A stretch of DNA of 64,000 bases, taken from NCBI RefSeq assembly GCF_006345805.1, contig NC_042997.1, positions 71,362,001-71,426,000 of the forward strand, written 5' to 3'. Under the pieces are notes generated by a model. It saw only the letters and a list, made by a program, of their open reading frames with translations, made no database searches and was not told the origin of the DNA. Position numbers and translations under genes: made by a program. The stretch is from Octopus sinensis (lineage: Eukaryota). This document shows, one piece after another, positions 1-64,000 of the stretch; positions within the stretch are counted from its first letter, which is position 1; every line of letters starts with the position of its first letter.

Positions 1-198
1 GTAAATGCATTGAACCTAATAAAAGGCATTGTTTTGCACCGAGACACACGTACAGAAATATGTAGTTCTGTATATGCGTACCTATAAATATATACATATA
101 TGTATATATATATGTATATATATATGTATATATATATGTATATATATATGTATATATATATATATATGTATATATATATGTATATATATATATATATA

Positions 199-451
199 TT
201 CAATTATTCAATTATTCAATTATTCAATAATTTTTGCTTGTATGTTATGTCCCTCCGCTTTACCTCATGGTGCGATGTGAACATTTAACGTGGTACTATA
301 GTCAGTGTTTCGACTGCTATTTCGGCATGTTGGTGTCTTTTAGACACCCTCATTTTTAATTGTTAAAAAATTTTCTTACCTTTGTAAGGTATTTCTTTCA
401 TGCTGGCCACTTGATAATTTCGACACTTAAATATCGATATTATCCTCATAT
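199..451. mobile_element. Short interspersed repeat between (TA)n tracts, same family as 2418-2671 (Penelope pLTR-like)
   Basis: 290-451 is the near-perfect reverse complement of 2418-2574, and 268-365 is a direct copy of 2575-2671. Bounded by TA microsatellites. Confidence 0.6.
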
Positions 452-455
452 ATAA

Positions 456-584
<129 letters not shown>

Positions 585-750
585 ATATATAAGCGCAGGA
601 GTGGCTGTGGAGTAAGTAGCTTGCTTACGAACCACATGGTTCCGAGTTCACTGCGTGGCACCTTGGGTAAGTGTCTTCTACTATAGCCTCGGGCCGACCA
701 AAGCCTTGTGAGTGGATTTGGTAGGCGGAAACTGGAAGAAGCCCGTCGTA

Positions 751-799
<49 letters not shown>

Positions 800-886
800 G
801 TATTAGAGACAAAACCACTATTTTGCAAAACAAACAAGGAAAGACTTAATCAATACATAAAATTTTAATAAATAGTCAAAAAACCG

Positions 887-929
887 CCACTACAATTGTT
901 TCTTGTCTTGATCGACAATCTTCAGGTGG
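887..929 (-). ncRNA. Minimal type I hammerhead ribozyme (left arm)
   Basis: Reverse complement of 1148-1190. Confidence 0.85.
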
Positions 930-1147
930 ACTTCCAATCTAAAATATCAATATTTTAAAATATAAAAATAATAATTTTAAAATAATTAAAGTATGAATGA
1001 AAAAATATAAATATATAATCATATAATATATAATCATATATTTATATTCTTTATATAATCATATATTTATATTTTTTCATTCATACTTTAATTATTTTAA
1101 AATTATTATTTTTATATTTTAAAATATTGATATTTTAGATTGGAAGT

Positions 1148-1190
1148 CCACCTGAAGATTGTCGATCAAGACAAGAAACAATTGTAGTGG
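1148..1190 (+). ncRNA. Minimal type I hammerhead ribozyme (right arm)
   Basis: ccac CTGAAGA ttgtc-gatcaa-gacaa GAAAC aatt GTA gtgg: stem I ccac/gtgg, canonical core, 5 bp stem II, palindromic AATT loop III. Confidence 0.85.
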
Positions 1191-1361
1191 CGGTTTTTTT
1201 GACTATTTATTAAAATTTTATGTATTGATTAAGTCTTTCCTTGTTTGTTTTGCAAAATAGTGGTTTTGTCTCTAATAATATTTTATAATATTTTACTATA
1301 AAATTGGATTTAATCCTAAATCTGATTTTTTCCCTGTAAATTTGGATTTATTCCTAATATT

Positions 1362-1414
<53 letters not shown>

Positions 1415-1755
1415 GGGGGGTGTATGTGCGTGTTTATGTGTCTGTGTGTGTCCCCCCAACATCGCTTGACAACCGATGCTAGTGTGTTTACGTCCCCCGT
1501 AACTTAGCGGTTCGGCAAAAAGAGACCGATAAAATAAGTACTAGACTTACAAAGAATATATATATAAACTATTTAATGATGTTCTCGTTATATATATATC
1601 TGTATGTGTATATGAATAAACTATATATGCATCTATACATACGTGTATGTGTGTGCGCGTGCGTGTGTGCCCGTGTGTGTTTGTGTGTGTATGTGTGTCT
1701 ATATGCGTGTAAATACATTTATACACAGTCGTGTGTAAACATATATATATAATAT

Positions 1756-1825
<70 letters not shown>

Positions 1826-2356
1826 CATATATATATACTTATACACAAAAGTATCTTTTTGATCATAGACTCACGCACACGTGCACACGCGCATAGACAG
1901 AAATATGCATATTGTATGTATATATGTATGCCTGCATGTATGTGTGTATACATGCTACAATGAATGTAAGCATTCCTTCTTTTGGTTGTGCTGACCTTCT
2001 TTCATTCTACTTTGCTTCCTTTTCAGAACTTCTCAGACTCGCATTCCTTTCTCAAATCTAAGTGTTCCTTACGGCCTTTCATACGTATCTAATCGAAACA
2101 TTCACATACTAGCGATCATTGCATATATCTCATTTTTTCTTCACATTCACTAATACGTCTATATATGCACATGTGCACATATACAATACTATAAATGTAC
2201 ATGTGTATGTATATATTTATATAGATACATATTTTCACAAACACACACAATCATCTACATCAATATAAGCAAGATCATATGTACATATATAAAAATGATA
2301 GATGTGCGTGTGAATATATATATATATATATATACATGTATGCATATATATACATG

Positions 2357-2408
<52 letters not shown>

Positions 2409-2417
2409 ATATTATAT

Positions 2418-2671
2418 ATGAGGATAATATCGATATTTAAGTGTCGGAATTATCAAGTGGCCAGCATGAAAGAAATACCTTACAAAGGTAAAAAATTTTT
2501 AACAATTAAAAATGAGGGTGTCTAAAAGACACCAACATGCCGAAATAGCAGTCGAAACACTGACTATAGTACCAGGTGCGATGTGAACATTTACCGTGGT
2601 ACTATAGTCAGTGTTTCGACTGCTATTTCGGCATGTTGATGTCTTTTAGACACCCTCATTTTTAATTGTTA
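2418..2671. mobile_element. Hairpin-forming copy of the 199-451 family
   Basis: Internal inverted arms ~2500-2574 and ~2597-2671. Flanked by (TA)n. Confidence 0.65.
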
Positions 2672-2974
2672 TACATATATATATATATAGAAATTCGGGG
2701 TGAGTACTTGATAATTATAAGCACCTGTTGAGTATAGAAATTCGATATATATATACATACATGTATGCATATATGTAGTATATGTGTGTGTGCAGATATT
2801 GTACGCACGAAAATCTGTCGCTCGATGTGTTAGTACGCATCTATATGCATAATATTTGTAAATTCGCAACGTCTACAAGGAGCAGATATGCATGGACCAA
2901 ACTAAGTAATCGATTGATCAAACAAATAGCTGTTTAGTTGTTCATAAATATATTATTTTATATTTTATTCTTGT

Positions 2975-3357
2975 AGTCGTTTATTTGTTTCAGTCACCTG
3001 ACTGCAGCCATGCTGGAGCACCTCTTTTAGTCAAAGAAATCGACCCCAGGACTTATTCTTTGTAAGCCTAGTATTTATTCTATCGGAATATCCTGTTGCC
3101 GAGCCGCTAAGTTACGAGAACGTAAACACACCAGCATCGATTGTCAAGCGATGAGGACAAATATTTCCACACAATCACACACACAGACATACATACGACA
3201 GGCCTCTTTCAGTCTCCGTCTACCAAATCCACACACAAGGATTTGGTCGGCCCGAGGCTATAGTAGAAGACGCTTGCCCAAGGTGCCACGTAGCGGGACT
3301 GAACCCGGAACCAAGTGGTTGGTAAGCAAGCTACTTGCCACACAGCCACTCCTGCGC
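2975..3357 (-). mobile_element. SINE family A, near full length
   Basis: Reverse complement of the 592-1556 family, including the tail ...gctccagcatggctgcagtc...actgaaaca. Confidence 0.85.
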
Positions 3358-3406
<49 letters not shown>

Positions 3407-3476
3407 ATATGGTATAATTATAAACAGGGCAAATTTTTGTAATTTTGCCGAAGACTGAAGAAAAAGCGATTAACAA

Positions 3477-3517
3477 CCTTAATCGATTTTCGAACCTTAT
3501 TGGGTTCTCATCAGAGG
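3477..3517 (-). ncRNA. Minimal type I hammerhead ribozyme in a ~260 bp island between microsatellites
   Basis: Minus strand: cct CTGATGA gaacc-caataa-ggttc GAAA a-tcga-t TA agg. Canonical core and palindromic loop III. Confidence 0.8.
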
Positions 3518-3744
3518 CGTGTACTCATTCTGAGAGTCTCCAAAGAAACAAGAAGCCAATCTCTTTATTATTCAACAAATGCAGCAGTTACTCTATGAAG
3601 GAGTCCCTAATTTGCATACCTAAAGTGTTTAACACTCTATAAATACCAGTGGCCCGTCAATATGCCTATATATATATACCGGAGTAAGCACATAAATGTG
3701 AAACAAGATGGAATAAAAAGTACTCAAATACCAGAGGTAAGGTA

Positions 3745-3813
<69 letters not shown>

Positions 3814-4239
3814 GTATGTATTATGTATGTATGTATGTGCGCATATCTGCGTGTCTGTCTGTTCCCTATGTATTCTCAAACGGGTCCACCAAATCAAATC
3901 AAATTTTACCAGGTAATTGTATTACACCCTGCAAGTTTCTACATGTAATTTTTGATTTTCATTTGGATTAAAACAATATAACATTTTACCTAAATAATCT
4001 TTCTATAGTCAACTATAGTAAAGGGCATTTTATACCACGACGACGACGACACATTTTGTATATGTGTGTGTGTATGTGTCTATGAGTGCGTGTGTGTTTG
4101 TGCGTTCTTTACGTAAATTTATGTCTGCGTGTGTCTGTCTTAGCATATGTACGTGAGTGTATGTGAGAGTTATTTGTGTGTCAGTGTATGTGAGAGTGCA
4201 TGTGTGTATCAGTGTATATGTAAACTATACTAGTTCCAA

Positions 4240-4901
4240 CTCATGAAATGGTTGATAAACTCAATCATGAACTCCTTTGAAATTTAACAGATTCATCAGA
4301 AACTACTTTTCCCTCATTTGACATAACAGTCGATCAAGATCAGGCTGTTCAATACCCTATTGAATTTCTAAACACACTTAAACTCCCTGGGATGCTACCG
4401 CATAACTTGACACTAAAGCTGGATGATCCCATTACATTGCTTAGGAATCTTGACCCATCTCGCCCATGTCCTACTCGCAACAATCATAACAGGTAGTCAC
4501 AAAGAAGAAAATGTCTTTCTTCCAAAATTTCCTCTCATACCTACAGATGTTCCATTTGAATTTAAGAGGCTTCAGTTTCCAGTCAATCTCTCAAGATGAT
4601 TGGGTTTCATCTCTCTATTACAAGCTTTTTCTATATTGGTTGCTCACGAGATGGAAGCAGCAACAATTTATTCATTTGGCTACCAACAATAATTTACACA
4701 ATGAAGGGCTTCATGAGTGACAAATTTTCAGTTCTAAATTGTATTATCATTACAATTTGGATATTTGTAAATAAAATATTGATATTTTGAAATAATGATG
4801 AGAAATAAATATATCTTCATATCTATTATATATCTTCATATTCATATTTATTGTTTACTAATCTGAATAAGAGCTCGGGCAACGCCGGATAATTCAGCTA
4901 G
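4240..4901 (+). mobile_element. Helitron 3' remnant with decayed PIF1-like helicase
   Basis: Manual translation gives AVQYPIEFLNTLKLPGMLPHNLTLK..ITLLRNL, PLIPTDVPFEFKRLQFPV and FYIGCSR, typical of Helitron helicase C-termini. Ends with a GC hairpin (cgggcaacgccgg) then CTAG|T at 4898-4902. Confidence 0.85.
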
Positions 4902-5062
4902 TACATACCAACATACATGCATACACACATACATACATACATACATACATACATACATACATACATACATACACGCATACATACATACATACATACATAC
5001 ATACATACATACATACATACATACATACATACATACATACATACATACATACATACATACAT
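4902..5062. repeat. (TACA)n microsatellite
   Basis: Direct inspection. Confidence 0.95.
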
Positions 5063-5699
5063 AGTTGCTTAGTTGGTACTGAAATTATAAAACCGTAAAC
5101 ACAATTAAACGCGAAGAAAGTGAAAAAGAGCTCTATATTTTTGAGTAACTATTTAATATGTCGGATTAAAATTCCTGCTTCCGTTTTACGCTATTCTAAG
5201 TTTCATTTAGCAGAACGTGCTGCCTGGTAGTATAGATTCTAGCACAATTCCAGGGAGTGATGACGTTTTCTTCACTTTTGCTTCGTGTTACTAGCATAGT
5301 GTACACTATTCCGGTTTATTGGGTGTTTACCTGCATACATAAACTTTTTGTTCACATGGACACAAAAATTAAAACAAATATGCAGCATGTATATTAACAC
5401 GTACATATTAGACATCTTTTCATACATTTGTAGACTTTTAATAGAAAAAGTTTAACTTAGGGGAAATAATTCAATATAGCATATTGGTTTTCAAATATAT
5501 TCACAAACATTCGTATATCTAAGCATGTACTGTATTATTTTATTTCGTGTTGCTTGCGTATTATATTGTATTATATAGTGTTATCTTGTTTGATACTGGT
5601 TCCGTAAAATAAAACTCGTGCGAGTTGTGTTAGGTTATTAGGTGGTTATTGTATAAGGTTGGATGACATCAATGAGAAATCGCAAAACGTCGTTGAGAA

Positions 5700-6640
5700 G
5701 AGCATGCTGAAAATGAATTCTAAATATACGAATGCAAAAAGAAATAAAGAGAATGAATTCTAGTAAGACAACAAAACGAAGAAAATAAAAATAGTAAGCA
5801 AATAAAAAAAACATTCAACAATTTAAGACAATATATTTTGAAGATTACGATAAAGAAATTATTTAAGACAAAAGGCATAAGAATGCAAAAAAGATCTGCA
5901 TCTTAAAAGATATAATACTGAATCTAAAACTGACCATAGCAAACTTATGCCACTTTTCCTGTGCAGGGTACAATCTTGTACCTAACTATGAAGAAAAAGA
6001 TAGAAACCTTTGAAATATGGATCTTTTGCAGATTGGTCAGCATAAGCTGGAAAGACAGGATAACAATTATTTATTGCCAACAGGGGCCTAAACATAGGGG
6101 GAACAAACAAGGACAAACGGATCAAGTCGATTACATCGATTGCAGTGCGTAACTGGTACTTATTTAATCGACCCCGAAAGGATGAAAGTAACGTAACGGC
6201 AGACGAAATAAACAAGGGGCTAAACACAGAGGGGACAAACAAGGACAGACAAACGGATTAAGTCGATTATATCGACCCCAGTGCGTAACTGGTACTTATT
6301 TAATCGACCGCGAAAGGATGAAAGGCAAAGTCGACCTCGGCGGAATTTGAACTCAGAGCGTAACGGCTGACGAAATACGGCTACGCATTTCGCCCGGCGC
6401 GTTAACGTTTCTGCCAGCTCACCGATACTAGAAAAGCTGAAAGTCTAAAACACCTATTATCGAGACTCAGGTCCACTGAGCTATTAAATGTTGGACATTG
6501 CATGCACCCAATACTGTTCTGACTATGGGACTGGAAAATAGGAGCCTTGTTGATGGTATGCATGCAACAGAGCACAGGAAACTGGAGAGCCTTGGTACGC
6601 CAACCACTGGACACAGAGAGAACTGGTTAATGGTTGATGA
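5700..6640 (+). mobile_element. Decayed RTE-clade LINE 3' portion, interrupted by a SINE
   Basis: IETFEIWIFCRLVSISWKDRIT (6000-6065) matches the RTE C-terminal IxAFEMWxxRRxLxISW motif. Boundaries approximate. Confidence 0.6.
6075..6421 (-). mobile_element. SINE family B (Deu/Nin-domain-like core) with a duplicated 3' part
   Basis: Minus strand gagctggcagaaacgttaacgcgccgggcg...gagttcaaattccgccgaggtcgactttgcctttcatcctttcg.ggtcgattaaataagtaccag. 6075-6210 repeats 6215-6325. Confidence 0.8.
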
Positions 6641-9029
6641 CAGTATAGGGTAGGAGTGAGCATAATGAATGTACTGAAAGCTAATGAATTGTACTGTTAT
6701 ATGAATTACTGTAATAGAAAATAACCAAATATTTAAGAATCCTATAACGAAACTGCTCCCAAATAAGTCTTTCGTCTTTGATACACTAAAACTGAAAAAG
6801 ATGAATGATCACAGCTGGGACACCACTGGTCATTGGACTGCTTACACAGGGCTGACCTGGGGCTAAACAACAACAAGTCAACATTTTCTTTCTTTTTTTT
6901 GTTTTATTTTCATGTGGCTTTTGTGTAGGTTGTAAATATGGTGTCCTTGTGATCCAAAATAGTAAAAAAATATACAAAAAGTAAATAAACGATAAAAAGA
7001 AACTCCAAAATAATATTTAAAGAACTAAGTATGTAGTGGAAACTGTTTATTTGAAAGCTTTAAAAAAATCCTACTGATAAATGTTATCTCCACACTGAAG
7101 AGGTGTCATTTCTGCTGATGTCAAGCTCACTTGTCCGAATCTGCCGACAGATTTTAAGTTAAACAAACAGCAAAAACAAGAATGTCTATGAGATGAAATG
7201 TTAAATGAAAATCTGTGGCATACATTTTGAGTAAAAGATATAAACGAAAACAAGAAGAGAAAAAAATCAGTAAGGCGGTAAAAAGAAAGAAAAGCAATGC
7301 ATTTTATTTAACCTAGTTCAATCCTGATCGTGCGAACTTATTATCAAAGGCATTCTAACTATGACCATCTAGCCTCATCTATAAGTGTCTAGAGTGTTCA
7401 ATAATTCCTCCTTCTATAAAACAATAATGTGTGTGATCTGAGGCAAATTCAGCTGCTATTTCTTGGAGTTCAACCACATAGAAGAAGAAAGCAATTGCAT
7501 TTTAACAAAATTAAAGAGCCGTATTATAAATTAAGAGTTGATTTCTAACATAGACAAAAGACCTTGTCTTAAGGGAAGGAGACTGTAGAATCGGCTCAGT
7601 ATTTGTCTATCGACGTAGAAAGATTGAAAATCTAAGACTGCTTCGGTGAGACGCAACTGTTCGATGCTGTATTCACACTACCGATCTATCTCCCCTATTT
7701 AAAGAGTATTGACTCACTATTTGACTGGTACTTTATTTTATCAAACTGAAAAGAACGAATGTAAGTTAAGACTTACATTGTAAGTTGTAAGTTAAGACTT
7801 ACTTAAAGAATGTCAAATATCACTGGAGCCAATTTTCAGTAAAATGAGCACTAGTCATACCGTTCGATTTAAGGTGACCGATCAATTACATCGACTCTTT
7901 GTAACAAATATATGCTTCCCGTTGATCGAAGCAATATTTCACTTTAATTTCGAAGACTATTGTTGGATAAGAACTAATACACTTGACAATCTTGGTTCGA
8001 ATCCTGCTAAAAGCAACTTTCTTTTCACTCACAGTAGTAATACTTTTTGAGAAAACTATGGATATCACAGCATTGTATACATGTGTGAATTTATATACAT
8101 ATGTGTGTGTGTTTGTTCGAGTACAGCATTGCTTTACATAATTTCCGTAAAACTATTGAATTTTTTGCTTTATCGTAACAAACCAAAAGTTAAACTTATT
8201 TGGGGAAAATGCAGATGCCAGAGTAAGTTGAAAACTGAGCAGGTGTTAATTCAGATTCTTCAGATCATATTTGTCTTTCGCCAGTTTATTGGGAATTAAG
8301 TATGCTGCTACTGGGATAGGAACTTTTGGACTGGGATGTTATCAGGTGAGAACCAGAGCTTCAGTGATCAGAGTTGGTAGCGGCACCTTGCACTGTAGCG
8401 TAGGTACCTGGACACGATCTGTCAACCATTCTGCCTGAAATCTAACATAAAAGCAAATCAGCAAATCATTAATCCAAAATTCGATTCGTAGGTAAATTAT
8501 ATCTTCATTTCTTACGTTTTTTGAGTTTTCCCATAAGCGGTAGTTCTCGGTTGACAATGACGCTAACCTACTGGCGAGACGACGTTGCAATACACTCTCA
8601 AATACCGGTAAAAAACTTGGGAACACTTCTTCTTAACTTACCTTTGTTCTGAGGCCATATTCAATAAACAGAGTTTGACATGCTACATGAAAGATGCTGT
8701 TTCAATGGCTGTCAAAGTAAGCGCTGGTGTATGTTTGTTATGTGTGTGTAGTATATTGTATTTAGAAGAAACTTGAATTATGCGAGACAATAAATGATTA
8801 CCAAGCTGGCCAATCTCAAATCAAACAAGCAATCTCTCTCCAGTAGCCATTTATCATTTCCTTAATGCTTTGTTCGTTTATTCTTCCTTTCGCGTATTTA
8901 TTCAAACGTATTAGCGTTATTATTACTCTAATAGTATCTGTTACGTAGATTTCTGAAGAAATTCTTCCAGCACAAACACAGACATACAAACACACACATA
9001 CGGATTGATGGATAGATGGACAGACGGAC

Positions 9030-9041
9030 AGACAGACAGAC

Positions 9042-9122
<81 letters not shown>
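9030..9122. repeat. (GACA)n/(GATA)n microsatellite
   Basis: Direct inspection. Confidence 0.95.
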
Positions 9123-9238
9123 TGTGCTTGTAATCATCATGCAATATTAGAGTTTATCCCCTTATGAATATATGACATATTGTATACATAGCCGATTTTA
9201 ACAAATAGTCTAATGTATACACACATAAATATAGATGC

Positions 9239-9316
<78 letters not shown>

Positions 9317-9333
9317 TGTGTGTGTGTGAGTGC

Positions 9334-9365
<32 letters not shown>

Positions 9366-9591
9366 GACTGCACACATAAATATCTGCAAGTCTATATGTA
9401 TGTCAATGTCTATAAACGGGTGAATGAATGAACTGACGAAAATATGATTATCGCTGAAAGAGGGGCGTAAGAAACCTTGACGAATACGTCTGCCGACTTG
9501 AAGACACCAGCTATTTCCGTTACTCTCAGCTTTGATTAACATCACATTTTGTTTTTTACTTGAGAAGGCCCTAACTACAGAAGCACTGACG

Positions 9592-9650
<59 letters not shown>

Positions 9651-9710
9651 CACACACACACACAAACACACTCATATATATATATATATATATACATGGA
9701 TATTTATATG

Positions 9711-9742
<32 letters not shown>

Positions 9743-10257
9743 CATGGATATTTATATGTACATACATATATATATATTTGAAAAATGGCTTTTCGGCTAA
9801 TTTTTCCACTTTCATAATTAGATGTTTATAAATTTTTTGGGTGTTTACAATTTGAAACTACTGAATCAAATGTTGCATACATGAATTGTTTGACTACTTG
9901 TTTGTCAGGGACTGGTCAAGTGATGTAGATACCTTTCATTGGGACCCAACAAAGTTCGAAAAATCTATTAAGGCTGTTCATTTTTTTCTTTATTTCCTTA
10001 TTTCTTTCTTTCTTTCTTCCTTATTTTCTTTTTTTTTTCTTTCTTTCAGTCTACGGAAAAATAGTTAAATTTGCAGCGTTTGAATATCTACTCCATAGGT
10101 TTTATATGTGTGTGTGCGCGCGCATGTGTGCATGTGTTTGTGTGTGTATACATGTGTGAATTTATATACATATGTGTGTGTGTTTGTGCGAGTACATATA
10201 TATATATATATATAAGATTGTACAGTCAGCTTAATCCCTTCCAAATTTAAAAGGGGT

Positions 10258-10356
10258 GGCACCTTGAGCAAGTGTCTTCTACAATGTAGCATCGGGCCGA
10301 CCAAGGTCATGTGAGTGGGTTTAGTAGTCGAAACTGAAAGAAACCCGTTGTATGTA

Positions 10357-10404
<48 letters not shown>

Positions 10405-10550
10405 TGCGTGTGTGTATCTTTGTGCTTGTGTTTTTTTTTCCTTCACCACCGCCTAATAAACGGTGTTGGTGTGTTTACGTCTCTGTAACTTTGCGGTTCG
10501 GCAAAAGTACCAGGCTTACTTTAAAAAAAATACTGGGGTCGATTCATCCG
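10258..10550 (+). mobile_element. SINE family A, 5'-truncated, with internal (GA)n
   Basis: ggcaccttgagcaagtgtcttcta...gaaactgaaagaaacccg and ggtgtgtttacgtc...gcggttcggcaaaa match family A. Confidence 0.75.
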
Positions 10551-10577
10551 ACTATATATGTATATATATATATATAT

Positions 10578-10646
<69 letters not shown>

Positions 10647-10661
10647 TGTGTATGTGTGTGT

Positions 10662-10860
10662 AGGGAGAGTTTACGAAAAAAACAAAAGACGAAGACAGGT
10701 GGTGTACAAAATAAACAGATGTATTAGTATAACGCTCAGGAATAGAAAAGGTCTTTTACGTTTAGAGCCTACGCTCTTCTACAGAAAAGGACACAGAAAA
10801 AAACAAGGAGAGAAAGATAAAATGTATAGTAGCTAACGATCTAGCATGGCGACTGACTGC
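10662..10860 (-). mobile_element. pLTR-like repeat with a degenerate A6U-type hammerhead (10753-10788)
   Basis: Reverse complement of ~40358-40512. Reads tttt CTGTAGA a gagc-gtag-gctc tAAAC GTA aaag, with the G of GAAA mutated here. Confidence 0.65.
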
Positions 10861-10920
10861 CGGACGTACGCGTATATATATTAAATCATACGGTAGTCAC
10901 TAAATTTTACATACAATATA

Positions 10921-12171
10921 TTGGGTCATCCCATAAATAATGCGGTATTTTTTCAATTGTCGAACTAAAAGTTGGAGGGGGTTGGGAGAATCTACCTACA
11001 TCAACTTGCTATAAAAGCTGATAGTAATTTTACCTTGTTCTCATTCTTAGTGCAAATTTTGAAGAGCGCAGTTCGATTTTAACAGTTATTTCAAAGCTAT
11101 TAATAGAAGTAACAAAGGGGCATATTCTATATATTTTGCTTTATGAGTTCAATAAAGGTAACTACGCAGCGGAAATGCGAGGAATATTAATGCAGTATAT
11201 AGGAATCGGACAATAAGCGTAAATCAGGGTCAACGATGGTTCCAGGAATTCCGAGCCGGAAACTACAGTTTAGAAGACGAGCCTCGTCCTGGAAGATCTG
11301 TAAAGTTCGACGAGGGCGTCTTGCAAACACTGGTGGAGCAAAATCACGTCGTAACTGTTGATGAACTAGTAGAGAAGCTTGGATTTAATTATTCAGCCAT
11401 TCATCGACACCTGCGTGCCATTGGAAAAGTCAGCAAATTGGTCACCGGGTTCCTCGCAAACTTTTCGAGTCTAATTGCGCGCAGCGAGTGAATGTGTGCT
11501 CCTCTTTGCGGTCACATCTCGCGAATGAACCCTTTTTGAACCGAATAGTGACTGGTGACGAGAAATGGGTTTTCTGTAACAATGTCAAGCACCGAAAATT
11601 GTAGGTAGGGAAAGGAGAAACACTGGCACTCCAGGCTAAAGGTCTTTACCCATGTATGGTATTGTTGTCTGTTTGGTGAGTTATGAGAGGTTTAGTCTAC
11701 TTTGAACTTTTAAACCCAAACCAAAATGATAACAAAGGAGATCTACTGCGGGAAGCTTGAGGAGCTTAAGTCAGCACTAGGAGAAAGGTGTTCTTCTATT
11801 AGGATAATGCTCGGCCACATACAGCGAGGATGACATTCCAAGGACTGAAGCAGTTTGAATGGGAAACGATGCCCCACCCACCATATTCGCCGACATTTCC
11901 CCCATCTGATTATCATTTATTCCGCAGTTTTCAAAAGCATTTGGACGGTAAAAATATGAATTCTGTGGACGAGGTCAAAATAGTAGTGGAGTATTTTTCG
12001 TCACGGACAAATGAATTTTGGAAGACAGGCCTTGCAAGTCTACCAGATAGATGGAAGTGCATTGCAGAAAATGAAGGAGAGTATGTTTTAGATTAAAAGA
12101 GAACTTTTTTTATCATAATTTTGTAAAATAAAAGAAGTATATAAAAACGCTTTATTTATGGGATAACCTAA
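10921..12171 (+). mobile_element. Mariner transposon with decayed DD34D transposase
   Basis: TIRs ttgggtcatcccataaataa / tttatttatgggataacctaa with TA on both flanks. Motifs TGDEKW, DNARPH and HPPYSPTFPPSDYHLF. Frameshifted. Confidence 0.95.
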
Positions 12172-13449
12172 TACATAGATAGAACAACAAATAATCTAAT
12201 TCCATTATTTTTTAAGAGTTTTAAGACATGTCATTTATCATCTTACATAATTTATGTAATACGTTTTAACGTATTGCTTAACTATATAAATGTTACATTA
12301 ATGGTGATGTGCTCAGTGGGTCACTGATAGAATTACCACCTTCCATTTTCTGTGTTCATATCTCTTTTTTGTGTATCTGAGCAAAACATTTAATTATATA
12401 CATTCCAGCTCTCGTCATTCGCAGCATTCTTTCCCTGGGGGCGGTGGGGGGGTGATAATGATTTCTCCGAAACCGGAGCTAAGCACTGGTAGGAATGAAT
12501 GATTTTCAAAATTAATATGACGTCAGTAACCCTGAAATAAATTTGCAGTCCATTTCAGTAACTAACTATGAGTTAAAGATCGTCTATATTGTCAATATTT
12601 CTGAATGTTGCAGTCAGCCACATCGATATTGGCCAAGGAGTCAATAGTTCATATTCTATCACCATTGCGTTAATGAACCAACGACTAAGACGCTAAATGT
12701 TCAATAGCCCAGTCCATCTTTCTGTAATTAGATATGATGACTATTACAGCTTACTGCTGCAGGCACTAGGAGTGTTACATAATTAACGAGTAGGTTTTTT
12801 TTTAAAGTTTACAGTGTTGAGTTCAAATCCTTACTTGCAGCTAGTGTAGAATAGGAAACGACTCCGCATGAGACTTTGAATTCGCCAAGATCACAGGGAG
12901 TTCAATCCCCACACGACACCTTCAGATATGTTAAATAGTAGAAAACAAGTACACAAACTACTTCAATAATTCAAACATTTTAATCAAATATTTAGAGCTA
13001 AAATAAAAATAAATACGAAAATTTTTTCAGAAGTCGTAAAAAGAATATAAATGTAGGAAAATTTAAATAAACTTCTGGGTGTTTTTATTGTATTTTTCTT
13101 CTTTTGTTGCAAATTTGAACTTCCTTAACACCATCAGCATTCTAAAATACTGGGTGACGAGACGAACAAATGAATAAACCAATAAATAAGCGAGAAGGGA
13201 ATGAATTCTAGAGTAATTTTAATTTTCAGAAAATTATTAGTTATTTTATCTGAGAGAGACATGAATATCACATAATCTGTTCACTTTTAACAAATAAAAT
13301 GTCAAGTTTTCGTACCTCATGTGTTAAAAGCAATGAAATAAAATGTATGATACTGTTGATAGTTGTCGAGAATTTTGCATGAAATAATATTTTGGTGTTG
13401 ACATAACATTTAAATCATTGAACTCGACAAAATAAAAAGCAGTATATAA

Positions 13450-14476
13450 CTGGTGAATCTCTTAAATCGACTATATCAACCTCGTGTTGGTTAAAAATGT
13501 TGCTGTATAACAAGACATCGGTATCACGAATATGACAAGTCGTCAAAATGTATTTTTCTTTGATTAGCTTAAAGCTGTTTCTAATAATTACCATATAATC
13601 AAATTTAGAGAACTTTATCATATACTAACTTACCTGCTGTTTAAAACTAGATTCTAAATAAGATCGTCAAAATATATTGGCTCATCGATGAAAACATCGT
13701 TTGCATATCTTGTGTAAAAGATAATTTAATAATGCGGGGTCTGTTCTTTAGATGAACTGAACAGGCCATGCTAGATTCAATATACCCAATATACCTAATT
13801 ATTGAAAAGCATATTTAATACATGGAACATTTATTCTCAGAATGGTACATAATATCCAGTGAGACGAAAATAATAGTTGTCCATGGCTATTAAGCATTTT
13901 ATTCATCTTCCCGAGAACTGTAGCAGACGACTGTGTTAGTGCGTAGGATTGTACTGAATAATAAATATCGGAGCGTAACACCGCGCTATCCTTAGGCGTG
14001 AATGAATTACTAAATAAACGTGATTTTAAGTTTTTATCATTGATATACAGAAGAATGCATTAAATATGATATTAAATTTGTAAATCAAAATTTCGGCAAG
14101 TGCACAGTTGTCCCTATACTTATCAAAGGACCCATTAATTTCTTAAAAGTGATCCAATCATTCGTTGTCAAACATTATGTCATTCTAGTTTTAGGGTTTT
14201 CAACATAAGAAGACACACTCATACGCATGCCTGTGTTTACACATGGGATACAAGGTGAAAGAGGAAGAAACGGGGACACGCGTGTATGCGCTGACACGTG
14301 TACTATGCAACTGAATGTAATGTGTATAGAGAGTAAGAAAAATTATCTGTAATGAAAAGCTGAAGACTAAATTACATAGATAAATACTCAGTAACATATT
14401 GTGCCTGCGTATGTGTGTTTATGCATGCGTGTATGTATGTATGTGTATGCGTTTCTATACAAAATGTATACATATA

Positions 14477-14514
<38 letters not shown>

Positions 14515-15959
14515 GTGTGTGTGAACATGTGCATGAATACACAATTTATGTGCACATATATGCTTGTGTGTGTGTGCGTGAGTGTTGCGTATTTATGCAT
14601 ATGTGTGTGTATGAATACATATACACACACATACACATATATATATATACTAACACAAATACATGAGCACATGTATTATATGTATATAATATATATCCAA
14701 ACACACACTCGCACAGATGTCAATATGTATGTATGTATGTCACCGATCTAGGCGGGATAAGTAAACAATGCGATGGAAAAAGAACAGAAATGAAAAAATA
14801 ATTATGAAACGAAAATGGAAGGAAATGAAAGTACAAAAGAGAATAAGAAAGGAAATGTCCTGCTAAATATGGAAGGCAATAGGGATTATGTCCGCCCGAT
14901 GCCTCGTCGCAAGAAAGGATCACCCGCTATGTCACAGAGGAGTGTCCTATAAAAAGAAAACACGAAAAATAAAAATAATTCAGTTTAGAATACATGTCGC
15001 CATTGTCAGACACTTAAAAGTCACTCATGTCTAAACAATGTGTACTGGTGAGGATACTAAACGCGTCATGAGCCGAGAGTGAACTGGGGTGAGAGAATAT
15101 TAAGAAGTAATTCGTTTATCCTGAAATAAAGAAAAAAGTGGAAGAGAGGAGCGAGCATGCGAGAGAGAGGGAGAGAGAGGCGGTAAAAGTGAAAACTAAC
15201 GAACGTTATACAGGCGGAAAAATAGAGTAAGAGAATGTGTAAGCAAAGGAGTGATTAATTATGATTTTGATGCTAGAGGGCATTCTAAGGCGGTAATTAA
15301 ATAAGAACGGTGGAAGGAAAGATACAACTAAAGGAAAAACATGGGATGCAAGGTGAAGAAAGAGAAGTGAAAATGAAAGTAAAAGAAAATCTCATCTATA
15401 TCTTGTTTGTGGATAACATTTACCTGAAAATGGGAATTTAGAGATAATTAATTCTATATTTTTCTAAGAAATTTAAGTACAACGAATTTTATATTTCTCT
15501 GAGAAATACAAATTATTAATTTATTGCATTTCATCTTCTCTCAACAGGTTCTATATTTTCTACATACAGATAGACAAAAGCGCAAAATAAACATTTCCAA
15601 CTCAAAGAAGAAATAGTCGAAATGTTATAACTAGCAGCCATTCAATGAATGTAATTAAAATATGTCTAAATAATGACAATATAGATTACTTCCTTTCAGA
15701 AGGAAAGTTTTACTTGCTTTTAAAGACACATTTTTTCAGCATTTCCCCACTCTTTTCTTTTTTATAAATTCACTTTTAAAAACACTGTTTCCAATGGTTG
15801 AGGTTGTCCGAAGTCTGTGCCTTGATCTTCATGTATATATGCATATATGCCATTGTTGAAGTCAGAAATATTTATATTTCGCAAATATTTCTTGGCCATA
15901 TTTGGTTGAACTAAATGGTATATTTATTGGATTCCTGAGCACTAAATTCTCTTTCTTTC

Positions 15960-15990
<31 letters not shown>

Positions 15991-16019
15991 CTCTCTCTCC
16001 ATCTCTCTCTCTCTCTCCA

Positions 16020-16082
<63 letters not shown>

Positions 16083-16592
16083 CTTCCGTAATGTATACTC
16101 TAGTTGTATATTTATCTCTTACTGGTTGTTCATTTCCAAGTTCACAACATACATCTTTCATATTCCTTGTTTTGTTGATTTATATCTTTCAAATTTGTTT
16201 TGTTTCTATTTTGTAAGACCGATTACGAGAGCATCGGATTTTTTCTATTCCTTTTCCCTTTTTTCAGTTTCTCCATCTCATAAAACAACTGCTGAGTATG
16301 TCGTTTCTATTAATTATTTACTATCATACTTAAGTTATATTGAAATCTTGTTTTCTCTGTACCATATTGTTATAAGATGGTATAGATGTCAGGCGATTTC
16401 GTGTATATTTGCATTTCAGGAATGTTATTAAAACACATGATGTAAATATGTATTCCAAGAATGATGCTAATAGATAAGACATATGTCACCTTAGTTGTAA
16501 TTTATGAATAACCCAGTATTAGTTTACCTTCTACATACAGATATTTCAAACATCAATTCTATGATTTGCGCCAGTACTTCTCGGGATGACCG
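13450..16592 (-). pseudogene. Candidate decayed multi-exon gene of unknown family with very short introns
   Basis: Phase-compatible exons 16592-16528, 16466-16330 (one TAA) and 15910-15774 (open, QPNMAKKYLRNINISDFNNGIYAYIHEDQGTDFGQPQPLETVFLK). GT-AG introns 16527-16467 (61 nt) and 13633-13575 (59 nt). No recognised homology. Confidence 0.3.
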
Positions 16593-16864
16593 CTTGTTTC
16601 AAATCAAAATAACGAATATAGATTCATGTATAGAATTTGCATAATTCACGAATACATACGTATGTACGAACATATGTAGGTACGTATTATTGTCTGTGTG
16701 TGAATGTATGCATGTATGTATATATGTATTTATGTAAGATGAGTCCTTACACTGATGGAACCTATTGGTTTGTCATGGAGATGAGTCTCATAAACCGATG
16801 TTTTATTCCAAAGTAGATTTCTCGCATTTATGATTTGTGTGTGTGTGTGTGTGTGTGTGTTGTG

Positions 16865-17086
16865 TAGAAGGTTGAAAAGGAGCACACGAGTTGATATGTC
16901 TAAGGAAAATAAGACAAGGTAGAAAATACTAATATAATTTTATCATGAAGATCAATTTAGTACCGGTTTCAGTCTTTGCGACTTTTTCAACTTAGAGTAA
17001 AGTATGAAAAACAATTAAATTGTGGAAAAATTAAATCAATTCTTTTTTTAATATTTCCATTGTTTTCAAATGTAATGGACATTTTT

Positions 17087-17142
<56 letters not shown>

Positions 17143-17332
17143 CTCCTCTCTCTCCGCTCTCTCTCTCTTTACTCTTGTGAGGGTTTGGTAGCAGGTAGTA
17201 GCAGCCCTAACATTTGATATGAGTTCTTGGTTCTGATTGTTTAAGCAGCAGTCATAGCTGAGGAAGGAGGCGACGACAACAACGACGACGACGACGATGA
17301 AGAAGAAGGAGGAGGAGCAGGAGGAGCAGGAA

Positions 17333-17365
<33 letters not shown>

Positions 17366-19347
17366 AAGAAGAAGAAGAAGAAGAAGAAGAAGAGAAGAAG
17401 AAGAAGAAAAGAAGAAGAAGAAAAGAAGAAGAAGAAGAAGAAGAAGAAGAAGAAGAAGAAGAAGAAGAAGAAAAATAATAAATTTGCAAGAGTGGTATAA
17501 AAGTAGTAGGATGTTGGTGAAATCCTCTTAAATGGTCAAGTGATCTAAAGGTGACCTGTTGCAGTTGTAATAGTAGTGATCGAAATTGTTCTGAATAAAT
17601 TCATGGGTAGTGACTGTTCTGAACATATTCCCTTGTAATAGTTTGGCCTATGTATTGCTCTCGACACCCAGAACAAGTTAATACATATATTAGGTTCTCG
17701 GAAGGGCATGTTACGTTGTTTTTCACTGTAAAACGTTGGCCGTCTTTGAAAGAGAACTCCGATCCCTCAATTAGGTCGATGCATAAATCACGGTTAGGTA
17801 TTCCGCATTTTTTTACTGACAGCTTGTTGTCGAGTGTACTTGGGCTTGTGTTAGGAGACTTTTCATAGATTTGGGTTGTCATTTGCTCTTTATGATGGTG
17901 TGCGTTTGGAGGAGTAAATTATTTTGTGGTCCCTTTTTAGTAGGGGAATGTTCTGGAGGATGATGTCGAAGGCTTCCTTGTTAAGAGGGTTGTGTGTGGA
18001 GATGTATGGCAGGGCTTTTGGTTGTAAATCCTTCTTTAATTTGAGATGTCTGAGTTCGTGGATGTTGAGCTGTAGGATACGTTGAAAGCCTGTATCAATT
18101 AGTGATGGTGGGTAGTTCCTGGTAATGAGTGTATCCTTTAGTTCATGTAGTCGTGCGTCCCTGGTGCTTGAATTAGAAACTATGGTACAAATCCACATTC
18201 TAGTGTGTCTGAGGTAGCATGAGTTGAACGGTAAATATTGATTGGAGTCCGTGAGCATATAGAATATATCTGTTTCTATTTCGTTGTTAGATTTTTTAAT
18301 GAGGATGTCGAGGAATAGAAGATGTTGATGGCTATATTCCATCATAAATTGAATGTTTACGTTAAGTCCATTTATAAGAGCTTGAAATTCTTTAAGTCTC
18401 TCTATAGTTTCTTGCCAAAGAATGAAACAGTCATACAAATACCTCGTTTTTCCTTTTTTCTGTCTGTGTGTCTCTCTTTTTTACTCTTGTGGGGGTTTGG
18501 TAACAGGTAGCAGGTAGTAGCAGCCCTAATATTTGATATGAGTTCTTGGTTCTGATTGTTTAAGCAGCAGTCGTAGCTGAGGAAGGAGGCGACGACAACA
18601 ACGACGACGACGAAGAAGGAGGAGGAGGAGGAGGAGGAGGAGGAGGAGAGAAAGAAGAGAAAAAATAATAAATAGGTAGAGGGAGAATGGGTTGCCATAT
18701 TTTTCTAGCACCTTACGATAACGACTGATTTCTAGATATCCAATGACTAGGTTAGTAAAGGGAGGAGCCATTCTCGTATCCATCGCAGTCCCCGATTTTT
18801 GTCGATAGAAGTTGTTTTTGAAGACAAAGTAGTTATTCTCCAAGATGAATTTTAACCTGTCTATTACGAATTCTTTTTTGATGCGATGTGGGGGTTCGTT
18901 GGAGTAATTCTCTAGCCAGTATTGAATTGCCTCTATTCCTCTGCTGTGGGGGATATTAGAATAGAGGTTGACTGCATCGAAGGATACTAGTAGGGTGTTT
19001 TTAATTATTGTCTTAGGTGGGTGATTGAGCATGTCTAGGTCGTCCCTTATGTAGCTTTTGACATGCATTAGGAATGGTTTTAAGACGATATCTGAAAAGT
19101 TACTGAGGCAGTGGGTTTCGCATGCGGGACCTGCTATTATAGGTCTTAATTTGAGGTCATTAGGAGTAGGGACCTTGTTTATTATGTCTGTGGCTCTCCT
19201 GCATGCGTTACTCAATGTCGCACTTTTGTGTATCTTAGGAATATCGTAGAATTGACTGGATTTACTCTTGAAGTTAGTCATATAATCATATTCCTTGTCG
19301 GTGAGCTCGTCTCTGTATAGGCTTAATATAGATTTTAGGTTTCTCAT

Positions 19348-19349
<2 letters not shown>
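16865..19349 (-). mobile_element. Penelope-like element (RT + GIY-YIG), 5'-truncated and disrupted
   Basis: RT motifs IPKIHK, LRPII, LVSFDAVNLYSNIPH, YRQKSGTAM, RYLYDCFILW (YxDD mutated). Endonuclease CGIPNRDLC...TCPSENLIYVLTCSGCREQYIGQT. The 3' region carries an HHR and ends in a CA/TG tract. Confidence 0.93.
16957..16994 (-). ncRNA. Hammerhead variant with U3-A8 core in the Penelope 3' region
   Basis: Minus strand taag TTGAAAA agtc-gcaaa-gact GAAAC cg GTA ctaa. Stem I is weak. Confidence 0.6.
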
Positions 19350-19425
<76 letters not shown>

Positions 19426-21934
19426 AAATCATCCTATTGATCCCCATTTCTCTTCAATCGATACCCATGAAAGATTCTCGAAAACTGCGCCACTATTTAA
19501 TGAAACATTCATCAAATATTCAATTCTTCACTTTCCAACATACTGTACATATTCATAACTAATTGTCTGATCTACAAATATGCAAAGTCAACAAAATCAA
19601 ATATCAAAATCAACAAATTTGCTGACAGGTGAACAAGAGTTAAGATAACAACGTTATTACCAAGAGCTAGGCTTTTATTCTAAGACATTATTATCACAGT
19701 CAACTGCTGTAGTCCATTAAATATGTTGTTGCTATTGTTGTTGATTAGCACCCAGATGAGTCCTGATTGAGCACACCGCTGATCAAAGACGTACCAATTC
19801 AATTTTCTTAAGAATAACTCATTCTTAAGAATAACTCATTTATATTTTAAAACTCCAGAGTGTGTATTCAGTGAGATTTGATAGTAACTTCTAACAGCTC
19901 AAGCAACCACATAGTAGTTCCCTATATTTGTGGTTTTACTGGTAGAAGGATCTGTTCTATGGACTATAACTCGATTTTCTCATAAATTTTAATTTATGTC
20001 AACATATATCATGTCTTTATTATTTAAACTGAATGCCAAATGAGCTAAAATAGTGACGCGTTAGACTGGACCAATATCAGACTGTCAATAACTATGTAGG
20101 TTGTGAGGCTTTGCCGAAGAACTAATCTACATCTGATAATTCCAGAAACACTAGAATTGTTTCCTTTTAGCATTATAGTATATAATTGATATTTCTCTCT
20201 TTCTAAGGTGACAAGCTGACAGAGTGCCTACCATCCCTTTTGTCCATCTTTACGCCGGGGGTTGACTTTGCCGTTCATCCTTTCGGAGTCGATAAAATAA
20301 TTACCAGTCGAGCACTGGCGTCGATGTAATTTCTGACCTTGTGTCAAAATTTGAAGTCAGTAGTTCTCCCTTTCTGCCTTCTAAATTGCATAGTAGTAGT
20401 GCTGATTTGCTTGAATTTTTGGATCGACTTACTAACGATAACTAATACACTGCCTAATGAAATGTAATTTTTTTCTAATAAGGTTAAACGTCCTAAGATA
20501 TTTCAGCAATAGAGAATCCGTAACAACGCAGGCATTATTGAAAAAGAATATAGTTGACATATATTTTGATATATGAATATTTCAAGTCAGGCAAAACGCT
20601 TAGAGGCATTTCGTCCATCTTAAGCTTCTGAGTTCAAATTACATTGTAGTCGAATTTGTGTTTATCTTTTCGGGGCTCATAAAATAAGTAGCAGTTTAGG
20701 CGCACCCCCGGAATTGCTGGCCTTGTGGCAAGATTTGAAATCAATATTTCAGATCATAGACAAGATAAAACAGAGATTGAGGCAAGAGTAAGGATTAGAT
20801 TCGAAGTAAAATAAATTTATCGATAGGCAGACAGCGTCTCTGAGCATTTTCGCCTGCCACAGAGTTTTAGTGAGAAAAATATCCCTATCACCGGCTGTAC
20901 CTATACAAATAGTTCTCCAGTAGCAGTCAGTCTATTCAAACAAATTCACGACCATTTCGTTTATAAATGTAAAATTCAAGTATTTTTTGCATCCCAGTAT
21001 GAAGAGATTGCGTTGACATATTTTGTTGGGCGTAAGTGGAAAATGCGTTATGACCTATTGTGTGTTTGAAATCTAAATACGAGAAGTACTAACAATGTTC
21101 TAATTATTTAGCTTACCTTATAGATATTTCGAGCTATATAATCCAGAAACAACACTGTGATCTGTTATGACTTGAAAAAAGGTATATGTGTCAGGCATAA
21201 ATACGGTCTTCTGAGAAGTTTATTTCAGCAATGGCTTATTCTCAGTTTTGTCATGTTTGTGGGTTGTGGTTCGAAACATCAGTAGAATAAAACAGTCATT
21301 TATTCTCGAAAACAATTCGTTCATTGTTGACCGTTTCTTCTGTTCCAATTTCAAATATAAACGTTTCATAACATTTTCTCAAAATCGAGAATTTATTCTA
21401 CAAATTGTTTGAAAATCTTTAATGATTTATTTTATTATATATATTTTTTAATGTACCTTAGTTATTCTGTTATTGATTACATACTTCTTTGACTGTTGTT
21501 ATTTCTCATGAGTATTATTTGAGTTTTTTCGATTCTTTATATAGGCATACTGCGGCGGCTGGAGTTGTTTCATGTTTCGTTTCGTCTTTTGTTTTGTTGA
21601 ATGGCTGCGTTTCTTTTGATGCTTGCCAATGGTCAACATATTAATATGCATGAACATACATACACACATTTACACCCACGTTTGCTTCAGAGCGTGTATG
21701 TATACCGTTTGTAATTACTAATAAGTAAAGGTATTTCTTTATACGTACATATGTATGAATATTGTTTAGTACGCAGACACACACACATACGCACACACAC
21801 AAACACGGCTACACATGCTTACATAGGGCTGAGTGCGTATGTGTATGTGACTGTATGTGTGTGTGTATGTGTGTAAGTATGCATGTATGTATATATGTGT
21901 GTGTATGTATGTATACACACACACACACACACAT

Positions 21935-21982
<48 letters not shown>

Positions 21983-22554
21983 CTGTGTGTGTATGTATAA
22001 CGTGTATGTGTGTACGTGTGTTTATATGTTTACATGTATACATGCGTGTGTATTTTTGTGTGCATATGAAAATGTAGATAAAATGCGGGTTGTTTCCAGT
22101 GTACAAATAGAGATGTAAATTTAGTTGGATGGATTGCGGATATGCCTATCCACGTGTTGTGTGTGTTTGAAAGAAGGAGAATGGGAGGGGGAGGGGGAAG
22201 GAGGAGAGGAAGCCGTTTATATGTGTGTTCTTATATGGTTAAGCTAAAGTAAACACTTCTAAGTAGAGAGCAAACAACGATACAATGTAAAATCTAAGTA
22301 ATAATTAGACAAAAATTGCTTGTACACTCATGCACCGACTAAAAGACATAACACTTTTTTCTGGATTTGTTCAAAAGTTGTACTATTTATTACAAGTTAC
22401 ATTGAGACACCAAACCACTTATGAAAGACAAGAAAAATTTTGTATGGACATCTGCTACGTTGAAACACTATACCATTCATTTATCAAGGACGGAGGGAGG
22501 AAAATATCACAAAACACAAGTGAGTAGAGGGGTTCTTCCCAAAATCCAGATCAA

Positions 22555-22923
22555 ACAAGAGCAATCGGAGAGCGCAAATCTCCGCTAAGTTAACACCAAC
22601 AGTCCTCTCAACGATTAGCATGAGATGATTTTTAAAATGAGAATATCTTAAATAAATTCGAGTGCTCTCACAAACGAGAATACTAAAAGTGAATCCGACC
22701 GCTCACAAAAATTAAGTAACAAAAAACGGAAAAGTAATCCAGAATCCTTGTCCGGTGCCGGATCGATCCCCAAATCTAATCGGTTCGTGCTAGTCGCGAG
22801 GCCAAACATTCCTGAAAGTTTCATCAGAAATCCATCCAGTGGTTCTTGAGATATCTTGTCCACGGACAAAAACAAGACACGACTGAAAACAATACTTCCG
22901 CCTTCGCTAAGTCGGAGGTAATA
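22555..22923 (-). mobile_element. Non-autonomous Helentron-type element (HINE/DINE-1/pearl-like)
   Basis: Minus strand starts attacctccgac-ttagcgaa-ggcggaag (terminal hairpin) and ends gcggagattt-gcgctctccgattgc-tcttgtt (subterminal IR plus hairpin). T-rich target. Confidence 0.6.
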
Positions 22924-23479
22924 AAATCCAGATAAAGATAAAAATTTGGACTGAACTTGTTTGAATATGATTTCTGTTCCGGTTGCCAGACTTATATGAC
23001 CAGTTATTGATTTTTTATACATAAAATTACTATTTTTTCTCCTAAAAGGTTTAATAATCTTCTCCAGATTGAAGAAAATATCCCTACGCTGCCAAGCACC
23101 AACTAAAGCGAAGCAATTCATATTTCTATATGAAACCAACGTACCACAGTTGATGTGTTATTCCACAGCAATAGGTTGGTGCTGTCTTTGTACGTATACT
23201 AATAACTCTTAAAATCTCCTCACAAGTTAATCTTAATTCTCTTCTAGCTGGTTTAATTAATCCACATGTGAAATTGTAGTTGAAAACTTGTTTATGGTAT
23301 TTAAGCAAGATATAGAGCATTGTGTTGATACCTTTAGTTTCATCAGTAAATTTATTATAGGTATCAATGGTGGCTTTCTGGTATTTGCTATTCGTACTAA
23401 CATGTAAGAGCTGGTTATATTTATCCTTATCAACTTCATATATTAGTTTTTACTTCTATCTGAAAATACGAATATATTC

Positions 23480-23800
23480 CTAGCCGTTATTACACTAGCT
23501 GAAATCAGCCAGAGAGCAGAGGAAAATATGTGGCTATGTTAAAAGACCGTTTTAAGAACCGATACTACTCACATATCATCCTTTAGACCTCAACAACGAC
23601 CCGTGCGAAGCGTTCTGGGAACTAAAAAAGAAGGAATACCATGTAACATGAAATGGGATGTGCTGGATAGGTCCAGGCCGTATATCAGAAGAAAAAAAGT
23701 TCTCTTTTCTTAGCTAAAATGTTCTGGATATTACAGGGACTAAAATCCAATAATATATACTTAAACAATGAGAGTAAGATATTCAGCGGATGCTTGCTCA
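23480..23800 (+). mobile_element. Highly decayed Penelope-type GIY-YIG endonuclease remnant
   Basis: Manual translation across frameshifts: FKNRYYSH...AFWELK..EGIPCNMKWDVLDRSRPY...LNNESKIFSGC, matching the FKxRYxxH..WxLK..IxWxI..LNxxSE pattern. Confidence 0.6.
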
Positions 23801-25678
23801 TCGAGCTCTACCTCCTATCGTCAGGAAGATATTGTGAAATAACCACTTTTCAATCCCCAACCAATACGTACCCACCCTAATCAGCTAAGTAAACTAATTC
23901 TACACAAACACACACGCATCAGCCTATACTCATAACAATCTACAAATACTATTTAACAATGATAACGGACTGACACACGTACAAAGTACACACACTTACT
24001 GCACAAGCACATAAACCTAGGGCATAAACAAACATACATAGGTCAACTTGCCAACTCATCAATCACATAACATCTATCGACCAACAATATTTTTATAAGA
24101 AATTTGCACATAAATATAACAGATGTTATGTCTGATCATTTGTGGAGGAATACAGTTAAGATACTAGGTAGAGATTGACAGTGGAATATAAGGCGACTGA
24201 AAATAGGCTGAACAAAATGAACGCCATATGGGAGCCTTTAAGTCTACAACCATAAAAAAGTTAGGCTTAAAACTTGTTTTTATTAACGAGTTGCCCTGCG
24301 AGACAATGAGATAATGAATATAATCGTTGATTACGTGTCAACTGCAATAGCTTATCTAGTGGGTGAGAGTTTATCCCTTGGGCAGTCAAATTATATATAC
24401 TCAGACTGAAGCTGAAGATGAAAGTAGTATCACAAATATTAAGATAACTAGTAACGGTTATCCTTGGTATGGGAAACTAAAAAAATCCATCCCCGTAGAC
24501 CTAAAATTCAAAAATGAATATTAAATTCAGAGAACATTACCGAAATGAGAGGTGCCTGTAGAGAACCGGGGGGTATAGTGACGAAAATGTGTTGGAGACA
24601 GACTGCATGAACCAGAATAGGGTCATAATATAATTAATGTATATGATTCATTTTTAAAAATATCGTTGGGTGTAATTTGATTGTGATAGGACGGGTGATA
24701 ATATTGGGGGTCCATTAACATTCTTGTTGTTGTTGTTATTTGTTTTCTTTAGTATCAGATTAAACTTGACAGAGCAGACATATGACTGAAGGAATTACAA
24801 CCATGACTACCTTAGGAAAGTGTAATTGCTGTTTCTAGCGTGCACTTGTTTTTGCTAGTTGTTGTTTGTTTCGTTGTCATGGAAATAACTGTTGTTCTTT
24901 TTGTAGTATTTCTTCGTCCCTGATTACATTTGACTTATCATTGTAATCAAATGAAACATATTTGATCCTGTTAAATTCTCTGATGCTTTGCTTGTTGTCC
25001 TGAGTAGTCCGAGAAGTTGATTCCAGATAGTAAGGTTAGTGTTCCAGCGGTTCAAGAGTTATGTTCCTGTCCCTTCAGCTTAGATCAAGTAATTATCTAG
25101 ATAACTGATTCTCGGTCATGATTTCGATACTTGATTGTACATAGTTCAACATCACGTCTGCTGCTTATATCTTTGCAAAAAGACACAAACATACACACTT
25201 ATCAGACCTATTTATAGTTAATTGAACAGTGAGTTCATTTCTTTTGCTATCTTCTTCAATATCCTATCCCGTTTCCTTGGGGATTAATCCACAGTTTAAG
25301 ACGGGCTCTTCACTAAACACTGAACAATTCGCTCTCGTTACTGATTCCTGTTCTTGGCAAGAACAGTAGCTTTGCCAAAGTTAATAATGCATCCATTAAG
25401 CTCAGCACCATCTTAGCAAATCTATGGACACCGAATAGTTCCGATGGATCAAGATCAACCGATTCTTTGATTTAAGCCATGATACTATTTTTGTAGCTGA
25501 GAGTAATGACTTGTCAGAAACAGCAAAGTTGCTTGACTAAATAACGTATGAAAAATTTTCCTTCTTTGTATGTACTCAAGATGTTGAACATATTGCTTTT
25601 ATTATTGCGCTAATTGATAATATTAACAGTAGTAACATGGGTGGTTCACAGGTTTAATAGCATTATAAGCTATAAAAG

Positions 25679-26160
25679 ATAAAATCAGAACGAAGTCTTA
25701 AGGATGTAGTGAGCATCTCCCTACTTAAAAATGAGAGCTAAAGTCTCAATTCAACCATCAATCAAAAATATTTGCCATAGATGGTATTAACAATACTAAC
25801 ATCTTATATCGAATATAAACATTCGAATGTTTTTGCTCATAAATATTTTGCACTATGCGTTGCTGGTTCTTGCCGCAAAACAAGCCAGAGCGCTAAAGGA
25901 TTTATAACGTAGCGGATTTGGAACTTTTTGCCCGGTAACTCATACCGAAGAAGGTTAAGGCTCTCGGGCCAACACCTAAAACCATGGTTTATGACTATCT
26001 GAGCGGCATAATCTTTATAGGTATGCTTTTTAATCCTTTATCCGTTTCCTCGCATACTGTTATTTTCTATTATTCTGGTGTCGTCTGGCAGTTGAACTGA
26101 GACTTTAGCTCTTATTTCTAGATAGGTTGATCCTCATTGCATCCGTAAGGCTTCGCGCTG

Positions 26161-26167
<7 letters not shown>
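25679..26167. repeat. Imperfect ~78 bp inverted repeats around a ~335 bp spacer (MITE-like)
   Basis: 25679-25756 (ataaaatcagaacgaagtctt...agagctaaagtctcaattcaac) matches the reverse complement of 26091-26167. Confidence 0.7.
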
Positions 26168-26200
<33 letters not shown>

Positions 26201-26202
<2 letters not shown>

Positions 26203-29200
26203 TTTAACAATTAAGGATAATCTCTTAATAAGGGATCTTAACAAGAAATTATCGGGTAGCTAGCGTGAAAACCTCGTAAAAGAAAAGAATTCGAAAATAA
26301 TTTTTTTCTTTTGAACAAATTAATTATATCTATATTGTATAGAGGGCATTATTACACATAAATGCCTCACACTAGGAGGGACAAAGTCATTACTACCAAA
26401 ATTATACTAATCATACCCAAATGCAGTTTTTCAAAGCAAGACATTTAAAAAAATGAATTTACTTCTGTATCACCGTGATTTCACATTCAACTTTACGTCT
26501 AATGATCGTCAGCAGAACTGATTCTGAATACATCATAAATAAACTACCAACCTTACGTAGCGGAGACAAACAGACAACTGCTCACTCCGGCCAAGCACAT
26601 GGAATGTTATAAATCATATATCCGGTAAATGGCGGGCTTTTTACGAACTGCATGTCGGGTAATGAAAAGTATTTCGGAATAAGTTTAACAATTAAGGATA
26701 ATCTCTTAATAAGGGATCTTAACAAGAAATTATCGGGTAGCTAGCGTGAAAACCTCGTAAAAGAAAAGAATTCGAAAATAATTTTTTTCTTTTGAACAAA
26801 TTAATTATATCTATATTGTATAGAGGGCATTATTACACATAAATGCCTCACACTAGGAGGGACAAAGTCATTACTACCAAAATTATACTAATCATACCCA
26901 AATGCAGTTTTTCAAAGCAAGACATTTAAAAAAATGAATTTAGTTCTGTATCACCGTGATTTCACATTCAACTTTACGTCTAATGATCGTCAGCAGAACT
27001 GATTCTGAATACATCATAAATAAACTACCAACCTTACGTAGCGGAGACAAACAGACAACTGCTCACTCCGGCCAAGCACATGGAATGTTTATAAATCATA
27101 TATCCGGTAAATGGCGGGCTTTTTTACGAACTGCATGTCGGGTAATGAAAAGTTTTCGGAATAAGTTTAACAATTAAGGATAATCTCTTAATAAGGGATC
27201 TTAACAAGAAATTATCGGGTAGCTAGCGTGAAAACCTCGTAAAAGAAAAGAATTCGAAAATAATTTTTTTCTTTTGAACATTAATTATATCTATATTGTA
27301 TAGAGGGCATTATTACACATAAATGCCTCACACTAGGAGACAAAAGTCATTACTACCAAAATTATACTAATCATACCCAAATGCAGTTTTTCAAAGCAAG
27401 ACATTTAAAAAAAATGAATTTAGTTCTGTATCACCGTGATTTCACATTCAACTTTACGTCTAATGATCGTCAGCAGAACTGATTCTGAATACATCATAAA
27501 TAAACTACCAACCTTACGTAGCGGAGACAAACAGACAACTGCTCACTCCGGCCAAGCACATGGAATGTTTATAAATCATATATCCGGTAAATGGCGGGCT
27601 TTTTTACGAACTGCATGTCGGGTAATGAAAAGTATTTCGGAATAAGTTTAACAATTAAGGATAATCTCTTAATAAGGGATCTTAACAAGAAATTATCGGG
27701 TAGCTAGCGTGAAAACCTCGTAAAAGAAAAGAATTCGAAAATAATTTTTTTCTTTTGAACAATTAATTATATCTATATTGTATAGAGGGCATTATTACAC
27801 ATAAATGCCTCACACTAGGAGGGACAAAGTCATTACTACCAAAATTATACTAATCATACCCAAATGCCCAAAGCAAGTTTTAAAAATTACTTTAAACTTG
27901 ACTTTCATTTCACATCTCAACTTTACTCTAATGTCGTCAGCAGAACTGATTCTGAATACATCATAAATAAACTACCAACCTTACGTAGCGGAGACAAACA
28001 GACAACTGCTCACTCCGGCCAAGCACATGGAATGTTTATAAATCATATATCCGGTAAATGGCGGGCTTTTTTACGAACTGCATGTCGGGTAATGAAAAGT
28101 ATTTCGGAATAAGTTTAACAATTAAGGATCTCTTAATAAGGGATCTTAACAAGAAATTATCGGGTAGCTAGCGTGAAAACCTCGTAAAAGAAAAGAATTC
28201 GAAAATAACTTTTTTCTTTTGAACAAATTAATTATCTATATTGTATAGAGGGCATTATTACACATAAATGCCTCACACTAGGAGGGACAAGTCATTACTA
28301 CCAAAATTATACTAATCATACCCAAATGCAGTTTTTCAAAGCAAGACATTAAAAAAATGAATTTAGTTCTGTATCACCGTGATTTCACATTCAACTTTAC
28401 GTCTAATGATCGTCAGCAGAACTGATTCTGAATACATCATAAATAAACTACCAACCTTACGTAGCGGAGACAAACAGACAACTGCTCACTCCGGCCAAGC
28501 ACATGGAATGTTTATAAATCATATATCCGGTAAATGGCGGGCTTTTTTACGAACTGCATGTCGGGTAATGAAAAGTATTTCGGAATAAGTTTAACAATTA
28601 AGGATAATCTCTTAATAAGGGATCTTAACAAGAAATTATCGGGTAGCTAGCGTGAAAACCTCGTAAAAGAAAAGAATTCGAAAATAATTTTTTTCTTTTG
28701 AACAAATTAATTATATCTATATTGTATAGAGGGCATTATTACACATAAATGCCTCACACTAGGAGGGACAAAGTCATTACTACCAAAATTATACTAATCA
28801 TACCCAAATGCAGTTTTTCAAAGCAAGACATTTAAAAAAATGAATTTAGTTCTGTATCACCGTGATTTCACATTCAACTTTACGTCTAATGATCGTCAGC
28901 AGAACTGATTCTGAATACATCATAAATAAACTACCAACCTAGTAGCGGAGACAGCAACAGACAACTGACACTCCGGCCAAGCACATGGAATGTTTATAAA
29001 TCATATATCCGGTAAATGGCGGGCTTTTTTACGAACTGCATGTCGGGTAATGAAAAGTATTTCGGAAAAGTTTAACAATTAAGGATAATCTCTTAATAAG
29101 GGATCTTAACAAGAAATTATCGGGTAGCTAGCGTGCGTGAAAACCTCGTAAAAGAAAAGAATTCGAAAATAACTTTTTTCTTTTGAACAATTAATTATAT

Positions 29201-29931
29201 CTAATTGTATAGAGGGCATTATTACACATAAATGCCTCACACTAGGAGGGACAAAGTCATTACTACCAAAATTATACTAATCATACCCAAATGCAGTTTT
29301 TCAAAGCAAGACATTTAAAAAAATGAATTTAGTTCTGTATCACCGTGATTTCACATTCAACTTTACGTCTAATGATCGTCAGCAAACTGAACTGATTCTG
29401 AATACATCAAAATAAACTACCAACCTTACGTAGCGGAGACAAACAGACAACTGCTCACTCCGGCCAAGCACATGGAATGTTTATAAATCATATATCCGTA
29501 AATGGCGGGCTTTTTTACGAACTGCATGTCGGGTAATGAAAAGTATTTCGGAATAAGTTTAACAATTAAGGATAATCTCTTAATAAGGGATCTTAACAAG
29601 AAATTATCGGGTAGCTAGCGTGAAAACCTCGTAAAAGAAAAGAATTCGAAAATAATTTTTTTCTTTTGAACAAATTAATTATATCTATATTGTATAGAGG
29701 GCATTATTACACATAAATGCCTCACACTAGGAGGGACAAAGTCATTACTACCAAAATTATACTAATCATACCCAAATGCAGTTTTTCAAAGCAAGACATT
29801 TAAAAAAATGAATTTAGTTCTGTATCACCGTGATTTCACATTCAACTTTACGTCTAATGATCGTCAGCAGAACTGATTCTGAATACATCATAAATAAACT
29901 ACCAACCTTACGTAGCGGAGACAAACAGACA
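26201..29931 (-). repeat. Left arm of tandem array: ~7.8 copies of a ~481 bp HHR-containing monomer
   Basis: Units start agtttaacaattaagg at 26201, 26682, 27164, 27645, 28112, 28588, 29069 and 29556. HHR on the minus strand in each unit. Confidence 0.97.
26942..27000 (-). ncRNA. Type I hammerhead ribozyme, representative left-arm copy
   Basis: Reverse complement of 30325-30383. Other copies at 26461, 27422, 28365, 28848 and 29816; damaged copies at ~27900 and 29331. Confidence 0.85.
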
Positions 29932-32900
29932 AACTGCATTTGGGTATGATTAGTATAATTTTGGTAGTAATGACTTTGTCCCTCCTAGTGTGAGGCATTT
30001 ATGTGTAATAATGCCCTCTATACAATATAGATATAATTAATTTGTTCAAAAGAAACAAAATTATTTTCGAATTCTTTTCTTTTACGAGGTTTTCACGCTA
30101 GCTACCCGATAATTTGTTGTTAAGATCCCTTATTAAGAGATTATCCTTAATTGTTAAACTTATTCCGAAATACTTTTCATTACCCGACATGCAGTTCGTA
30201 AAAAAGCCCGCCATTTACCGGATATATGATTTATAAACATTCCATGTGCTTGGCCGGAGTGAGCAGTTGTCTGTTTGTCTCCGCTACGTAAGGTTGGTAG
30301 TTTATTTATGATGTATTCAGAATCAGTTCTGCTGACGATCATTAGACGTAAAGTTGAATGTGAAATCACGGTGATACAGAACTAAATTCATTTTTTTAAA
30401 TGTCTTGCTTTGAAAAACTGCATTTGGGTATGATTAGTATAATTTTGGTAGTAATGACTTTGTCCCTCCTAGTGTGAGGCATTTATGTGTAATAATGCCC
30501 TCTATACAATATAGATATAATTAATTTGTTCAAAAGAAAAAAATTATTTTCGAATTCTTTTCTTTTACGAGGTTTTCACGCTAGCTACCCGATAATTCTT
30601 GTTAAGATCCCTTATTAAGAGATTATCCTTAATTGTTAAACTTATTCCGAAATACTTTTCATTACCCGACATGCAGTTCGTAAAAAAGCCCGCCATTTAC
30701 CGGATATATGATTTATAAACATTCCATGTGCTTGGCCGGAGTGAGCAGTTGTCTGTTTGTCTCCGCTACGTAAGGTTGGTAGTTTATTTATGATGTATTC
30801 AGAATCAGTTCTGCTGACGATCATTAGACGTAAAGTTGAATGTGAAATCACGGTGATACAGAACTAAATTCATTTTTTTAAATGTCTTGCTTTGAAAAAC
30901 TGCATTTGGTATGATTAGTATAATTTTGTAGTAATGACTTTGTCCCTCCTAGTGTGAGGCATTTATGTGTAATAATGCCCTCTATACAATATAGATATAA
31001 TAATTTGTTCAAAAGAAAAAAATTATTTTCGAATTCTTTTCTTTTACGAGGTTTTCACGCTAGCTACCCGATAATTTCTTGTTAAGATCCCTTATAAGAG
31101 ATTATCCTTAATTGTTAAACTTATTCCGAAATACTTTTCATTACCCGACATGCAGTTCGTAAAAAAGCCCGCCATTTACCGGATATATGATTTATAAACA
31201 TTCCATGTGCTTGGCCGGAGTGAGCAGTGTCTGTTTGTCTCCGCTACGTAAGGTTGGTAGTTTATTTATGATGTATTCAGAATCAGTTCTGCTGACGATC
31301 ATTAGACGTAAAGTTGAATGTGAAATCACGGTGATACAGAACTAAATTCATTTTTTTAAATGTCTTGCTTTGAAAAACTGCATTTGGGTATGATAGTATA
31401 ATTTTGGTAGTAATGACTTTGTCCCTCCTAGTGTGAGGCATTTATGTGTAATAATGCCCTCTATACAATATAGATATAATTAATTTGTTCAAAAGAAAAA
31501 AATTATTTTCGAATTCTTTTCTTTTACGAGGTTTTCACGCTAGCTACCCGATAATTTCTTGTTAAGATCCCTTATTAAGAGATTATCCTTAATTGTTAAA
31601 CTTATTCCGAAATACTTTTCATTACCGACATGCAGTTCGTAAAAAAGCCGCCATTTACCGGATATATGATTTATAAACATTCCATGTGCTTGGCCGGAGT
31701 GAGCAGTTGTCTGTTGTCTCCGCTACGTAAGGTTGGTAGTTTATTTATGATGTATTCAGAATCAGTTCTGCTGACGATCATTAGACGTAAAGTTGAATGT
31801 GAAATCACGGTGATACAGAACTAAATTCATTTTTTAAATGTCTGCTTTGAAAAACTGCATTTGGGTATGATTAGTATAATTTTGGTAGTAATGACTTTGT
31901 CCCTCCTAGTGTGAGGCATTATGTGTAATAATGCCCTCTATACAATATAGATATAATTAATTTGTTCAAAAGAAAAAAATTATTTTCGAATTCTTTTCTT
32001 TTACGAGGTTTTCACGCTAGCTACCCGATAATTTCTTGTAAGATCCCTTATTAAGAGATTATCCTTAATTGTTAAACTTATTCCGAAATACTTTTCATTA
32101 CCCGACATGCAGTTCGTAAAAAAGCCCGCCATTTACCGGATATATGATTTATAAACATTCCATGTGCTTGGCCGGAGTGAGCAGTTGTCTGTTTGTCTCC
32201 GCTACGTAAGGTTGGTAGTTTATTTATGATGTATTCAGAATCAGTTCTGCTGACGATCATTAGACGTAAAGTTGAATGTGAAATCACGGTGATACAGAAC
32301 TAAATTCATTTTTTTAAATGTCTTGCTTTGAAAAACTGCATTGGGTATGATTAGTATAATTTTGGTAGTAAGTAATGACTTTGTCCCTCCTAGTTTGAGG
32401 CATTTATGTGTAATAATGCCTCTATACAATATAGATATAATTAATTTGTTCAAAAGAAAAAAATTATTTTCGAATTCTTTTCTTTTACGAGGTTTTCACG
32501 CTAGCTACCCGATAATTTCTTGTTAAGATCCCTTATTAAGAGATTATCCTTAATTGTTAAACTTATTCCGAAATACTTTTCATTACCCGACAGGCAGTTC
32601 GTAAAAAAGCCGCCATTACCGGATATATGATTTATAAACATTCCATGTGCTTGGCCGGAGTGAGCAGTGTCTGTTTGTCTCCGCTACGTAAGGTTGGTAG
32701 TTTATTTATGATGTATTCAGAATCAGTTCTGCTGACGATCATTAGACGTAAAGTTGAATGTGAAATCACGGTGATACAGAACTAAATTCATTTTTTTAAA
32801 TGTCTTGCTTTGAAAAACTGCATTTGGGTATGATTAGTATAATTTTGGTAGTAATGACTTTGTCCCTCCTAGTGTGAGGCATTTATGTGTAATAATGCCA

Positions 32901-33387
32901 TCTCTACAATATAGATATAATTAATTTGTTCAAAAGAAAAAAATTATTTTCGAATTCTTTTCTTTTACGAGGTTTTCACGCTAGCTACCCGATAATTTCT
33001 TGTTAAGATCCCTTATTAAGAGATTATCCTTAATTGTTAAACTTATTCCGAAATACTTTTCATTACCCGACATGCAGTTCGTAAAAAAGCCCGCCATTTA
33101 CCGGATATATGATTTATAAACATTCCATGTGCTTGCCGGAGTGAGCAGTTGTCTGTTTGTCTCCGCTACGTAAGGTTGGTAGTTTATTTATGATGTATTC
33201 AGAATCAGTTCTGCTGACGATCATTAGACGTAAAGGTTGAATGTGAAATCACGGTGATACAGAACTAAATTCATTTTTTAAATGTCTTGCTTTGAAAAAC
33301 TGCATTTGGGTATGATTAGTATAATTTTGGTAGTAATGACTTTGTCCCTCCTAGTGTGAGGCATTTATGTGTAATAATGCCCTCTAT

Positions 33388-33391
<4 letters not shown>
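29932..33391 (+). repeat. Right arm of tandem array: ~7.2 inverted copies of the same monomer
   Basis: Unit ends ttgttaaact at 30160, 30642, 31121, 31602, 32078, 32563 and 33043. Runs into (TA)n at ~33391. Confidence 0.97.
30325..30383 (+). ncRNA. Type I hammerhead ribozyme, representative right-arm copy
   Basis: agttctg CTGACGA t-catt-a-gac-gtaaa-gtt-g-aatg-t GAAA tcac-g-gtga TA cagaact. 7 bp stem I, AUA cleavage triplet. Other copies start at 30807, 31285, 31764, 32243, 32725 and 33207. Confidence 0.85.
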
Positions 33392-33420
<29 letters not shown>

Positions 33421-33423
<3 letters not shown>

Positions 33424-35973
33424 GTCATCCCATAAGTTCTGTTCAAATTTTGAATAAAAAAAAACAAGTGATCAAATGTTACGAGGGGCATTCAATAAGT
33501 AATGCCCCTGACCCACTTGCAGTTGTTTGATCTAGCTGAAATTTTGCATGTGCACTTATTTATACCTCTATAGATTAAGTAGCGAATTAGAGCTCTGAAA
33601 TAATTGTGGTTTCTGATTTACAGGTGTTTGAACTGAGTCAAGTGTGAAATGGAGCCTGTTGAGTGTCGAGCAGTAATCCAGTTTTTGTATTTGAAAGGAC
33701 GCACACCACGGGAGACTTTTGATGAAATGAAAGTAACTTATGGGGATGATGCCCCATCCTATGACCTTGTAAAACGCTGGCATTGTGAATTCAAACATAG
33801 TCGGAACTCTGTGGAAACAGCTCCCAGATTTGGTCGCCCCCTTCTGCCGTTGATGGAACGTCTGTCCGTCAAGTTGAGGCTGCCATTTTGGAAGGTCAAC
33901 GCATAACTATTCGCCAAATAGCCCATAAGGTCAAGATTAGTACCGGGTCTGTGGAAACTATCATTCATGACCATTTGCATATGCAAAAGGTGTCTGCCAG
34001 ATGGATTTCCAGGTTGCTCACACCTTTCCAGAAGCAAGAACGCGTTGAGTGCTCGAGGATGAATTTGGAGATGTGCCAAGAAGATGAGTCAAAATTTTTC
34101 AAAAGACTGATCACACAGGATAAAACCTGGGTCCATCACTATGATCCATAGACCAAAGCCCAGTCAATGCAGTGAAAGCACCGTGACTCACTTCCTCCAA
34201 AGAAGGCAAGGGTGCAGCCCTCCGCTGACAAGGTTATGCTCACAGTCTTCTGGGACCAGGACGGAGTAGTGATGACAGATTTCCTGGCAAAGGGTACCAC
34301 AATTACAGGAACCTATTATGCTTCACTTTTGAGGAAATTAAGAGAAGCTATCAAAATCAAGAGGCGGGGCAAGATCAGCAAAGGCATCCTCCTCCTGCAG
34401 GACAACGCTCCGGTCCACAACTCGCTTGTCGCCAGATCAGAAGCACAGGCGTGCAGCTATGAACTCCTCCCCTTGCACCCTCTGATTTTCACCTCTTCCC
34501 AGCCATGAAGTTGATTTTGAAAGGAAAGCGTTTCCCAGATGATGCAGCCTTGATTTCTGGAGTCATGTCGTGGTTGGAGGACCAAGCTGGGGTCTTCTAC
34601 AAAAACGGTCTCCAAAGCTGTATCAATCGATGGGAGAAATGCATAACTCTGGGTAGTTCCTATTTAGGAAAAGACTAATAACTGTGCCAAGTGTCGTTGC
34701 TCTACTGCTATGTAAAGTGGGTCAGGGGCATTACTTATTGAACGCCTCTCGTATTGAAATTTAATCATCAATGTACTTTCCCTGATTATCTATGACTTCC
34801 TTCCATCTATTTACAAGCTTTTTAATCCCATCAATGTAAAACTCTTTTGGTTTCAAAGCGAAGAAATCTGAAATGTCAGTTTCGACCTCCTCCTGGCTTG
34901 CGAAAGTTATGTCCCCCAAATGATTCTGTAAACTACGAAACAAATGGTAGTCTGAAGGAGCAAGGTCGAGAGAATAAGGTGGATGAGGAATTCTTTCCCA
35001 ACCAAGCATTTCAATCTTCTGTGATGTGATCTTTGCAGTGTGGGCTTACACATTGTCCTAATGAAACATCACTCCTTTTCGATTCACTAAAGCGGGTCAT
35101 TTTTCTTCAAAGCTTCATTCAAATGCTCTAATTGCTGACAGTATACTTCAACATTGATTGTTGCATTAGGTGGTAACGATTCAAAGTGAATTACTCCTTT
35201 GCAATCCCACCAGATAGAGAGAAGAACCGTTTTTTCCATGAAGTTCCATTCTCGATTGTGGTTGAGCTTTTTCCCTTTTACCAAGCCACTGTTTACGACG
35301 TTTAACATTTCGATAGAAGATCCATTTTTCGTCGCCAGTCACAAGTCAATCGAAAAAGGGTGAAATGAGTTCGTGAGAATGGATAGAAGAGCAGATGTCA
35401 ACTCAGGATTTGCGGTTGCTTTCGGACAATTTATGAGGCACCCATTTTCCAAATTTAGGAACCTTTCCAAGTTGTTGAAGATGACGATGAACAGTTGTAT
35501 GGTTTGAACTAAGCTTTATTGCCAATTTTTCAACTGATAATGCCGGATTTTCTTCCAGTAATGCCTCAAGGAGCTTATCATCAAACTCAACTGGACGTCC
35601 TGTTCGATCTTTATCTTCAAGGCTGAAATCCCCACTTCTCAATTTTGCGGACCATCTTCTGCAAGTTCTTTCATTCAGGCATTCTATTTACAAAACTGAG
35701 TGTATGTTTCAAGTCGCTTCGGCTGCAGAGTTTCCTTTTTTGTACTCAAAAAGCATTATGTGCTTTAAATGCTCTTTGGATACTGCCATGTGAGAAATGG
35801 TTTTAATCAAAGAAAATTTAAATCTATTATTCTGTAAAATAATATTCAATTAATGTAAATGTACACAAATGCATAAAAATAATTTTTAATTCCATTAGAC
35901 ATTCTAAAATTCTATTAAATTTCATTCAATTTTAAAAAAGGTAAAATCGGACAGAACTTATAGGATGACCTTG
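33421..35973 (-). mobile_element. Mariner transposon (outer), decayed transposase 35789-34761
   Basis: TIRs caggtcatcccataagttctgt / acagaacttataggatgaccttg within (TA)n. MAVSKEHLKHIMLFEY..., WVPHKL, TGDEKW, HPPYSLDLAPSDYHLF. Confidence 0.95.
33482..34751 (+). mobile_element. Mariner transposon (inner, nested), decayed transposase 33649-34678
   Basis: TIRs cgaggggcattcaataagtaatgcccctgacccactt and its reverse complement at ~34716-34751. TA duplication. Motifs ITQDKTWVHHYDP and LLQDNAPVH. Confidence 0.95.
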
Positions 35974-35980
35974 ATATATA

Positions 35981-36048
<68 letters not shown>

Positions 36049-36049
36049 T

Positions 36050-36406
36050 CTTTTATCCTTTTACTTGTTCCAGTCACTTGACTGTGGCCATACTGGAGCA
36101 CCGCCTTTAGTCGAACAACTCGACCCCAGGACTTATTTTTTGTAAGCCTAGTACTTATTCTATCGGCTCTTTAGTCGATCCGTTAAGTTACGGGGACGTA
36201 AACACACCAACATCGTTGTCAAGTGATGGTGGGGGAAAAACACAGACATAAATACATACATATATACATACACGGCAGGCTTCTTTCAGTTTCCGTCTAC
36301 TAAATCCACTCACAAGGCTTTGATCGGCCCAAGGCTATAGGTGCTGGGAAGCTTTGATCGGCCCAAGGCTATAGATGCTGGGAAGCAAGTTTCTTACCAT
36401 ACAGCG

Positions 36407-36408
<2 letters not shown>
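36050..36408 (-). mobile_element. SINE family A with a rearranged head
   Basis: Matches family A. Short internal duplication gctttgatcggcccaaggctatag.tgctgggaagc. Confidence 0.8.
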
Positions 36409-36445
<37 letters not shown>

Positions 36446-37698
36446 TATATATATATTGTGACGTTTCTTTACGCTCCGTCTCAATACCCTCCTCAGATTT
36501 ACCTTCTAGTTTCCTCCTTCGATAAAATAAATACTGAGCAAAGTACTGGGGTCGATGCTAAAAGCTAAAATCTTCTAAGCCTGTAGGCCAGAAAGAACGC
36601 AATCCAGTAAGTGAGGCCAGTGAAAGTATAAAACAATAACAGATTAGGATCGAGAGAATCCGTTAAGAGTAACGAGGATTTAATAGAATTGACAATTTGC
36701 ACGTTTTTTTTTCACCCGAAGGATATCAATATTTATTCTGAGTTATGTTAAACTATTAAAAAATACCCACTACTGAGAGAAACCTACCGCTGTGAAACTT
36801 TTCTTTTTACTTTTTAAAATTTGACTTTAGAAAGAATTTGTTCTTAGCAAAACACGTACAAAACTTTTTACTATCATTGAGAAAATGTAGAAATTTACAT
36901 ATATTTGTTTTCTCAATTTTCACTCGTTATGAGTTTGCTAATATTTTATCCTTTTTACTTTTTCTTTAACTTTCTGTTCTTTTATTTTATTAATTTGTTT
37001 TTGGGGGATATGCTATTATTTTCATAAAATTCGTCGTATTTTCCTCAATACGTGAAAATGGGGAAAAAAATTGTTTACTTTTCCAAAAACTATTTTCACC
37101 TTGAAAACTATAGGTATTTTTTCTTCACTGTTATTTACTTTTCTTCTCCCCGCTCCTCGTGACAGCTCTTTATCGCTACTGTTTTACTATTTATTATTCT
37201 TATTGTCATTGATTCATCTTTTTTTTTTTTTTTTTTTGACTTTCATCGTTATTTTGTCATTGTTATCTTTTTAAAACATTTTTTTTAATCGAAAGGAAAA
37301 CAAACGGACTGCAAAAAAATAATAGACAAATTTTCGTGTAAGAAAGTGACAGCCCATGGTATACTGAACTATGATATCTATCTAAACTAACTGAAATCAG
37401 TATGAAAATAAAAGCCATCACGTTCTAGCAGTCAAGGCCAATACCATGATATCATTATAAGCTTTATTTTCTCAAGCAAGGACAACCAATAACATATCAT
37501 ACAACTATTGCCAGCTTCAGTAATAGAAGCAAACAAGGAGGTACACAATATATCCAATACTATTTCATCAGTTCTGTCAGAGATTCTTCGCTTTTCTGGC
37601 AATGCTCAGCTTAAAGGTAGGGTACACGCCACTGTCCTTTATGAATATTGCTGTTTGACTAAAATGTGATAAAACACTGATTATATTACAGTTTAGGT

Positions 37699-37913
37699 AA
37701 GACGGCGGGCTGGAAGAATCGTTAGCACGCCGGACAAAATATTTAGCGGCATTTCGTCCGTCTTTACATTCTGAGTTAAAATTTTACCGAAGTCGACTTT
37801 GTCTTTCATCCTTTCGCGAAGGTCGATAAATAAAGTATCAGTGAAATTCTGGTGTAGATGTAATCGACTTATACCCTCCCCAAAAATTGCTAGCCAGGTG
37901 CCACAATTTGAAA
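37699..37913 (+). mobile_element. SINE family B
   Basis: gacggcgggctggaagaatcgttagcacgccgg...gtcgacttt.gtctttcatcctttcg matches 6075-6421. Confidence 0.75.
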
Positions 37914-38059
37914 CCAGTTTTTATTACAGTTTTAATTTCTCTTTCATTCTTCGATTATTGCTTGTTATCAGAGGACTCAACTGAGATTACATGTTTGACA
38001 TTATTCAACAGAAAATGTATTAATACACAGAATTCACGGAGAAGAATATGTCTATGGAT

Positions 38060-38228
38060 ATGCGACAGGTTTCCTTTCAATATCCGTCTACTAAATCCAC
38101 TCACAAAGCTTTGGTCGGCCCGAGGCTATAGTGAAAAAAACACCTGCCCAAAGTGCCACGCACTTGGACTGAACCCGGAAACATGTGGTCGGAAGCAAGC
38201 TTCTTACCACACAACCACATCTGCACCT
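38060..38228 (-). mobile_element. SINE family A, 5' half
   Basis: Matches the head and body of family A. Confidence 0.75.
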
Positions 38229-38499
38229 TTATACATTTCACCAAAATAGAGACTTGAAAAAGAAATCTTTATTAAGAGCAAAATGCAGAAAATGAACTAA
38301 CATGCATATATTCAAACTTGAAACAAACTCTGAAGGCACCAAATAATTGTTAAATCAGGGTTCAAATACCGAATGGACGGATATATAAGAGTGGTCTCAC
38401 ACACATACACACCACACACATTCACGCACACACACACACACGCTCTCAGACATATATACGTTCATACGTACATGTATACATAAAAACGTGTGTGTGCGT

Positions 38500-38533
<34 letters not shown>

Positions 38534-39719
38534 CAGGCTGAGTCAAAAGTTTTTATGAGATTCTCACTAATGACTTTTGGCAACTTCTATCTCCATGTTA
38601 TATCATTAATTTAGTACAACTTGTCAAAGCGTTGCTGAAATGTTTTTCCTTATTTACGCACATAACATAAACATTAATTGTTTCTTTTGTTTCTTCTGTA
38701 TTCTATAGCTTTGATAAGTGGTGAGAAAAAATTACCATTAGAGACATTTTACGCTACCTGTGGGAAAAAGGACTGAATGCAAGGGGAACAACTAAAGAAA
38801 TTAATGACGTGGAAGCCCCAAGGACTGTCAACGCACGTAGAGCACAAGAGTGGTTCAGACTTTTCAAGGTAGATCTTAACAGCCTTGGAGACAAACCAAG
38901 GTCAGAGAGGCATTCTATTGTGGAAGATAAGGCCTTGCTTGAAATGGCTGAACAACAACTAAACACAAGCACTCATACATTGTGGAAATAACTTGATCCT
39001 TCAGAAAGCACATTCAATTTACACTTGAATAAGCTCGGCCTTGTAAACAAACACTGTCATGATACTTTTCTTGACCTAACTAATGATCAGGCTCAACTAC
39101 GTGTAAACATTTGCAGACAACCGTAGGCAAATCCTCCAGAGACTCATTTTTGTCGTCGAATTGTAACTGGGCATGAAAAATGGATCTATTTTCGTGATCT
39201 TAATAAGAAAAATCAGTAGCTTCGCTACGGCCAGATTTCAGAACCTGTTGTCAAGCAATGGTGGTTTGAACAGAAGGTCATCTAGTATGTATGGTGGAAT
39301 TTCCAGGTGTTACACTTTGAACTTATCCTAGACGGTAACGCTGTGAACGCTAACCATTACACTCAACTACTGAAGCGCGTATACGTTGTTTTAACAGAAA
39401 CTCGGCATTGGTCGCCCCAAACACTGCCGATGTATAGAAGTGCAAACTCACAATGCCTACTATACAGATCTTGTACCATCAGATTATCATGTTTTTTTTT
39501 TAAGCTATGGCCCATTTCCTGCACAGACAGAGTTTGAACAATGTTGATGAGGATGAAAACGGACGCAGGTAGGTAAAGGCGTAGAATTGAGCTTCTAGCG
39601 AAACGATGTCAACAGACGATAGGGTATGATGAGATGTATCGATAAACGCTTTCCGCGTGTAATTAGTTTGAAATATTAATTAAAACTTAAAATACGAAAA
39701 ATCTTTTGACTCAACCATG
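38534..39719 (+). mobile_element. Mariner transposon, strongly decayed
   Basis: TIRs caggctgagtcaaaagttttt / aaaaatcttttgactcaaccatg. AQEWFRLFK, RIVTGHEKWIYF and CVWWN-like remnants. Confidence 0.88.
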
Positions 39720-39856
39720 TATGTGTGTAGGTATATGTGTTTGTATGTATAAATAAATATATATATATATGCATATATATATATACATACATACATACAA
39801 CATACATACATACATATATACATATATATAATATATATATATATATAATATATATA

Positions 39857-39929
<73 letters not shown>

Positions 39930-40025
39930 CAAGGTAAGATCCAAGGATCAAGGTGCTGGAAGTTAGTGAGCGTCAAACAACCATAGAAAATATATAAAAC
40001 AACTTTCATTTCCTGATTTTTGAAT

Positions 40026-40087
<62 letters not shown>

Positions 40088-40088
<1 letters not shown>

Positions 40089-40512
40089 CAAGAAAGAAAA
40101 TGGAGGGATACAAAAATGACATGCATCTACCGGTAGACATTCTATTATGTCTATTTATTCTGAAACATAAGGAAGATTTATAAGAATACATACACATGCA
40201 AAGATTGTGTGTTACACACATATGTACTAGTAACACATAAAAGAGTAAAAGATCAGTTCCTTACGGCCGTTTCTGCCTACAGGCCACGATATCCTACATG
40301 CTCTTGTTATCTCCCCTACTTTCCTCCTTGTGTTTGACCCTTCTGTCTGGCACTATTCGCCATGATAGATCGTTAGCCACTACACACATTTTTTTCTTTC
40401 CTTGCTTTTTCTGTGTCCCCTTCTGTAGAAGAGCGTAGGCTCGAAACGTAAAAGACTTTTTGTTTTGTACACCACCTGTCTTCGACTTTTGTTTTTTTCG
40501 TATACTCTCCCA
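40088..40512. mobile_element. Two fused pLTR-like fragments in opposite orientation between (TA)n tracts
   Basis: Minus-strand HHR 3' half at ~40259-40285 (gcc-tgta-ggc a GAAAC ggcc GTA agg). Plus-strand HHR variant at 40419-40454. 40358-40512 is homologous to 10662-10850. Confidence 0.65.
40419..40454 (+). ncRNA. Hammerhead variant (CUGUAGA core, A6U)
   Basis: cctt CTGTAGA a gagc-gtag-gctc GAAAC GTA aaag. Same layout as loopless Penelope HHRs (CUGANGA-A-stem-GAAACGUH). Confidence 0.6.
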
Positions 40513-40534
40513 TATATATATATATATGTATAAT

Positions 40535-40918
40535 ATTTTAAAATAGTGTATATTTAAACGCAAAAGAAAACTACTCTTTAACAGGTAATTTTTACATGCT
40601 AGAAATAGCAGCCAACACGATTTAATAGCAATTTTCGAAGTAAATGAATTATAAAAACTTTTACCTTGTTATTTTTATAAGCGGTTATACCATGATTCCG
40701 AATTTCTTTTAAATTTTTCATTTACTTCGAAAATTGCTATTAAATCGTGGTTTTGGCCGTGTTGGTTGCTATTTCTAGCATGTAAAAATTACCTTTTATA
40801 GGGTAGTTTTCTTTTGTGTTTAGTTGTACACTATTTTAAAATAATAATATGTTGTCTATTGACTATTTATACATGCTAGGCCACTGGTGGTGATATTTAT
40901 AACGAATATTCGCTACCC
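40535..40918. mobile_element. Palindromic element in (TA)n without a recognisable HHR
   Basis: Inverted arms 40535-40648 and 40717-40843. The right arm extends to (TA)n at ~40918. Confidence 0.7.
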
Positions 40919-41069
40919 TATATATATATATATATATGTATCTATCTATCTATCTATCCATTTATCTATCTATCTATATATATATATATATATATATATA
41001 GATATATATATATATATTATATATATATATATTATATATATATAATATATATATATATGTGTGTGTATG

Positions 41070-41107
<38 letters not shown>

Positions 41108-41124
41108 TATATATATATACGATT

Positions 41125-41207
41125 TAGTGATGATGATGAGACGATAATGGTGATGATGATGGTGTTAATGTTGACGATGATGATGATGATGATGACGATG
41201 ATGGTGG

Positions 41208-41238
<31 letters not shown>

Positions 41239-41411
41239 AATGATAACGATGACAATGATAATGATAATCTTGATGATGACAATGATGGTGAAGATTATGA
41301 TAATGGTGATAATGATGATGATGATGGTCGTGGTGGTGATGGTGGTGGTGATGGTGGTAGTGGTGGGGGTGGTAGTAGTAGTAGTGGTGCTGGTGCTGAT
41401 GCTGGTGATGG
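41125..41411. repeat. Compound (GAT)n/(GGT)n/(AGT)n microsatellite
   Basis: Direct inspection. Confidence 0.9.
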
Positions 41412-42044
41412 TTTTTAAGCGAAGGCTTTTCGTTTTAAAGGCGATGGCGTTAACTGTATTGCTAAGCAATATTTGTTGGTGGAGGAGACATTTGCATTGG
41501 CAATGACGCTTTGAAACTGAGATGTAGGCGGCGGGGTAGCGAAGACGAGGGTAAGATGAGAGAAGTGTGTTCGGTAGAGCTGGCATGAATGACGGACTGA
41601 CTGTGTGTACAGTGACAGCGGCTTCCATACAATGTCTACAATGAACGGTTGGTGGTGGACGGGCTGAGGGGATGGGGGTAGGAACTGGCAGGTTTTGCGG
41701 GTGGTCCTATACACACACCGTCTTCAATGAAAGCAGCTCATTCTTTCTACACAGGCACACACACATACACACACACATTCACACACTCACACTCACACAC
41801 ACGCATACATGCACATGCACACACTTAGACATATGTGCATACATACACGTATATCTATATACATACACAAGCATATATATGACAGACTGACGCTCATTCA
41901 TATTACCAAATCAACAGAAAAGCAAAATCTTCGAGAGACCTACAAATGAATTGAGATATACACGCTCATATATGTGCATGAATGTATGGATATGTATATA
42001 TAAATATATTATATGCGTAGGAGTGGCTGTGTGGTAAGTAGCTT

Positions 42045-43464
42045 TTTAATTTTGTAATTAATTGCGCTTCTTTTTCGAGAATTCTGTTTTTGAATCATTT
42101 TGGAATCCATTTTAGTTTGGGTTTTTATTTCTAGTTAATTTTAGTTAATTTTTGTTTTTCAGATCATTAAAATGGAATGTCAAGTTAAGGAAAATGAGCA
42201 TTTTTGACACCTCCTTCTTTTTGCTTTTAATCAAGGTTCTAAGGCCGCAAAAGCTGCTCGCGACATTTGTGCTATGTACAGAGAGCTGAAAGAACCGCTC
42301 GTGATTGGTATGCCAAGTTCAAAAATGGAAATTTTGAACTCAAAGATGCACCTCGATCTGACCGTCCAGTTGAGTTCGATGAAAAGCGATTAAACCAACT
42401 TTTGACGAAAATTCTCGTCAAACGACAAGGGAACTGGCAGAGACAATGGAATGCTCCCACACTACTATAGGGAAGCATCTTCACTCGATGGGAAAGGTTC
42501 AGAAGTATGGAGCATGGGTTCCGCATGCTTTAAGTGTCAACAACAAAAATCAACGAGCCACAATCTCCGCTGGTTTGCTTGCTCGTCACTGCTCAACTCA
42601 TGGACACAAGCAGCTATTTCTTTACCGAATCGTTACTGGCGACGAAAATCGTGCCTGTACATCAATATGAAGCAGCGTAAGGAATGGCTTAACCTCGGTA
42701 AACAAGCAACACCGCGCGTGAAACAAGATCTTCATCTGCGTAAAACGATGTTGTGCGTATGGTGGAACTGAAAAGGGATTATCCATTACGAATTGCTTGA
42801 ACGGAACCAAACGGTCAAGAGAAAAGACCTAATCGTCAGCATGGAGTTTTCTTCTGCACGACAACGCCCACCCTCACATCGCCAATATGACCAAGAAAGC
42901 CATTCAAACGCATGGCTGGGAAGTGCTGCCACACCCGCCATAATCTCCTGATTCGGCACCAATGGATTTCCACTTCTTTTGATCTCTTTCAGATGCTATG
43001 CGCGGAGTTTCGTTCAAAACTGATGCAGAATTGAGAGCTTGGTTGGATCAATTTTTCGAGTCGAAATCGGATGATTTCTACCAACGATGTATTGAAAATC
43101 TTGTTGAACGTTGGGAAGAAGTTGTCCACAAGAAGAGTGAGTACATTATTGATTAATTAGTTGTTATTTCTTATTAAATGTGGAGGCGCAATGGCCTAGT
43201 GGTTAGGGCAGCAGACTTGCGGTCGGAGGATCGCGGTTTCGATTCCCAGACCGGGCGTTGTGTGTGTTTATTGAGCGAAAAACACCTAAAAGCTCCACGA
43301 GGCTCCGGCAGGAGGTGGTGATCTCTGCTGTACTCTTTCACCACTCTAAAGGCGGTGCTCCAGCATGGCCGCAGTCAAATGACTGAAACAAGTACAAAAA
43401 AAAAAAAAAAAACCTTCTAAAAATTTATATTTAAAAAGCTGCGGGAACTTAGTTGCCAACCCAA
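42045..43464 (+). mobile_element. Mariner transposon lacking its left TIR, decayed transposase 42172-43156
   Basis: MECQVKENEH..., WVPHAL, RIVTGDE, HDNAHPH, HPP*SPDSAPMDFH. Right TIR gaacttagttgccaacccaa followed by TA. Confidence 0.9.
43181..43412 (+). mobile_element. tRNA-derived SINE family C, joined to a family A tail and poly(A), inside the mariner 3' region
   Basis: A box tggcctagtggttagg and B box ggtttcgattccc. From 43348, aaaggcggtgctccagcatggccgcagtcaaatgactgaaacaagta then A-run. Confidence 0.8.
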
Positions 43465-44499
43465 TATATAGTCTTTTATTTGTTTCAGTCACTGGATTGC
43501 GGCACCGTGTTGATGTGTTTAGTTTAGTTATGGGCGAACTACGCCCCGTGGAACATCCTGAATGCCACGCCTAACAAAAAATTACCTTTAGATTTTGTTG
43601 TAGTATGCCACCCCGCCTAATGATGAACCATGTCTCATGCGGCCCGTTTCTATTGCATATTCTAGTGGAGAGTTTTGCTGTAAACAAACCCAGACTGGTT
43701 GTCAAGCAGTGAAGGAAGAACAAGAACAAACACAGGCACGCATACTTATGTATATATATATTAAGATTGAAAGGCAGACAGAAGGTGGAGGGAGAGAGAG
43801 GGTGGAGAGAAAGAGGTTGGAGGGATAGAGTGGGGGAGAAAGATATGGGCCTTTCGCACAGTTATCGTTTATAATACTCACTCTCAATGCATTGATTTGT
43901 CCGATGCTATGATAGAAGGCGTGTTCACAGTGCCGCGTAGTGAGACTGAACTGGAAATCATATGCATGCAAAGCCACTTTCACCACACAGTTATGTCTAC
44001 GCCTAGATATAATATATATAATAGCACATCTATACATCACTACTACGTTCTAGCAGATTTGAATGTGAAAATCTAATCGCTCTTGTTTTTCGTCGTCGGA
44101 AACCACGTTCAAATCTGCCAGAACGTGTTAAAAATGAATTGATATATTATTGTTTCGATTCTTACTGTTCTACATACATCCCCTAAATTATTTTCTGACT
44201 GGTTTCAGCAAAAATAATTCGGTTGCTGATTTCTGTTAACCAAAGTTTGTGGTCTTGTTAGATATATCGGTACAGTGGGGTAACTTTGACTAAAAAGACA
44301 TGCAACACAGCGACGTGTCAAACTCTCTTACACCAGTGAATAGCATGTGTATAATCACACATTCGCTAAAGGGAGTAGGTGCTCTCTAATAACGATCAAC
44401 AACAGCGATCGGATATTCAGGTATGAAGCTGCTAGAATTTATCATGAATGGACACATCATAGTTTGGATTATCGCTCTTCTGCATGCTCTCCACGAATT

Positions 44500-44670
44500 A
44501 TACACACATACATACGTGCATGCATGCATACATACATACGTGCGTAGTACATTCATGCATACATACATACACACATACCTACCTACATACATACATACAT
44601 ACATACATACATACATACATACATACATACATACATACATCATACATACATACATACACACATACCTACC

Positions 44671-44704
<34 letters not shown>

Positions 44705-44905
44705 CATACATACATACATACATACATACATACATACATACATACATACATACATACATACATACATACATACATACATGCATGCATGCATACATACATA
44801 CGTACGTACGTACGTACATACATGCATACGTAAGTACGTACATACATACATATATACATACATACATACATACATACATACATACATACATCATACATAC
44901 ATACT
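44500..44905. repeat. (TACA)n microsatellite
   Basis: Direct inspection. Confidence 0.95.
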
Positions 44906-44914
44906 CACATATAT

Positions 44915-45210
44915 CTTTTATCTGTTACCTATTTCAGCCATTAGACCGCGGCCCTGCTGAAGCAACGCTTTGAAGAATTTTAGTCGAACGAATCGAGTTC
45001 TGTACTTTTTTAAGCCTGGTACTTATTCTATCGTTTCCTTTGCTGAACTGCTAAGTTACGGGGACGTAAACAGCCAACACTGGATGTCAAGCAGTGGTGA
45101 ATGACAAACACAGACACAAAGACACACACACGCACACAAACACACGCACAATGGGACTGAGCCCGGGACCATGTGGTTGAAACTTCTTACCACAAAGCCA
45201 CGCCTGCACT
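44915..45210 (-). mobile_element. SINE family A with an internal deletion
   Basis: Tail and head match family A; the middle is missing. Confidence 0.75.
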
Positions 45211-45261
45211 TTATATATAAATGTGTGAGTGTGTGTAAGTGTGAGGGTATTGTATGTGTAT

Positions 45262-45365
<104 letters not shown>

Positions 45366-45993
45366 CAGATATTATGTAGATAGGGTCACAACCTAAGCTG
45401 TGACTTATTGAAGCACATCTGCTTATCCCAATATCCCAAATTCGTATGTAGATGCTATATTTGTTTGAGATAGGCATAAACGTTGAACATTTGAGGGGAA
45501 ATGTTTTGCAGCGTAATTATATATTCATTTACTAACAGGAATTGTAAAATTGTACGCGGTGGAAAAGCACGAAGGAGATGCATCATATTAGAAATTATTC
45601 AGAGACTCAAATGATACAAACTTTACATTTCGATCGAGCGTTTATTTATAATTTGTACTTTAGATGGTTGGAGAGGGGAATAATGTTTTCCAATCTCCTA
45701 TTTATATATACTAATAGTATATATGTACATTATTTACATTATTTACATTTGACGGATAACTTAGGAATGAGAACCCAGGTTCGAAATTTCCCCGCAAGAC
45801 GCCTGAAGAAGGCTGGAGGGTATATCAACAAACAACAAACAAGATGAGGACAAATATCCGTCGAATGTAAATAATGTGAATAATGTAAATAATGTACATA
45901 ATTCCTCATCGCTTAAATATAGAACTAAAAGCATATATATATTTATATATATACTTTTTTCATTAAAGCTGCAAAAACAACAAAAACATCACG

Positions 45994-46038
45994 AAATCTG
46001 TGACTCAGAGTTTCACGTTCCCGTTCGTCGGAAAGTTT
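45994..46038 (-). ncRNA. Hammerhead variant (CCGACGA core, U4C)
   Basis: Minus strand aaacttt CCGACGA acg-GGAA-cgt GAAA ctc-t-gag TC acagattt. Confidence 0.6.
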
Positions 46039-46063
46039 GCTTTGCCTTTATATGTGTGTGTGC

Positions 46064-46208
46064 GTTCAAATTCCGCCGAGGTCAACTTTGCCTTTCATCC
46101 TTTCGGGGTCGATAAATTAAGTACCAGTTACGCACTGGAGTCGATGTAATCGACTTAATCCGTTTGTTTGTCCCCTCTGTGTTTAGCCCCTTGTGGGTAG
46201 TAAAGAAA
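46064..46208 (+). mobile_element. SINE family B, 5'-truncated
   Basis: gttcaaattccgccgaggtcaactttgcctttcatcctttcggggtcgataaattaagtaccag. Confidence 0.8.
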
Positions 46209-46239
46209 TATATATGCGTGTGTGCGTGCGCGTCTGTGT

Positions 46240-46277
<38 letters not shown>

Positions 46278-46301
46278 GTGTGTGTGTGTGTGTGTGTGTG
46301 T

Positions 46302-46500
46302 ACTTTATTATTATCAAAGCTGCAAAAACATCACCAAAATATCACAAAAAACTGCTACTCAGAATTTCACGTTCCCGTTTGTCGGACAGTTTAGATTCAG
46401 AATCTAAAGTGTCCGACGAACGGGAATGCAAAACTCTGAATAGCAGTTTTTTGCGATATTTTTTATTGCTTTTACAGTTTTAATAACAATAAAGCATATT
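46302..46500. mobile_element. Palindromic element with two degenerate U4C-type hammerheads (46349-46392 minus, 46406-46449 plus)
   Basis: Arms centred on gattc-a-gaatc at ~46399. Stem I aaactgt/gcagttt. Homologous to 45955-46040. Confidence 0.7.
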
Positions 46501-47574
46501 ACTCTACCAGAGAGCTATGGAAACCAACAGTACTGTGGGTTATAAACAAAATTGCTCATTCCCGTGGCGTGTGTCCACATCAAAAACAAACAAAGACATG
46601 ATAAATTCAGTGTGCAAACAAAAAAAGTACATCTCAAATCCTAGATAAAAAGAAAATACACCTGGAATAGCGAATGCAAAGACAATTCGTTAAGAAAAAA
46701 AGTAAATAAACAGTTCGGAAATATTGATACTCTTTTATCATTCCATTCTTTTACTTGTTTCAGTCATTTGACAGCGGCCATGGTGGAGCACCACCTTAAG
46801 GGGTTTTAGTCGAACAGATCGACCCCAAGAATTAAGCGAACTGGGAGATAACATAAAGGGTCTTTCGAACTGATAATAGAGTACCACGTGGGGAAATGTA
46901 ACTGCGAGGGTGGAGTGAAGAGGATTAAAATAGGAAAATGAGGTAAGAGAAGGAAGATGGAAATACACAATGAAAATGGAGAGTGGTAGGGTATAGTAGC
47001 AGGTAGGAAATTCAGTTTGCCTCTCGTGTTTGACAAAGGGTTTAGCATTTTAAACGTCCTTGAAACTTAGCGGTTCATCTCTGGAGACGAATATAATAAG
47101 TACCACTCTTAAATTAAAAGCTGGATCGAACTGACTGACTAACCTGTTCATGGAAGTGACCAGAATTGTCAGAAAACAATAACAAAAACAAGAATATATA
47201 AAAAAAAATCATGTTTGCTAGTTAGAGCTGAAACTGTCTTATTAGACTGTTTTGATGTATCTTTTTGTATCTTACACAATATTTTTTTTCTTCTTCTTCT
47301 TCTTAGAGGTTAGGGTGTTGGACTCACGATTGTTCGATAGAAAAGATTCTAGCAGTCTCGCCTCTGGATTCAATTAAGGTACAAGTCAAGAATTTTGAGG
47401 AAAGAAAGTTAGTTGATTACCTATCTGTAGTATGTAGCTGGTAGCGTATATATTTGCAACTACGAAAGAATGGAAGACAAGGTTGACAATAAGGACGAAG
47501 AATAAAACCGTAAAGTTATCTGTCGGCTGGCGCTTTAGCCATCTTGAAAATCCATACTTAATAATAATAATAAT

Positions 47575-47775
47575 AGGCACAAGGCCTGAAATTTGTGGGG
47601 AAGGAGTAAGTCAATCACGACAACCCAAGTACTTGACTGTTACTTAATTTATCGACCCCGAAAGGATGAAAGGCAAAGTCGACCTCGGTGGTATTTGAAC
47701 GCAGAACTTAAAGAAGGGTAAAATACCATTAAGCATTTTGCTCAGCGTGCTAATGATTCTGCCAGCTCGTCACTT
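47575..47775 (-). mobile_element. SINE family B
   Basis: atcgaccccgaaaggatgaaaggcaaagtcgacctcgg...ctgccagctcg. Confidence 0.8.
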
Positions 47776-47894
47776 AACAACCACAATAATAGTAATAATT
47801 TCAAAATTTGAGCTCAGATCATAAAGTCGGACCAAATGCTGCCGAGCATTTTGCTCGTAGTGCTAATGATTCTGTTAGCTTACCGCCTTAGCAA

Positions 47895-47926
<32 letters not shown>

Positions 47927-47951
47927 TATTATTATTATTATTATTATTATT

Positions 47952-48425
47952 TAGTAGTTTTATTTTTATAGCGTGCTTTCACTTCACTATCGAGCGCAGC
48001 TCTGTGTGCCTTGGGTATGTGCTGTGATTTGTTGTGATGCTCTGATGGTTATTGTATGGAAAGTGTTCTGCGTGGATTGTGTGCAGTGCCTAGTAGTGCA
48101 ATTTTCTGTATGTTATATGTGTTTGTAAGTCCTGGTGATTTTGTTATGTATTTGTCTGAATATTTTTTTATCATGCCTAATGCACCTATTATGATAGGAA
48201 TTGTTTCTGTTTTTAGATTCCACATTCTGGTTACCTCCATTTCCAGGTCTTTGTATTTTGAAAGTTTCTCCATTTCATTTAGAGACACGTTGTCATCTGC
48301 TGTTATTGATACATCAATTAGAAAGCATTTTTTTCTTCATGATCTCTGACAACTGTATCTGGTCTGTTGGCCTTAATTTCTCTATCTGTGTATATCGGCA
48401 TATCCCAGAGTATGGTTGCTTTCTC
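47952..48425 (-). mobile_element. R4/Dong-type LINE, short 3' fragment (restriction-like endonuclease)
   Basis: ANRPD...FLIDVSI..EKLSKYKDLEMEV..IIIGALG..IQKIALLGTA. (TAA)n on both sides. Confidence 0.85.
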
Positions 48426-48432
48426 ATTATTA

Positions 48433-48495
<63 letters not shown>

Positions 48496-48499
<4 letters not shown>

Positions 48500-50999
48500 T
48501 AGTTTTATTTTTATAGCGTGCTTTCACTTCACTACCGAGCGCAGCTCTATGTGTCTTGGGTATGTGCTGTGATTTGTTGTGATGCCCTGATGGTTATTGT
48601 ATGGAAAGTGTTCTGCGTAGATTGGGTGCAGTGCCTAGTAGTGCAATTTTCTGTATGTTATATGTGTTTGTAAGTCCTGGTGTTTTTGTTATGTATTTGT
48701 CTGAATATTTTTTTATCATGCCTAATGCACCTACTATGATAGGAATTGTTTCTGTTTTTAGATTCCACATTCTGGTTACCTCCATTTCCAGGTCTTTGTA
48801 TTTTGAAAGTTTCTCCATTTCTTTTAGAGACACGTTGTCATCTGCTGGTATTGATCGGCATATCCCAGAGTATGGTTGCTTTCTCGTTTTCTGTGACCTT
48901 TTCTGGTGTGTGCCTATACCATCTCTTTTCTGTTGTTATTCCATAATGTTGGAATAGCTTCCAGTGTATGTAGGTTCCAACTCTGTCATGTCTGAATATA
49001 TTCCTTCTTAGCCAGGACTGGGCAGCTAGAGATGATATGATTTACTGTTTCTTGTCCATCTCCACATATTCTGCAGTTGCTTGTTATATTTCTTTTCATT
49101 ACATGTTTTTGGTAATTTCTGGTGAGGAGGCTTTGGTCTTGTGCTGCAGTTAAAAATCCCTCTGTCTCTGCTTTGAGTCCTGAGCTTCTCAACCATTGCT
49201 GGGATTTTTCTTTGTCTATTTCTTTTGCATTTAGTTTAGTCCAGTATTTTCCGTGAAGGGGTTTTTCTTGCAATCGTTTTATCATGGTTCTTTGCTGTTC
49301 TAGATTCAGTTTGGATTTCATTTGTTTTATAGCTTTTGTTGTTTCTTCATCTTCTTCTTCTTCTTATTTGTTAGGTGGTATGATTTCTTGTTTGTATTTG
49401 TCAGCTTCCTTAAATACTGAGAACAGTTTTTTGTTTTGCTCGTGTTTTGCCGCTATTTGTATCAGTTTTCCTTCCTTCTGAAGTAGATATTTTTGCAGTC
49501 CTATGGTGGTTATTTTATAGTAGTTTTCCAGCTGTATAAGGCCTCTACCACCTTCTATACGTTGTATATATAGTCTTTCTATGTCAGATTTTGGGTGATG
49601 CATCCTAGACCCTGTTATTATTTTTCTTGTTTTCCTATCTATGTTGGTCAGTTCATTTAGTGTCCAGTTAAGGATATTGTAGCTGTAACTTATAACTGGG
49701 ACAGCTAAAGTGTTAATACCTATTATCTTGTTTTTAGCATTGAGCTCTGTTTTTAGTATTGATCTAACTCGTCTATAATATTCTTTTTTTATTTTCTCTT
49801 CATTTGTGTGTGTTGTGTCTTATCTAGTTCATGGATTCCTAAGTATTTGTAAGTTTGGCTTTGGTCTAATTCTTTTATTTCATTGGTTTTATCTAGTGTG
49901 ATGTTGCTACTCTTAACTAGTTTTCCTCTTTTCAGGGTTACTTTGGCGCATTTTTCTAATCCAAATTTCATATCTATTTCTTTGGTAAATCCATGAACTG
50001 TCTTTAATAGTGTTTCCAGCTGTTTGTCATTTGCAGCGTATAGTTTTAGGTCATCCATATATAAAATGTGGCTGATCGTTTTGCCGTAACATTTATATCT
50101 GCATCCAGTTCTATTTAGCATATCAGATAGAGGTGACAGTGCTAAGCAGAAAAGGAGTGGAAAGAGCGTGTCTCCCTGGAATATTCCTCTTCTAATGGGG
50201 ATGGCTTTGGTTTTCATGAGTCCCTCTTTTGTTTGGAGCTGTAGCACTGTCTGCCATTTATTCATAGAGTGCCCATGAATTTTATAATTGTTGGTGCTAC
50301 TTTGTTAATGGCTAGTGTTTCGAGGATCCATGTGTGGGGGATGCTATCAAACGCCTTTTTGTAGTCGATCCAGGCCATACTGAGGCCTTTCTTCTTTCTG
50401 TGGCTGTCTTCAGTTATAGCTTTATTGATCATTAGTTGATCTTTACATCCGTATGAGCCTTTGCGGCATCCTTTCTGCTCTTCTGGAAACAGGTTGTTTT
50501 CGTCCAGGTGCTTGTTCAACCTTTGCGATATCACTGCAGTAAATACCTTGTACATCGTAGGGAGACAGGTTATTGGTCTGTAGTTTTCTGGTTTTGCTGT
50601 CTCATTTGATTTGGGAATTAAGATGGTTTTCCCCTTCGTGAGCCATTCAGGCATTGTCTCTGGCTCTGCTAGTATGTTGTTAAAATTTTCAGCCAGGTTT
50701 TTGTGCATTCCTGTTAGATATTTCAACCAAAAGTTGGGGATCTTGTCATGCCCAGGTGCCTTCCAGTTGCTTAGATTTGCAGTGCCTGGGTGACCTCTTC
50801 AGTTGTTATGGGGGTCCAAAGTTGCTCAGATGCTGAGTTTGTTATTTCAATACTCCTTTTTTTTGGTTGTTCGTTCGCCGACCATATTTCTCTCCAGAAT
50901 TCTTCCACTTCTTCTGCCGTTGGTGCTGCAGTGATTTCTATTTTATTTTTGCCAAGTTCTTGGTAGAATTTTTTGGGGGTTGGAGTTGAACTTTTTGTT
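48496..50999 (-). mobile_element. R4/Dong-type LINE (RT, CCHC finger, RLE), 5'-truncated and frameshifted
   Basis: NYRPITCL, EQKGC, WIDYKKAFDSIPH, GIFQGDTL, LYMDDLKLY, CRICGDGQETVNHIISSC, KYKDL. Flanked by (TAA)n, the known Dong target. Confidence 0.92.
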
Positions 51000-51100
51000 T
51001 ATTATTATTATTATTATCATTATTATTATTATTATTATATTATTATTATTATTATCATTATTATCATTATTATTATTATATTATATCATCATCATCATTA

Positions 51101-51141
<41 letters not shown>

Positions 51142-51173
51142 TATCATTATTATTATTATTATTATCATCATCA

Positions 51174-51226
<53 letters not shown>

Positions 51227-51227
51227 T

Positions 51228-51283
<56 letters not shown>

Positions 51284-51324
51284 TATTATTATCAGCAATA
51301 TTGTTGTTGTTGGTGGTGTTGTTG

Positions 51325-52894
51325 TTCTGAAAGACATTCGGATAGTTCTTAATTACTGGTTATTCTTTACTTGAAAGGAGGCAATAACAAATCACCAAAG
51401 TTTTCAAGTGGTGCCTTCAATTGTGACTCAAACAGACAATAGTTTCCTTAGAATGCGAGCTGTACCCAACAATGCAGTCTTCTGGATCACCTCGAGCCTG
51501 ACAGTAGCTCTAGTATTCTTAATATGTTTTTGAAAACCCTTGGAAATTGCTCCCAAAGCTCCAATTATCACCGGTATCACCATCACTTTCCTTATGCCCC
51601 ACAACTTTCTTATCTCCTCCCGCAGTGGCTGGTATTTCTCAATCTTTTCTTTTTCCTTACATTTCACCCTCCAACCGCCTAGTATTGCAACATCTATTAT
51701 TTTTACTTCTTTTTCATCGTTATGGATGAGCACATTATCTTGTCGTTTACCTCTATGACTTCGTCGCACTGCATGTAAAAATCTCAGAGTAATCCGTAAT
51801 GTTCGCTTTCCATTACTCCCTCTGGCTTGTGTTAATACTATTGTTTGACTCTCACGAAGTTTGCTTTATCGCACAACAGCCAGTGGAGATATCTGGCCAT
51901 ATTGTCGTGTCTCCTTTTGTATTCGAGTTATGCGAGCTGACAGCACTCACTAACAATGTGGTTTATACTTTCTCTCTCCTCACTGTGGCGAGTCAGAGCT
52001 TTTATCAATGTGTTGTTTGGAGTAGTTTGTTCTGAGAGCTTGTTCTTTAACGCTGCACACTAGTGCCTCAGTGGGCCCTTTTAAGTCTCCTTTCTGCAGG
52101 CATTGCCAGGTTCTATTCCAATCAATCTCATCTTTATTTTTCAAGAACTGACTGTGCATTTTCTTGTCCTGCCAAATTTTATTCATCTGCTCTCTCCGGT
52201 CTTTCATAATTTGTGTTGGATCTACGTTCACTTTTAAGGTTCCCTACATTTTCACTGCTTTAATCATTTCTTCTTTACTCCCCTTGACATACCAAGTCAG
52301 GCTATTCTCCTCTTCCCTTACACAACCTTCACAATACACCAATCCTCGTCCTCTTTACCTGCAATCTTGACACATCACTCTTGGGGTGTAGTTCCTCGTT
52401 TATTGTCATTAATTTACGTGTTCTCCGGTCTATCTCTTGTAATTCATGCTTCTTCCAAGACACTATTCCTGTCCCATGTTTCATCAAAGCAACAACTCAC
52501 GTCTTAATTGTTCTAATCTTATAGCGGCCATTTAGCTTCGATTGGAGCACAAGCCGAGTTCTCTCAAAAAAATCCTTTTCTGTACATTTCTTACATCTTG
52601 TGGTCATTCTCTTTCAATGGTACCCTAGTACTTATAGCCTTCCTCTCCGACTTCCTTCATAATTTCACCACTTTCCAGCTTGATCCTATGGCTTTTACTG
52701 ATTTTCACCCTTTTGAGAATCATTACATCATATTACTCGATCCCAAATTCCATGCCAATATCTTTGCTAATCATCTGCACAGTTGCCGTCAAACTCTCAA
52801 TTTATTCTGTTTTAGCAAATAGCTTTAGGTCATCCAAAAACCACAGGTTGTTTACTTTCACCCTGCTTAGCATGTATCCCAAAAATAATCATCC
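51325..52894 (-). mobile_element. Older R4/Dong-type LINE fragment
   Basis: GDLKGPTEALVCSVKEQALRTNY and IIDVAI..KIEKYQPL..VIIGALG..IQKTALLGTARIL. Bounded by (TAA)n-type tracts. Confidence 0.85.
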
Positions 52895-52964
<70 letters not shown>

Positions 52965-52965
<1 letters not shown>

Positions 52966-53590
52966 TCAATTCCGTTTCCATTTCTTGCCGAGTATATTCC
53001 TGACACCTAGGTCAGAGATACGTACTGTATACATTGGAAGGCCATTAAAATAAACACATCAGATTGATCATTTACAAAATCATGGGATAAAGAAAAAAGG
53101 AAATACAGAGAGAAAAAGAAAAAAGAAAACAAATAAAAAATTAAGCAAATAAAATAAAGGAGGAAAAGGAAAGAAAATTTACAGCGACAATGCTCTTTTC
53201 AATACGTTTGGTGTACCAGATAAGACAATCTTTTGCACTTCCTGCATGGATGGTAAGTTTCTTTTTTGACCATTCCAAGTTTTCCTACAATCATTGGTAT
53301 TGTAACCGTCTTGAGATGCCACGTATTTTCGATTTTGATTAGCAAATCTTTATATTTTCTGAGCTTATCAAATTCTTTTGCTAAGATATTATGGTTACAG
53401 AGTATGCTCATGTCAATCAAGAAACAGGCTTTATTCTTTTGGTCTTCCACAAAAATATCTGGCCTATTTGCTTTGATGTTCCGATCTGTGTATACTAGGA
53501 AGTCTCAAATAATAATTACACTTTCTCCCTCAGTTACAGCTTCAGTAGTTTTGACTTTATAATGCCGACTCATTATCCAATGTAGATATT
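52965..53590 (-). mobile_element. Fourth R4/Dong-type 3' fragment
   Basis: ANRPDIF, CFLIDMSI..KEFDKLRKYKDL..W.LKTVTIPMIVG. 3' end abuts (TAA)n. Confidence 0.8.
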
Positions 53591-53607
53591 ATTATTGTTG
53601 TTGTTGC

Positions 53608-53638
<31 letters not shown>

Positions 53639-54134
53639 GCTGTTGTTGTTGTTGTTGTTGCTGCTGTTGCTGTTGTTGTTATTATATATTCATAAGAATA
53701 TAATAAAAAGGAACCTAAGTATTAACTTGGTACTCCTTTATTTCAATAGTTACATACGTTTCAGTATTCAGCAAAGCATCACGTCACACAATATATGCAC
53801 ATATTTATAGCATATCTCTATTTTTATGCATAAAAAATATATCTGCGTGTGTAATTGTGAATGTGTAATTGTGTTGTGTAAGAATAAAATCTTATTGAAA
53901 TATGCACGCGCAAATAGGCGCTCTCACACACATTAATAAATGCAATTAAGTTATCAGAAACATTAGAATCAGATTTCTGAATACTTTTATTTTCTCCTAC
54001 ATACAAGATCAATATATACGATTAATGCATTTGCATTTACAATATAAGACTTCTGGAAAGTAAACTAGTGTAAGCAAATTTTCACACGTACACACAAGAT
54101 TTATAACATTAAAGGCATGTCTGTATATATACTC

Positions 54135-54530
54135 TTTTACTCTTTACTCTTTTTACTCTATTACTTGTTTCCGTCCTTTGACTGCGACCATGCTGGATCA
54201 TCGCCTTTAGCCGAGCAAATCTACCCCAGGACTTCTTCTTTGAAAGTCTAGTACTTATTCTATCGGTCTCTTTTGCCGAACTGCTAGGTTACGGGGACGT
54301 AAACACACCACCACCGATTGTCAAGTGATTTTGGGGTGACAGACACAGACACACAAACATATATACGCACACACACACACCACACACACACACATATATA
54401 TAATTATATATATATATATATACATATACACGATGGGTTTCTTTCAGTTTCCGTCTACCAAATACTCACAAAGCTTTTGTCGGCCCGAGGCTATAGTAGA
54501 AGACACTTGCCCAAGGTGCCACGCAGTGGG
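54135..54530 (-). mobile_element. SINE family A, head truncated
   Basis: Matches family A. Confidence 0.8.
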
Positions 54531-54599
54531 AATAATCAGGAATATATATATATATATATATATAATATATATATATATATAGCTATATATAATATATAT

Positions 54600-54658
<59 letters not shown>

Positions 54659-54994
54659 TATATATATATACATAGATATATATCATATATACAGGCATGC
54701 ACATATATATATATATATATGATTCCAAATTTACAGGGAAAAATTCAATTTAGTAATACTAAATCAAATTCACAATATATAATATATGTATATAAACTTA
54801 ATACATATGTATTAAGTTTAGAGATTTAGTTAACAGAATATATTTGATGAGATATTAAGTGTTTTAATTTTAAGATATATTGTTGAATTTTGTTCGATTT
54901 TTTATTGAAACATTTCGTATTTTTATATATATTTATATTTTCTTTATAAGATAAAATACCTACATTTATTTGATTATTTTATTGTTTTTATCTT

Positions 54995-55077
54995 GGACCT
55001 GATGAGTGACTATATTTACATTGAATTGATTTTACAGTTATAAGTTTGAAAATATGGCCACGAAACACGTGTAGTCT
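54995..55077 (+). ncRNA. Type I hammerhead ribozyme with a long stem II
   Basis: ggac CTGATGA gtgactatattt...aaatatggccac GAAAC acgt GTA gtct. Canonical core and palindromic ACGT loop III. Lies in an AT-rich island (54721-55215) between (TA)n tracts. Confidence 0.85.
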
Positions 55078-56115
55078 TTTTACAAATTATAAACTATTTA
55101 TTATTTCGTACTTTATTTAGTTCTAGGAAAATGTTTTATCGTATCTTTAATTCTTTTCTATATGATATGATTTAATTATAGCATTGCTGAATTGCTACAT
55201 GGTGGTGCTTTTCTAATATATGGGTGTATATGTATACATGTATGTATGTATATATGAGTGTATATGTATGTATGTTTATATGTATATGCATATATATATA
55301 TAATATAAATATATATGCATATATATATACATACATGTACATGCCTACATATATGCATATATACATGCATATATGGGTTAAAAGTGTACGTACACTTTGG
55401 TCTTATATGTAAGTATATATATATCTAAATTTTGTACGACTCTATTATTCGTTGTATTCTTTCATTCTTTCCTTCTTTCTTTCAGCCCTTCCACACTTCG
55501 TTCATTCCACTCTTCGTTCTTTCGTTCCCCTCTCTCAAATTTCCTGGCCTTCTCTTCATGCTCACTTTCCCTCCTCCTTCACTTCACTGTGTCTCTTTCA
55601 TTTATTCCTCGCCCCTCCTTAATTCCTCTATCCCTCGGCCTCTACCTCTCTCTCTTCTCTCCCCACGTGACCGGTGTTCGCCCAGGCCTGAACTTTCTTT
55701 CTTGGTTCGAATACCATCCGTGCAACATCTATATTCCTCCCTGTGCCTGTTAAAACTTATGTCCCTGCCGTAAAGCTTTAGTCCCATGCACGCCAGCTTA
55801 ATTTAATTCGTTCTTAGTCGAAAGACACCTGGTGTTATGTCCTGTTAACTGCATTTGTATTTGTGTAACATTTCTGGGGGTTTTTCGTCCTTGTTTCCGT
55901 ATACATTCGCTGCTCTCTTCCAGGGAATCTAATGCCCTTAGCTTGTTTTCTCCTTAAGGCTGGCCAGATTGGAGCAATCCCAAGTATAACCAACCGAAAT
56001 TGCAAAGATAATCTGGAACTCGACTGAGGATAGAAAACTCCGAATGTTTTCCTTGTATCGTCTGTCTGGATGTTTTGCGTTCTTGTCCCATTTTTGTGTG
56101 TGTATGTATATATAT

Positions 56116-56385
56116 GTGAGAACTACACAACCAATTTCATACAAATTTTATACATATCTTACTTAGGGTCCATGGAGTGTTATGAGCAAACAAAATCTTT
56201 AACTTCTTGCCTAGGGCGAGCCCAAAGCAATATCATATCTTCTCTACTGTGTATCCCTAAAACTTGAGAACTACACAACCAATTTCATTCACATGCCTTA
56301 CTCAGGGTCCATGTAGTGTCATGGGCAAAGAGAATGTTTAACTTCTTGCCTAGGGCGAGCCCACAGCAATATCATATATTCTCCA
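56116..56385 (+). repeat. ~150 bp tandem duplication, probably part of a non-autonomous Helitron-like element
   Basis: tgagaactacacaaccaatttcat...aacttcttgcctagggcgagccca.agcaatatcatat at ~56117 and ~56265. Confidence 0.6.
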
Positions 56386-56641
56386 CTATTTCAGTATTAC
56401 GTGTTAAAAGTGAAACAAAAACATCTCTCTATTGTAATGTCAGATACTTTCACTTTAATACTGAAACTATTAAAGTCAAACTATTATATAAGAGAGATGA
56501 GCTATTAACAGTGGACATCCATTTTGCTAGAAGAAGATCCGCTATGGTCATATATGCTACACCACTGGTTTTCAATTCATATTAATCGAATTAATATTCA
56601 ATTTCTCGCCCTTATTATTTTTAATTTAAATTTACATGTAT

Positions 56642-56692
<51 letters not shown>

Positions 56693-56938
56693 ACATATAG
56701 ATGTGTATATATGGATGTATATATATATACATATATATATATATAGATAGATATTGATATATATATATATATATATATATTCATGTATATATATGGATGT
56801 ATATATATATACATGTATATGTATACATGTATGTGTATAGATGTATATATATATATATAGATGTACATATAATATGTACACATATATACATGCATACATA
56901 TATATACAGCCATACACACATACAGACACATACATAAA

Positions 56939-57240
56939 TAGGTGCAGGTGTGGCTGTGTAGTAACAAACTTCGTTCCAAAACACATGGTCCCGGGTTCAG
57001 TCCCACTGTGTGGTGACTTGGCATGTGTCTTCTGCTAAAGCCTCACACCAACCAAAGCCTTTTCAGTGGATTTTGTAGACAGAAACTGAAAGAAATCAAT
57101 CGTATATATATGTATGTATATATGTAAGTCTATGCGTGTGTCTTTGTGTTTCTCCCTCATCACAGCTTCACAACTGCTGTTCGTTTATTTAGAGCCCCAT
57201 AACTTACCAGGTTTATCAAAATAAAATAAAAAACCACTAG
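56939..57240 (+). mobile_element. SINE family A, diverged
   Basis: aggtgcaggtgtggctgtgtag...ggtcccgggttcagtcccactg...gaaactgaaagaa. Confidence 0.75.
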
Positions 57241-57344
57241 GCAGTATCTCATTTTTGTTTTCCCACACAATTTATTTTTGTGTGTATGTGTGTGTGTGTG
57301 CGTGTGTGTATATACACACACACACATACACACAAAAATATATT

Positions 57345-58749
57345 CATATAAATTCATAAACCCCCTTTCTCAATACATAAAAGAGAATTGGAAAAGTTTC
57401 CTGGACGACTGTTTTATACTCTGGAATGAAAACACAGATAAACTCCTAAAATTCAAAAACCTATTGAACAGTATCAACCCAAATATACAGATCACAATGG
57501 GGTACAACCAAAAGGAGCTTCCATTCTTAGATATACTGATTTAAAAAATTAACCTAAAAATAGAAACAGACATATTCTATAAAAACAACAGACGCCAAAC
57601 AATACCTACTTTTTGATTCATGCCACACAAGACACACTAACACAAACATCCCTTTCAACCTTGCAAGAAGGATATGCACAGTAGTGTCAGAACAAAATAC
57701 CAAGAACTCAAAAACACCCTAATTGATAGACACTACCCAGTTCAACTTATAAAGAATGGGATCAGACGTGCAACAGAAATCGACATAGAAACTTTGAGAA
57801 AAGTTCAACACAACAACACACCTTCCCCGAAAATACTGCCTTACATATCCGCATACAACCCCAGACAACAAAGAAGCCTTCACCATCATCACCCAGAATT
57901 TACCAACACTTCATAAGGACCCCAAATTAAAGGAAATTCTAAACATACATAAAATCATTAAAAGCTACAAACAACCGAAATTACTAAAAAATATTCTCAC
58001 AAATGCAAAATTGTTTTCTGAAATTACGGATATAAAAGTAAAACAATGTGGTAGACCAAACTGTGCAACATGCCCAAACCTTCAAGAAGGATCAGAATTC
58101 CTTTTCAAAGCGGGAAAAAATTCAAGATGAAATCTAATTTTACTTGTGTTTCTGAAAACATAATTTATGTCATAAGATGCTCGGGTTGCCACCAAAACTA
58201 CATAGAGTCCACGGGATTATCACTCAGACGCAGATGCACTCTGCATCGACGACAGATTGCATTCCCAGAATACAGAATGATACCCTTTAGTGAGCATATT
58301 GAGAAATGCGCAAAGCAACTACTACTACAATTTTTCATCTTTCCATTCTATCGATGTGCCATTGGAACACCAACACAGATTAGATTAAACAAGGAAACAT
58401 TCTTCATTGAAAAATATAAGCCTAAACTTAACCATCCTAACATTCTTATACAGAGAAACTCATCTCATTGAAAAAAAGAAAAAATATATAAAGCGATTAT
58501 CTCCCTTATACCTGAAGAAATCCCCGATTACCTCCCCCTGCCTGGAACTCTTCTTTGCACTACATAACGAAGACATGACACGATGTAGGTAAAGAAATTT
58601 GAGAAATTTGAAAAGTTTACACGAAACAGGTTATTTCTCCAAAAACTGTGTTACTATACACAAAATTTTATAAATTTTTCTAACATAACAACTTAAATAT
58701 ATTCTTTAACCTTATAAAACAAGCCTTCTGTAGTTTTTTCCCACTTTTC

Positions 58750-58755
<6 letters not shown>
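57345..58755 (+). mobile_element. Penelope-like element, 5'-truncated (RT C-terminus, GIY-YIG, 3' pLTR)
   Basis: WKSFLDDCFILW, LPFLDILI, CGRPNCATCPNL, FTCVSENIIYVIRCSGCHQNYIE. Paralogous to 16865-19349. Ends in (TA)n. Confidence 0.92.
58601..58639 (+). ncRNA. Hammerhead variant with U3-A8 core
   Basis: gagaaat TTGAAAA gt-ttac-ac GAAAC ag GTT atttctc. 7 bp stem I. Confidence 0.65.
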
Positions 58756-58808
<53 letters not shown>

Positions 58809-58810
<2 letters not shown>

Positions 58811-59558
58811 TGAGAAAGTTGGTGTGTGAAAGCACATATATAGAAACTAGTAAAAAGTGAAAAATCTACAGAAGGCTTGTTTTAAAGGGTTAAAAAATAT
58901 ATATTTGAGTCATTATGTCAGAAGAATGTTATAAATTTTTTTCATACAGTGACATAGTTTTTGAAGAAATTACCGGTTTCGTGTTAACTTTTCAAATTTC
59001 TCAAAACATTGTGTTATGACTTCGTTATGAAGTTTAAAGGAGAGTTCCAGGTAAGGGGAGGTAATAAGTGATTTCTTCCGGTGTAAGGGAGATAATCGCT
59101 TTATATTTCTTGCCTTTTTTTTACTTAATGAGGTGAGTTTCTCTGTATAAGAATGTTAGAGTGGTTAAGTTTGGGCTTATATTTTCATTGAAGAATCAAG
59201 GAAACATTCTTCATTGAAAAATATAAGCCCAAACTTAACCGCTCTAACATTCTTATACAGAGAAACTCACCCCATTAAGTAAAAAAAGGTAAGAAATATA
59301 AAACGATTATCTCCCTTACAACGGAAGAAATCACTTATTACCTCCCCTTACCTGGAACTCTCCTTTAAACTTCATAACGAAGTCATAACACAATGTTTTG
59401 AGAAATTTGAAAAGTTAACACGAAACCGGTAATTTCTTCAAAAACTATGTCACTGAATGAAAAAAATTTATAACATTCTTCTGACATAATGACTCAAATA
59501 TATATTTTTTAACCTTTTAAAAGAAGCCTTCTGTAGATTTTTCACTTTTTACTATTTT
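58809..59558. mobile_element. Inverted pair of Penelope pLTRs, each with a U3-A8 hammerhead (58965-59001 minus, 59401-59437 plus)
   Basis: Arms ~58845-59195 and ~59197-59558 are near-perfect reverse complements and diverged homologues of 58390-58755. HHR: agaaat TTGAAAA gt-taac-ac GAAAC cg GTA atttct. Confidence 0.88.
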
Positions 59559-59656
59559 ATATATATATATATATATATATATCAGTCCACCCCTCCATAT
59601 AACATAGTTATTTATATATATATATGTATATATATATATGTTCATATACATAGTTA

Positions 59657-60590
<934 letters not shown>

Positions 60591-61099
60591 TGTTTTTATT
60601 CATTCTGCTAACTGAGGTCATCACGTTGAAATTCGACAAGTTGAGACTGGACAATTTTGGCAGCTTACGAAAAATTATCTTCAGGAAATCTCTTTGAATA
60701 CAACTATTCCTTACTCTCTTTCGCTTTTTTTCTCCCTTTCCCTTGATCTCTATCTTGATCTATTTGTTTTTGATGCTTACTGTTGCCATCTTTTTTTATT
60801 TTTTTGCTATTATTTGTTTCGTTTTGCAGTTATTTTCACTTTAGTTTGCTTTTATTGTAGTTTGTGGGTATCATTATATTTTTCTTTCTGTTGTTTTTGA
60901 TGTAGTTCTTGCGAAAAACTCTAAATAGTTTCCATAATTTTAAGTTTTAACAATGGTTTCTTACATTGGTACAAGAATGGATATCTGAACTGAGCACTGT
61001 ATTTGACTCGTACAACACGCTCACACACACACACATTCATATACATATATAGACACACACACCCGCCTGTGTGTGTGTGTGTGTGTGTGTGTTTACTCT

Positions 61100-61470
61100 C
61101 TCTCTTACTTGTTACTGTCATTTGACTGCGGTCATGCTGGATCACCGCATTTAGTCGAGCAAATCGACCCCATGACTTATTCTTTGTAAGCCAGTACTTA
61201 TTCTAGCGGTCTCTTTTTGCTGAACCACTAAGTTTGCGCGGACGTAAAATCACCAGCATCGGTTGGGGGTGACAAACACACACACATATATACATATACA
61301 TATATACGACGGGCTTCTTTCAGTTTCCGTCTACCAAATCTACTCACAAGGCTTTGATAGGCCCCAGGCTATACTAGAAGACACTTGCGCACGGTGCCAC
61401 GCAGTGGGACTGAAGCCAGAACCATGTGGTTGGTAAGCAAACTATTTACCACACAGCCACTCCTGTGCCT
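61100..61470 (-). mobile_element. SINE family A, near full length
   Basis: Matches family A head, body and tail. Confidence 0.85.
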
Positions 61471-63773
61471 ATATATATATATATATATATACATATACAT
61501 ACACATATATTCATATCTACATTTATATATGTGTATACATGTGTATATATATGTACATGTATATATACACACATTCATACAATGATGTATACATATTAGT
61601 ATCTATTTATAGATAAAGAGATACGCTTAGGTATTTGTATATAAATAATTATGCATATTTATGTTTGTATATATGTATGTATGTGTGTGTGTATGTATGT
61701 ACGTATGTAATTATGTATATATATATATATATATATACATATATGTGTGCGTGTATAAGAGAAAATATTTATTGTTTTCTAAATGTTTTATAATAATTTG
61801 ATTATTATTTAAGCATTTCTGAATGATATTCTTTAATAACTTACTTTGCTATAGGGTTATTTAGAAAATTCTGGGTTATTTAAATAATTCAGAGTATTCC
61901 ATAATTACTGCCTGAGCATTCAACATGCATTTCTATTGGCTTGATTGTCCGAACTCAGAATTTCAATCATTCGTTGATTTGCAATCCTGGCATTATATGT
62001 TGTGTATTATACCCACCCGCAGTCCAACTTCCATAAAAATCCCATCGCACACACAGACACACGCGCGCGCGCGCACACACACACAGACACGCGGCGCAAC
62101 CTCATAAGCAGATTACAGTCATATATCTTTACCAGTTCCTAGATAAGACTAAATTGTACTAAACACTTTGTCAAGCAACAAATCTTTCTTGATCACAGTT
62201 TTAAAGAACCATCTATCAATCTACTTTCTATTCATCTGCAGTATCAGAGAACATACAACTCGCAATAGACGCATAAAAACTATCGTTAAAAAAAGAAAAC
62301 GAAATTAGTATACACTAATACCATATATGATCAAGAAAAACTACAAGTGGTGTACAAATCTTCATGGATTATCCTGGACCTGTCTGAACAAAACGCAATA
62401 AACTACAAAGAATAGAATGTGCACACTTTATATCAATTTAGGCTGCTCAGAGACAACACACATGAACCACCTACATTTCACATACAAAACACAAGATATG
62501 AAAGATTATGTTCACGTATCAGACTTATTTCTTATCAATAAATGTACATTCACCTGCCAAATAAACCGACACCTTCATAGCAACGTACAGTACATACATT
62601 CGCATTACACCAGCATAAAAGATGCATGCACTCACCAAATCAACATTAGCTTCAATAACCTTATTGGCCTCATTGTGTTCAAATGCTAATAATAAACATA
62701 GAGAACAGTGATTATCACGATCTGATCCAGTCCACTTCGGTCCTGGCCGATACAATCGTAAAGAAAGCAGGCTAAAAGTGCTAAGAGTATAACATGCAGA
62801 ATATCACACAGCATCCCACACGATTAACCACATCTGGTAGTTTCAGCAGCATCATCAATCAAGGACATATATATATATATATAAGTGTGTGTGTGGGGGG
62901 GGGGCGTTTCCAAATTTCTGACAGAATGAATTGCGCCATGGTGCTATTTTTCTCACTGACGGTGCCCAACTGACCCTGCTATGGTGTATAGCCGATAAAA
63001 TCAAAGAAAAAACGCGCGTGCGCGAAATAAAAAATATAAAATTTACCCGTCGCATGCTGTATATGTATGTAGGTATGTATTCATGTATGTATGTATACAC
63101 GCATATACATATACTTACATATATGTGTATGTATATATGCATGCATATGTAATACTTATCTATAAAGAGCCATATGGATATACAGACGCACACATGTGTG
63201 TATGTGTGATGTGAGTGAATATATTGAAAAAGTGAGGGGCAATAAGAATGACAGAGCAGAAACAGACAGACTGAGAGTAAAAAAAAAGAATATGAGAGGA
63301 TAGGATGAAACGTGGGTAACCGAAAACAGAAAATAGCAGTATATTTTTCAGTGCGATCTGCAAGTTACATCAAATTCCATGACACAGCAGGTGGAGCTTT
63401 TTGTATCTTTGTGAAAAGAAGATGATTTTAAATTTTGAACTGTGTTGTTGTTATTTTTGTAGTTTTTGTTGTTGATGATGTTGTTGATATAGATGCATAA
63501 AAGTGTTACTGAGTTTTCAATAGAACATAGATGCCTTTCATTAAATAGTCTGGTGTCTTACGATATCTCTGAAACACACACTTACATGGACATACAGTCC
63601 TTCATAGATATTCATTTTTGAATACAAACGCATGGATCCAGAATACACACACTATATATACAAAAATTATGCGTGTACGTTTGCTTGTGGCTACGTATTA
63701 TTATTGTGGCTACTTTATATTCATATACATCTATGGCCACAGCATTTTCATAAGTGCATGCATACATAAAAAG

Positions 63774-63849
63774 AGTAGTAGTAGTAGTAGTAGTAGTAGT
63801 AGCAGCAGCAGCAGCAGCAGCTGTAGTAGTAGTAGTAGCAGCAGCAGCT

Positions 63850-63897
<48 letters not shown>

Positions 63898-63898
63898 T
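63774..63898. repeat. (TAG)n/(CAG)n microsatellite
   Basis: Direct inspection. Confidence 0.95.
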
Positions 63899-64000
63899 AG
63901 TTAACATTCGTAATGATCCTGATTGCTAAAAATTGACGTAAGCTTTGTTAGTTTACAGTGTTGGAAAAGAATGATTTAGCAGCGTAGACCTATTCTTGAT

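Follow-up and report, generated by a model that had tools for sequence, protein, structure and literature searches.

Head-to-head arrays of a hammerhead retrozyme in Octopus sinensis point to Penelope-like reverse transcription of a probably circular RNA from both ends of a cut (TA)n tract

In the twin priming of L1 elements, a single RNA is primed by two DNA ends, and the resulting inversion is joined by microhomology; the internal site at which the second primer anneals varies, and the two arms do not overlap.

The EN+ Penelope-like elements (PLEs), as described in the relevant parts of two studies (PMC8557442, PMC3846280), include an inverted copy that is 5'-truncated, have a tail of 30-40 bp that is often confined to one end, and insert into (TA)n targets, and the origin of their tandem and inverted structures was stated to be open (PMC8557442). 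For the protein PAc (Poseidon, Anolis), Frangieh et al. 2024 (PMC11167929) reported in vitro that both DNA strands are nicked and extended, that synthesis begins at two defined internal RNA sites, which bound the tail, and not at the RNA 3' end, and that a dimer is predicted; the relevant sections of that study do not address inverted insertions and circles. In the case of the metazoan non-LTR retrozymes, Cervera and de la Pena 2020 (PMC7229834) put forward the hypothesis that a primed circRNA is turned into tandem cDNA by an RT, with PLEs named as a candidate, and the movement of animal retrozymes is presented there as a hypothesis. In a preprint (bioRxiv 10.64898/2026.07.22.740005), the abstracted argument for retrozymes as non-autonomous PLE derivatives is based on a phylogeny/pLTR link and on co-occurrence, and local amplification is suggested for the arrays.

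The window, i.e. the whole stretch of 64,000 nucleotides of O. sinensis DNA that was analysed (NC_042997.1, positions 71,362,001 to 71,426,000), contains 15 copies of a unit of 481-482 bp in a back-to-back array, which is likely a single insertion of a non-coding hammerhead repeat into a (TA)n tract (Table 1). Monomer positions are counted from the predicted ribozyme cut, with the natural copy 30377-30858 as reference. The original prediction had interpreted this array as a product of two-ended rolling-circle reverse transcription, and the geometry on which it was built was largely borne out: minus-strand and plus-strand runs of one unit abut at ~29932, the flip joins monomer ~370 to ~40, which rules out a symmetric fold-back, the strands with the hammerhead sense run outward in both arms, 7.8 (minus) and 7.2 (plus) units were counted where ~7-8 per arm had been claimed, and both outer ends run into (TA)n, neither of them at the ribozyme cut site. 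In arm A, the array ends with GTTAAACT followed by TATA at 26201, and in arm B with CTATACAA followed by TATA at ~33391. The proposed microhomology at the junction held in a shorter form, as the exact overlap consists of the 2 nt AA, whereas the 6-nt AACTGC needs a one-base slip or an extra A; the window reads CAAACTGC at this place, where a clean AACTGC join would be CAACTGC. The extra A may be a homopolymer assembly error.

Table 1 Parts of the two-armed array and their positions in the window.
Feature	Position	Strand	Remarks
Left half of (TA)n target	26165..26200		TRF, 18 copies
Arm A, 7.8 tandem units	26201..29932 (repeat run 26198-29937)	-	Hammerhead-sense strand leftward
Ends of arm A			Outer: fixed site A (monomer ~267); inner: monomer ~370
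Degraded stretch of arm A	27860..27935	-	Over the hammerhead cut site of one unit; assembly error or real scar
Head-to-head junction	29931..29937		Exact overlap AA at 29931-29932
Arm B, 7.2 tandem units	29931..33391 (repeat run to 33401)	+	Sense strand rightward
Ends of arm B			Inner: monomer ~40; outer: fixed site B (monomer ~135)
Type I hammerhead motif, one unit	30325..30383	+	Predicted cut after 30376; pattern and conservation
Segment of ~130 nt between start sites B and A, one unit	30511..30643	+
Predicted hammerhead cuts, + strand	30376, 30858, 31336, 31815, 32294, 32776, 33259	+
Predicted hammerhead cuts, - strand	29823, 29338, 28855, 28372, 27429, 26949, 26468	-
Right half of (TA)n target	33391..33420		TRF, 15 copies

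The hammerhead pattern of the units consists of stem I (AGTTCTG/CAGAACT), the core CTGACGA...GAAA, a short palindromic stem III and a predicted cut between GAUA and C. It was found at 14/15 expected positions in the window and, across related families (355 motif matches, 82 distinct), the core is conserved and stem I shows compensating changes. Rfam gave no match in the window at gathering score and two chance snoRNA matches only in 25500-27200, and folding of the hammerhead region without constraints gave a structure other than the hammerhead (z 0.03); the call therefore rests on pattern and conservation. Since the base of stem II is a non-canonical U-U in the young family, cleavage may be weak. 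The monomer has ~33% GC, is non-coding with a longest open stretch of 73 codons, and its RNA is strongly self-paired (z -5.5).

With its low-GC, non-coding tandem units of a few hundred bp, a type I hammerhead motif in the units and a mobility reflected in 956 candidate places and 240 + 263 exact ends (see below), the repeat is a non-LTR retrozyme as judged by these sequence features. It resembles the metazoan retrozymes described in PMC7229834 in its composition and tandem arrangement, in the type I hammerhead of each unit and in the self-paired monomer, but the 482-nt monomer slightly exceeds their 150-450 bp; moreover, the main text of that paper does not use the word 'inverted', and its relevant passages on these retrozymes contain neither fixed starts nor the two-armed form. 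The monomer was also found in contigs of runs presumed to be RNA, which carry no strand, end or circularity information. Pfam assigned no family to the PLE fragments present in the window itself.

A search of the same genome for the repeat yielded 956 candidate places, 40 of which, including the window locus, were scored; the longest arrays of this first search had been picked by similarity. To these, 100 of 123 further clusters on contigs C1-C5 were added, chosen by end patterns, so that the total was 140 loci; in the pattern-chosen loci, one end is set by the selection and the partner end is free. Two arms with outward sense strands were present at 107 of the 140 loci, and their end types were A/B in 98 cases, A/A in 0, B/B in 0 and other in 9, the last comprising three A/B loci with an internal complication, five loci with A plus a non-standard end and one that is incomplete in the retrieved sequence. 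If each end chose its site independently, about half of the pairs would be same-site pairs, and 0 were observed. Among the 40 loci that had not been selected by their ends, 31 were two-armed, 27 of them A/B, and all single-armed ones (9/9) ended at A or B. By scoring, 33 of the 140 loci were single-armed, although motifs indicate a second arm of A type, very short, at five of these. Two loci, L031 and L032, are apparently copies of a single event.

Exact matches to the end patterns numbered 240 for A and 263 for B genome-wide, compared to 0 for a control site that also lies within the monomer and whose TA homology is better. On contigs C1-C5, the matches listed (100 per end type) comprised 87 A and 95 B ends, and among these matches all 41 outward pairs (41/41) combined A with B, besides one triple and 97 unpaired clusters. 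Thus, the expectation that the outer registers would vary across arrays turned out to be wrong: two fixed sites are used instead, and register variation is confined to the inner junction. The flanks of the 98 A/B loci are (TA)-rich on both sides in 79/98 cases and on one side in 19/98. A target-site duplication is unreadable inside (TA)n. In related repeat families of ~75% identity, the two-armed form is preserved, together with site B and an end equivalent to A.

The retrozyme family inserts like a PLE, with an inverted head-to-head copy at 107/140 loci, two 3' ends (98 A/B loci) separated by a one-sided tail of ~130 nt, and an AT-rich, microsatellite target; it is not an autonomous PLE, the monomer having no ORF for an RT and a GIY-YIG endonuclease. 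The head-to-head arms, the tail at one end, the (TA)n microsatellite target and the hammerhead in a terminal repeat are shared with the EN+ PLEs as portrayed in PMC8557442 and PMC3846280. Unlike in these elements, there is no ORF, the tail measures ~130 nt as opposed to 30-40, both arms can be long multimers, and the one-sided tail is a near-strict rule, counted over 107 loci. By analogy with the PAc data (PMC11167929), the ~130-nt segment between A and B may be the equivalent of the PLE 'tail'. In both systems, two internal RT starts flank the tail and the target is AT-rich; the start site was reported there to be equal between strands, whereas here the sites are allotted one per arm.

The two arms differ in how far they reach on the template, with B extending further upstream than A at 36/98 loci and A further at 29, and at 11/98 loci (e.g. 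L071, L126, L161) each arm includes 20 nt or more of monomer sequence that the other does not have. Since neither arm contains the other at these 11 loci and the reach is unequal in both directions, the arms appear to have been primed separately, and we regard two-ended priming as very probable. The priming from both sides of a (TA)n break that had been proposed is supported by the A/B rule and the disjoint arms, and the proposed copying through many units per arm stood as well. The term 'twin priming on a circle' applied in part: two DNA ends would prime, but not in the manner of L1, as the retrozyme has two fixed starts and arms that can each be multi-unit and that share many units of template.

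Out of 98 junctions, 95 were resolved, and 63 of these were asymmetric, 35 without extra bases and 28 with them, although in some cases assembly errors may have made the anchoring fail. The 35 insert-free asymmetric junctions had a mean overlap of 1.83 nt compared to 0.76 nt for random joins, with at least 2 nt in 20/35 as against 19%. The suggested joining of the arms with the aid of microhomology is thereby supported, the overlap exceeding that of random joins, but it is short, and an overlap of 6 nt would lie at the very top of the range. The junction inserts (n=17) matched neighbouring sequence over 7.6 nt on average compared to 5.4 nt, with only 2 individually beyond 200 random draws, which is suggestive only of inserts templated from neighbouring sequence; such templating would be polymerase theta-like.

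With regard to the template, the two arms of a locus agree in 477/483 comparisons at 10 common polymorphic sites, compared to 68% between loci, and both arms derive from one RNA species, in many cases apparently from one molecule. At the 28 long loci, 20 haplotype classes were found, with essentially one haplotype per insertion in both arms. The rare alleles 192C and 387C of the window are present in 15/15 units and are the majority allele in only 4/91 and 2/62 other loci, respectively, and private alleles occur in every unit of both arms at L040 (6/6), L063 (7/7), L119 (8/8) and L121 (5/5). For a private allele to be fixed over 15 units in two orientations, a single unit would have to form a bottleneck before amplification. 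A monomeric circle would supply this bottleneck at the RT step, although the bottleneck could also lie upstream, in the form of a linear multimer made from a circle. The variant patterns over the units comprised 104 variants that are fixed throughout both arms, 2 present in all units but one, 94 singletons, many of which may be sequencing errors, 13 subsets and 2 mirrored cases; 10 variants were common to neighbouring units of one arm.

The inner ends are not enriched near the ribozyme cut site (11/130 vs 11.1 expected; long arms 6/54 vs 4.6), and indels at this site (19/360 passes) occur at the rate of the median position. Since neither ends nor scars are in excess there, the template was continuous at the hammerhead site. 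Template jumping between linear monomers was rejected as the main route, as indels are not in excess at the cut site, and so was run-off at the hammerhead cut, with no overall enrichment and 4/33 symmetric short insertions ending within 20 nt of the cut. Arms differing by whole units were not in excess (4/65 within 20 nt), so that there is no signature of two RTs colliding on one circle. Minority alleles with a mirrored counterpart in the corresponding unit of the opposite arm were found in 3/41 cases (L063, L085), and L055 shows a C/T alternation over six units; in these three loci, either some templates were longer than one unit or the arms were converted.

At 33/98 loci, the arms end within 20 nt of the same template coordinate, compared to a mean of 4.8 and a maximum of 14 in 10,000 permutations. 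All 33 insertions are short, under one unit. Because both arms of these insertions stop at the same coordinate, a template end or a shared stop is required, which an intact circle lacks, so that broken or linear RNAs would serve as templates as well for this short symmetric class. The rare alleles in symmetric insertions (1 shared, 12 not) are uninformative in this respect.

Taken together, the haplotype and continuity data favour the circular or multimeric template that had been proposed, with the choice of a circle over a multimer resting on inference; we judge it somewhat probable that the template is circular. The original prediction had also held that fixed starts would indicate a linear template. 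Fixed starts were indeed found, but they are not decisive against a circle, because a purified PLE RT, as reported in PMC11167929, starts at defined internal RNA sites.

Fairly unlikely, in our view, is that the two-site, two-ended PLE priming took place on a linear multimeric RNA, which could be a source-array transcript that was left uncleaved or a multimer that a host polymerase made from a circle. A scar-free cut site is equally expected from such a template, the mirrored unit-specific alleles of L063 and L085 and the alternation in L055 fit it, and the non-canonical base of stem II suggests weak cleavage; PLE insertion in vitro, as far as presented in PMC11167929, can do without hammerhead cleavage and has unprocessed RNA as its main substrate. 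However, a new mutation in a linear multimer sits in one unit, so that mosaics and shrinking arrays would be expected, whereas the private alleles are fixed throughout, and the 20 haplotype classes at 28 loci need a monomer bottleneck somewhere, possibly upstream of the RT. A single priming event followed by snap-back or antisense self-priming (for which see PMC3846280), in which endonuclease resolution sets the second end and the centre is later lost asymmetrically, appears very unlikely to us. It would account for the 33/98 near-symmetric junctions, several of them with short central palindromes, and Craig et al. (PMC8557442) attribute the tail to endonuclease resolution in the portion of their work that concerns it. 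Yet arm B is longer than A at 36 loci and shorter at 29, with differences of up to 3.8 kb, the 11 loci at which neither arm lies inside the other would need heavy secondary deletion, and the tail in vitro corresponds to the distance between two RT starts according to the tail data of PMC11167929.

The local amplification put forward in the preprint (bioRxiv 10.64898/2026.07.22.740005, as outlined there) would mean that short two-armed insertions grew in place through unequal crossover, with gene conversion making their units uniform. We hold this to be highly improbable for the present arrays: both inverted arms are multimeric and have private alleles in common, the partial units with which the arms end at A and B have remained intact, up to 15 units are already present in young loci of 98-99% identity, and the 94 singletons persist, many of them possibly sequencing errors, against which stand the choice of the longest arrays by similarity and the 10 variants that neighbouring units within an arm have in common. 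The single haplotype of each long insertion and the passage of the arms through the ribozyme site favour an origin at insertion, by rolling-circle copying of a circular monomer, over later local amplification. Regarding a sequencing or assembly artefact in the form of a fold-back chimera, no short-read contig bridged this junction of the array among the 32 pieces listed out of ~2,970 (four runs), so that this junction is known from the assembly alone, and there is indel noise in the units. A fold-back read, however, would show the same flank and the same end type on both sides, but the flanks are different here and A is combined with B at 98 loci; in addition, the B end running into TATATA is present in short-read contigs of four runs from three studies, and the same form exists in the related families of ~75% identity. 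An artefact can be discounted almost entirely, and the inversion is real and recurrent, not a chimera.

We therefore propose that a Penelope-like RT, primed from both strands of a cut (TA)n tract, copied one probably circular RNA for several turns on each side, a reading that we consider probable on balance. The unit RNA would be freed by the hammerhead and then ligated into a circle. A PLE protein, likely as a dimer, would bind the ~130-nt A-B region and both (TA)n strands would be nicked, whereupon one DNA end would prime at site A and the other at site B. Each RT would then make 0.1 to 8 or more turns with strand displacement, and head-to-head joining of the two antisense cDNAs would follow through short microhomology or with small inserts, the flaps being trimmed. 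For the short same-stop insertions, both RTs may have read a broken or linear RNA or met a shared stop.

The partner enzyme of this scheme is assumed, because no PLE with a monomer-homologous pLTR was found among the PLE loci examined. Of the 16,599 endonuclease candidates in the genome, 150 were scored, and the 3' regions behind 49 endonuclease hits showed no homology to the monomer, except for neighbouring retrozyme insertions at L079 and L260. A large young family of the same genome has RT and GIY-YIG in one frame, with an open frame of 804 aa in L261, for which Pfam gave RVT_1 at the cut-off and a weak GIY-YIG. Its 3' ends lie at two sites ~40 nt apart, and one of each is present in 7/8 visible inverted pairs, with L266 ambiguous. 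The family has no DNA similarity to the monomer and is a candidate helper only. A 1.7-kb ORF located between monomer 385 and 367 at L091 and L141 was rejected as parent element, as it is found at many unrelated sites and lies in a 19-nt duplication, and a loose end that leaves the array at 26230 in two runs was rejected as partner element, the genome being without a match at 0 or 2 mismatches.

The two-armed form was already known from PLEs and is described here on a non-coding hammerhead retrozyme. A literature search that covered the main texts of open papers (Figure S9 of PMC7229834 may bear on the model) gave no report of a two-armed multimeric retrozyme, of a count of one site per end, or of haplotype evidence for arrays born at insertion. 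The results agree with the above preprint, so far as its argument is outlined here, in a PLE origin or mobilisation of animal retrozymes, but they add a signature from the insertion geometry, and the arrays were apparently born at insertion rather than amplified locally. Thus, the retrozyme family unites two questions, namely how PLE structures are formed and how animal retrozymes move, to which it contributes two exact RT start sites, 98 mixed as against 0 same-site pairs, and the haplotype evidence. As an enzyme, too, an RT would be of interest if it makes kilobases of cDNA off a small circle and has both ends integrated.

As a tentative and more far-reaching reading, a PLE RT dimer may act on one retrozyme circle from two fixed sites ~130 nt apart, with one strand of the cut (TA)n priming each subunit, and copy it for up to about eight turns. 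If this is true, rolling-circle reverse transcription from two ends would be recorded directly in the genome by these arrays, satellite-like arrays would arise whole in a single event, and the rule of one start site per DNA end would account for the inverted, one-tailed Penelope structure in general.

Hammerhead repeat families that are older than the 482-nt retrozyme but related to it, with about 75% identity, were found at 2,241 candidate places. They have kept site B, a fixed end equivalent to site A and the two-armed form, and in most of them the stem II base pair is a canonical G-C. With regard to the template, alleles specific to particular units were found at monomer positions 55, 366 and 257 in the O. 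sinensis loci L055, L063 and L085, respectively. These alleles alternate with a period of two or else recur as mirror images in the two arms, a pattern that hints at dimeric or trimeric templates. The inner ends of symmetric short insertions (e.g. L090, L101, L115, L117, L132, L144 and L163) cluster at monomer positions 59-74, possibly a transcript start or a strong RT stop.

Several retrozyme copies are interrupted by a 1.7-kb element, frequently in tandem, that sits in a 19-nt duplication at monomer positions 367-385, and the element is also present at the corresponding site of a related repeat family. It has 111 matches genome-wide and contains a single open frame of about 470 aa with a weak match to a CCHC knuckle; no RT was seen in it. 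It looks like a distinct non-autonomous element with target preference, and some of the composites may have moved together with the retrozyme.

At the edges of the array, contigs of the sequencing runs X9 and X11 exit at window position 26230 into 255 nt of different sequence, a 25-nt piece of which had no match in the O. sinensis genome. The sequence adjoining the right side is, by its look, presumably a mariner-type DNA transposon, and the broken non-LTR retrotransposon RT frames of the window have a close relative in L108. In L035, a 55-nt stub ending at site A lies within the (TA)n tract immediately behind an arm with the same end; it reflects a complex event or, alternatively, an insertion separate from the first.

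Features and their coordinates.
Feature	Locus	Coordinates	Strand
Penelope-like RT/GIY-YIG coding fragment	window	17890-19428	-
Penelope-like RT/GIY-YIG coding fragment	window	58055-58471	+
Putative mariner-type transposon	window	33421-34200	
Non-LTR retrotransposon RT frames, broken	window	48583-51865	
1.7-kb element	L091	1874-3574	
1.7-kb element	L141	3001-4273	
1.7-kb element	L171, L177, L185, L190		
Stub	L035	6543-6597	
Retrozyme-type and RT-coding PLE insertions	L260	3800-4700	
Retrozyme-type and RT-coding PLE insertions	L051	4188-7020	
Retrozyme-type and RT-coding PLE insertions	L079		
Older hammerhead families	L230-L259		
Older hammerhead family, window neighbour	L031	7473-7795	

Of the two Penelope-like element (PLE) fragments in the window, the one on the plus strand is part of a young and very large family whose members likewise end in (TA)n. 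In three loci, one (TA)n tract holds both retrozyme-type and RT-coding PLE insertions, and this co-location is consistent with a target shared by the two.
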